64,000 nucleotides of DNA from Psilocybe cubensis (Eukaryota), in NCBI GenBank assembly GCA_017499595.2, contig CM039001.1, forward strand, positions 3,658,001-3,722,000. The letters are read 5' to 3'. The notes beneath the pieces were generated by a model that did not search any database, was not told the origin of the DNA, and saw only the letters and a list, made by a program, of their open reading frames with translations. Numbering within the stretch: the stretch's first letter is position 1; every line of letters begins with the position of its first letter. Below, piece after piece: positions 1 through 64,000 of this stretch. A program made the position numbers and the translations under genes.

Positions 1-1235
1 AAGGAAACTAGAGGGAGAATAAAACGATGCCAAAAACTTACAACAATCGATACAACTGCGATGTACCACCTAAACGAAGCAGGGATGGTTCAGCTCATCA
101 TATCATTTAGTCGAAGAGTAAGCACGTACGACAAAATAGAATCCCCATTCTGCCCATCAAGGTCACGAACAAAAGAGAAAACGGTCAAAGTACCCACTAG
201 AGCTATAAGAAGAACATGTTGAGTACGCCCATAGGTTCCGAAGACAGAGCTAATACATTACCTAGGACTATGAAAAAGGTCATCACTCCCTGGCTTAGCA
301 CCATAGATGCTAGAGGTGTATGCGACTTTCCAGATAGATACCGGGTAATCAATCCTATTATAGTTGCAGCGACTGTACTGATCTGTATAAATCCGACGCC
401 GATTCTGATAGGACGAGAGTCATTAGCCTGTATGCGATGTCGGAATTGCGGGAACGAACACACCCAAAGAGATATATACTAATACGCTCGGCCCTGATGG
501 ACACACATCCGCGCAGATGAGATACTTTATCGATAAATATGGCGCTTCCCCATACTTCTAGGGTTGCTGAGACGATGAAGAGCAGAGAGAGACACCATTT
601 TGCTACGGGATGCCGGCCATAGAGTGCATAAACTTAAAAAAAATTAATATTAAGCTTGATTAAAATGTGACGACGCAGTACATTGCCAGAAGAACTCACC
701 TCTGAGAATAATGACCAGTTCCAAAAGCAACGTTCCAATTTGGGTCCATATTGTTTGGCAGATCAGCTTCATATGGCAAAAGGTCTGCTGCTCCGACTGT
801 TGATGAAAGTGCAGGGTTATAGAAAGAGCTTGAATCACGCTATATTCATCATGAACAAGCCAGTCAGTTGGCTATAAAGCGGATCGCGAGATGATATTTC
901 ACTTACATTTGCCCAAGGAGGAGCACATAACGCGAACAACCGTACACCATTTTGACAGTACAGATGTGGCCCCTTTCCGTCAGAATAAAGGAAGAAAGTA
1001 AAGATAAGAGCGAGATTAATTAAAAGGTGCATACCTCCAAAGATATTCGACCTCATCAGTAAAGCAGATCATTGCCTCCCAGAGCTGAGCAGCCAGCGCT
1101 GCAGCTATGATAAATTTGTAAATCAGTGCCCACAATGATGAAAACCCGTCAGAACGCACCTGACACGACGTTAAGCGCCTGAAACTTTGCCGCTGTCACT
1201 TCATCATACGGAGTAGATATCTGATATCCCCCCAT
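1..1235 (-). CDS. DUF6533-family multi-pass membrane protein (multi-exon, 3' end runs off the window)
   Basis: Manual splice from ATG at 1235 gives MGGYQISTPYDEVTAAKFQALNVVS/AAALAAQLWEAMICFTDEVEYLW, matching the basidiomycete DUF6533 'xxTFxDEVEYIW' pattern. Later hydrophobic exons include 'LLELVIILR' and 'VLSQGVMTFFIVLG'. Confidence 0.75.
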
Positions 1236-2135
1236 CGACGACTGCCACGACAGCACACACAGTCTAGTAGTAGTACCGTTTGACCAGTAGATTCTGAGAT
1301 TTGCTGGCTTGAGGTATTTAAATTCAGTAACTCGGTTCGGCAGGGAAGTTTGTCATCATTCCCGCTGTCAATAATTAGGGGTAGTAAGGCTTCAAAGCTA
1401 TGAATAGGTGAAAAAAAATCCTGCGGTCTATCCGTTGTTGTGGATTGTCGCACAGGTGTGGGACGGTTAGTGGGGTCGGCGACTCGGCCCGCCGCTTGTT
1501 GGGATGAAACGGAGTTTAACTTTAAGATAGGGGCTATGAAGCGCGTCGGATATATACCATTCCTCATTTATGAGGGTGGGACTCCTGCAAGATTTTTAAA
1601 ACATGGTTGGCAAAAAGGAGGTCTAATTCCTTAAAAACAGTAAGATAACAGAAAGAAAAGCATCGAATGATGAGTAAACACTGGGATTGCATTGTGTAAT
1701 GTTGCTCGGCTGACTCCGGTTAGATTTAAAAATTTTAGCCTCCGACTAGCTTGCCAAGACACCTTGAAACTGAACGAAATGGAAAGAATTTCGAAGCTCC
1801 ATCTTGCACTTTCAAGTTTGCGTAAAATAAACCAGGTTCGATGCTGATGTGACTTTATGCACGATCTGCGCGAACCATCACCGTTTGAATCAGGTCTTAT
1901 ATTCATGTTATTTGCAATTTATGTCAACCTTGTGTAAGCCAGTTGTAGTAATTCGGGATAACATCGAGGATGATACGGTGATAATTTCGTAAATGTCCTG
2001 CGGAGATTTTGATTGACTTTCCACCGTAACCCAACGTAAGGTAGTTTTTTTTTTCGCTTCTAGCGCTAAGAGCGGAGCAGCAAATATTGGGGCCATTCAA
2101 ACATTGATATTGAGTGGCTGTTGCCTGAATTCTGC

Positions 2136-2520
2136 CCCGGGAAGATCCCTACTTCAACCCCAATGGCCTTAAATCCGCGAGATTTCGAGCCTCAAATCGG
2201 CCAAGCTTGGCTGAAGGACCTTCCCAATAGGGAAATTTTTTGGCCCTGCGGTGATATCATCTGCAATAATCAATGGACACATGGTGTTGATATGGTTTTT
2301 GGCTAGTTTCTGGTCAAAAACACAACAATCTTCTCATTTCAAACAAATCTTTTGAGAATGCTTTTCTGACCGCCCAATTTCAGCAAATCTGGAACTTAAA
2401 TTAGCCAATATAGAGTCATTGGCCTGCGGCGCCTTCAAATCCGCAAAAAACGGACATGAGGGATTATGCCAAATTTCGGCCTAAATCCGCCAAACCCCGG
2501 ACAAGGGGAACTTCTCTCTG
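2136..2520. repeat. Degenerate repeat relic, possibly a non-autonomous DNA transposon
   Basis: Internal AAATCCGC motif occurs three times (~2171, ~2437, ~2483). The reverse complement of ~2478-2517 (GAAGTTCCCCTTGTCCGGGGTTTGGCGGATTTA) resembles ~57514-57547 (GAAGTGCTTCTTTGACCGGGGATTGCGGATTTA). Confidence 0.35.
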
Positions 2521-2550
2521 AGTTGCACATCTGAATTCACTGGGTTCGTT

Positions 2551-4301
2551 ATGGTTAATGGTATACTTGATGATACGTCTGATGAGGTACATATCTCAAC
2601 GACTCAGCGTCACAGTCATATTGATTAATTTCTGCTAGGAGGATCCAAATACTTTCGGCGAAACTATACTAGAACCCGGGGGGCGACACGCTCACATACA
2701 GTATTCGAGCAATGTCGAAGAGTCGGCTTCGAGGGAGCGTGAGCCTATCATGCCCTCCACATTAGAGGTTGGTTGCCTGTTTTCACCCTTCTCGAGGGTA
2801 AACGGTGGTTCTGATATCTTCAGCTATCTTTTAGACAGATAGCACCACAGTGTCCTTGGAAAAAGACCTTCCTGACGCGCTCCGCAGTGTCGTGGTAAAG
2901 GCCGAGCCTCAGGAGGTTGAATCAATTGAATCCTTAAACCAGCAAGTCTCCATTGCTCTACCGCGTAAGCGGCGAAGGATGGTGCCAGAAGTTGTCGTAC
3001 CTACTTGGGCTTCTCTTCAACAACGCGATAAAAAAAACTTCGATAAAATAAAGAAGATGAATAATGTGAGTCCTATACGGCATTGGAATCGTACGCAAAT
3101 GCTAATATCCTCCGCTTTCCTTTCTTCTCTAGCCTAAGATCAAAAAAACCAAGGACATGACATTAAACTTGTCGTCGATATATGATCGTTTGAAAGACAT
3201 CGGTTTAGACCCATACGAAGTCACTTTAGAGAGCGAAATACGCGACGTATCGGTGTCACGCCAATTCCTGTCTTCTGTCTACGGTGGAGGACCGCAAGAC
3301 GTATTTCCACTAATTGGGGCTGCAAAATTGGCACAACATGGTATAAAGAATTTTATGTATGTCAACGTGGAGAGCCACAGCCATGCGCCTCAGTTTGTTG
3401 GAAACCCAGGATTATTTTTTGTTACCGAACAGCCGCCCGAGATATTCGATGACCTCTACTACACTTTTGTACGACTCAGTTCTGCTGAATGGTTGTACGT
3501 CGGAATCTACTGTCTAATGCCGTCACCTTCGTTATCGAAGGAAGAGTGGAAATCCATGACAGAGAAGGTATGCTCTATATCACGAACTTCATTTTTTTTT
3601 GTTTGCTCATCGAGTGTATTTGAACCAATTGTAGGTCCGTAGGAAATGGGTCAGTATGATTTTCAAGAAAAACTGGGCCGGCGGATTCCGCCAGAGGATA
3701 TCTGCACGTCGAAACGTCAACAATATAACTCCCGAGGATATTCGAAGCGTCCTCGATTCTGGTGAAGAGGTAAAGGTTACACTTGGGAATAGGGGCAATT
3801 ATCTCAACATAGTCTTTTTCTCAGACTTTGGGAGTCCATGCGATGAAATGCGTAGGATACGACGAGAGATTTCAAAGGGAGCTAGCAATGAGGTTCTCAA
3901 ACTGGGTCCCCCCACCACCGAAACCAAGAAACGAAAGAAGAGGTGAAGGGACAGGTTCGGAAACCAAAACCAAAACAAGAGCGAAAGGAAGCCGGATGCC
4001 CACGAAAACAGGAAAAAGAAAACTTGGAGAACCTACAGATTCAGAAACACCGGATTCCGACAGCAACACAGGTGTTGTAGACCAGTTTAATGAAGATCAT
4101 ATCGACTCCAAGGATCAGAAGGACAAGGCACCCTCTACCAAAATAAAGTCGAAACAACGAAGCCAAAGATTGCGCGGGGCCTTCTCAAACCACAGTGTCA
4201 ATGTCCTCGAGCTTTCGGACTCAGAATCAGCAGGCGACGTGCTTTTGGTTGACAATTGGGATGAAAACAGTGGTAGTCGGGACGATCCCATTGTGCTTTA
4301 G
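2551..4301 (+). CDS. DUF6697-domain protein (multi-exon; start uncertain)
   Basis: Exon 3157-3567 reads VSRQFLSSVYGGGPQ...APQFVGNPGLFF...TFVRLSSAEWLYVGIY...LSKEEW, followed by 'MKCVGYDERFQREL' and a basic/acidic disordered tail. Spliceable upstream exons start at ATG 2551. Confidence 0.7.
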
Positions 4302-4626
4302 TCGCCATGTCATTGCTACTCCAGTGCATCCATTTCGTATATTGATATTATGGATAGCTGTTGAATGCAGAAAAGAGGAATCAGATGTGGATCGTGCAGA
4401 CTTCATGAAACAGTCAAGATTCAAGAAATAAGAAACAGGTCAATTGAAAGAACCGAGGATCGGACTTACAGTTACAAGACCGGTTGACATAGTTTGGCTT
4501 TGTTTGTCCATCCCATTGATACGATTCCAACTCGAATCGCTTTTTGCATTGAACTTGCATCTTCAAACCACTTCGAACTCAAACACACACACCTAGTTTG
4601 AAACAAGAAAGGAAATAAAGATATCA

Positions 4627-6059
4627 ATGGCGACAGACTTTTGGGCGAGCTCTCATTAGTGAGATCAACGGGAAATGTTCGTGTTGCCTTATTGCTTATG
4701 GAAGACTCAGTAAACGCTGGTTAGTTGACCGCGCTACTCTGAATCAGGCAAGGCTAGAAGATCTGCATTATGTGGAAGATCCAGAGCACCTGGACTATCT
4801 GGCAATATACTTTGCAAATGGTGTGTTTTGCAGTGGGATGAAAGAATGATGCTGACCTGTTGGCAGTGATAACAAAATTGGGCAAGAAGTTACAATTTCG
4901 CCAAAGGACTATTGCAACGGCTATCGTTTTCTTTCGAAGATTTTATCTGAAGAACTCGTACTGTGAGACTGACCCTTTTACGGTCATCGCGGCGTGCTGT
5001 TATCTTGCTGCGAAGGCGGAAGAGTCGCCCGTTCACATCAAAGTTATTGTTACAGAATCACGATCACTGTTCAGTCGTAAGTCTACTATATTCCTATTGC
5101 GTGTCCTCATTCTCATATTCTACTCAGAAGACATATATGCTTCCAAGTCGTTCATATTAGATAATGGGAAAGTTGCAGAGATGGAGTTTTATTTGGTCGA
5201 TGACCTGGAATGCGACTTGGTTGTATTTCATCCCTATCGTACTCTCCTTTCGCTCTGCAAGAAAGAACCAAATGGTGAAATGTCTTCTGAAGAAGGAGAA
5301 GCAGACGACGCTGGAGTTGGAATTGGTTTTGACGATGGTCCTCGATATTGGGGCACTGGAGAGGGTCAGCTGGGACTTACACCTGTCGCATTCCAAACCG
5401 CATGGTCAGTGACTCTATCTTTTTTTTTGCGTCTTTCTGATCTTCTGCATAGGTCCATCATAAATGATACCTACAGATCTCAATTATGCCTTTTATATCC
5501 CCCTCACCTCATTGCGATCGCAGCTATATATTTGACCTTTATTCTTCACCCTCCCACCCGACACGCGATCAAACACGAAAATTCAACAGGCCCATCTAGG
5601 ATTCCCGAATTGCCCGCTCCCAGGCGCTCTTCACGTCAAGCTCATCATACCATGGCCCAACCTGCTTCTCCAAAGAAACCACAAGACCCCATCACATTTC
5701 TTTCCGAGCTCAACGTATCTCTCCCCCTTGTCGCGACCATTGCGCAAGAAATCATATCCTTATATACACTATGGGACCAGTACAAAGATGATGGATCCCC
5801 TGATGCGACTAAAGCCGCTCGCGAACTGACGAATTCTCCGAGCCCGCTAAAGAGGTCGGGAAGCGCTCACGCAAGTGTTAGTGGTGTTGGAACACCAGGT
5901 ACAGATGAGGTCCCAGACCCAGAGGGAAACTATATAACTACAGCATTTCTGTCTGGCGTTGTTCAGCGTATACGTGAGTTTCGCTTGATGGATGTCACGC
6001 CTATGGGCAGGCCGGTCGCCGTGAACAAGAGACTTGAGCGAACACAGGCTGTAGGGTAA
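4627..6059 (+). CDS. SSN8: Cyclin C (Mediator kinase-module cyclin, Ssn8/Srb11)
   Basis: Spliced N-terminus MATDFWASSH-KRW. Cyclin box QRTIATAIVFFRRFYLKNS...CCYLAAKAEESP, then EMEFYLVDDLECDLVVFHPY and AWSIINDTYRSQLCLLYPPHLIAIAAIY. Confidence 0.92.
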
Positions 6060-6792
6060 TTGTTCGACCTTACTTCCCATTGGCGTTTGAATATATCTGA
6101 CTCTATTCTACAAACAACTTTGTTCACCTCAAGATTCTTGATTTCTACGCCGTCCATCAGAATCAGGAAAATCAAATCCTTCTTTTGGTCGTTGGCGCAT
6201 ATGTGCTTCGCAAACACTTTGTCAAACTTACCAAACATACCTGTATCACTGGTATACAAAGTTTGAAAGCTCATTTAGTGCACAGCTTTGAAAAACAGTT
6301 CTCGACAAGCAACGCATAACTGAGTTGGCAAAAACCTGTGCGAGCCCCTAACATGCCCGTAATTAGCAATACGTCATGTTGATCCTCCCACGAAACTGGA
6401 CTTTGGCGAGGCGGAAGTAAAGGTACAGCCTTCAATGGGCACATGCCTTACACTGCTCTAACTTTGATGTGGAAGTTTCGGTTTCGGTATATATACCGAT
6501 GGCGAGCGTTGGAATGATTTCTTCTTGACACTCAACCCTTGTAGTCTCTGGAAGGTATTATTTTGGATTTGATCTAGATAACCTTTTTTTAATGAACAAC
6601 CCCTATCTATAGACGCAGGACCGTCCACCCCACCTGCCCACGACACTTACGATTAATCAAGAAGCTTACGGCGTTTTACGTCCTACCATATTTGTATGTT
6701 CACTTTTGGTTATAAAACGGCTCCCGTTGAAGTGAAATACTAATAGGCTACTGCCAGCATCCCCACATTGGTATCTATCGCACCAGCCTATC

Positions 6793-8069
6793 ATGGTGCG
6801 CCTAACGTTCGACCTCTATGATCACATCATTGAACAGTTGGCAAATATCGACATTCGGTCGATACGTAACTGCGCACTTGTCTGCAGCGATTTCCTGAGG
6901 CTTAGTAGAAGACACCTATTTCGCAGCATTACACTGGACTCAACTAAGCCAAAGTATACACGCCGGTTGGAACGTCTCTTGAACAGAAACCCGTCAATAG
7001 TAAGAAACATTCGGGACGTGACGTTGGAGCACAACATCAATCAGCGGAACATCGGACCGCACGTTTTGAACCGCCTCCACCGCGTCAGAAAATTCACTCT
7101 ACAACTCTGCGATGGGACGGAATGTGATTTCTGTGGAGATTCTCAGTACGATTGGGGAGGGTTATCAGCCCGCCATAGGACCTACTTCTACTCTTTCATC
7201 CGGTCAAACACTATCGTCCATTTGACGTTGGCAAATATCCAGAATATTTCCGCGACGTTTCTGAGATGCCTACCATATCTTGCAGTCTTGGAGGTCGACA
7301 ATGTTTCTATGCTCGATTCACCTTTTGACAGGAGTCATTGTGACAGCGATTCAATGGGAATTCCGAAGTTGGTCAAAATCTGGAGTCGAAGAAGCAACCT
7401 GATCCCTCTTCAAAATCTCCTTGGCGATGAACATTCCAACATTATGCCGGCCGTAGATCTGACTTACCTGGAGGATATCGGCGTTGCTCTGGACGATGAC
7501 CCTGCAGGCATGGAGTTTTTGGGATTTGTATTGCAGAACACCGAAAACTTAAAATCCGTCACACTCTCAGGTATTGTGCATGCTTTTTCTAACATTGTTG
7601 CCCATTATAACTGGTATTCTTAGCGTCTGATGAATGCCAAACCACTTTTAAAGGAAAAGTCGCTTCAAAACTGAACAAGCATTCGTTAAAAACATTGAAG
7701 ACGATAAAGATGATGGTTATGATTGAAGACCATGAAACGGATCCTTACCTATCTTTTATGGATGAACTGGAGCAAATTGGAGGAAAGAATGTGTTGGAAA
7801 CACTTTCCATCGAGATCGAAGCTGAGACAAATTGTCACCCAACAACGGAGCTTTCGAAATGGGCGGAACTCAGTCGCGTACTTGCTGCAACAGATGCATT
7901 TCCTCATCTGCGCTCGGTGTCGCTGAAGGTCACACTAAATTGGTGCCTCAATACTCGCCCGGATGAGCTGCAAGCACGACTTCAACACATTGGCGTGGAA
8001 GTATTTAGGTCTCTGCGGGAAAACGACAAGGTCAAGGTTGTTTTCGATGTTGTGGTCTGGGATGTTTAA
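6793..8069 (+). CDS. F-box-like domain protein of the expanded agaricomycete family (intron ~7571-7623)
   Basis: N-terminal LTFDLYDHIIEQL...IRNCALVCSDFLRLSRRHLFRSITL, followed by LRR/RNI-like leucine periodicity and 'W..L..VL....FPHLRSV'. Confidence 0.8.
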
Positions 8070-8466
8070 TGCGTAGTTCGGTTTGGATGTGTATCCATAC
8101 CTTCGGGTAGTCGTATCACCTGTGTCAATAAAGTGCTGGTCACTATGGGTCGTTTGGTTTATCATGTCATCCACAAGCATTCGAACAGAACCTAATGCGT
8201 CCCCTCAATGCCGGTGAATTAGTTCACTAGAAGTGGCCCTTTCATCTCAGGCCCCAGGGCCTTGCTCCAATATCTGTGCTGGAGTATTTAATTACTTCCA
8301 GATCAACGATCATTGATACTGTTCGGGCATGTTGCCCCTGTTCTCTAACTAGTCAAAATGACACATAAATCAGAGAAAGTTCTGTATTGTTTTGTATTAG
8401 GTCCATCATGCAATAATGCTACATTTGGAGAAGAAAGTCGGAACAGACTCATTACTTCCACTGCTA

Positions 8467-9565
8467 TTACTTGTGTTTAGTGGTGTGGCCTGGCGCTGCT
8501 TTCTTTGCACCGGATTGGGCAGGCTTGGCTCCTCCGTTGTGAGTTTTGGGACGAGGGCCAGGTGAACTTCCTCTTCGTGGTACCTTCTTCGCGACGTGAG
8601 CTTGGTTGCTCCCGGATGGCGAGCTGGACCTCTTGGGCGCCTTTCCGTGCTGTTGATTGGCACTCCCGACATGCCTCGCGCCGCCAGATGGGCTTCCGGG
8701 GCGACCAGGATGTCCGTGGTTGACCGCATTCTGTTTGGACGATGCGGCTTGCTTCGTGCCGCCCTGTGGCGATCCTGGAATAGCATGCTTCGACTGGCTT
8801 GCCTCGGCCTGCACGTTGCTCTGCTTTCCTTTCTTAGCGCGCTTTGGCTTTTTTGCAAAAGATGGTGACTGCGGTGGAGTCGGTGACTTTGGAGGCGGTG
8901 TGGGTGGCTTTGGCGGGGGTGTGGGTGCCCTCCAGCCTGCGTGAGGTTCTGCGTGGTATAACATATCAGGGACAATGATCCTCGATTATATTCATATAGC
9001 ACGAATAACGTACCCATGTCTTTCTTAAGCTTTGCAAGATTTTCGGCGCTCATTTCCTTTTCCTGGACGCCAGTCTTCTGGTTGACCCACCCTTTCATAT
9101 GCTTGGGCTTGATTTTCTTCGGAGGGCTCAATGCAACATTTCCATAGACTGTTTCGGCTGGGTGGTAGTTTGTTATAGGTGCTTGAGGAGGATCATGCGG
9201 GAGTTTCTTCGAAATCATCGCGACATCGTATTTCCCTGTCTCCGGGTCTGGCCCGCCTACGACAACGCCTGGATGGATACTGATGTTTTTGAGGTTCTGT
9301 AGGACAATAAACATTATTAGGTCTATACTGATGTATCTATGTCCGATGTACTGACGTTCTCCTTGGTTTTCTGTTCATATGCCTTCGGTCGGACCCCAAC
9401 AAATTCCCCATGATTACGAGGAGGCGGAGGAGTGCCAGACCTATCTGAAGACGAATCGCTGAAGGACGAAGATGAGTGTTCGTCGCTCCGAGTAATGATA
9501 ATGGGTGCACAGAATCCATAAGCTAAGAACGCAGAGAAGATTGATAAGACGCGTAGAAATTGCAT
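8467..9565 (-). CDS. Secreted protein, ~324 aa: signal peptide, small globular domain, Pro-rich repeats and basic tail
   Basis: Exons 9565-9356, 9296-9014 and 8948-8467 have GT-AG junctions and join into one ORF of 975 nt. N-terminus MQFLRVLSIFSAFLAYGFCAP looks like a signal peptide. TATA-like element near 9761. Confidence 0.8.
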
Positions 9566-10922
9566 GATCTATCCATTCCTTGAATCAGCAAAGGTACGAT
9601 GACACTCGATGCTTTGAGCTGAACACTCACGGTCGTGATCCTATTCCTCAATAACAAGTCAGGTAAATTGGAGGAGGCACTGTTCGATGAGACCGGCTCG
9701 TCGTAGCGATGGAGTGGTAGAGACCTGCTCTGTGAGGAAGCAATTCCTTAGGTTGCCCTGTATATAAACGCATTGGTGTCATTGAGTTGATGATTGTCAC
9801 TTGCCAGAGTGTGATCACACTCGGAAGCCTTGTGGGAGTCTCGGAACACAGCTCTTCTAGTCGCCATCAAGAATAAGATATGACAGGCCAATCATAGTTC
9901 GTCTTGGTGATTGCGGCCGGCCCTCTATGGTCATAACGTAGCACTGCAATGGCAGGCTGAGTGCAATAGTGCGGACCAAGGCAGATGATCAGAAAGGATC
10001 AGCGCATTCTGTGAAAAGACCTCTACAAGAAGGGTAATCGCCATCCCGATAAGATGAGGACTCCCTTGACAGGCTCTGCCTCTCATATGTAAGTCGTTTC
10101 ATCAATGTGAGAGTTCGCCAGTTTCGAGTTGCCGTACTGATGAAGTGCGCGCACCGCCACCATGTGCACTGTATTTACATCGGCCATACCGGATGCACTT
10201 TGTGGATCGATGGACATGAGCTTCGTCGAAAGTTAGCCTAAGCCTGCCCTCCCAGAAGACACCAAACCGGTGGTTGATCTTTGAGCTTGAAGGAAGATGC
10301 ATGACTTTCACTCGGTTGTATGTTTTGTTTCGAAGTCAAAGCGATTAGGTTGTGGCATCGCCGCTTTGCTATTTCTAGACAGCGATAACGGACAAAGAAA
10401 GATATTAACTTGGACCAACCATGTGTTTATATTGAATTACAGCGCCTCACACAGTAAAGTGAAAGCTACAATCAAATCCAAGCATGTCCTAAGGGTATCG
10501 ACAACACACAGTAAATTCAAGGTAGCTGAATAAATGCACCGGTTCAAGTTTCTCTGATTTTGTGACACTGGATTCTGGAATGATGGATGGGTTGACATAC
10601 AACCTTTGAAAAAAAAGAAAATTAGTACAGGGAGGGCTGAGAACACCGAATAGCAACGAATCCAGTACGTTTGCACAGAAAGGTTGTCGGGCGCTTAATA
10701 TAGCGTGATGCTTTGGAACGTCGTACATCGCCTTACAGTAAGGAGAGTAGAAATGTCCATTGTGTACAGTTACAGAAGCAGATGAAATGAAAAAATGAGT
10801 CATATCAGATACTTGATGTGGTGAGTTGAATCTGGATTTGTGCGATTGAGAGTAGATGGTGGCCTAGTAATTTGTTGTACAGTGTGTGATCATGAAAATT
10901 TAGATGCAGACGGTCAAAACAT

Positions 10923-13900
10923 TTACTTCATCATCGCAGTCGTTTGTTGCTTTTCTCCAGCGTTGAAGGGGTGTTTGTCACCGAGGACTTGTCGAAGAAG
11001 CAACTCCACTCGCTCACGATCTTCCCTCGACCTCCGAAGCTCTTCCATCACCCTCGCCTCTCGTTGCTCATACACCTCTCCCATAGCACTAAGGCTGCCG
11101 AGCGCTGCGTCCAACGCCCGTTTCAGATTTTCCTCCACTGATCCCGAGCTGCTGCCGTCAGATCCGTCTCCGGTACCTGAAGAGCTAGAAGCCGAGTGGA
11201 GGAGTCTGTCGACCAAGGACGATTTGTCGGGACGCGTTAGCCTTCTTTGTGCCGCGACGCGGGCAAATCCGGCGCGTATGTCTTTTATGCTGGTTGAGTT
11301 TGCAAGATTGGGATGTCTGCGAATTGATCGTGACTTAAGTGCGTGTAATTTTGTAGTATGAGAAGGTGAAGCTAATAAAATCATCGTCGCGTCAGTCTGG
11401 CGATCTAGAGCTTGGAACTAGTAGAACCAAGGAGAACAAAAAAGAATCAGAATTGATGTCCACGAAAAGAATCGAGAGCGTATCTTACAGCTTGAATAAG
11501 GTTTTCCCAGCCCACCTCCCACTTTCTGCGCCGTTTAGTTATGTTCTTAACAAAAGTAGGATGATATTCTAGATCTATAAGATCTTCATAGTCGTCGTCG
11601 TCGTCCTCATCAATCCATTCACCAGCATCATCCTCATCGTTGACAGGAGGCGTCATGGCAGACACCGGGAATGGTAGCGGATCGTTCACGACATTGTCCT
11701 TGTTTATAGTTATTCCCAGTTGCGGGGCCACAACCGAGTATCTATCCTCACCCGCCGTCTCTTCACCAGACGACGACAACTCGGGACTAGTCTCCCGCGG
11801 TTGTGTGCTCTCCACACGCGGCGGGGGTTTGCGCGCATACGCCTGCCTCCGAGCATGCATCGCCCGATCCCGATCCTTCTTCCTCATCGTGAAACTAGGC
11901 GGGACGGGCAGCACTATCGGCTGATGGCTCGGGCTCGACCGGATGCTCGCATTGTCCCCCAGCGCGCTCGTCGCGCCATCACGGTCACCCACGCGCGGCA
12001 ACATCGCCAGCGTGTTCTGGCGCATCATGCGCGTCGTGTGCAAGATCGCCCACTCGTCGTACCGGCTGTCGGTGTTGGGACGGAATGGCGTTGCAGAAGG
12101 GGAGAGTGTCGAGTCGGTGACAGCCCCGTGGTTGTTCTGCGCGTATATTTGCCACTGCCGCGCGACTTTATCGGTGATGGTCGATTGATCGATGCCATTT
12201 GGGAAGAAGCGCTGGCTTGGTGGGATATGACGGTTGCGCAAAACATGATCGTAGGGGTAAGGGTAAGGAGAACCGGCGGCACGTGCAGGTCTATACGTAC
12301 CCCCATTATTATAAACATGGAGCAGCGGGGAAGGAGATGGCGCTGTGGACTGACTGTGAGGAGTGGGAGGGACAGGAGCATCAGGGCGGGGTGAATTGAG
12401 ATAGTGCAGGTAGTCGTCAGTGTAACCTTGGAAATCATCAGGATAGACCTGGGGTGCAGGAATGTATCGAGCATTAGACGGTATAGATCCAACCCCATAA
12501 AAGGATTCAGGAGGATAATCCTGGTACTGATGATGGTCTTGCTCAGGCTGCTTATGCTGATCAATATTTTGCGTGGAGCGTTCTGTATTTTGAGATTGTT
12601 GGGGCGGTGCTTGGGCAGCAGAAGCTTGTTGAGGCACTTGCTGTTGCTGCTGCTGCTGTTGTGGAGGTTGTTGCTCTAAAAGAGTCGTTTCCAATCCACG
12701 CATGACATGGTCCGAAGGGCCATTTCTGGCTTTACCTTTGGGAAGGACAGGAGCTGGAACTCTAACAGGAATAGTCTGGCCAGGATAGTATATATCACGA
12801 TTGTCTTCAGGCAGTCCAGTAGCTGGTGACCTTGGTGTGTAGCTAGCATCGTCTTCCGTACTATCTCGTTCGACAAATTGTGCATGCGACTCGTCGAGCT
12901 TCTTGCTTCCCTTCTCCTCGTCGCGATAGACGTTTGAAGCATCGAAGCGTTGATTGGACCCAGGGTCAGGAGTTTGGATATCCGACGAAGAGGTGGGAGA
13001 GGGAGATCGATATGGCTCTTCATTGGTCTCGGTGCTAACTTTCCATCCGGTGCCGTTTTTGGACAGCACTTCATCCTCTTCCTGCACTGGGAGAGATCGA
13101 TCAGGTGTACGGGTCGCAATGGTCTGCAAGGGCGGAGAAAAACTCGGCATCGTCACATTCAAACGGCTATCCGCATTTGACGCTCGACGTGCGGTTGCTG
13201 ACGCCTCCCGGGCATTGTAAGCCGCGAGATAGCTTCCCGGATGCGGCTCGTTGGTTTTGATAACGGGCGAATGCTGCGCAGGAGACATTCGCCGTTCTGG
13301 TGTGTGTGAGGATGCCTGCACAAACGAGGATGCGATGGGAGACGAGTTCTGCCTTGTCTGTGGAGCCTCGCGAGCAAGCTGCTCTCGACGTGCGCGACTC
13401 ACAGAGTCTGGGATCGACGGGCTAGATCCTTCAGTAGGCACCCTAGCCCGATCCGGATTGGCCTGCTTAGGTGACTCGCTGCGCGGGAATGAATGAACTT
13501 GCTGGCTCGATTGATATTGTGCTTGCTGCTGCTCGGCGGCACGATCGATATCAGCGAAGAACTCTGGGGTCATCTGCGACTCCAGTTCTTGGAATTTGTT
13601 TGGATACCCTGCGATGGGCGCTCTTAGGGGAGGTCGAGGATAATGTGACTGCTCTTCGGAGAAATTGGGCGGGTTCGGATGGGGTGGGGTTGGGAGCAGC
13701 CTGGAGACCTGACCAGGCGGTGGGGTGCGCCTCATACCATTGTTAGGTATAGTAGGGCTGGGCTGCTGCTGTGCGCTCTGTGGGGTGTTAAAGTTGGCTA
13801 TGGATGGCACCAATGGCATAGATTGGGATTTCAACGCCCGAGGCCTTTCACGAAGAGACGGAGAGGGAGACATTTCCCTGGTCGGATGATTGAGCATCGC

Positions 13901-14103
13901 CCCTAAGCATCAAGACGATTAGCACTCTTGATATTAAGATCGCGCAGGCGAGTATGGCTCGAACGCAACGTGTGTTCGTAATCAGGGCCAAGTTGGCGCT
14001 AGATTCATGTGATGGAAGAAAAGGTGTTGTATATACCTTGGTTAAGCTGCTGCTGCTGCGATTGCGGCGGCCTGCGAGACCGTTGAGGGGAACTAGTCGC
14101 CAT
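10923..14103 (-). CDS. Large, mostly disordered P/S/Q-rich uncharacterised protein with an ordered-looking C-terminal segment and a coiled coil
   Basis: The 816-aa ORF 11447-13897 splices in frame to an upstream exon (ATG 14103) and a downstream exon (FQALDRQTDATMILLASP...EELRRSREDRERVELLLRQVL). Confidence 0.85.
12636..12675 (-). repeat. Imperfect CAG/CAA trinucleotide repeat encoding poly-Gln
   Basis: ttgctgttgctgctgctgctgttgtg on +; QQPPQQQQQQQQ in the protein. Confidence 0.8.
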
Positions 14104-15523
14104 GGGTGAGTTGGGGAAGAAGGGAAGAGGAAGTGGGCGTTCAAAAGGCCTGTACGGAGCAAGATAACTGAAAGATTGTCAAAGCGCGTTTCCAACGTGT
14201 TTAACAGCAGCGCAACGCACATTAGGAGGGGCACAACGAGGTCGGCATCCAGGTTTGGAAGTCCCAGTCTGCCTCGAGGCAAATCGCCCCATCTGTCCGG
14301 TCAACACAACTCTATTCTCTCATGTCGCCTTCACCATCAGAATACACCGCCCAATATTCATTTCCGGTTGACAGAGCGACAACGACAAGAATGTAATAGT
14401 TTAGTGCAAAACGTCGCTTTCAGGTTTTTGTTTATTCGACTCTTTGTAGTTCCGGAACTGGAAGGTTTAGCCATTTTAGGTGGCACTAATCAGGGTCCAA
14501 AAGGCCTTTAGTTTATATGAGTTACGCTCACACGAGGCTCTCTCTCCATCTTCAGCGACTATATCATTTCAACGGCTTGTTTTTCTTTGTATAACGGCAG
14601 AGGCTTATTTCAAGTTGGTTTCAAGCAATCAGTACTGACAGCTGCCAACTATACCTTCTCTACTCGGAGCTTTCCGTAACATCAAGTTCTGCAAGGTTCT
14701 TGTTCTGCGGGAAACATGAAAGACTAACTGGAATTGACAATAATCATTCAAATTCTCATCGACGATATTCTTTGCAGCTACAAATCGGACTTTGGCAAAT
14801 GTGTAGCAGTGCATTTATATTTTCAGAATTGCCACATTCATTTTACTAAACGCGAGCTTCAAAGGTGAAATTGAAGAAAAATGATGAGAAAACGAAACCC
14901 GAGTATGCTTGAATTGAATATAATGGTGGTTAAATTAGCGCTCGTACACAAATTTCCGATGCCATATCTGTTCAGAGCGGCGCTTCCACGAAGGATTGGT
15001 GTTGCCTTAAATGTTAAATTGAATGCCCACAGCACCGGTTAAGGAAAAGGGCAATTCATTAAGACGATTCAAAGAGAAATTCCCTCTATGGGAATTGATT
15101 TACTCTTAAAAGGCCCTGCATAATTAAAGGCAGATAAATTGAACAAGTATACGTTGATGGAGGCCTGCTGAGACGCAGATTGCAGCGCAAAAGGCCAAGG
15201 AACTGGCAACGGGTCGTTACAAGTTCCCGACTCAGCAGGATGAACTTGATAAAGCGAAAAACCATTTTTTGAACGCGGAATCAACAGAATTGATGTTCAG
15301 ATGCAAAGTGGAAACTTGCTGTGGCTGTAGCGGGTTAAAACACTATTGTTGTCACACAAGACAGAACAAGTCAGAACAGAAAATGTTGACATTCCCTCAA
15401 TATACTAGTTCGAATCCGGCCATACAAGTACAAGCTTAACTACAAACAACGGCGTAACACAAAGCTCGTTAAAGCGGTCAATCAATGGCGTGTAGATCGT
15501 ACAGAGGGCACAAGACCTATATG

Positions 15524-17923
15524 TCAAATGGGATAGGCCAGAGAGAGATTGGACAGATATTCCATCGGAAGGAGCCTATATGTGTCCTGGGTTACGTTTG
15601 GCGAAGGAAGTGGATCGTCGTAAAAAGTTAACATGTTGGGAGTGTCATTTGTATATTCGGGCCATGCTGTAGTACCATCGACGTTTGGGTTCAACGTGTT
15701 GACAAAACTGATTACGTATGGGTCCGTAAGGTTGACTCGAAGATCGGATCCGTGGTCCTACATAAAGGCGCTCAAGGTGAGCGACGAAAACCCTCGGCAT
15801 AAAATTCCAATACAAAACTTACCGATCCAAGTGGTCCTGATAATTTCAACCGTTTGGACACTGAAAAAATAGGTAAGAAATTGGTTTTTTGGGATTCTTT
15901 TCAAAAAATCGACCAACAGTAACTCCAGACTTTCTGCTTTGAAGCAATATGCTTGAGCATAAACCTTCTAGGTGCCTGGAAAACTATATCTCCTTGGAAT
16001 GCTGATACCCGCTTGTAATTTGTGTAGATGGTGTTATTGAGACCTGTATCAAAGGGAGATCCTTGTGTTGGGTCTGCTGGATAATAGTCCCAGAGCTTCG
16101 AGAGTTCGTCCTCAGTGGCATTCGGCAACCAGACGTCGCGAATCCAACCTCGGTAAGAGTCCTCCGTACTGGTTTCAATGAGTCGAGATCAGCTCATATG
16201 AGAATCAGAATGGAAACTCACAGTACATGGATAGCCAAGAGCGGCGATATCGAGAAGCCAGTACCTTCATCGTCGCAATTACCTAGGCCTGAGATCAGCG
16301 TAAATTCTTTATGAACTGGTCCACCAGACATACCTGACACGATAGGAATGGATGAGACTTTTCCAGCTAAAATTTGTTTCATAGGAGCCTCTTGAAGAAA
16401 TATGCCATCTGCTCGAGGAGGCCATGCCAAGTGCAGTCCCTGTATAAATCATTGTTAGCCCTAAAGCCTTTGCGATAAAAGACCAACACACCTCAGGTCC
16501 AACAAAGTTCGGAGAAGCATCAACAGCCGATTTCAACTGTTCGAGCGGTATCTCCCGGAGGCATTTCAAGCTATCAAGTGTCTTGTCGCAACCTGTTTTG
16601 GAAGAAATCAAGTCATAGACACCCTAAAAAATCATTGAAAAGATGGCATTGTACATATGGCAAAGGACGCACTTGACCGTTCAACATGCTATCCACAGGT
16701 ACCGGAGCTCCTGATTGCATAAAAGCACCATGGAACAGACCCTGGGTATCACCGCCGAAGGCAAGCATCTGAAGTGACGCAGATATAGCACCCGCAGATT
16801 GTCCTAAACTAGAAAATGAAACGAAATTGAGCAATCTGTAGTTCGATATGACCCAGGTCGACGCACATAGTAACCCGAGTGCTATCGCCGCCAAATGCAT
16901 GTATGTAGGTCTGGATCCATTTCAAAGCAACACGCTCTAGAGGGATAATTTACTGTCTGCATTTATTCAAGACAATATTTATCGAAGTTGACTCACGATC
17001 ATAGAGGCCAAAGTTGCCAATACCCTCGTTATGAACCTCTGATCCCGCCAAGAAGCCATAGGCTGTTGAATAAAAAGTTTGAATCAATTCTATATCTGAA
17101 TAGGTTACTGATATACCTGAAAGTCTGAAATTCGTTCTCGAGATCAGTTTTTCATTGTAAAAATGACAGGAATCGTAGCATACCTATAATTCATCGTAAC
17201 GAAGATGATGGGGGTGCCGGCCGAGATGGACTTCTCAACGGTACGCGTGGCCTGAGCGTCAACACTGTACGTAGTCAGTTAATCATATCATCAAAGAGAA
17301 AAGAGTACCAACTCTTCCGAACGGCCTTGGATAAATCCACCTTGAGACGATGATGGTATGAGTACTATGAAATTTTAAGTTTTTTTGTGTTTCACATGCC
17401 TCCATAAATCCACTAAGACATCAAATAGAACACGGTGAGCAAAAGCCCTATGTCAATATCGGCCAACTTACCACAGCCACAGGCAATTTCGCTTGTGCAC
17501 TGGAACCACTTGGTTTGATTATATTGATAGATAGACCTATTAGCATGTCAGTTCTCCGGTGTAGTACTGTATTTACATATTGTAGGCAACTCACATTCCT
17601 CGGCAGTTTCGAAATCAGTAGAAATAATTGGCATGGATTGTTGGATGCAAGCGGGGCCATATTTCGTCGCGTCAATGGGTCCATTGTAGGATTGCAATGG
17701 TACAGGTAAATTGAAGCGCCTATCAATGAAAATCCATAATGTCAATTGATTTCCTGGGGCAGTGCCGACAGAGAGTAAACACTTACGGGGCTGAAGCGAA
17801 AGGGATACCTAAAAATTTGGATACGGGGCCGATATCTATTCCAGTAACGTTGGTAGACCCCAGCATTACTGAAGCTCCCAGAGCCACTGTCGGACAGGCC
17901 AGCGCATAGAAGAGTGCCAACAT
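15524..17923 (-). CDS. Secreted type-B carboxylesterase/lipase (many introns)
   Basis: Signal peptide MLALFYALACPTVALG; FLGIPFA; GNFGLYD; nucleophile elbow GQSAG; AFMQSG; GNCDDEGT; HGSDL; ends NLSLAYPI*. Confidence 0.92.
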
Positions 17924-18941
17924 GATTGAGATTTCTCAATGGATTTCACTCTGCAAGCCACACTTCGAAAACCAGCAATCTTTATAGGCTTTTGCAAGCC
18001 GGGAAATTAACGGTGAACCATTTTTTAATCTTATCTTTTCACCACAAAAAATGGATCCTTCGCACTTCGAAGGTCGCCACAAGCGCAGGCAGTGGCGTTA
18101 CTAGTTCATGGCAATCGTTCCATGCATAGATTGACGTAAAGCGTCGGTATCAGGAAAAATCGGCGTGTTACAGACCCTTGACCACCCGATATGCAAGGGT
18201 TATGACTTCACCAAATAATGTCTCAGAAGGTGACTCGGTGCTCAATATGCGTTACTGGCTGGGTAATCTGAGTAAATTTGTGAACGTAGTCTGAACATAG
18301 CTGTCGTCAACATCTAGAATTTCGAGCTAGCATCGGAGGGGTATAGAGAAGAAGTTCCTGCAGCAGCAGTTCACCGGCTTCAGAAGTGCGATATGTTGTC
18401 ATTTTACGAGGCGCTCCACAAAGTTCAGTCATTAACCAGGAAACAGGGCACCGAGAAACCAGCGTTAGAAGAGAACGATTCTAGTCATCCAAGAGAACCG
18501 AGCTATATCACGCAAGGTGAAAGGGAATAGAAGCTCTTGTACTTGACCAGGTGATCAAGGCTTGAACGAAAGTAGTTTGAACGACAATGAAGGACTTTCG
18601 GTTCGCTAAGTTGTTGGCACCTTTTCATTGAAGTTGTGGCACTTGCGGTAACCTTCGCCGTGGAGTTGAACTTCATCGTACTAGCAGCAGAAAGCTGAAG
18701 TTCAAAGGCAGCAGTAGAGGAGATTTTCTGGATCGCACTGCAGCATTGACAAAAAATGAGCAGGAACGTAGAATGTGGCGTGAAGGAAACCATGAAAGTA
18801 TTACTACAGCATCATGCTGACTTGAAGCGGAGTTTTAACATTTTCGTTCTCCGCGACACGCTTCTCCTGACGCCAAGGATTCGCGACGGAACTGCTTGAA
18901 CACATTTTTCCTACTATTTCCATTTCATTTCTATATACCTA

Positions 18942-21653
18942 ATGTCTCGTATTCCGCAGCCTTCCTCTTCTCGGACATCGTTGAAACCACCGACAACTCC
19001 GGGAAAGTCAAGGATAGCCACAACCAGCTCGCCGTCTGCCAGCGCTGCATCTACCAGAACGCGAACTATTTCAACTGCTCGGTCTAAGACACCAACTAAA
19101 CCCAAAGCTAATACAAGCCCACCTCCACCTAAGGACCCTCCAGCACCAACATTGAGCATCAAAGAGGCCATCGCTTTGAAACGAGCAGAAGCTAAAAAGG
19201 CACAAGCGAAATTAGGAAGTGGAGCTGGGTCTCGTGGGTTGGAAGATATCGGGGACCTTGCGGATGCTCTCCCAGAGGTGAAGCCTCCAGAAGAGGAAGA
19301 CCTACTCGGAAGGTTACCTGTTCGAGATACCATTGAACAAGCCCGCAGTACAGGTGAGTGGTAGTTCTCTTTTGTTTTGTAGTACTGAACTTAGTCAAAG
19401 TCCAGGATCGCTAAATCTTGCCACAAGATCATTACCGTGTCTTCCTTCAGCGTTATTTGAGATCCATTTGGGCCTCAGTCCGGACCCTTTAAAATCGGTT
19501 CCCAATGAGCCGGTTCTGCCACCCTCCGAACCGAAACCAAACCGTAGGGGAGGTGACAAACCTGCGTGGTTTGAGGCTCAAGATCTAACTGTCTTAAAGG
19601 CATGGAACAACGACATCCAGGAGATCCAGCACGAAATTTCTCTCTTTGGCTCTTTAAAAACCATCGATGTAAGTGTTGTATTAGTTCTGTTAACTCTATC
19701 GTATCTTATTCACAAGGATATTTCGTTAGTTGCACAAAAACAAACTATCATCACTACCAAATACGTTTGCAGACTTGACTGCATTGACTGTTCTCGATCT
19801 ATCCTACAATTCTCTTACGACCCTACCCGACAAAATATTCGCCCTTCCAAACCTCTCGACGTTAAATATATCTCACAACATTCTAACATCTCTTCCTTTC
19901 AACGCCCCTTTTGCCGGAACAAACCCTCGTTCGCGATCAAACCACAGTACAAGTTCTGGAGGATTTTTTACTCCCGAAGTCGTTCATGCCACTACTCCCC
20001 TACCTCACCTCCTTGTTCTTGATGCAAGTGACAACAAAATTTCGGCCGATTCTATCGATGACTCTATTCCGGTCTCCTTAACCAAATTAGATTTGTCTGG
20101 AAATCCACTTGGCCTTTCCCAAACACTCCTGCGCAATTTGGCATCCCTCAAAAAGCTTAAAGAGGTTAAACTTCATAAAGCAACTATAGGCGACGATTCT
20201 TTCCCGCCTACTCTGTTATCACATCCTGCATTTGCGTCTCTTCGATTATTGGATCTATCAGAGACACAAGTCACACACGATGCAGCGAACCAAGCGTTGA
20301 AAGACGTGAAACAAGATCTCAATTTTGATTTCTCGACGGAGGATCCGCCCGATGGCGTACTTCGTGTCTTGGTGGGCAAACAAATAGCGAAAGAGCCCTG
20401 GGAGCTGGAGATGGAACGGAAGGCTAATGCGAAGAAGGCCGCCGCATCCCAAGCAGCCTTAGAGGATGATTGGTTTATTCCTGCTTCGCCAGGGGCACCT
20501 AGGGCAGCGGCATCTACAGAAGTAAAGGCCAAGTCTCCACCAGCCAAAACGCCACCGAAATCTACCAAGCCTAAAGAAGTCGTGAAAGAGGCATGGGAGA
20601 TTGAGGCTGAGCAAGGCCTGCTTACAGAAGGAGGGCGACGAAGAGCGAGGGCTGCTGCTGCTGCTCAGGCTCAGGCTCAAGCCAAGTCGACGCAGACAGC
20701 AACTTCATCCGATGGCAATGGCACTCCAACTCAGAAATCTCCTTCGACGGGCTTGAGCAGTGCTGAGTATTTCACTCACACCACTCAGACCCTCAAACTG
20801 CCTGCCTCTGCGCCTGCAACCAGCAAGGCTGTTGGACACTCGAGAGCATTCTCGATGGCCGCTCCCTCAGCGTCGTCGTTCTCGTCAACAGGAGCACCTA
20901 GCACAAGAGATTTGATCGTTCCTACTCCTACCTTACCTTTGTCAACCATTGTCGCCCAACCATTTGCTCAGTCGCTCAGGGTTCTTATCCTCGCCAATAG
21001 ACGCCTGGACAGGTCCTTCGAACTCCCTGTGCTTCTAGATAACATCACCGCCAGTGGATTTTTGCCTAACCTAGAGGAACTTGACTTGGAAGGCTGTAAT
21101 CTGAACGACCTAGTTCCTGTGCACCGAGCGGGTGGATCAGATGCCAGCACAGGGACGAGCTCTCCGCCTCGAATCAACGAGCCCATCATTCCAACGTTAA
21201 GCAAGCTATTTCCTAGCCTCCGGACTCTCAACCTCTCATACAACGGCTTGACAAACGCGTCGCTTACTTCTCCGGCTTTGATGGAGCTTATACTCGCTTC
21301 ACCGCAACGAAAGGGCCTTCGCCATCTGCGCCTGAGGGGCAACAAGATATCAGAGTTGGACGGGTTTTTGGACTTGGCTGAGTCATTCAAAGGAAACAGA
21401 GAGGTGCCCGCTTGGAAGATGGAGGAGCTAGATTTGAGGGATAATGAGATCGGAAAGCTCCCTCCTGAACTAGGGCTCCTGCCCTTGGATGTCTTTTTGG
21501 TGGATGGGAACATGTGCGTCATCGTCTCCGAACCCGTCAAAGTTGCGTACTGACTAGTTTATTAATTTTAGCTTCCGTGTCCCGCAGAGGCGTGTATGGG
21601 AGCGTGAGGGCACCAAAGGGTTGTTGAGCTGGCTTCGCGGTAGGATCGAATGA
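18942..21653 (+). CDS. Leucine-rich repeat (L-domain-like) protein
   Basis: Multiple LxxLxLxxN repeats (LTVLDLSYNSL, LSTLNISHNIL, LTKLDLSGNPL, LRHLRLRGNKI). Last exon FRVPQRRVWEREGTKGLLSWLRGRIE*. Confidence 0.88.
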
Positions 21654-22272
21654 AATCAGGATTCTGCTTCATGGCGATGAGTCCCGTTTTTTGATTTTCA
21701 GCTTTCGACATTTTGGCATCACATTTGTATCATAAAGTCAATCATTCTCTCTTAGCACGGATTATAATCACGCATTATCTCATTTTACCTTCTCCAATGA
21801 TACAGAAGCGGAAACTCACAGCAAATTTGCGAAGGGAATGGCGGAAGCATAAAAATATCTCTGGTTTGCCCTGGGATATCATGGGTAAGTTGAAAAATCA
21901 CGCTCCTATTATTGAAGCAGTGACAAGGCGCGTGACATTTTGTGACGCACCGCGTTTCCTCCTTCCCCGACAACACCAAAAGCGGGTTTCCTTCGCTCGT
22001 GCAGGGATTCTTCGGAATACAGAATCATTCTCCACTTACAAGCATCGTATGGAAGCGTCATTGCTCGACTGTGAAGCCTTACTGCGGATACTGTACAATG
22101 CCTACCCCTACTTGCCTGGGAACCTATAAAAGCTCGGAATCCCACAACTCGCAATGCCTATCAATCGTTTTGTTCTCGCTCTAGTGTCACTTCTTTGCTG
22201 CTTTTGACACTAACGGCATCGTATACTATGCAATCAGTGGACTCAGTAGTACCATTCCCGTCATTAGACGAC

Positions 22273-24741
22273 ATGCCCGAAATGGTAGTGGAATCATCAA
22301 GCTCTAGTCCAGGTATGAATGCTCAGTCTGTATATCCACCTGAATTGACATCTATGGTGTAATTTTACTTGCAGCGCCTAGGTTTAAGATTTCTGTAGCA
22401 TCCATCGCTAGTCCTGGTACGTCTTTTTGCTGTTTAATAAGCCTAGTTTCAGTCACCGACAACAAATTTTCTCAGTGGAATCGCGAAATACTACAACATC
22501 CTCAAAGATAACTTCTTCAGATAAACTTTCAGCTTTACCTTCAAACAGGAAACTTTCCAACCAGGATGCACTAGCGACCTCGACATTCACTACCTCGAGT
22601 AGTATCAAACGCGGATGGCGAAGAAGTTTCGATGGTTCCGATCTGCACAAATTAAGTCATAATGTATGGGGAACCCCACATGTCGCTGTGCATACCGCAC
22701 GATTTGAGCCTCATCCGATCAATCATCCAATGCGAGGTACATCGGACCAAATGTCTTCAGGGAAGGAGACGCCGCGTCAGCGCGTTTCCACTGAGAGCGA
22801 TCGAGCATCTTTGCCTGCAATGCGACAAGGTACGTGCAATATCTCATTGTAGTCATTCGAAAATTTCTAAGCAAAAACTCTAGCAGCCATTTCACGGCTC
22901 GCCCGAGGAAGTGGGCCTTCTCATTCTTCACCGCCTCTTCGATCATCTCCTTTCAAGTCAAATCATCCGGAGGAAGACTCCGATAATTACTTAACGTCTC
23001 GTTCCCCTTCACAGTCAAAGTCGCGAGCAGCTTCGCCTCTTCGAATGCTACATAATTGGTCCTCAGGCTTTCATCGTAGTAACAGGTCCTCAAATGAGGA
23101 GCCTTTCATACCAATCGACCCATTCAGGTCCGGAAGATTTCCTTTCTGCGGCACTGCCCACCGCCATTTTCATCACCTTCACGACGTCGAGTTGGGTGGA
23201 TCCTCTTCCAGCGGTGCATGCGACTGCGATGACCTCGTCCCTGTTGCATCAGTGCGAGCCTTTTTCAAAGATACCCAGACTTTTATCACGGATACCCTTC
23301 CGCGCGAACTTTACCTGAATTTACTACTTCGTCTGCCAGCCATGTATTTTTCTCGTGTGGCTCGCATATTTGAAGATGCCGATGTCAGCAGACCAGACAT
23401 ACAGCGCATGATCAATACTTCTTGTGGGACCATTCGCGGGCGACATGTCCATCCTCATCCTCCTGGGGAATCCGAAGCCGTAAATCCAGAAGCTCGATCC
23501 GGTGGAGGCAAGAAGGGGCCAACCACAAATGCAACTTTGTCGCCAGGTGCTATATCCGGTATTGGCTTGTCGGCACACATTGGCACGGCTCCTGCTACAA
23601 GTCTCATGCACATGCCTCTACCTTTCCCAGACGAATGGACCCCAGCGGTCGTTTCGCCGGCTTTGATTAGGTTCAAACATTCGTGGGAAGCATTCATTGA
23701 CTCGCTGCTCCGTGAATGGAAGACTTTGAATGTAGTTTCTGCATTACTTGCGTCGTGAGTCTAGTTTGCTATTGGACGCATTTTTTTCATGCTTAACTTT
23801 GTTCTAACCTAGGGCTATCCTTACGATTTTTCAAATACCTGAGGCGGCAGAGGACCCAGTTACGCGAACGCTTGCACTATTATCGCTCATATGCGCTTTA
23901 ATGAGCCTTTCGTATGGATGTATGTATATTGTCAGGTTCGGCACAATGCGGAGCATGTTTCATGCATCTAGATGGGCAGAGGTGAGGACAGCAATTACCA
24001 CACACATGATTGAAATTTGACGTCAGAGAAATTGCTTAGGAGGCCCAGAAAACCAAAACTCTTATTTGGTGGAACGTATGGGTGCTGCTAGCAACACCGT
24101 CTGTGTGGATGGCATGGTAAGCATTCTGCTTCATCGTATGTTGTATTTGTCACTGAAATTAGACCCCAAGGTCAATGCTTCTATTTTTATCTGCCATACT
24201 GTCGTTCGTCTGGCGTACTGGTTCAGTCCTAGATCCAGAGGATCGACCGCCTTTGGGGGCCAAAGCTATACTCGGGCCTCGGATTGCCATTACCCTCGTG
24301 TTTTTCTTGGGGATAGTTTACCTTGCGCTCATAGTGCGCACTCTCAAGAAATATGGATCTCAGCAGAATGCGGCACGCGCGTTGATTGAAGTAGGGTCGA
24401 GTGGGCGGGTCGACCAAACCGCCGCTGCCAACGTTGCAGTCGCCCGAGGAAAAACCGCAAAACATCGACATGACGAAATTATGGAGCGAAGAGGGCGAGA
24501 GAGAGAACGTTCTAGTTTACCTAGGGTTCGAAGGAGGGAAGATACAGACACGAAAGGAAGAAAAGAGGGGAGAAAGAAAACCTCGGGGGATCCTGACGCG
24601 AAAGTTCTAGCACCGAAAGGCGTATTCGGTCTGGTTGCGATTGACAAAGGACCTGGTGCCCGTGATGACACGCATGAGTTTGAGCTGCAGGTGGATTCGA
24701 AGAGTTTTGAAGATATCGTCATACAAGAAATGCAAGTTTAG
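22273..24741 (+). CDS. Uncharacterised basidiomycete membrane protein (C-terminal multi-TM region; start uncertain)
   Basis: Spliced core LLLRLPAMYFSRVARIF...WEAFIDSLLREWKTLNVVSALL/AILTIFQIPEAAEDPVTRTLALLSLICALMSLSYGCMYIVRFGTM.../WWNVWVLLATPSVWMAWSMLLF. Confidence 0.8.
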
Positions 24742-26639
24742 ATACGATACGAACGAAACTTGCCAGTGACAATCACAAGACAATCTATCATGTTGTTTTT
24801 CATCTGAATTCGGCTTACAAGCCATGTCGAATTGGAAAGAAATTTGGGAATCTATAGGTCTTGTGGTCGTAACTAAATCCAGTCGACTGTTCAGCGACTC
24901 CACACCTATTCCTATGTTCACCAGGTGATACATATTCTCGGTTCAGTGTTGAATCCCCTTATAATTGGTGTAATCTGAGCTGCAGATGATCGATATAATG
25001 AATAGGGCTTTGAAAATTTTTGGTTTCCAGAAATAACAGGTTATTAACAGATTATTATACAGAAATAGTCGGAATACCAATCAGAACTGTATTAACCTCG
25101 TCTGACTTCCGGTTCCGATTCTAATACGATGGGCCTGTGCCAGGCAACCTTTGTGTCATCTATCAGTAGGTAGAATAGCTTGTCAGTGATAATAGTACAT
25201 CATGATAACAAAGTACCTCGATTCTGCATTCGACAATAACTCTACCCAAAATACAGTAGCACAGAGCATTGCTCTTAGAAACCAGGATGAAATAATCTTT
25301 AGCAATGGACAACGTACGCACTTATTTGAGAGCATAACATTGGACCGTGATGCCGCTGCTGCGTGTGCTACGGCAGTAGACTCAGAGGCATCTATCGACA
25401 TCTTAGACAACTGGATTGGCATCGGTCGTGCCTACCGGATGAGGATAAGGAGCCAATAGATTTCTGAGTAGCAAATCTGCAGTTTGGCCGGCTATTACTC
25501 CCCAAATACCACTGAGAACATAGAATTTTGGTCGCCTGGAATTGTTCGGAGTCGAGCAAGATAAACGTGTAAGCTATACAGATATATTTCTGCAAGGCTC
25601 TTCTTGGAAGCAATCCTCAATGACATTACGGCATTTCCCTCCTTACCCCAATTATATCGTTCTGAGATTACCCAGAAGAGGCTATTGACAAAGGTAAAAA
25701 TTGGTTTTGCCTTGAATGGGCAGATGATGTGTTCGGCGATGATTGCATCCGAAGTTGGATGTCTTGTTCCACAGTTCAGTATCGACCAGGAGAAACTCGA
25801 GCGAAAGTAGGTCTTTGGACGACTGGATTTGTTCCTTAGCATCGACCTGGAAAAACTTGAAGTATGTTGGCTGGTGTTGACTGAAAGTGGATTTCTGTAG
25901 TCGCGAGCCCAACGGCCTGAGGGGTACGTAGACAGTTGAACGCTCAGTAACTATCAGTAAGTCCACTTGCTGTTTTGCCTACTTCACCTTCGGAGAACGG
26001 TGCGTCGATCCGTTCGTACTGATTTGAACACCGAGGTCAGCTCAACGCGTTAGTTGAAATGAAATCTTGATGAAAATTTGTGTATGTGGACACCACTCCT
26101 ATCATCGCATCGGATGACCCGCAAAAAGAATGGAAGTTCATGTAAAGCTTTAGAGAACGTGGAGCCAGTGTTGAAGGTGAACAAAGCAAATTTTGAGGTC
26201 GGCGCCGACATGGATGGCAACACGAATGATGGAACCCCGAGCGCGTCGAGCTCGTCGATGATCACGTCGTTTAGGGCCGGTTTACTCGTGTTGACCACTT
26301 GACCTCGGCTATTAATACACCCGCAGCGGAACGACCACCGCACAGTCCGAGATTGCAAACTTTTCACTTGAATGGAAACGAAATTTACATGGTATTCTCC
26401 TATGACGTTTGAAGCACTTTTAATATTCTAATTTTAACGCTGGTATCGAAATAGGTCTCCCAATTAACGCCAGGCATCGGAAACAATTGTCGACTACTGA
26501 CCGGTGCATTGCAACTTGGCACGAAGATACTAGTATTTTGCTGATGTATATATGAAGGTACAGTTCGACGCAATTCAGCATCGCAAGTTGTTCTTACCTG
26601 CATCTTCATAACTCAAGGAATACCGCAAACACAAGCACA

Positions 26640-27985
26640 ATGCTAGTCGACTCGTTCATTCTTCCCCCGTCGTTCGACTACCCTTTGTTCATTGCTGCCA
26701 AACGTTACCGTTTGCCAGGTTTTGCACAAATCGAGGCAAACCCTTTGGCACAGACCCTCGTCGTTCTTCACTCGACGAGCTTCCACAAAGAAACTTGGGA
26801 GCCGGCCTTGGAAGACCTGTTCAGGTATGCCTCGCAGCCAGGAAGCACCGTCCTCATCCGCGAGGTCTGGGCAATCGACTGCCCAAACCATGGAGAATCC
26901 GGACATCTGAACTATCAAACACTCAAGGACCATCCTGATTATACGAACTGTTCGTGTTTCCTTCCATTTATCCCAGATTGGATCAAGGAACTAACAATAT
27001 TCAAAGTCTCTTGCGAGAAGTATGCCCAAGCAGTTCATCGTTTTTTGTCCGCGGGTCCTACCCTCGAAGCTCGCGTAGACTTCACGCAAAGGAACCTGAC
27101 TGGAATAGGCCATTCCCTCGGAGCAAATGCCATGTATGTTGTTTTGTTTGCAATGCATCCTTTGTATAACGACTCCAAATGGCTTTCAGGTTGCTGCTCC
27201 ATCATATCATGCCGGTGTTCCGATTCTCCAAGCTCGTCATCATAGAACCACTCGTTAGTCCCCTTGGGTCGATGCACCTTGCCTCACTTGCGCAGAAGCT
27301 TGTCAATAGGGCAAGCCGACGACGTGAGTGCTGGACAAGCCGCGAAGAGATCAAACGGTCTTTCCTTGTTCAAGGCAATAGCTCTGCTCAATGGGACATG
27401 CGCGTTCTGGACTCCTTCGTCGTAAGTCAATTTGACTTCCTGTACACGTCCTAATGACCAATGAATATACTTTCACAGACACACGCTTTTCATCGGAATC
27501 CTTACGATAACCTCCTTCACCAAAGTTGCACTATTCCGCAAGAAATTGTCAGTATACATGTGCTTCAATTCACTTTACGCTAACCTAATTAATATTTTAA
27601 GAGTATGTACCTTGACGAAGCAGGAGGCGTGGCACCATTGATCGACCTCGACCGGATCTGTCATTCTATTCCTGTTCACCTTATCCTGGGAGCCATTCCC
27701 GATTTTATGTGCTTCCTTTCTTCTAGGCTCACTTTCAAGGCAGCTTATATTTCTTTTTTTTCAAGACCTACATACTTGCATAAAGCATTAATCGACCCTG
27801 CGTCTGGCCGACGCTTCGCCTCCATTATAACCATGGAAAACGTTGGACATTTGGTAATTCTTAGTTTCGTTTCGAGAGTAATACTTATACTCACAGGCTC
27901 TTTATAGATACCTCAAAAGGCACCTACTACATTGGCCTTGCATATCTTTAATGCGATATCCACTTATATTCCTTCTAGAATGTAA
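26640..27985 (+). CDS. Alpha/beta-hydrolase (Abhydrolase_6/Lpx1-like) with a C-terminal PTS1-like tripeptide SRM
   Basis: WAIDCPNHGES, GHSLG nucleophile motif and ENVGHL catalytic His; last exon IPQKAPTTLALHIFNAISTYIPSRM*. Confidence 0.85.
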
Positions 27986-28150
27986 AGAAGGTGGTTTTCC
28001 AAATCTAAATTGGTGCCTTGTTACAAGGTCGCTATGTACAAATTTACCATTTTATCAAATCTCGGTTCTGAACTACTTGTTATGGAAATATGTCATTTTT
28101 ATCCTTGTAAACGATTCCCATTCTGATTTTGTCCTTTCCGTAAATTGAGT

Positions 28151-30161
28151 TTAAGCACTGTCAATGGCAGGTGGGCTGGATTCGGCGACTTTGTGCTCAA
28201 TAAAGTTTTCTTCTATTTGTTTATATCCCGCCTTCACGACCTCCAGAAACTTCTCCTGTTTCACAAAAACTAGAAGAAAATGTTGGCAAACAGGTTCTTG
28301 AGGATCGTATTGGCCAGTAGACCGTGCACTATGAAAATCTGTAAAGATTGGTTAGGAAGAAATTGAATAATGCAATGTCACAAACACATCTACCATTCAA
28401 GTTGTCCCGGCTGTAGAATTTCAGTATATCCATTGGGTTTTGTTCCCCCATGCCAAAGTGTCTTGAAGAGAAATGAACAATGATGTCCGATGGTTGGAGG
28501 ACAGATGCAATTTCCTGATCCTTGGAATCCATCTTTTCTGAGCATAGGATGGTTGCCTCCGCAATTCTATCGGGAGTGACATAGGCTCGAATTCGTGGAA
28601 AGTCAGAGCACCGGATCATTCTTGAACCGGCCTTTCTGTAAAGATCCCTTGAGGTAATCCGTTCGAGAATTTTTCGAGACTCTGCCAATTCCTAAAATCA
28701 TAAGATGCCATATACTTCAATGAGAGCAGGACATGATACTCACTGGACAATCAGATTCTTTAATTTGTTTCATGATGTGGTCATCCAATGTGATGTATCG
28801 TTCAGGGTCATAGATAGCCTCTGAAAGCTTCATATAATTGTCCGCTGCGATGAAAGCATCCCCTATCATGTAACCAATGGCCGTGACTAAGACATTTCGG
28901 TCAGAAATACATATAAAGCTGCCTAATAGGTTGGTTTTAGTCGTACCTGTCTTGTGGTTGTATAGATTGTTGTGCAAGTAACGACGATGCAGGAAAAACG
29001 TTTCGACTGTTAGTATATCCTTGTCGATATAGCATATATGACCTGTTTGAGGATCCACCCTGGCGCCCGATAATAACCTGACCAGTTCGTAGTGATGAGG
29101 TGGGGTTGATGAGATCCGCAATGCAATACCATCGCACTGACCTATGCAGTGACATGAGTGAGACCATCATTCGCATATTGAGTACTGCAGTATCACGACA
29201 AAGATAATCAAGCCTTTGTAAAGATGATGATCCCGCAATTAATCAATGCGTACGAATTTAGAGCAACCACACTAGTGCAGAACTTACTTGTCGACGTCGA
29301 GACCATTCGTCTTATTTGCAATAATATCAAACAAAAACTTTTTTTCATGGGGTCTGAATAAGGAGGAAATTTCAGCAAGAATTAAGGTGTTCACACAGAG
29401 GTTGAACTGACGTTCGGGTATGGTCGCCTGCTATAAGAGCCTTGACGAAGTTTTGATCCTCCAGACTCATATTAATCTTGTTATTTTTAATGAGTGAATC
29501 GAACATCATCTCCGACCCTTCCTCATGGCACCATTTATGCGGCCCTAGGCTAGTAAAACATCAGACATTGGTTCTGATAACTAGGGAGAACAATTGAAGG
29601 CTCACACTCTGCTAATAAATAAATCATCCCAGACATGGCTAAATGGTCCATGTCCAAGATCATGGCAGAGCCCAGCAATCGCAACACATGCTATATCGCG
29701 CGAAGTGATTCCTAACTCTGGATGTCGGCGTTGTAGTTTGGTAACAAGTTTCCTCCCCAAATTTGAAACACCTTAACAAAAAGGTTGCATGAAATTCTAT
29801 CCTTGAGATGAGGTATAGGATTGTTGGCTTGCCTAACGAATGTCCAAACCGAGTGTGATTTGCATTGATCCATACATAAGTGGTGGCTCCAAGTTGTTTG
29901 ATTTCGCGTAATCGCTGAACTTGGGGACTTTCCCAAAGATAAATAACACAGAAAACTGTTGTTTATTCTAATGGAAACAGTACCTGTCAAGAAAAGGTAC
30001 CAAATAAGAAAATACTTTTACTAAAAACGTTGGTTAGCCGCAAATCACGACATGAGAAACGAAGAGGTTTGAAGTGCTAACTCGGTTTATCATACAGAGA
30101 ATCGTTGATCTCACGACAATGAATCGGATCATCATAGTCCCAGAGGCGCAGAAAGATTCAT
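28151..30161 (-). CDS. SAMHD1-like HD-domain dNTP triphosphohydrolase, diverged tandem paralog (one apparent +1 frameshift in exon 1)
   Basis: Spliced motifs [61 protein letters not shown] and LHNNLYNHK. Intron positions match the neighbouring copy; one intron uses a GC donor. Confidence 0.85.
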
Positions 30162-30894
30162 ATTGAAAGCTTTGCGTGTAATCCGTTCGTTTTCTGATGC
30201 TGATGCAGGGTGGACAAAGAATTGGACAAGTACGAATTCAAGGTGGTGGCTGGCTCGGGATTTTATGCTAAAAATGCCTAGGCCCAGCAGAAAACTGGTC
30301 ATAAACGGGCACCAACAACATTTTTATGGAATAGTCTTAGAAGAATCAATATTCAAAAAACGCCAGAATGGAGAGAAACTTAAAGTCAATGCAAAGAAGA
30401 TGTTTGAGCCGCAGTCGTGTGTAGAATGCAAACAAGTTTTCAATGTCCGCATGCTTCTGATCGGGAAAGTGCCAACGACACCACGACAAAGTCGCTGTCG
30501 GTGACTGTTCCAGCATCATCATGGTCTTGTAACCCAGAAATCCAGAAATTTTGAAGAGATCCCGATGACTTGAGAACAAGGTCGAAGGCAGGGGGCAAGA
30601 TACACGATGGAGGGTTATTACTACTATTGCTTTAAAAGTTGTAAAAATATGTACAGAGCTATGTAATGAAGGTATGGCAGTCATAATATGATACAGGATG
30701 GAAAGTATAAAAATGGGAATAGGTTGTGGTGTGTGTAACTAATCTAGAATGTCAAGATGCATATGAAAATGATGTAAAGTGTGCTAATGTTCTGTCTATA
30801 ATAAGGAAGGAAATGCGTAACAGAAAACGACTGTGTAGGTTGAGAGGCTGATATCATATATATGACAAGCGAGGAGTGTATGGAATATCAAGGC

Positions 30895-33149
30895 TTATGA
30901 TGCCTTTCGTTTCTTGTTGGCAGTGCTGGAATTGGTCAAAATCATATCCTCCCTTGATCGCTTACGTCCCTTGATTTTCTTGCTGTTCTGGGTTGGACTG
31001 GCAGGGGCAAAAGAAGGAGAGACCGTCGTAAAGTGATTATTTGAAAATGGAGTGGTTCCAGATCCGAAGGTGAAGCTTGAATTTCGAGACATGGGTTTTT
31101 GGTGTGGAGGGGGGCTTCAGTGATAGGTGGAGTGAGGGCTCTTGGGTCCGCGACAGCCAATATACCGGCCGACTGATTGAGTTGGGTACCCGAAGGACTA
31201 CTTGTAGCCTGAAGTTCGGCGAGTATAGCGCGATATCCGGCTTGGACGAGACCATAGAACTTTTGCTTCTTGGTGTAGACACGCAGGACGACTTCAGCGA
31301 AGACAGGTGGCATCAGGTTGGAATACACGCCGTTGTCCGCATTCATACACTCTAAAAAATGAAATATTATTGAAGACAGATGAGTAAGTAGACGGCATGT
31401 AGAACTTACCATTAAGCTTCCGCTTTGTGTAGAATTTGATAAAATCCATTGGGTTCTTCTCTTTCATCCCGTAATGCATCGCTGAGAAGTCGACGATAAC
31501 GTCTTCGGCTCTGAGGGCCTCGGCTTCTTCCAAACTGGATATCGTAGAAGAAGAGTCCGATCTCTCCAAGCCAGGCGCACCCGAGATTGACTGGTCAAGC
31601 ACCAACTTTCGAGCAGCTTCGACGATCCTTTCCGCAGTGACATGTTTCTTGAAGACATCGCGCATATGCCACTCAATCACTTTGAAATCCACGTTTCTGT
31701 AAAGTTCGCGACGCCGAATCCGTAGGAAAATCGCCTGTGCATCTTTGAGCCTCTAGAGTAAATGTTAGCCGAGGAGAACATTTTCAAAAAGAAAGCCTGA
31801 GACGAACTTCGTCAGTAGAGGCTTCAATGCGGGACATAATTTCGTCGGTGAGATAAATATATCTTTCGGCGTTGAAGACATCTTCTGCAAAGTGCAAAAC
31901 TTCATTGGCCAACAAAAGTGCATCGATGATCATATATTCGATGGCCTTTGCTATAAGCTAGAGTTAGATTGCTTGTGCTAGGGTTCATGTTGTTGAGAAT
32001 CACCTGATTTATGGTTGTAGACTGTTTTATGTAGTTTGAATCGATTGTAGCAGATTTCGTATATGTGATTGGCATTTTTAATCTCATACGTTATTTCATC
32101 CCCAATCACTCTCGCAGAATGGACGAGACTACGTCTGTTAATTAGGGGAACGGTATAACTGAAAAGAAGGAACTTACCGAACAAGAGAGAAAGAGATTGG
32201 ATCACCAATCATGTGGCTGTCACGCGTAATGTAGTCGAGTCTGAAAGAAATGAGTATATGTGCGCCGAAATATGAATGAGCTCACTTGTCAACATCAAGG
32301 CCATTCCGTTTGTTTGCAACAATGTCGAAGAGAAATGGCTTTTCAGACGGACTACAAATGATCAATGGGTATCCAATTTGTGAATACGACGACATACGTT
32401 CTAGAATGGTCTCCTGCAATCAATGCCTTCACAAAAGCCTGATCTTCGACGGGCATAGGGATCTCGTTTTTCTTTAATGAGAGCGTCAAACATCATTTCC
32501 GATCCTTCCTCATGCGTCCCACTCCTTTCCTTTCCTGAAAATAGTGTAAGGCATGTAGAAGCCAACAAAGGGTGTCTTGCTTACAAGGCGACCGGTATAA
32601 AACATCCCATCCCAGACGTGGCTCCAAGGACCATGACCAAGGTCGTGGCAAAGGCCAGCGATCTCGACGCAATCAACATCTCGATCCGTAATTTTCAGCT
32701 TCGGTTGATTGTTCTTCAGATGCGACGCCATCAGTCGGGCGAGATAAGCGACACCTTGAATAAGAATTAACTGAGGCAAATTGGCCGCGTATGAAACTAT
32801 GTTTCACCTATACAATGCTCGAATCGCGAGTGCGATGCCCCTGGCCAAACATAACTAGTTGTCCCGAGTTGTTTAATGCTCCGCAATCTCTGGAATTGCC
32901 TCCTGTACGTGTCGTTTGGTATGAATATAGTTTCCTGAGACGGAAAAGACGTACGTATCAATAAAACGCGACAAAGTTGGCGATATGGGTACTGAATGAA
33001 ATCAAAGTCAGTACTACACCGCTGTCAAAGAACTTCATCACCGTACTATGGTCGTGAATGGGATCCTTGATTAGGCGATCAATGTTAATCTCTTCGTCAT
33101 CAGAGTGGTCCGCCTCATCGTCGAATTCCGGAGAAGAGGACCTTGCCAT
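30895..33149 (-). CDS. SAMHD1: SAMHD1-like HD-domain dNTP triphosphohydrolase, conserved copy (five apparent +1 homopolymer insertions)
   Basis: [72 protein letters not shown] and [10 protein letters not shown]; basic C-terminal tail. Confidence 0.9.
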
Positions 33150-33561
33150 TGCCACAGTACTCCTGCGAGACAAAGGGGATAACGGAATGCTGGTGGTTTG
33201 TGAAAGAGGGCCTTAATCGGGAAATAATTTCTAAAAATAGGGGCTATTTGGCTTCGTCCCCTAATTAATACAAGTTTGCATTTTGTCATTGGATGAAGCT
33301 TCTAGTTAGATTTTTTATCTTTGGGAAGTCGTTGCAGTGGCCAATTTCATGTCTTAACCAGCTGATCCCTCTTTATACAAAAGTAAAACCTCTCAGCGTA
33401 ACTTTATATAGGTCAGTAAGTTTGAACATCCATTTACCGTTTTATCTGAATTCTTCTTGGTGTTTTTTACCTGCCTTCACCTCATTGCCGACAGTATTCG
33501 CTCATCTAAGCATTTGCCCCGCAACATACTTCATATTGCATTCGTTCGATAAAGAATCATA

Positions 33562-36500
33562 ATGCCCATCAAACGTTCCTCAAATGCCGACCACCCCAAC
33601 AAAAGACCTCGCGTCGAAAGCACACCAAAGTTCACAAATGTTTCTCAACTGCGTGCTGCTTTAAATGCAGATGCTCCTGAAGAGGTGACAGTTGGTTAGT
33701 GGATTATTATTGACATATGAAACTATTTCAATGTAATTCACAGCTCTCACATCTTTACGAAACCAGTTAACGATCAAACCTCAAGAGCCAACGATATTGC
33801 CTCAAGATGAGCGATTAGTTCTTGTGAGGGAATGGATGGAGACTTCGTCAGGAGCATACGATTTGCTCATGCTATGGGACAAAACGACTGTCGTATGTTC
33901 TCGTCAGTTTTCTTGAATCCGGTGTCTGACAGTTTCATAGCGTCAGGCGAACGTGATAGCCCTCATTGTATCAATCTTATCCTCCATCCTCACCCTTTTG
34001 TCTTCTCATTACAACAACCATGCTTTGGGACAACCTATCATGAAGTCGCTACTAACTCCCAGCCGCTTGCGACACCTCAATTCTTACATCGGAGGATCAA
34101 ACAACGAATTAGTGATTGTTACATTGAGGTTATTCAATGTTATGTCGTCTTTCGCCAGTGGTCGAGACAGAAAGTCAGTGCTGGAAGGTTTTGGATGGGA
34201 AATAAAGGTATTGCATATATCCTTCGACCATTTCAGTTACTTATCGGACTTCTTCTAGTCCCTCCCTAAATTGCTTAACATGCGAAGAAAAACTCACGGA
34301 GAATTAGACACTACTAACCCACTTTCAAGACCAGGTAGGCTTAAGATGCGTTCCTTTTTTAAGTTAACTAACGAGTAATCATTTTGCAGATATCCGAACA
34401 CTATATATCCAATTCTTACTCTCTTTTGTCGACGTCGACAATTCCTCTCAGACAAAATCGCTTTTTCTCGAGCAACATCGCGAAGCCTTTCTCGCTATAT
34501 TCAAAGGCATAGCACAGGATCATTATTCGTTCGCTAGACGTGTTCTAGAAGTTTGTTGGGCTGGAATATGGTCCGATTCCAAACTCAAGCGCACGCTGAA
34601 AGTGGGGTTATTCAACGAATCAACTCTTGGTCATGTGAGTTGGCACCGTTGTCGTTTTTAAACTACACCGGTTTACACTACCTCGATAGATCATAAAACT
34701 CTACGAACGTATTCTCCCAGAAGGAGACGATGAAGATCAAATTCCTGCCGATCTCGCCCACCATTTCCTTTTAGCCATTTGCACAAGACCTGGGACTGGC
34801 ATTTGTTTCAGAGACCGGGGATGGTATCCCAAAGAGTCTGATCCCAACGAAACTGTTTCGAAAGATGATGAAGATGGAAAACGAAAAAATTCAAAAATCT
34901 ACAATAAAATCCTGGCCAATCTTTTGAAAAGCCTTAAGGTGAACGAGGATTCAAGACAACAAGAGTTAGCTCTGAAAATTCTTTCTGCATGTCCGGAACT
35001 AGTCGCTGGGTGAGTTTGACACCTATCACTTTATTGACAGAGTATGTATTGACAATTTGTAAGATACTGGTCCGCAGCCGCACTGACACTGGAGCCACGT
35101 CTTGCTTCCAAGTGGATCACAAATATTGCAGTCTTTGGCAGCATCATTTCGCTACCTATCCCATCTTCAACCTTCTATCTGCCGAATACTCAACAATATC
35201 AGCCAACTCCACCACCCTTATCCATCATCATCGAAAGCATACTTCCTTCCGTGAACACTAAAAACAACTTTTCCAAGGGCCTGCAGTCACCCTCGGGCCT
35301 AGTTCAGCATTGTACTGCCTTGGCATTGACCAGATGCCTGGTGAAATATCAGACCGTGAAAGGCCATTTCAGAAAAATTGCCGCCGTGTTAGAGGAAGAT
35401 GAGGAAGAAGGGCAATGGTACAAACGTTGTCGGGACTTGGAAAGAGACGTTCGCCGTCGCGTTCCGGATTTCCAGGTTTTGGTAGCTTTTTCTCAACAAA
35501 AAGTGGACCCCAAAGTTCAAAGCAATCCAACCAAACTAGCTTTGTTGGCAGAAAGTGCTCAGAGATTACTTTGGCTATACCATCGTTGCTTACCTTCAGT
35601 TGTCGCTGAAGTTCGCTTTGACGTTGGAAAACTTTTACAGGCCTTCTCAACCGATGGCGATAAACCTGAATTAGCAGACGAACCCGAAGCATCGACCCGA
35701 CTTTACCGAATACAGCAACTACATACATTAAGTCTCCTCAAAAATAGTGACCAGTTCGTTTGGACTAGCAAAATCGGTAAGTGTCATACAGTTGTTACAA
35801 TGTTCGTAGCGTTTATTTATTTGCACCAGCACTGCTCTCGCAAACTCCATTCTATATCTTACTCTCCAGTTTATCTTCCTCGGGAATACCTGCTATCCGG
35901 ATAGCCATTACCTCCCTGCTTGAACACATTCTGTCTCAGAGCATCTTATTCCAGGAAGACTCTGACGAACCGGATTTATGGCTGAAGGCGTTGCCTGTGA
36001 AGGGTCCCACCCTTCTTGGGTCCGACGATTCCTTATTTCAAGGAGAGACAGAGGGTGTTATCACCTTCTTTGATGAATGTGTTCAGCGTTGCTTGAAAAC
36101 ACCTTATCGTTATGTTGAGGCACTACACACATTGATTCATCCTTCGAACACAACAGCTGGTCCTCCTGAACGGCTCGAGACCTACCCCAGTCCTCTGCTG
36201 ATGACTTTCGTGGAACAGTTGGACGCCAAAATCAACAACAAATCACTTCAGCCGTCTCAAATATTTGGTGTCGTGACGTTCCTTCGCAAGCTTGTTTTCA
36301 ACCTCACTAGCAAAACCACGGACCTGTACTTTTTGCGTCAGTTTGAATCCAAGCTTGAGACAGTTCTTCGCACGGATAGGCTTGAACCAATTCTTTCCAA
36401 GTCCTTATCTGTCATCGAAAGAGAAATGAGCATATTGCGTCAGAATTTATTATTCTCCTCATTTGCCCCACCCGTCCCCTCAGATCTCCAAACAAATGAC

Positions 36501-39500
36501 GAATATATCGCCCGCTTCGAAAATATGCCCGTATGTGAGTATCCAAGTTTTATGTTGACCTTCAAAATATTGTTGACTTTGATATTCTAGCTGATGTGAA
36601 AGAAGTGCGCTTATCGAGAACTTTGGAATTGAAAGAGTGGTTGCGTTCATCGATTTCGCCATTGGGAACGGATGATTTGTCCCGTGTGTTGGCCATTGTA
36701 TTGGCGCAGGAACCTTCATCCTTGCCATCTTTCCTCGAGGTTCTGATTCCAGGACAAGGGAATGTTTGGGTAGCATTAAATTTGCAGTTTAAATTTTCTG
36801 AGCTCCGAACGCTGTGAGTTTTGCCACCTCAATATGTATTCATAATATTCTAACAAGTTAAACCGCAGTTTGCATTTCAACATGCTGTATATCAATACCT
36901 CAGCGGCCGAGATCGTTGATGAGAGCTGCCAAACCATCCTCTCAGATACTATATTTGTGGCAACTCCCAGATTTAATGATGTTGTGCGAAACGTGCACCT
37001 CATTCTGCACTTCATAGCTTCGTCTCGGGAGAATCCTGCTGTTCTCAAAGGCCATCTTAAGCTTCTTGCGCGTGTTTTGAAGACAGCTTCTTCAGTTATT
37101 TCGCCTGTCGATTACTCTGCCCTCAAGGAAATCATTTTCGCTCATCCTGGGGGTCTCAAAGATTTGTTGACCTCCAATTTGGCATCAGAGGTACTCGAAG
37201 GTATGCTTACATATACCTTTGACGTGTCGATTTTCCTGATTTTTTGCAGGAATCGTTTTTTTACTCGAATCTGCGGTACAATTTGCTTCAGAAAGCGACC
37301 GGATTCTGCTTTCCGATATCAGTGGATATTGGTTCAATGCTATCGTGGCAGATTCTAGCAATCAACTTGGAGAGTCGGTGAGAGCATGTTTACAGCTCAA
37401 CAAAATGAACATTGTCTCATTACATACAGGTTTCCACGGCAAGGATCTGGATCAAGTATCTCGAACCAAGCCAGCTTTTTGACCTGCTCGACTTTTTGGA
37501 GCATAACTTTAAGAAAGAACAGTCTAAACGTGTTCTTATAGATGTCGTTCTGCAGGTTTTGGGTTCCATGGGAACGCTTGACTGGCATTCAGAACATACT
37601 TTGGCGGAACGACTACCTCAGTTGGTTTCTCTTCGAGATAGTATGCAAGATTCGGAATTGCTTGAAGGATTGGTTTCTGTGGCAATTGAAGCTTCATTGC
37701 CCATCGGTGTGGATGGTTGCTCCGTGGTCCCATCCTCAAGCGATATTGTCGACGTTACTAGGCGAGCGGTTGGACGGTGGACTCAACATAAACGGTCTCT
37801 CAAAATAGAACTGGACATCCGGTCGTTCCTCAGCAAGGGCAAATTTTCGACGTCTACGGCCAAAACTGTGTGCGGGTTAATGTACAGGCAACCATACCCG
37901 CATGACATTTTCATTGACTGGTTCAAGACTGCCGATTGTCTTCAAATGGACGATGAATGCTCCATACCGATTATACACGCTTTCTTGGACTCGTCAGACT
38001 TCTCCGCAGGATCTCCTGTAGGACTGGACGTATGGCAACCCTACATCCCGAAGTTTATCGCTGCAATTGCGCGGTCCTCCAGCTCAGCAGTTCTCGGCCA
38101 TCAAGCACGACAATCTTTGGTTGATATTGTATCCATTTTCAAATCAGAGCCAACCAATATCCTGTCTATTCTCCAAAAAGAATTTGATGTTTTGCCCGGG
38201 AAGGACCTATCGCCAGAAATTATTCTTACAGGAGCCATGTTGGCACATGTATTGCAATTGAAAGACAATGTTGCTGTTTCCAGGTTGTTGGATCGATCTA
38301 TGCAGCTATGCATAAATAAAATCGCCGAAGATCCAGAAGCATCAGGACTGTCCCGTTTTATGGAAGAGTTAGGTGGGTGTTTATTTTAGTTGATCTATTG
38401 GGCAATACTTAATTTTTTCAACAGAATATCTAGTTCAACAGGCTGGCTCTTCAAAGGCCCATCTGGTAGAAACATTGCTCACAGTCATCATTCAAAATTG
38501 TTTTTCCAGCGTTGCTGCCATCTCTCTTGCCATTTCATGTTTATCTTCCTGTTCATTGAAGGTATGTTCTGTGAGGTATGCTTAAAACTGCTTTCTGATT
38601 TATTTTTCGTTAGCCCCTAGTCGTCAATCGAACGCTTCAAAGCGTTATCCAGCACCCTCATTTCTTTAAAGTTTGTTTGAGCTCGTCAGCAGAGTTATTT
38701 GGCGTTCGTGACAAACTAGTGGATTTCCTTTACCGATTGTTTCATCTCCATCCAACAAATACCTGTCAGATCACACACATCGAACCACTTATCAAAATTT
38801 ACCGAGGGACATTATCTCCTTCCGACCTCCGTATCCTTTCTGTATTTCAGCTTTTCGAAGTCCAGAAAAAATTATCAGTTGCTCCGCTTCTTGCTCGATG
38901 GTCATCTAATCCCATTACTCCATCACATACCGCACTGGAAGCCATTCAATCGTTGGATCCCGTCATCGTTCTCAAAACATGTCTTAACTTCCCGCGCTGG
39001 AGGTCTTTGGAAGACCAGTCTAAGATTTCAATTGAACCACACGAAGCTGGGTTGTATGATCCTGTTTTTTTGATGTTGCTTTTTAGCCAAGTCCTATCAG
39101 AAGAACCCCCAACCTCTGCATTTGCTTGGATCGAACTGTTTAGGACAAATGTGGCATCCCTTTTTATCCGGGCACTCTCGTCAAAGGATGTTCACATCCG
39201 CGATTTGGCTCTCTGTCAAGTCGTTGCCTTGTGGAAACATATGCAGGTTAGTAAACATTTGTGTCATTGTATGATGTTTCATCATTAAATTATTATCTAG
39301 ACTGCGGACTTGCAAGAAAAACCTCATGTTTTACACCTTCTTAACCTTCTAAAAGATTTGATGCCAACACCTGTATTCAACAGTCTCACTGAAGTCGATA
39401 ACCCTCGTCGCCTACCCACCTATACGTCATTACTTCTTATGCATGCTCTTCGCGCGATCTTCAATCCATCAAACTTCGTGTATCCCATTACTGCTCGTTT

Positions 39501-40553
39501 CCTGCTACAAAGACCTTATCTCGACACCGATGACGTGCCAATGCTCTATGGGCTACTGTACAGTAGCGCTGATGATAGCTGGAAGAAGGAGCGGACTTGG
39601 ATTATCAAATTTCTGGCCGATGGCATGGTGAGCTCCGAGGATTGGCGTGTTCTGAAGAGGCGACATACATGGGATTTGATGGCGAGTTTGTTTCAAAGCG
39701 CCAAAGAGGATGAAGAAGCTTCGTTGCGAATGGCTATAATCGAGGTTTGATTGTTTGGAACCTTCCAATTGGCAATGGGCTGATGTTTATGTCATTGCTG
39801 CGCAGGTTCTGGCAAACTTGACGTGTAACATGCAGGCTGCGATGTCGTTAACCTTAAAGTCGGCTTTGTTGCCCTGGATTGAAATGCAGATTTTGCAATC
39901 ATCCAGCAAATCGGAAGGGGTGGAATGGATCAAAATTCTCGAAAACATTCTTGTGATAGTTGATGAGAAAAAGATTGAAGCCTCGACCAATGGCGAGTGG
40001 AGGGTTATCATCTGCAGATGTCTTGTTTATCTCATCGACATCGAGAATTGCTGTAAGTTCTTACGCGACTCATTGCTTACCCAACGCTGATACCTTGACA
40101 GCCACAGCGCTACAAACCTTTCCCCACGCTGTCCCAGTTATTTTACGTCTCTCGTCTCTGGGCGGACCCCCTCTTTCAGAGCTAGCCAATCTGTTGGACC
40201 TGGCTGTCAAATGCCTTGAGAAGTTCGAACAGAATATCGAATTCGAAGACAATCTCAACGCACCCGGAGGCAGTGACTTACAACTACTACCCTGTCCTCC
40301 CCACAGGTCGGTTACTATTCATCAACGATGGTCACACACAACGTCCTCGGTATCCGGCGCGAGGAATCTTGCCTCTGAACTTTTGGAAATGCTTTGGAAA
40401 GCATCAATGTCGATGACTCAAAAATGCGATGCTTGGGATAAATTGACGCCGAGATTATTATTGATGAACACTCTCCGCCACAAGAGACGTTCAGAGAATA
40501 TTGATGTAGCTGAATGGGCGAGAAAGGAAGTTGTACGGAATTTGCACATGTAG
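33562..40553 (+). CDS. URB1: Nucleolar pre-ribosomal-associated protein 1 (Urb1/Npa1), large multi-exon gene
   Basis: N-terminal Npa1-type segments (DIRTLYIQFLLSF, LACPELVAGYW, LEPRLASKWITN). C-terminal NopRA1-type segments (YRGTLSPSDLRIL, YDPVFLM, FLLQRPYLDTDDVPMLYGLLYSS, KERTWIIKFL). Confidence 0.88.
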
Positions 40554-40697
40554 GCAGCTTGTAGGACTATTGCCAAATCACGAAAATACCTACCCTAATG
40601 CATTGAACTCACGTGATCTGTATAAAAATCAAATGTTGATCAGGCAACTAATATCCAAAACTCAATCAACAACAAACCGTTTTCTTGCACTGTTATC

Positions 40698-41351
40698 ATG
40701 CCAGTGGAACGAGTTATTGTAGAACTTCCTCACCACCACCACTCTAGACGAGGTATAGACCACAGATGCTCTGTGACCTCTCGATTTTTTCCCGCTAGGG
40801 ATCACCAGCCAGTGGCCCCTGATCCTGATGACGAGACCCTATCCATCTACTATCCAAGAACATCTGAAGATCGTGTAAAGTTTAGGACGAAATCAGGGAA
40901 GGTGAATTCTTGCGAATACTCTGATGCTCTTCTCCAGCGTGGCCTACACCTTCATTAGAAACTTACACCGCATCAGTGGGCCGTCTACGACTTTGTCAAA
41001 ACTATCCCAAAAGGCAGAGTTGCAACCTATAAAGATGTTGCATACGCTGCAGGAGGATCACCTCGTTCAGGTATGGCTTGTAATATATATGGACCCTGTC
41101 ACATGCTCAATCATCCTGTATGACCGATAGTTGGAGGTGCTCTGCGAAACAATCCATTTAGTCCCTATGTGCCATGCCATCGAATCATTGCCTCCAATCT
41201 GTTTGTAGGCGGATTCTTTGGCGAATGGGGGAAGGACCATAAAACCGGTACTCGCTATAGTGACAAGATTTCTTTGCTTTCTCAGGAAGGGGTTCAATTC
41301 GACAATAGCGGGCATTTATTGGAAGCTGATAATGTTTTGTGGAGAAGATGA
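40698..41351 (+). CDS. MGT1: O6-methylguanine-DNA methyltransferase (MGMT/Ogt family)
   Basis: Spliced VYDFVKTIPKGRVATYKDVA...SPRSVGGALRNNPF...VPCHRII, with the active-site PCHR intact. Confidence 0.9.
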
Positions 41352-41791
41352 TAAGCACCATCAATATTTTCATCCATCATATGTCAAGATATGTCACAGT
41401 TTGCAGACAATAATGCACCCGATCCCACCAAACTACAGCCGTTGTGGGCAGATTAATCATGTATAGTCGTACGTTATTTCTGACAATGAAGGAGCCTCTA
41501 ATTTCTATCGTCCTCAAGGCTGTAGTAGCACCTGATCTCACATCCAAAGGATTATGGGCATATCGTTCCACAAAGTTGATTAATTTCTGTCACAGGAGCT
41601 GAACATACCAAATTCTGCCCGTCGCGTGAGGACGTAAATAGCCCCAATGCCGGAATGTGCGGATGTCAAGGCAAGCGATAATGAATACCGAATAGGGTGT
41701 GATACATATCCGCCATATTGACATTCCGCCGGTAAAGTCATTGAGGGCCTTGCTGAAGGTGGGGACATGGGTGTTCCGACTTATGCTGGAC

Positions 41792-41799
41792 TATATAAA
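41792..41799 (+). promoter_or_regulatory. TATA box of first P450
   Basis: TATATAAA about 40 nt upstream of ATG 41839. Confidence 0.5.
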
Positions 41800-41838
41800 C
41801 CTCCTTGTTTTGTGTGTCTTCCATAAGTTAACCCACTC

Positions 41839-44046
41839 ATGGAACATTTAGTTTCAGTTTGTCTACTCCTCATCCTCCTGGCAATTGCCTCGCAAAGATG
41901 GGTAATCATGCCGGGTTTTCATAGCATCCTACTTCGTGGTCCACCTAGGGACGACTTCTTGTTTGGAGTAATGCGTCTCATGCGCCTATCCACACATCCT
42001 AACGTTCTTTTTGAAAACTGGGCGAATAGATATGGGTCTACTTATCGCATACCTCTCCTACTGGGATCCCATGCCATCGTTGTCAGTGATATGAAAGCTG
42101 TGACGCACATATTTTCCAAGGACACCTACACTTACGTACGATCTCCTGGGTTCAGGGCCGTCATCGACCAAGTCATTGGTCGCGGTCTTTTGTGGGTTGA
42201 AGGTGACATCCATCGGCGGTAATAAATATTCTACATTCATGAGCTCGTGAACTCATTCTTTACGACGCAGGCAAAGGAGAACTATGAACCCCGCATTCAG
42301 TCCTACAGTGATCAAGAGGATGACACCGGCATTTTACGACGCTACATATAAAGTTTGTCGTCATCATCTTACATCGTCTCTGTTTTAATTATCTTTATTT
42401 GTAGCTGAAAAATGTCTGGGACAAAATGCTGGATTCAAACGCCCCCAATGCGGCCGTAGAGGTTGAAATGCATGAATGGCACGTAGCGCGCATCAACATC
42501 TCTGTATTATACTGACGCCTTACTGCAGGACAATGAAGCTAGTGTACGTCTCGCTTTGTTCCCTGGTATAACGGTCAAGGGCAAGCTGATCCATCACTCC
42601 TATGTGCTTAGACTGGATACAATAGGCACCACTGTGTTTGGTTATCATTTCAACTCTCTCGAAGGAAAGAAATCGGCCGTAGAAGAATCCCTCCGGATCT
42701 ACAACACCACCATCCCTACCACGTTGGGAAAACTTGCATTATCCTTGTACATGTTTCTCCCATGGGTCGGGAAGTTACCAACCAAGCGAAAGCAGCTCAA
42801 CACGAACTTATCTGAATCGGCACGTGAGATGCTTGAAAGTATCATGGTAAATCAGAATCAAGACCAGGCCCGCGATTCTCAGATACTCGATGAATCGATT
42901 GTAGAGTTGTTTGGTAAGCCCTTCAGTCCTTTCATATATCCAGTCAATTCAGCCGATGACTTGCAATCTCTCACTTGTGCGCTTAGTGAAAGAGGCAGAA
43001 GACGACGGCGTTGACCTGCAGTCTCCGGAAGGAAAGGAAGAAGTCCTGGCTAAGGTAAGTATGTCCTGCGCCCACTTCCCTCAGTGTCGAGCTCAAAAAA
43101 TTGTTGCGTTGTAGATGAAAAATCTGCTTATTGCTGGATCCGATGCTCCTGGAAGTGAGTTTGCTTTCAGTATCAATATGTTAAATTACTGATACAAATT
43201 AATGTACAGTAATTCTTGTGGTATGTTTTCTGAGTGACCGTCGAAGACGACGAGTTTTATGATCAATCTGCCTCCAGTGGGCCTTGATTGAACTCGCCCG
43301 ACATCCAGAAATTCAAAAGCGAGTCAGAGAAGAAGTCATGGCCACTCCGGGAGCAGAGTTGGAATGGCGAATCCTTCAATCTTCTTGTCCCTTCCTAGAT
43401 TCAGTTTTATCGGAAACATTGAGATTACATCCGACTGTTGGGGAAACACACCGCATGGTGGGCTTTTATCTACTGGCCAGCATATGAATTATTGACACGC
43501 AGCTCATAATCAATCAGGCAAACGAAGATGACGTCCTCCACTTAAAGGAACCTATTCTCGACTCTTCTGGACAGCTAGTGGACTGTATTCACATACCGAA
43601 AGGAACAAGCATCATCATTCCTAACCATTACTTGAACTCTTCCACATCGATCTGGGGTCCGGATGGCCTCAACTTTAATCCTGAGCGGTGGATGGGGACG
43701 TATCTGTCGAGGTCGGGCGATGAGCCTAATGATGCGATCTCTGAGAGGCGTCGACTATGGACCTTCGGCGATGGACCCAGAATCTGTGTTGGGAAGGCCT
43801 TCGTGATGGTACAGTTAAAGGTGATTTTCCTCTTTATTATCTATTGCTAGTTTCTCATAACTTGACTGACTAAACCATTCTAAATGTTATAAGATTGTAC
43901 TGGCAGTTCTGCTACGTCACTTCGTTTTCGAACTGCCTCAAGGCCCTAATACGCCATTGGACTTCCACCTGTCTCTCGTCCGCCGACCGAAGGTAAAGGG
44001 GATGAAAGGAGCTGCGATGCCATTCCTTATTTCCAGAGTCGACTGA
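41839..44046 (+). CDS. Cytochrome P450 with atypical I-helix (multi-exon, includes micro-exons)
   Basis: N-terminal membrane anchor, GLLWVEGDIHRRQR, ETLR (ExxR), PERW and heme motif FGDGPRICVG. I-helix reads LLIAGSDAPGIILVWALIEL. Confidence 0.93.
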
Positions 44047-46734
44047 GCCTCCCTTTAAACATCTAAGCGTCAAGGATGCTGACTCACTAATGACTGTATG
44101 ACTACTAGCGGGTTGTAATGTAAATTAAGGAGTTTTAACTCTTGTTTTGTTTGTTGTATGTCCTTCGTGATCATGATAATTTTTGCCAATTATATGATGG
44201 CACCATTTTCGCTTGTGAGCTCAAAATGGATTTTGTCAGTCTAGATCTAAAATGACAATGTCGGTAGGTCGGAATGCTCAGGCTGTCAACGTTTTCGCTC
44301 AAACTAAATTGTTTCTGACTCCGAGAATGGGGATACGGCATTCGACGGGCGCTTACCCGGTACGACGTGACCAAGGCGGCCCGGTCATATATGTAGATCA
44401 GATAGCTGCCAAAGCCTACTGGAGTAACCTACTTCTTTCTGCGTTTCTTTGACTCTGCAAGCTTGAAATAGCATATGATTGATAATTTAATAGTATTTGT
44501 CCTCAATTGGGGGACACAGGATGAGATTATCATTCACTGCGCTTTTCGCTCTTCCGAAGGGCAATTTCGGAGCTTTGAACAATTTCGTTACAGCATGTGC
44601 ATAACGCACGTTCAGAGATAAAATTACAGTGATGGCGGGATTTTCAGTTTTAGAGCATATCACTCGGCCTGTTGTTCATTCTTCTCGCCCCCGAACTGAT
44701 TCTTATCTCAAACGCCGGTAGGGCGATAAGAGCACTGCACACGCCGAATCTAAGACGTTCCACAAGTCCATTTCACTAGGCTGCTTGAACTTAAGGGTGT
44801 TTTCCAGTGTCCACCGACTCAGAGTCTTGGTAGGGTAGGGGCGCAACAGCAATTCTGTCACCATCCGATTTTCAATTACGTTTGCACCGCAAAATATTCT
44901 CTTGTCCCACAGGAACATTATACATAGAAAACTGACCCAGGTGACAAGAACTGACGTCAAGCTATACGTGTAAATGATTTAATGAATCACATTTATCATC
45001 AGAAGAACGTGTCTATATTTCCAATGCCATGCATCTCGCAGTTTTTGCATATACACTGAACAAATCGGTTGAGAAGATCATTGATTTCACAAAACAAAAA
45101 TTCCACTCAGATGAGCTCAGGACCAGGCTTTTAAAAAGATCGTTTTTGTATCACCGAGAGCATGCCTGAGTGAGTAATGCCTACTGCTCTGCAGCTGTAC
45201 CTATCTATTGAAATCTTATTAAACTTCACATTCCTTGAACTTCGGACCTTTCAGTTTTCACCAAGTTCCCATTTGGTTCTGACTCATGGATGTAATAAAC
45301 CAAGAATATCTCTGACATGTCTTCGCCGGTATTGTGTGCTTACCTTTTGATTAACGACAGATAGAAGTTTATGTCAAAGGAAGAGAAGAACGCATTGCAA
45401 GATTCTCGCTGCCGCGATATTCATGCGTTGCGTTCGGATGTTTGACCTTTGAGTCTAACTCATCCATCGTAATTAAAATTGAGAAAGAGTATTATATTTT
45501 GAAGTGATATTTGACACATATTTCTCTTGACAATGAGGCCTAGATTGAGAGCGATTAAACTACAAATTTAGTTGATGCATTAACGGACGGTGGGTGGAGG
45601 AAATAATTTATCCACCTAAATTCTATCTACAAGTCAGCTTTGTTTTGTAAACATCTACCTGGAGCTGAAGAACCACCTTGGTTTGTTTGCTCTTTCGGAT
45701 CAATTTCTGTTTCCCGCGCTTGGTCTAAAATAAATCTGTCCCGCAGGCAACGCGCCAATGCATAAGATTAGTGCCAGGCCGAGTTCTCTCGAGTTCCTTT
45801 GAGCAATTCACCTGGATTCTTGTTATGCATGACACTGAAGCGTAAAGACATGTCGGTCGCTTTTATACTTTTAAATATTAAATCATACAGTCGACGTATG
45901 CATTGCCTTGGATGAAGGAATTTCTAGTCCTGCTCGTTAATTGTTCTATGCTGATAAACTTCCGTGCCATAAGCATATTCTGTAAATGAGCAAGAGATCA
46001 GTATCAAATTAAGCGTAGCGTTGGTTGTAGCAGGCCAGACTGTAGCGGTGCAACGATTTTATGTAATGCTGTGGGAGCCGGAGTGCTCCCTTGGCGTGGC
46101 CAGATCTGGGATCTCGATCGATGAGTGCCATCAATGTACCCGAATGCCTATATTTATCGAGGATTTGTTTGACAGACGATCACCTATTTATAGACCATCC
46201 CAGATGAAGCGGGCTGAAGTTAATTGAGGGATAAGATCAAACGTAAAAGGGACTTAGACCTAGATTAACTTACTACCACAGGTTTTTGCGAGTGCTCATA
46301 GATTTCTTCGGGGTGCGGGACCAGTTACTGCTATCTAACCGTGAACTCAGCTCGGTGTATTGTGAATCAGGGTGTGAATAAGCTCCTAATTGCTTATTAA
46401 ATTTGTAACAGCGTACGTAGTTGGAAGTCGTATTGGATTCAAAAATATATGAAAATTAAAATGCTGGGTTTAACACTATGACTGACCAGCTTTGTTCTGT
46501 AAATTTTGAAAAAGACTCGTCTTACCAGCGCGTGATGACATAGTATATCACAGCAACCAACTTTGGAGATAGCAATCCTTTGCGATTAAGGAATATTAAC
46601 CCATCATACCAACACCGGCCATGGGCTCAAATGCCTGCCCGATCACTCTACCTGGAATGTAGCATGCAAACTCTTGTCTGGCAATACGGCGAGATCTCCA
46701 ACAAGTCTCCTCATGTTTCTCGCCGACATGGATG

Positions 46735-46741
46735 TATAAAA
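46735..46741 (+). promoter_or_regulatory. TATA box of UbiA-family gene
   Basis: TATAAAA about 55 nt upstream of ATG 46797. Confidence 0.5.
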
Positions 46742-46796
46742 GCCTGCAATCGATAGCAGTTGTTCAACATCCTAACTCACTTCACAGTCACTCAAC

Positions 46797-48003
46797 ATGG
46801 CTTCCACTGTCTCGACCATTGTAAATTATCTATCTTCTTCTAGTATTCCATCACTCTCTAGTCCTATAAATGCTCTTAATCAGGCCGCCCCTACCCTCCC
46901 ATATAATATTTTTACGCTATGGTTGTTCATCAAATCAGACATTGTTGGAATTATCATGCCAATTGTACGTTCATTCTACTTCGATGAAAATACCTATTAA
47001 TCATCGACTTGCTAGGTTGCTTTCGCTACATTTATTACCAGCAACACCTCACCGATAAGGGCCGCCAAAGCTTTCACTTTCGTCACACTTCATCTTCTCC
47101 AATTCTGCATATCAAACCAAAGTCTCTCTCCCGAAGAGGATGCGAAGAATAAACCCTGGAGACCTATTCCGGCCGGGCGCTTGTCGGTCAGGAGTGCATT
47201 GATCTTGCGCTGGTTCATGTTGCCGGCATGCCTTTTGTTATCGGCAGCCTTCGGCGTTCTCGATGTCGGTATTGTGATGTCAACGGCAATTTTCTTGCAC
47301 AACGAGTGTGGCTACGACGCGCACTGGTTCCCAAGAACAGCCCTTAATGCGATTGCATACACCACATTCGATACTGGTGCCATCCTTATTTCATTGGGAG
47401 GTGAGTAACTGTTACTCGCGTTCTCAGGAGCAATTACTAAGCCCTTTCTCTGTAAGATCGCGACAAGATTTTCGAGGCCAAAACTCTCCTGCCATTGGTT
47501 ATCAATGCTTCGATCATCTTGACCACCATCCATGCTCAGGACTTCCGGGACCTCATCGGTGACATCCAAGAAGGTCGCAGCACCATTCCGATTGTCCTTC
47601 CCAAATCCAGCAGGGCTTCTATGCCTGTACTCCTGGTAGCGTGGATGGCCGTCCTCATGGCAGTGCACCAAGAGTGGAACGTTGTTGACTGGGCAGCTTT
47701 GGCTCTCGGCACCGTGGTCGGCCTTCGCTTCTATTTCATTCACGAGGCCGCAGCGGATCAGACCTCATACACTTTATACAACGTCTGTCAAAGTATCTCT
47801 CTCATATCTCCAATTCCCGGCTGACATATCCCTTTCAGGTCTGGCTGATTGTCGTTCGAGTGGCACTTGTCCTAGCTCAAGATAGTATCACCTCGGCTGG
47901 GCCGAAAGCCGGGTGGATTGATCTGCTCCCCAATGAAGTGGGAACCCAGTTGTTCAAGCAAATCAATACCACCGGCAGCGTCTTCCCCAAGTTCGAATTT
48001 TAA
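46797..48003 (+). CDS. UbiA-superfamily intramembrane prenyltransferase/terpene synthase (Fma-TC/EriG-like motif type)
   Basis: Exons 46797-46964, 47016-47400, 47457-47782 and 47839-48003. Motifs TLWLFIKSD, LHLLQFCISNQSLSPEEDAKNKPWRPIPAGRL and HAQDFRDLIGDIQEGRSTIP; several TM helices. Confidence 0.9.
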
Positions 48004-49091
48004 AAAAGCACCTCCATTCATTTCTCCTAGACACATGTGGCCAATAGAGCCTAGAACACGTAAATTAAACAATGCATACAGCCATTGCTATTCCATCTTT
48101 TACCTATCTATTTAGCTAGAGTTGTTGTACTTTAAAAGTGGCGTTAGGATTTAATATAACTTCATCATCTCCACCCTCCTCATTGGTTCATAAATTCAGC
48201 CAGCGTCAGAGTCACTAGACAAAGGACATGCAACTTTGAGAAAGCACAGGTACACAGGATTTCTATCAACTTCGGTTCGAAAATTCTACAAATCGTCAGG
48301 AGGAGCAGTGTTTCGTTGAAAATTCGTCAAGATATTAAAATATTGTTATTCCATTGCAAGGTCTCATGGCCGAAATCTCGCTATGATGGAGAGTTGAACA
48401 TGGCCCACGTGTATCTCACTGAAGATTCTGGGACTCTGCAGATACTGTTCGATGATGACGAGCAAATTAGTGAGTTCCCAAAATAGATTACCGATGCACA
48501 TCTCGGAACCGCGTCTAAGTTTACACTATTAGTGTTGCAGAGATCATAATTGTTATGATGGAAAAATTGCTCTGAGAATGTAAAGGCATGCCGACGCCCG
48601 ACTTGTCTCACTATCTGCGGTGTTCATACAAAAGTATCCATTTATCCGTTCCAAAGGCCTTATTTTTTCAGTGTTGTAACCTCCTCTCCTTGGAATACCC
48701 GATTGAGTCAATGATCGCACAGTTCCCGTTAATGAACATATCGCCAAATTTGTGTCCATGTTTAAATCATCAGTAGGCCACGAGCAGGCGTCAACAAGTA
48801 TAAGCGGGGATATGAACACTATAAGAATCTTTATATAGATGTGTATCAACGCATAAGGTGTCAGGCTCAAAATACTTTGATGCGTGATGTGTAGCGAACT
48901 CGGCGTCGTTTGATCTGGAGATAGCGCAGTGGGGGAAGAAAGACGTGATTTCACAATGGTCTCCACCACACCCGCTTTTAGAGTCAAGCCGAACAGCATT
49001 GTTGCTGCTCCTGACATTGCGATCGATGAATGGATGTAGTGAAGACATACCGAAGACCGACGCGTCTCAAGGCAGGCCGAGAGGGTGGATT

Positions 49092-50381
49092 CATCAGCAA
49101 AAGTGCTCGGATCCCCAAATGCCTTGTCAAGGCATTTGGAGGCGTCCAAAGGCCCCAATGCCCGAAAGGCATTGTGCGGTTCGTAACGAGAGACTCCGAA
49201 GACTGAAAGGCTTCGAATTATTTATTCCAAGGAAATGATTTAGGTAGTACTAAATATAGCCAAATCATTTGGTTAAAATTTGAGAGTGTCCGTAACATTT
49301 AGGCAACATTTGGGAGTCCCAAAAACATTTGGCAAACATTTGCCAGTGTTTAAATGTTTTACACTGTTCACATGGTTCCTTATTTAGTGGATCCCTCAGA
49401 TTATCATAGCAAGTAAAAAGAACTTGTTGCATTAAGAAAACTTATACTACAACATGACTCCAAAAGGTACAGAGAAGCGAGAAAGTGGGTAAATAACAAA
49501 ATGATGCTGAGATGATGTCATCAATAGATGTTACCCATGAATTATAGGAGCTACTTTGGTTGCATGATGTAAGCAAGGTGTGTGTGCAGAAGTGCGCATA
49601 TACTCACCTAAAAGTTTGGGAACTAGTGAATAATTATATACCAAGCCGGATATCCAGTAGATCTAAGGCAGAAGGAGAACGGTCTACGGAAAGGCAGATA
49701 CATGGTCAGTTGAGGATGATCTAATCAGAAAGGAAGTGGCAGAATTACCTGTGAGTTAGATTCAGCTATGATATACGAAGACTTAGAGTTGAAAAGTCCA
49801 AGCCCAAGTCCCACCAAGCGTCGCCGGAGTAGTGAACATGAGAGTATGTGGAAAGAAAGAAACGGGGGTTGAAAGAGATTATTATGCACAAACAAACAAA
49901 TATTTGATCTCCGATTCACTCCGATTCATGCTGATCGCATTGTGACTTCGTTGACAGTCGAGAAATTGTACAGACCGGGTGACCAACTGTACAGAATTCT
50001 AATTAGAACTAATGTGGCTGTATAGCCAGTAAATTTTGGTGTGGATGAATTATTTCATCAGCATTTGAAAGTCCTGTAAACATTTCTCATAACCGAAGTG
50101 TAAAACCAAATGTTTTGTGACCTCTTTTAATTTTGTTAAATGATTCCTTCAAGGTTGCACAGTCTACGAATTTTTTTTTGTAAATTGTAGTTACTAGAAA
50201 TTATTTGGTGCTTGTTTTGTGCTTCAAAAATGTTTGTGGGGCCTCCAAATGACCACCAAATGATTTGAGTGTTCCCAAATGTTGCCCAAATGTTTTGCGT
50301 GACATTACTGTGTCACGTAAAACATTGGCATGCCTTATAAGGCTCCCAAGGCATTTGGGGGTCTGGTCACTTTTGCTGATG
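49092..50381. mobile_element. Non-autonomous DNA transposon (~1.29 kb) with terminal and subterminal inverted repeats
   Basis: Left end CATCAGCAAAAGTG-N7-CCCCAAATGCCTT is the reverse complement of right end AAGGCATTTGGGG-N7-CACTTTTGCTGATG. Flanked by TT on both sides. Inverted arrays of AACATTTG/CAAATGTT at ~49290-49345 and ~50225-50300. No transposase ORF. Confidence 0.8.
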
Positions 50382-50902
50382 TTGCATGACCAAAGATTCG
50401 TACCAACTTAGAGTATGGCGCCCATGGCATTAGTTTCTCGGTTTTATTACTACACAGGCTTTATATGTCTGTGGCTGGCTATTTTGCTCTCGACCCCTCC
50501 AGAATGGACCTGCGGTGGGGCAAATTTTCATACGCGTTCAGTCATTGTAAACACCTGTCAACGAGATAGTGACGCGCAGGAAAAGGAATCAGATTCTTTG
50601 AATAGTCTATCAATAGATGATCCAATAAAATGCGCTGGAATTGATACTCGAGAGTTTACGCGACGACGCGGAGTAAGGCAGAGTAGAGTGTCTGCAGTGT
50701 AGTTTCGGCGCTAACTGCCTTAATGAAAGCGTTAAGGGACGCCGAAGCTTACCTAACCAGATGTTAATCAAAGTCCGACTATTGAGGCGAAGCGGGGAGA
50801 GGCGCATACCTCGGTTACCATCGCTTGCATCCTGGTCCTCAACAGACTCCTGACTGTGTTCTGTATCCTACGGCCTAGAATATAGACTCTCTGGCGAAGC
50901 GA

Positions 50903-50910
50903 TATAAAAA
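50903..50910 (+). promoter_or_regulatory. TATA box of second P450
   Basis: TATAAAAA about 100 nt upstream of ATG 51010. Confidence 0.45.
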
Positions 50911-51009
50911 TGTATCCTGACAGCTGGAAAATGCATCCTCATTCCCCACAGCACTCCAACAGTTGCAAAGCAGTCCTACTCCAGTCAACGAAACAGGTTT
51001 TCTTTCAGT

Positions 51010-53049
51010 ATGGACTACACCACCTTCCTCACCAGCGTTGTGATTCTGGTGTCGTCATATAGCACCATCAGATTTCTTCAGCATCGCAAACGCTCAAGGA
51101 ACCACCCTTTCCCTCCTGGTCCTGAAGGTTACCCAATCATCGGAAATGTCCTTTCTCTCTTCCAGGGAGAGCGATGGAAGATCTTCAGTGACTACAAGAA
51201 ACAATATGGTATGTCCTTTAACTCTTTTAGAAGGATTTTCATCTCACAGTACGCTTTTAGGTGACCTTGTTCGTCTTCACGGATTCGGAACGGACCTCAT
51301 TGCTTTGAACTCGTTGGATGCTATTGATGATCTTTTGGGCAAAAGGGGACACATCTACTCTCATCGCCCTACTTTCACCGTTGTTGGAGAGATGATGGGT
51401 CTTGACCAGGTCAGTCTATTCCTCTTTTCGGATCACAATTATACAATTCTGACATGCCTTACAGAGCACACCCCTCCAATCCTACGGACCCGACTGGCGC
51501 ATGCACCGCAAGTTGGCCCACAACGTCCTCAGTATCACCGTTGTCAAGCAATACTGCCAGCTCCAAGAAGATTTGGCTGTACTCCTCTGCGACGAATTCA
51601 TCAAAACTCCCGAGAAATTCTTCTCCTCCACCCGACTGTAAGAGTCAGATCAGCAAGATTAAATACATTTACTAACGAACTACTTTAGCTTCGCCTCTCG
51701 TCTCATGCTCACCATCACCTACGGTCTGTCTGCCAAGGATGCCGATAACTTGTACGTCGAACACGCCCACAAGACCATGGCCATGGTTTCCAGGTCCAGT
51801 ATTCCCGGAGCTTTCATCGCCGATTTCCTTCCCTTCTGTGCGTTTCATTGTTTATTTAATTAGTTTCAATGTTTCTAATATCCCACACAGTGAAGCATGT
51901 ACCATGGCCATCTTTCCGCAAGGAAGTTGAAGAGGGACGCGATATGATTGATGGCCTCGTCAGACTGCCTTTCGAACACGTCAAGCGTGATATTGTATGT
52001 TGTCCCTAACCCAATTCCGAGAGATACGCGTTACTCACTTTTATTTCAAGGCTGCTGGAACCGCCCTCCCATCTCTTACCAAGGATCTCCTCACCACCTC
52101 CGACCCCAGCCTTGACCACCACATCAAATGGACCACCGGCTCTATGTACGGCGGTAAGATTATCCCGTCGTATTCTCGCTAGCTTAGTTGCTGAAGTCTC
52201 ACGATGAATAGCCGGAGGAGAATCCACCTATGCTACCGTTTCGACCTTCATTTTGTGCATGGTTCTGTATCCCGAGGTCCAACGCAAAGCTCAAGAGGAA
52301 GTTGATCGCGTCATTGGAAAGGGCCGTCTCCCTCTTATCGAAGATATGCCCGATCTCCCCTACGTCAACGCCATGATCAAGGAGACTATGAGGTGGCACC
52401 CAATTGTGCCTTTGAGTGAGACCTTTGGCGAGAAATTTAGATACTCTGGCTGATACTCTGATCGATAGCTTTGGCTCGCCGCGTCGCTGAGGATGATTAC
52501 TACAAGGGCTTCTTCATTCCTAAGGGAACACTCGTCATTCCTAACGCATGGTTAGTTGATATATCCCGATGATGAGACTTTAGCCTGACCATTATTCCTA
52601 GGGCCATCGCTTTGGAGTCAAACCCTAAATATGAACCCAGCGAGTTTATTCCTGAGCGCTTCTTGGACAAGGATGTTAAGGCCACCGACCCCGCTCTTTG
52701 GGCTTTCGGCTTCGGAAGGCGGTGAGTACACGCCACACTTCTATCAAAGCCATCTAATCTCACTATTTAACCGTTGTTAGTATCTGCCCTGGCAAGCACT
52801 TGGCTGAAAACTCTCTCTTCATCGCCATTTCTATGATCCTTACTGTATTCAACATTTCCAAGGGTGACCACGAAGTCACTGCCGCGTTCGAAGAGGATCT
52901 CATCAGGTACGTTTAATCTTTATCTTCTGATTTCCAGAGATTCACACTCCATTTTCAGTTACCCCAAACCCTTCAAGTGCAAGATTGAGCCCCGTTCTGA
53001 CCTTATCAAGAAGCTCGTCACCACCAGGGCTGCTGAGGTCTACGTTTAA
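51010..53049 (+). CDS. Cytochrome P450 (CYP64-like/OrdA-like group common in basidiomycete secondary metabolism)
   Basis: [13 protein letters not shown]-helix [22 protein letters not shown] (ExxR), PERF and heme motif FGFGRR/ICPG; ends RAAEVYV*. Confidence 0.95.
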
Positions 53050-54099
53050 ATTCATTGGATGGATATCCAATTCCCCACTTAAAGATTCACGCCCAACAAT
53101 CACTTCCTTTAATATACTCTCCAAGAACAGGGCCATTAGCCCACATAGATATTTCTATTATCGCATCAGTGTACTATTTAGTATTTGTCACACACTCTCT
53201 ACCGGTTTACTCAATACAGTATACATTTTTACGTGCATTTTATACTGCTTTTGGATTGGAATGTTTCCCTCTACTTTTGGTATTGTGGCGCACTGCGAAG
53301 TCGATCGTCGGTGGTTCTTGCGTGCGTTTCCGCATCGGGAAGGCTTCGTGCATTGACATCATTGTGATCGTTCGAAGTGCACTCCTCGACAACGTGCCAC
53401 CTTCCGCCCCGAAGATTTCGACATGAATGTTGGATACCATTTTCTTTTAAGCGCCCATCCTTCAGAAGTCGGACTTTGTCTGGCAAAGTAATTAGCTCCA
53501 AGTGTCTTTTTTGATGGCATGATGGCGGAAGCCTTAACCAAGTTGACCACTCTTTGAATGCTGGTCTCGCATATATGAAGTTTATTCAATAGTTAGTCAA
53601 CATTTGTACATATATTGCGTATAATAAGTTTTTCCAACGTGCACAAGAGGTTTTTTCCCATTCTTCAAACAATGAGGGAATCCCCCTGACTTCGAAGCAA
53701 AGTCTCTGGCGACGCCAAGTCGATGTTCAGAATGTGGGAAATATGTCACATGATACAAACAGTGCCGGGCTCGGCGCTTTCGGGACTTAGCGTTTAGGAT
53801 GGGATGGAGGTCAATTTTCAATTTGTGCGACTCAACTACAGAGCAGTAAAGACAAGGCAGAACCGAGATAGATGCAGTGGTGCTATACTTATCTCAAAAT
53901 TTATGAGATGCTTCAAACATTTGGAACACAAGCTGTCATTTATAACTATAAGAGAAACTTTAAAACATGATTTCTTCTACTACATTTCTAACATTTCTTA
54001 GAGTGCTATGTATACCCTACCCAGATCCCTAATACCCAAAACAAAATAAAAAATGTACTTCAAAGTAATAATATCTATGCGTTTGAACAGCGAGTTCAA

Positions 54100-56482
54100 T
54101 TAGCTACCAAAGGTTTCAATGTGAAGAGAAACAGATGGTATTCCCTTCAACGCCGCCATCGGGCTTGAAGATCCGGAGCTTAAGGTCCGGCGTACTGATG
54201 CGGCCAAGTTAGATGGTCCTGCAACTGTGAAAATTGGTTTTAGATCCTGAAGTTCAGTTCGTAAGCTTGTAATTACACATACCGTTGACCGCAATCTGAC
54301 CAGGAGACATTTGAATCTCCTCGTTAAGTAAGGCATCCAGGTTGGGCCTTCCATGAAGGATAGTGAAAGAGCGCGAGTATTCAAGGATATCACTCTGCGA
54401 AATTTCTTTCTTGAGCGTGGATCCGGAAGACGACAATGATTCGCTGTCAGAGGTCCGGGTCGTGACATTGGAGATCTCTGCGACAACGGCCTTTTTCCCA
54501 GTGATGTAGATTCTAGGATCGATAACAAGAGAAGAAGATGTCAATGCCATAGCGTCCGTTAAAGCCCTTGATATCCATCTAAGATGCTCTGAGAAAGAAA
54601 GTACAAGCCGTTACTATCTCCGTCAACGTGTAGAAGCTAAAATTAGGCACACCTGTATCACGGATCGCCCAGATGAAGACGATACGTCTAACGGCAGAAG
54701 ATCCATTTTGGGCGTTGATTCTAGATATAACAGATAGTGTCAAGAAGCAATTAATCATTTCAGATATGAATCAATGACACTACACACCTGGCGAGATTAA
54801 GAAGGAGCGGCAGCGTATATGAGATCCCGGATCCTCCTAATTTAGAACTGAGATTACTTTGAGGCCGTAGAAGCAATGATAAAACAGCGTACCCGCGATG
54901 AGAACACAAGTTGTAAATCTGCGAAGATCGGGTGGCATTCCATAAGGCCCATCCAACAAGGCCGGGACGCGGTATCCATGATTCTTCCTCGCGAGCTCAC
55001 GGAGTCTCTTTGTCAAGCCGTCCCTACCACGAATGAGGAAAACGACATCCGTTTCGTCGTTAGTTGATCTTTCTTCAGGGATGCTGGCAATAGTGAAGGG
55101 GTGGGCCTCGAATGGGAGATTGCTGACGGAGGGCAGAACTACGTATGCGTGTTGTCCGGGTGTCCATGACATTTCACGGCGCATGGTCAAGCGTATAGTG
55201 TCTTCCGAGACGAGTTCAACTAACGCATCTGACGGATGAGAACGGTTCCAGAATCGGCCGTTTAAGACGGTGCGTGAAAATCTCAGAGTCCTGTCGAAAC
55301 CCCATACGAGGAGACCTGGCCAAATATACCCCCCGAAACTGATTGCGGGTCAGCCAGGCTGAAATTGATGGAGTCCATTGATGCTTACTGTAATTCCCTT
55401 GCGTGGTAGTATCCAGCGACGATGAAGATGCTAGAACATCCAGTTAGACACCACGATTATAGGAGTTAAAAAAAACTTACAAGATAAGAATGATGTGCGC
55501 AATGAGGAAGAATTCAAAGGCAGCTCGTCTAATTGGGCGAATGGAGAGGATCGTTGCAAGTGTTAGCGCCGTAAGACTTATGGCACCTGATCGCATCCAG
55601 TTGTGCGAAAGATCCAGGTTCTTTGGAAGCCTGTGAAAGAATGTCAGTACGTAGATTAAACACGCAAAGAGTGTTAGCTTACTTAGAGTGTATACGGGTT
55701 CCTGCGTGAATCCAGAAAAACATGAAGTTCGTTCTTGCCGCAGCGCGATGGAGTACATTGAGCTGATATCGCAGTAAATAAATAGTGATTGTAAGAAATA
55801 TGAAGAATATTTACCTTTTCATGGCTCACTCCAGTCAACCCTTGTACAGTCATGAGTAAAATCTTAACCAATAGAAATAAATAACTTTACATGAAATCAC
55901 GTTGTTCTTTCCTGCCAGTGCCACGATTAAAGGAATTTGACTGGACGCGATGAGCGCAGCGCGGTCCTGATACATCATAGGCATGAGGTTACGTGCTTTG
56001 GAAAACGATGAGTATTTTGAGATTACTTCAAATTTTGCAGTTCACTTACTGTCCACAAGAAGCCATATGAGCATGGCAACAATATAAACAACAATGAAAA
56101 TCTGCTCAATGACAGAGACTGTAAAGTCCGAGCCAAACGGTATCCTCCAACGGAAGAAAAATATCTTGAAACCGGATACCACCGCAGTAAGACCTCGTCG
56201 AGCCATAGAGGAAGAAACGCGCCGAGCGGGTGCGTTTTTCTCCTGATCATTAATTTTCTCGATAGAAATCTTAGCTTCTGAGCCGGGGTGCGGTTCGGTA
56301 ATTGGCGTGAACCAGGCCACTAGGCGGCGGATAACATTGACTAGAGTCAAAAAGGCAAGAACGCTGCCCAGGAAAATCCACAATTGCCTAACATGGGCAA
56401 CCTGCTTGTGATTTCTGATGAGTCGATCAGCAGCTGTGGATGTCGCGCGAGAGCTGAGGATCGGCGCGTCGGTGATAGACAT
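54100..56482 (-). CDS. Ferric reductase-like transmembrane oxidoreductase (FRE family)
   Basis: LHRAAAR and FEFFLIAHIIL heme-His helices, WTPGQHAY, HPFTIAS (FAD), DGPYG, LIAGGSGISY, GRPNL and LHIETFG. Confidence 0.92.
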
Positions 56483-58923
56483 TTTGAGTGGAGATGAGTT
56501 GCCTTTGGAGAGGGCCGGAAATGCAGACTTCCAGAGCGAAAAATCGTCTCTCTTTATTGCGTTGCCTAAGGAGACAAAACTCAATCTCGCACCTGTACAA
56601 CAGGCGGTACGTGTAGAATATTTCTGTCATGAGATGATACATTGGGTCTGTGTTTAATCTGCGTAGGTATACAGTACTGGCAATCCAATACATTCTCTGA
56701 GAAAAAAATTCCCAATGAGTTATGCTTCGAGCCGTATTGAGATGATACCTGAGAGTTTGTGTGTGAATACCAGTCCGTTGAGTTGAGCTGAGGGGCTGAG
56801 TAGTTCAATTTCAGTTGAATCGAGTGCAGAGTGTTGGCTCGGGGAGGTAGCCGCCACACAGTGATAGGGCGTCGGGGAGCGACAATAACGTTCACTTATT
56901 TTGAGCACGTCAAATCCAGTGACTGAGTATGTCAAATCACGATGTATTATTTCTCGTGACTTCAAACCCGAGGCTACGTACTGGCGCAGCTACAGCGATT
57001 GGTTTGAGCGCTTCGTATAGATCTCAGGCACAGGAAATGCCCGATCTTTACTACTTTTGGCCATTGATGATGATTTCTGATGTCCTCCGTCATATCTTGC
57101 TGGTAGCGCGTGCGAAAGCTTTATGTGTTATCTATATTAACTTTGGGTAGTCTGGGAAAGGCAGTCCCACTTTTATAAAGCGAGAATAACGCGTGTTATT
57201 TATAGTAAGAGCACATCTGTTAAGCAGTTTCCTAATAAATGAATTTATAACCCACATAGACAACGAATTGTATTGAACTGAACCTATAAACGAAGCTGGC
57301 GTGTGTCCACATAGGATCAGAAACAGGTAAAGAATATTGAGTGAAAGTAAATGGAACCTACCTCAGCCATGTGCGTGCGCAAATTAACGGACTGAGGTAC
57401 GAAGAGAAAAATCTACAGAAGCCCAGGGAAGCACCCCAAATATCATGTCAAGATTTTTTCGGATTACCCAAAATTGCAATTTTTGTCTGCATTTTGCGTT
57501 GTTGAGAGCCCAGGAAGTGCTTCTTTGACCGGGGATTGCGGATTTAAAACCAAAAATAAGTATGATAGGCAGTCAGATGTGCACATTCAACATTGAGGTT
57601 GCAATACCATCATTTACAGCATTGATTAATTTAATACGGACATCTAAGCAATTTTATGAATGCGCCAAGAGTTTACAATCCATATATTATCTCAGAGGAT
57701 TGTGGAAGAGTTGTGTATCGTTTGTAACAAGAATTTGGTTCTGTTAAATGTTTTCAAGTCAGGAGTGAAAAAAATCCCAATTACATGACTGTTCGTTTAT
57801 TCAAATGTTTTAAATTTATATTTTATTCTCTTGTTGTGGCTAGACATATAATAGAGAGCAATTAAATACTAGAAGTAATTACGTGGAAGGAAGCCAACTT
57901 GAAGGAAGGAACTGTCCCCAGAGCAAAGGTCAAAAAATTGATTTATCCACGACACAATATTAGAGGAATACAAGGGATACCCGATTCCATAAAAAGATGA
58001 AATAGAGAAACGTGAAGGGTGTAGCAATGAGTCTATATAATATTTCCCGCCGTTGTCTCGTTGTTTGAAGGTGGGCGCTCCCTCGGCTTGTCATCGGCGG
58101 CGCGGCGGAGTACGCAAAAACCCGGTGATATCCATCATTTAACCCTCCATTGTTCGTTTCTTACCACTGACTAGCGAGCTCGACTCAGGTCAAGCGAGTG
58201 GAAGCGAAGCGTTTGCATTAACGTACCTGCTCTATCGCGCTATGTAATGCTGGCATTAGGAGCGGTTGACCCACATTTAGTCCTCGTCCTGGTGTGCAAC
58301 TGGCGACATGCGTCTGATTACCTCGCCTTTGTATGATTTCACATCTACCTGGAGGAACGCTTTGCTCCGACGACTTCGACCGCCTTGTGGCGCAAGGATA
58401 AGGATGACACGTCCACCTTTAACCTTATCGTAGAACGTGAGCTGACGATACCCTTGGCACTGAACCTCTGATGAATGACGAAACACACCGGGCATCGTCC
58501 GTTCGTTGCCGTATGGCGGTTATTGTTGATTATTTTTGATAATGCAGTGGAGAGAGAGCAAGGAATCCAAACGTCGCGACAACAAGGTTACCCAATGGTT
58601 CCTGCATGCGGGAGTGATCGGCCAATTCTGCTCCACAAAAGGTTCACATATTGGAAAGGCTGCACTGTCTCCGAGTCACTGTCATGATGTGAGTGCCCCT
58701 TGGACTCAACATTGGCGTTGGATATGGATCATACACTAACTCAAGCTTTAAGGCCTTTGCATATACAGATTCGGTTGATGCACAGAATGTAGCTTGATCC
58801 GTCGGATTGAGCCAGCATCGAGCGAGACATGACGGTGATCATACGGACAAGGTGGGGCAGCGATAATTGCGTTACAAAAAATTCGTTTGGTTTTACAGAG
58901 GCAAGACAGAGGAAACAGGCATC

Positions 58924-59877
58924 TCATGTGTTGGAATCAAGGATGCGAACTTCCAGATCATCACCAAGACCGTACATCTTCTGCCATGACCCATCTTCCA
59001 CCCAATTAAAAAGACAGCTGCCTGCGCCATTTTGGGCACCAAACATGTTAACCTCGAGTGCCTCCACCACCCATTCTCCCATGTCATCCGTGGAACAGTG
59101 AAGATCGATCGTATACCCCGACTCAGGCAGTAAATTTCCCTCCTTTGCCTTCTCTCTAAAGGCTTCATGACATTCCAGCATTTTGCGGACGACCAGTCCC
59201 AATTCCTCCTCTGGCATGTCCGCCCACTTCCCCGAGGTCGAGTATTCGCTGATGGCACGGACTTGCCCAGAAGGCGGTACGAACATTCTAAACTCATTCG
59301 CCGTGCTAATATCTTCCCTCCATGGTAAGAAATGCAGCACATCCGTCGCTCCAGGCACACTGCTCGACTGCTTCAAATAGTCATACGCCCTGCGACTCGT
59401 GCATATGCTCTCGAGCACCTCTCGTGCGCTTGTGAACGGTCCTACACCACCGCGTCCGTTCTTTGGTGAACCGGTGTCCATCCTCGCAAACCACTGGCGT
59501 CGGCCGTCAAAGCATCCTGGTACGCCGCGGGTGATGCGCCGGGCAAGCAGCTCGAGGTCGACGTCGTGCACCTCGGAGACGCGCCGGTCGTGTGTGCTAA
59601 GCGAGACGTGGGCGATGCGCGCGAGGAGCTGGCAGTCTTCATGTGAGAGCGGGTAGGCATGGTGCTCTGGTGGATTCGCGCGCAAGCTGTGGATGATTGG
59701 GACGAAGATGGAATAGAGCTTTGAGCGCAGGATCGTTTCGAGATCGGACGCGGTCCGTTCGGGTTCAAGAGCTTTGAGTGCTTCTGGCAGCTCAGCGTAT
59801 TCATGGTAGGTTGTATTGAAGCGATCTGGCTCTTTCTCAATTGCAGAAGACGGTATTTTCTTGAAGATTATCTGCAT
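58924..59877 (-). CDS. Intronless CDC123/D123-like (R2K-clade) ATP-grasp protein, 317 aa
   Basis: Single-exon ORF with WFARMDTGSPKNG, LHFLPW...EFRMFV...AISEY, YTIDL and LEVNMFG...GSCLFNW, in the order and spacing of the Cdc123 ATP-grasp motifs. Confidence 0.8.
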   Translation of the reverse strand: MQIIFKKIPSSAIEKEPDRFNTTYHEYAELPEALKALEPERTASDLETILRSKLYSIFVPIIHSLRANPPEHHAYPLSHEDCQLLARIAHVSLSTHDRRVSEVHDVDLELLARRITRGVPGCFDGRRQWFARMDTGSPKNGRGGVGPFTSAREVLESICTSRRAYDYLKQSSSVPGATDVLHFLPWREDISTANEFRMFVPPSGQVRAISEYSTSGKWADMPEEELGLVVRKMLECHEAFREKAKEGNLLPESGYTIDLHCSTDDMGEWVVEALEVNMFGAQNGAGSCLFNWVEDGSWQKMYGLGDDLEVRILDSNT

Positions 59878-61560
59878 GGCGGTGTCTTTGGCTATCTAAT
59901 GAGGAAATTCTCATTTTGCTTGAGTTGCAGGAAGACACGTACTGGTAGACAAAGAGGTAGAGAAAAGGAGGCAATTCTGCTGTTGTTGACCGGGACCATT
60001 TAGCTCGGCCCCTGGTCCCTGGCGGGTCCGAAATCGTGTCGGAGTCAGATCTATTGCTTCCGAGACGCGTTCCCGTTCGCGACGCGTCGTGGTGCGACGT
60101 TACGAGTCCCTCCTTTAGGAGGATTGCTTTTATTACTTGCTAGGATTCGTTGACACGACTGGGCCTTGCTGGAGGAGCGGGCATCTGACTGGCTTTAAAT
60201 TTCAATCAGATCATATTGCACAGTTGCACGGTAAATCGAAATCAATACTTGGATATATACACTCTTCCTTCCCTACATCAGATCCATGTCAACATACAGC
60301 ATGATCCTAGGATCTTTGAAGGAATGCACCGCCAAAGTGGTGGTCAATGTGTTGATGCGCAAGGCATGCCGGTGCCACTGTGCTCGGACATCACCAATAA
60401 TAGTTGGCCAAAGGGCTTATTTGGCGATCCTTGGCTTTTGATCCCAACATTTGGTTTTCAGTCCTGGATAGTTCTCAGCAAGGTTGCAGCAAGGTTACGA
60501 GTACTCCCTCCAGCCACGATTTTGAAAGCTTTTATCATCCGGCGATCAATCGGCACGTTTTGAGCGGAGATCCAATTCTCCATTGTCCCTGACTCCCTGT
60601 TTCTTTGAGCAAAACGTACTGTCAATGAAACGTTCAATGAGCCGGATATATATTGTCTTTATGTCTATCATCTATCTTCAAGCTTCATCAGCTGTCAAAA
60701 GCCTCACACTTGTGGCTTTTTGCAGGGAATGAAATGCTTCTTGAGCCGGCAATAACTCGGAAAAAATGTCGGAATTCTAAATGCCTTCCCACCCATGAAA
60801 ATTTATTTGAATTCAAATTCACTACGTGCAGGGTTAAATAATTTGTCGCGATTTATGTGAAATTTATTTCCGGTTACCTTCCAAATATAGTAATTAATTC
60901 AATATATCCTTCACGTATTTAGCCAAAACGCAAATAAGTTTTCCGTATTTTGCCATAAATTATTTAACACTGCATGTGGTGAAAGATTGCTCGTCGCTTT
61001 AGCATTGATAGGCCTGTATATTTTACGTAGTTGCCTACAACAGTCAATGACTATTCATCACTGTAGATGGTGTACTTATTTCTGCAGGCCTCCAGCAATT
61101 CAATAGTTGTTCATCACTCTAGCATAACTTTGCATAACTTGCATTAATAGCCCCTACTTAAGCTGTGTCGGACTCACAATACAGCTCGGATTCGCGAAAT
61201 TGATGCTGCATTCATTATTTGAGTCCAATCCAGTCAGATAGAATTATCACTATCGCATCAAGATTTTAAATACAAGACTCACTTCCATGAAAGGCCGATA
61301 TCTTGAAAAAGTAGAATCCAATGTAGGATATTCTCCTACATTTTGAATAGAAGTAGAACTTCGAAGTTAACCTATGCATCAACTACAGATCAAGGTGTCA
61401 GAGAATAACGCTAAAACTGTAAGTAATGTTTGTATATTAAAAGTTCTTCCAGTTAAACAAAAAGACACGTTGCACCTTTATTATCAAGATAGGTGTAAGC
61501 AACACATACATTAAAATGTCGCAATGCAACTGAAACTGGTCTTACTGAACAGGGCCCTTA

Positions 61561-61948
61561 CACGGCGGGATATTCAGAATATAGAATTCCCACAAAGTAG
61601 GTAATCAAATGTTACAACATACTTGAAATATATTGGACCACCCGTCTTTCACATTTGTTTGAAATATAATGCTGGCAAATATTTTAAGTTTCTTACCACA
61701 TACAAAGGTGCTTTATATTTCAAATTGAAAGGAACATCATATCAGTAAAATGGCAGGTATTTACTGATATGAGGTTCCTTTCAATTTAAAATATAAAGCA
61801 CCTTTGTATGTGATAAGAAACTTGATATATTTGATAGCATTATATTCCAAATGAATGTGAACACGGACGGCCCCAATATATTTTCAGTATGTTGCAACAT
61901 TTGATTACCTACTTCGTGGGAACACTATTTTCTGAATATCCCGACGTG
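61561..61948. mobile_element. Foldback MITE: 388-bp near-perfect palindrome with TTA target-site duplication
   Basis: 61561-61749 is the reverse complement of ~61760-61948, with scattered mismatches and a ~10-nt loop. Termini CACG...CGTG, with TTA directly on both sides. Confidence 0.88.
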
Positions 61949-62562
61949 TTATCTGTTTTCGGTGCTCGCTGACTTGGTCCATCGGTCCATGGACAAGATT
62001 AGATCAATATTACCTCGTGGGAGTGATAGTATGTCACATGTGTCACACTGCCCCGCGGAATCACTCAGGTCATCAGCAAAATCGTCGAAAAAGTGAAATG
62101 GCAAAGCTCGCAGATTCGATTCTTTTCCTCGAACATCCACGTCCCAAACACCCCGAAATCCAAGTTCCTTCCACATAGCGCATCCGGGGCTCTTTATTGC
62201 GTTTTTTCAGCGATTTTTTGCGAGATTTTCATCATCCGAACCTGTTTCCGCACGAATTCCCCAAAATCCGTGAGATATGGAGAATCTGCGCTGGCGACGA
62301 AATGGGGGGGAGGAGGTAGGTTTCGGGGTGTGGAAGCGGGAGGATGGTGGGGGTGGTTCAAAATCAAACAAGGACAAACAAACACCGCCACCGAGGGAAC
62401 AATGGGCTCGGGACTCTCAGCCATACCAATAATTTCCTGATACCGACGACCGTCCCAGAGCTCCGCACGGACGCCGACGACGAACAGCGATATAATTGTG
62501 CTCTGAATAGCCTATACAGAGGACAGTCACTCTGACAGGGGGGTCCGCGTGCCCACCTTTTC

Positions 62563-64000
62563 ATGTTGGACGAATCGCCACCGACAAATTTGTCCGCCCA
62601 CACCAGCCCAATTTCTCCAGACCAGCCAGTACCACCCCCGAATCCTGCCACAGGAAAGCTCTTCCTCAAAATATCCCACGACAAAATCATGAATCTTCGT
62701 CCTCGACGTTCTTCCAGCTATGCCTCTGGCTCAGAGTATCACGTCAGCGAAAAATCTGTCAACATGGATGATGCAGGCGACGATGATCAGCCCGAGGAAC
62801 CAGCGCCTGAACCCGAAAAGATGGTGACTCGACATGGGAGGAAAACCCTCAAAGTTACATACGCCGAGAGCAGCGAGAACGACGGGGAAGACGAAGACGA
62901 AGAGGCTATTCCACCAGCTTCCGACCTCTTTGACGTTGACGATAACAAAGTGCGGAGAGTGACTAGACAGACTGCTCGAAGGAATGTGATTCGCGACGAG
63001 GATGACGAGGATGAGTCCCCGCCGAATCACGGGAGGAAGAAGAAAGAATCTGATCTCGACGGGTTTATCGTACAGGACGAGGATGACGGGTTCACTGGGC
63101 CCGCCACCCGCAGTAGACTTTCTCGCACCAGATCGGGGAATGCACCTCCCCCTTTGACACAGAAGGAGAAGGAGGCCAAAGAAAGACAGAAACAGCGAGC
63201 ACAGCGATCACAAAGATTAACTCGCAGGGCAGCTTCTCGAGCAGAACAAAAGTCTGAGCAGGATTTCGAGCCAGATCATAGTTCCTCGCCTGGGTCTGCT
63301 GATGCGGACGGCTCTATCGACGACGTTGCTCAGTCCTCCGACTTGGAGATGGAACCCGAGCCAGAACCCGAACCCGACCCGGAAGACGAGGGAGATGGCA
63401 AGCCGTATGCTCTCAGACGCAGGAAGGACATCAACTACGCCATCCCGCCACCTCTCGAAGATTTGGTCAAACCCCCTCCACGTCAGGGAGGAGGCAAAAA
63501 TGGAAGGAGTTCCGGTGGCGGTGGGAAAGGGAGACCACGCCTTGGATGGAGTGCCAGTGGTAAAGAGCTCACGAAGTGGATGGATGGGCCAGGGCGCGGG
63601 GATGATTCTGTGAGTCCTTTTGCTACTCCTTTTCCATCATTTCTCCATTTTTGCTTGCTTTCTTATGTGATTATCTCCACATCACCAGGACTCTGATTAC
63701 CCAACAAGGACACCGAGGAAACCATTTGGTGGCATTGCACCTTTTGGAGCTGGCGCTGTAGCAGGCGGTGGTATGATTGGTGACCTCGCTGCAGGAGGAA
63801 CACCTTCAAATCTGGGGAAAATTGGCGACTCTGGTAATGCTTTATTCTGATCAGGGGTGGCAAATTGAAATTTATGGTTATTTTCGGACACAGCCCTTGC
63901 GGACGCCGATCCACTAGGCGTTAACCAAAACGTCACTTTCGATGAAGTTGGCGGGTTAGACGATCGTACGTCATTTCAAAAAAGTATCGGTTTAAATTAG
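62563..64000 (+). CDS. YTA7: ATAD2/Yta7-type AAA+ ATPase-bromodomain protein, 5' part only
   Basis: Long acidic/basic disordered N-terminus, YALRRRKDINYAIPPP and AGGTPSNLGK, then LADADPLGVNQNVTFDEVGGLD, the entry to the first AAA domain. Runs off the window. Confidence 0.88.

What the first reader, a model, noticed from the sequence alone, without database searches (positions are those of the whole stretch)
41839..53049. Candidate non-canonical terpenoid gene cluster: P450 - UbiA-type terpene synthase - P450
Seen: three co-oriented genes, each with a TATA box and long intergenic regions, and no other intact gene between them. The UbiA protein has NQxxxxxED-x-x-NKPxRP and QDxxDxxGD motifs. Established: this motif type occurs in membrane-bound UbiA terpene cyclases such as Fma-TC (fumagillin pathway) and EriG (cyathane diterpenes), unlike the housekeeping Coq2/Cox10 enzymes. 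Inference: a cyclase plus two unrelated oxidases making an oxidised sesqui- or diterpenoid. Tools keyed on class I terpene synthases could miss it. No GGPP synthase is adjacent, which slightly favours FPP as substrate. The product cannot be predicted from sequence.
Basis: partly seen in the sequence, partly recalled or inferred. Interest (0 to 1): 0.8.

Follow-up and report, generated by a model that had tools for sequence, protein, structure and literature searches.

The report
Mushroom membrane terpene synthase gene cluster
Three neighbouring genes of the mushroom Psilocybe cubensis, a membrane-bound terpene synthase between two cytochrome P450 oxidases, most likely make an oxidised terpenoid; this is a known kind of cluster, but this one is undescribed and two of its enzymes lack a usually conserved active-site residue.

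Summary
Three intact + strand genes of Psilocybe cubensis lie here: P450a (535 aa), a UbiA-type terpene synthase (UTS, 347 aa) and P450b (499 aa). Each has a TATA box; a young 1.29-kb transposon sits between the UTS and P450b. The UTS carries the Fma-TC/Tps1A-type motifs; Coq2 and Cox10 lie elsewhere in the genome. Orthologues of both P450s are two locus tags apart in P. cyanescens (middle gene unidentified). In another fungus, a sister of P450b lies head-to-head with a UTS. Best reading (0.6): FPP is turned into a sesquiterpene, then oxidised by P450b and probably P450a, as in the Antrodia tps1 cluster. Not shown: activity, substrate, product, co-expression. Against: 0 of 5 His-type relatives with long contigs have a P450 neighbour. 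The two P. cubensis terpene papers I checked never mention UbiA in their main text. The scan noted a similar cluster in another genome. New member of a known kind.

The parts
41839..44046 (+). P450a, 11 exons, 535 aa. ExxR and heme-Cys motifs intact; I-helix AGSDAP lacks the conserved Thr (motif starts at 43133). GC-AG intron 42479-42528; microexons 42529-42543 and 43210-43220.
41792..41798 (+). TATA box of P450a
46735..46741 (+). TATA box of the UbiA gene
46797..48003 (+). UbiA-type terpene synthase, exons 46797-46964, 47016-47400, 47457-47782, 47839-48003; 347 aa. N90/E97/D98 and D213/D216/D220 conserved; His151 at the conserved UbiA Tyr column.
49092..50381 (.). Non-coding 1290-bp DNA transposon with 35-nt terminal inverted repeats and a 2-bp target duplication (TT here); 17 full-length copies at 97-100% identity in the genome. 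A passenger, not part of the pathway.
50903..50909 (+). TATA box of P450b
51010..53049 (+). P450b, 11 exons (intron 1 is 51209-51260), 499 aa, ordinary I-helix AGGEST; 96-98% identical to the P. cyanescens orthologue over its well-annotated parts.

Best explanation
A compact terpenoid gene cluster. The membrane-embedded UTS binds Mg2+ and the diphosphate with its two acidic motifs, ionises farnesyl diphosphate and releases a sesquiterpene or sesquiterpene alcohol, most likely via the nerolidyl/bisabolyl route of Fma-TC, Tps1A and Pb_BisA (inferred from family; FPP about 70%, GGPP about 20%, other about 10%). P450b, with a normal I-helix, oxidises the scaffold first (inferred). P450a, lacking the I-helix Thr, most plausibly acts later on an already hydroxylated intermediate (inferred by analogy with EryF; the weakest step). 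Shown: gene structure, family, motifs, spliced transcripts of P450a and partly P450b. Not shown: any activity, product or co-expression.
For: The best-scoring database protein is named fumagillin beta-trans-bergamotene synthase by its source (automatic name). E97, D213, D216 and D220 are invariant in 95 of 95 aligned relatives and D98 is kept in 94 of 95. The spacing D98 to D213/D216/D220 equals that of D100 to D215/D218/D222, which are essential in Tps1A (PMC9835599). The model has the UbiA fold (pLDDT 88; best match 6m31, E 1e-7). Cox10, Coq2 and a Coq2-like transferase with their own motifs lie elsewhere in the genome. P. cyanescens orthologues carry tags CVT25_009143 and CVT25_009145, both with a longest contig of 156,359 nt. 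An unnamed 112-aa protein is 85% identical to UTS exon 3. In metagenome locus L082 a UTS lies head-to-head with a P450 that groups with P450b (SH-aLRT 97, 190 columns, quick tree). No polyprenyl synthase was among the 66 window ORFs scanned.
Against: His replaces the conserved UbiA Tyr at position 151; the Tyr that probably corresponds in Tps1A (Y155) is essential (mapping inferred, Tps1A sequence not seen). A P450 was found in only 14 of 79 related loci (9 of 47 groups; 8 of 24 groups with a locus of 8 kb or more), in 0 of 5 His-type groups with 8 kb or more, and none was P450a-like (19 P450 queries, other clans may be missed). The genome's second UTS has no P450 within 80 kb (4 queries). The three promoters share no 7-9-mer above chance. 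Gene order shared within one genus is weak evidence, and the middle P. cyanescens gene is unidentified. Motif I has Ser where the published consensus has Gly/Ala. In tps1 only one of three P450s showed activity in yeast.
Confidence: 0.6

Rival explanations
1. The UTS is a working terpene synthase, but the trio is not one pathway: at most P450b belongs to it, and P450a (or both) are neighbours kept by ordinary gene order within the genus.
For: No P450a-like gene lies beside any of 79 related UTS loci, and 0 of 5 long His-type groups have a P450. No shared promoter word. The two P450s diverge at very different rates, 75% versus 96-98% identity to P. cyanescens. At least 84 P450 loci exist in the genome.
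Against: Low chance of P450s on both sides; a UTS plus P450b-sister pair in L082; the trio is a closed block between URB1/NopRA1 and a ferric reductase.
Confidence: 0.25
2. The His-type UbiA is not a cyclase. It transfers a prenyl group to a small acceptor or water (prenylated aromatic, or a linear alcohol such as farnesol or nerolidol), and the P450s oxidise that product.
For: His151 is invariant in the 10 relatives of alignment A3 (chosen as His-bearing) and present in 25 of 95. The nearest solved structures are prenyltransferases. I found no characterised enzyme that I could place in this subclade.
Against: Motif I lacks the NDxxD of the transferases and motif II is QDxxDxxGD, the pattern PMC9835599 gives for cyclases. 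No gene for an aromatic acceptor was found nearby.
Confidence: 0.1
3. A decaying or silenced cluster: the UTS is inactive, the substitutions are drift, and the transposon disturbs regulation.
For: Recent transposon insertion; non-consensus residues in two of three enzymes.
Against: All frames and splice sites are intact. The odd residues are shared with relatives: AGSDSP in P. cyanescens, AGSDPP in two metagenome proteins, and His151 in Hypholoma, Dichomitus and Grifola. P450a is spliced in two RNA runs.
Confidence: 0.05

Closest known systems
tps1/tps2 clusters of Antrodia cinnamomea (Tps1A/Tps2A (Z)-alpha-bisabolene synthases, P450 Tps1H; PMC9835599, main text parts 1-4 of 5 read, supplement not available)
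   Same: Basidiomycete UbiA-type synthase with NQ...ED and QDxxDxxxD motifs at the same spacing, clustered with P450s.
   Different: tps1 has ten or more genes including a methyltransferase and reductases; here three genes. Motif I has Ser for Gly/Ala, and His probably stands where Tps1A has the essential Tyr155. Orthology not tested.
Fma-TC (fumagillin, Aspergillus fumigatus) and EriG (cyathane, Hericium erinaceus), as described in PMC9835599
   Same: Same enzyme family and motif type; the source's automatic name for this protein is that of Fma-TC.
   Different: No PKS or GGPP synthase found beside it (their presence in the fma and eri clusters is recalled).
Pb_bis cluster of Penicillium brasilianum (BisA UbiA-type bisabolene synthase, BisB P450; PMC11393291 and PMC11745945, passages read)
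   Same: Small cluster of a UTS and a P450.
   Different: Ascomycete; one P450 plus a GPCR-like protein and a decarboxylase.
CubB-CubI sesquiterpene synthases of P. cubensis (PMC12247026 passages; PMC13096983 passages and parts 2-3 of 6)
   Same: Same organism, terpene scaffold enzymes.
   Different: Soluble enzymes; CubG1, G2, H and I have 316-329 aa and 4-6 introns, against 347 aa and 3 introns here. The word UbiA occurs 0 times in either main text.
P450 EryF (CYP107A1), Ala in place of the I-helix Thr (PMC6430224, passages read)
   Same: P. cubensis P450a has Ala at that site.
   Different: Unrelated bacterial enzyme; P450a also has Pro at the next position, and the site is Ser or Pro in its relatives. 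Analogy only.

Membership tests
UbiA superfamily | PF01040 match and UbiA helical membrane fold | tested here: met
UbiA-type terpene synthases (Fma-TC/EriG/Tps1A) | Motif II QDxxDxxxD | tested here: met
   QDFRDLIGD, aa 212-220; definition from PMC9835599
UbiA-type terpene synthases (Fma-TC/EriG/Tps1A) | Motif I NxxxG/AxxxD instead of NDxxDxxxD | tested here: inconclusive
   NQSLSPEED: N, Q, E and D kept, Ser at the G/A place. Ser is the commonest residue there among relatives (46 of 95; Ala 15, Gly 12).
UbiA-type terpene synthases (Fma-TC/EriG/Tps1A) | Conserved Tyr (Tps1A Y155, essential) | tested here: inconclusive
   The family Tyr column (Tyr 60, His 25 of 95) holds His151. That this column is Tps1A Y155 is inferred, not aligned.
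UbiA-type terpene synthases (Fma-TC/EriG/Tps1A) | Groups in a tree with characterised cyclases | not testable with these tools
   No named characterised sequence was in hand. In the tree (quick search) it groups with Hypholoma and other Agaricomycete proteins.
UbiA-type terpene synthases (Fma-TC/EriG/Tps1A) | Makes a terpene from FPP or GGPP | not testable with these tools
   needs expression
Housekeeping Coq2/Cox10 | NDxxD/NQxxE motif followed by RTxxRP; orthology | tested here: not met
   Those motifs are in other genes of this genome (L010, L013); both sit on saturated branches.
Biosynthetic gene cluster (UTS plus P450) | Co-location conserved in relatives | tested here: inconclusive
   P450 pair two tags apart in P. 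cyanescens; one UTS plus P450b-sister pair; absent around most other relatives.
Biosynthetic gene cluster (UTS plus P450) | Co-expression | not testable with these tools
   Only contigs of two RNA runs of one study were available; they give no expression levels.
Cytochrome P450 monooxygenase (P450a) | Heme Cys motif and ExxR | tested here: met
   FGDGPRICVG, ETLR
Cytochrome P450 monooxygenase (P450a) | I-helix acid-alcohol pair | tested here: not met
   AGSDAP here; the orthologue's AGSDSP aligns with AGHETS/AGHETT of solved P450s. Ser in P. cyanescens keeps an alcohol; Pro in P0034 and P0035.

The most novel reading that the evidence does not exclude
The His-type subclade of UbiA terpene synthases, found across Agaricomycetes, has different cation chemistry from the Tyr-type enzymes and makes a new scaffold or a terpene alcohol. 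The Thr-less AGSDxP P450 family then performs substrate-assisted or non-hydroxylating chemistry (ring cleavage, rearrangement or cyclisation). Psilocybe would then have an unrecognised, genus-conserved oxidised terpenoid outside the surveyed Cub enzymes.
Probability: 0.15. Interest if true: 0.7.

Novelty: new member of a known kind. Interest (0 to 1): 0.42.

Why it matters
A 2026 paper says it completes the survey of sesquiterpene capacity in P. cubensis (PMC13096983, conclusion read), yet its main text never mentions UbiA enzymes; this genome has two distinct UTS genes. The cluster is a three-cDNA experiment that could add an oxidised terpenoid to a much-studied mushroom with few known non-alkaloid metabolites (PMC12299699, passages). 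It would also test what the Tyr-to-His synthase subclade and the Thr-less P450 family do. The architecture itself is ordinary.

Tried and rejected
Expression: no RNA holder was listed. The two guessed RNA runs laid (X11, X14, one study) have no contig over the UbiA gene; contigs show presence, not absence, so this is no evidence either way. Identity of CVT25_009144 and of the 112-aa protein P0076: the cluster-member look-up could not be made, and a full-text search for six locus tags found 0 papers. Shared promoter words: none above chance. Structure of P450a from a 6-row alignment failed (pLDDT 39) and was not used. The metagenome scan with the single protein found 0 relatives among 108 candidate stretches. 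The reciprocal search of P0043 in the genome was ambiguous by bit score; by identity over covered residues P450b was best of the 11 own-genome loci compared, 46.7% against 44.4% for the next, which covers only 196 residues. NCBIfam gave only sub-threshold prenyltransferase hits. No solved UTS structure matched. An intervening gene was rejected: 0 of 13 intergenic ORFs have a Pfam hit. That this is one of CubG1, G2, H or I was rejected on length and intron number. The downstream ferric reductase was considered as a cluster member; nothing links it. Literature: 10 searches found no paper on this locus. The library lacks most subscription papers (Yang 2017, Luo 2022 and the CubA paper were not seen; PMC12981382 is not held). 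The supplements of PMC9835599 and PMC13096983 could not be read and may list this gene or its relatives.

Full report
Source and gene models. Database proteins matching the window are labelled Psilocybe cubensis by their source. The window is G000:C4:3658001-3722000 of a 46.6-Mb assembly. Splicing by coordinates gives three stop-free + strand genes: P450a 41839-44046 (535 aa), UbiA 46797-48003 (347 aa) and P450b 51010-53049 (499 aa). P450a needs a GC-AG intron and microexons of 15 and 11 nt. Spliced contigs of run X11 support 9 of its 10 introns among the rows shown (12 rows were cut), including both microexons; X14 supports part of them. The 559-aa database model is therefore mis-spliced. P450b is covered in X11, with a loose end matching its last splice. 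TATA words lie 47, 62 and 107 nt upstream of the ATGs. None of 13 intergenic ORFs has a Pfam match. The block lies between a NopRA1/URB1 gene and a ferric reductase on the other strand.

Transposon. 49092-50381 has 35-nt inverted ends, 17 full-length copies at 97-100% identity and a 2-bp target duplication at 5 of 6 sites examined, this one included. It explains 1290 of the 3006 bp between UbiA and P450b. A 2-bp duplication suggests the CMC/EnSpm group (recalled, not tested).

The UbiA protein. It matches PF01040 and folds as a UbiA membrane protein (pLDDT 88; nearest solved chain 6m31). It has 1472 relatives at E up to 0.001 among 50%-identity representatives; the nearest Atlas clusters are mostly Basidiomycota. 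The nearest named relative is from Hypholoma sublateritium (56%). In 95 aligned sequences E97, T208, D213, D216 and D220 are invariant. PMC9835599 (parts 1-4 of 5 read) defines UTS motifs NxxxG/AxxxD and QDxxDxxxD and shows D100, D215, D218, D222 and Y155 of Tps1A to be essential. D98, D213, D216 and D220 here have the same spacing. Two departures: Ser94 at the G/A place (46 of 95 relatives share it) and His151 in the column where 60 of 95 have Tyr and 25 have His. That column aligns with the conserved Tyr of chlorophyll synthase and of 6m31; its identity with Tps1A Y155 is inferred. The query groups with His-bearing proteins of Hypholoma and two unnamed sources, near Dichomitus, Grifola and Mycena, at modest support (80-86; quick tree). 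Cox10, Coq2 and a Coq2-like transferase are separate genes. A second, Tyr-type UTS (36% identical) occurs twice about 42 kb apart in an identical repeat, with no P450 hit in 80 kb.

The P450s. They are 24% identical to each other. P450b has a normal AGGEST I-helix and is 96-98% identical to P. cyanescens CVT25_009145 over its well-annotated parts (91% overall). P450a is 75% identical to CVT25_009143, and its nearest paralogues match at 31-47% over single exons. Its I-helix reads AGSDAP; the orthologue's AGSDSP aligns with AGHETS/AGHETT in solved P450s, and two metagenome relatives read AGSDPP. The Pro is thus a family trait (4 of 4 close members) and the Thr site varies (Ala, Ser, Pro). EryF has Ala at this site and involves a substrate hydroxyl in O2 activation (PMC6430224, passage). 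This suggests, by analogy only, that P450a acts on a hydroxylated intermediate.

Is it a cluster? Flanking by P450s on both sides is unlikely by chance (about 1e-4 to 7e-4 under even spread). In locus L082 a UTS of another subclade lies head-to-head with a P450 that is 66% identical to Agrocybe P0043 and 45% to P450b, and these form one clade against 10 own-genome paralogues and 11 other P450s (SH-aLRT 97; short segment, X-filled rows, quick tree). Against: of 79 loci (the best kept of 305 relatives), 14 have a P450 hit (9 of 47 groups; 8 of 24 groups with 8 kb or more; 0 of 5 such His-type groups; counted by hand), and none is P450a-like. Sixteen larger loci show mostly NACHT/ankyrin, MFS, transposon and housekeeping neighbours (87 ORFs scanned). 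Promoters share no word above chance. Gene order within a genus is expected to be partly conserved anyway. Co-expression could not be tested.

Mechanism, committed. Ionisation of FPP at the two Mg2+ motifs, a C15 product probably of the bisabolyl family, oxidation by P450b, then a later step by P450a (0.6 for a working UTS plus P450 pathway; the order and the role of P450a are less sure). FPP is favoured because the characterised fungal relatives I could read about (Fma-TC, Tps1A/2A, BisA, the bisabolol synthases) use it and no polyprenyl synthase was found among 66 window ORFs scanned. EriG shows that GGPP is possible. Rivals: chance neighbours (0.25), prenyl transfer or a linear alcohol (0.1), decay (0.05).

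Novelty. Ten literature searches found no account of this locus; two P. cubensis terpene papers have no mention of UbiA in their main texts, though one supplement was unreadable and subscription papers are mostly missing. Verdict: a real, well-formed candidate cluster and a new member of a known kind, lifted a little by the two non-consensus active sites and by the gap in a survey described as complete. Interest 0.42.

Noticed in passing
window 49092-50381: Young non-coding TIR transposon, 17 near-identical copies, 2-bp target duplication. An RNA contig of X14 skips 57 nt inside it with CT..AC ends (a minus-strand intron), from this or another copy.
   Followed up: partly
G000:C4:3343001-3367873 and 3385042-3409320: Two 100% identical copies of a stretch of at least 24 kb, about 42 kb apart, each with a second, Tyr-type UbiA terpene synthase; a recent duplication or an assembly artefact.
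   Followed up: partly
window 42479-42611: The database model of P450a (559 aa) reads through a GC-AG intron and a microexon; RNA contigs support the 535-aa form.
   Followed up: yes
window 51010-53049: P450b is 96-98% identical between P. cubensis and P. cyanescens, while the next relative found is 42% identical (39 candidates only): strong constraint or recent exchange.
   Followed up: no
L082:27-3329: Head-to-head pair of a UTS and a P450 of the P450b/P0043 clade in another fungus.
   Followed up: partly
L076, L104, L107, L112, L114, L118, L121, L122: Eight groups of more distant UTS loci have a P450 on the opposite strand 2-5 kb upstream; possibly a recurring cluster type.
   Followed up: no
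window 54100-56490 (-): Ferric reductase gene (Ferric_reduct, FAD_binding_8, NAD_binding_6) just downstream of the trio.
   Followed up: no
window 58924-59895 (-): Long open frame with a weak ATP-grasp R2K_2 match (E 0.0095).
   Followed up: no
window 46797-48003: The UTS has N- and C-terminal extensions (about 30 and 40 aa, low pLDDT) absent from its nearest relatives.
   Followed up: no
P0139: An 893-aa database protein joins a flavin-monooxygenase-like part (judged by eye) to a UTS domain; a fusion or a merged gene model.
   Followed up: no
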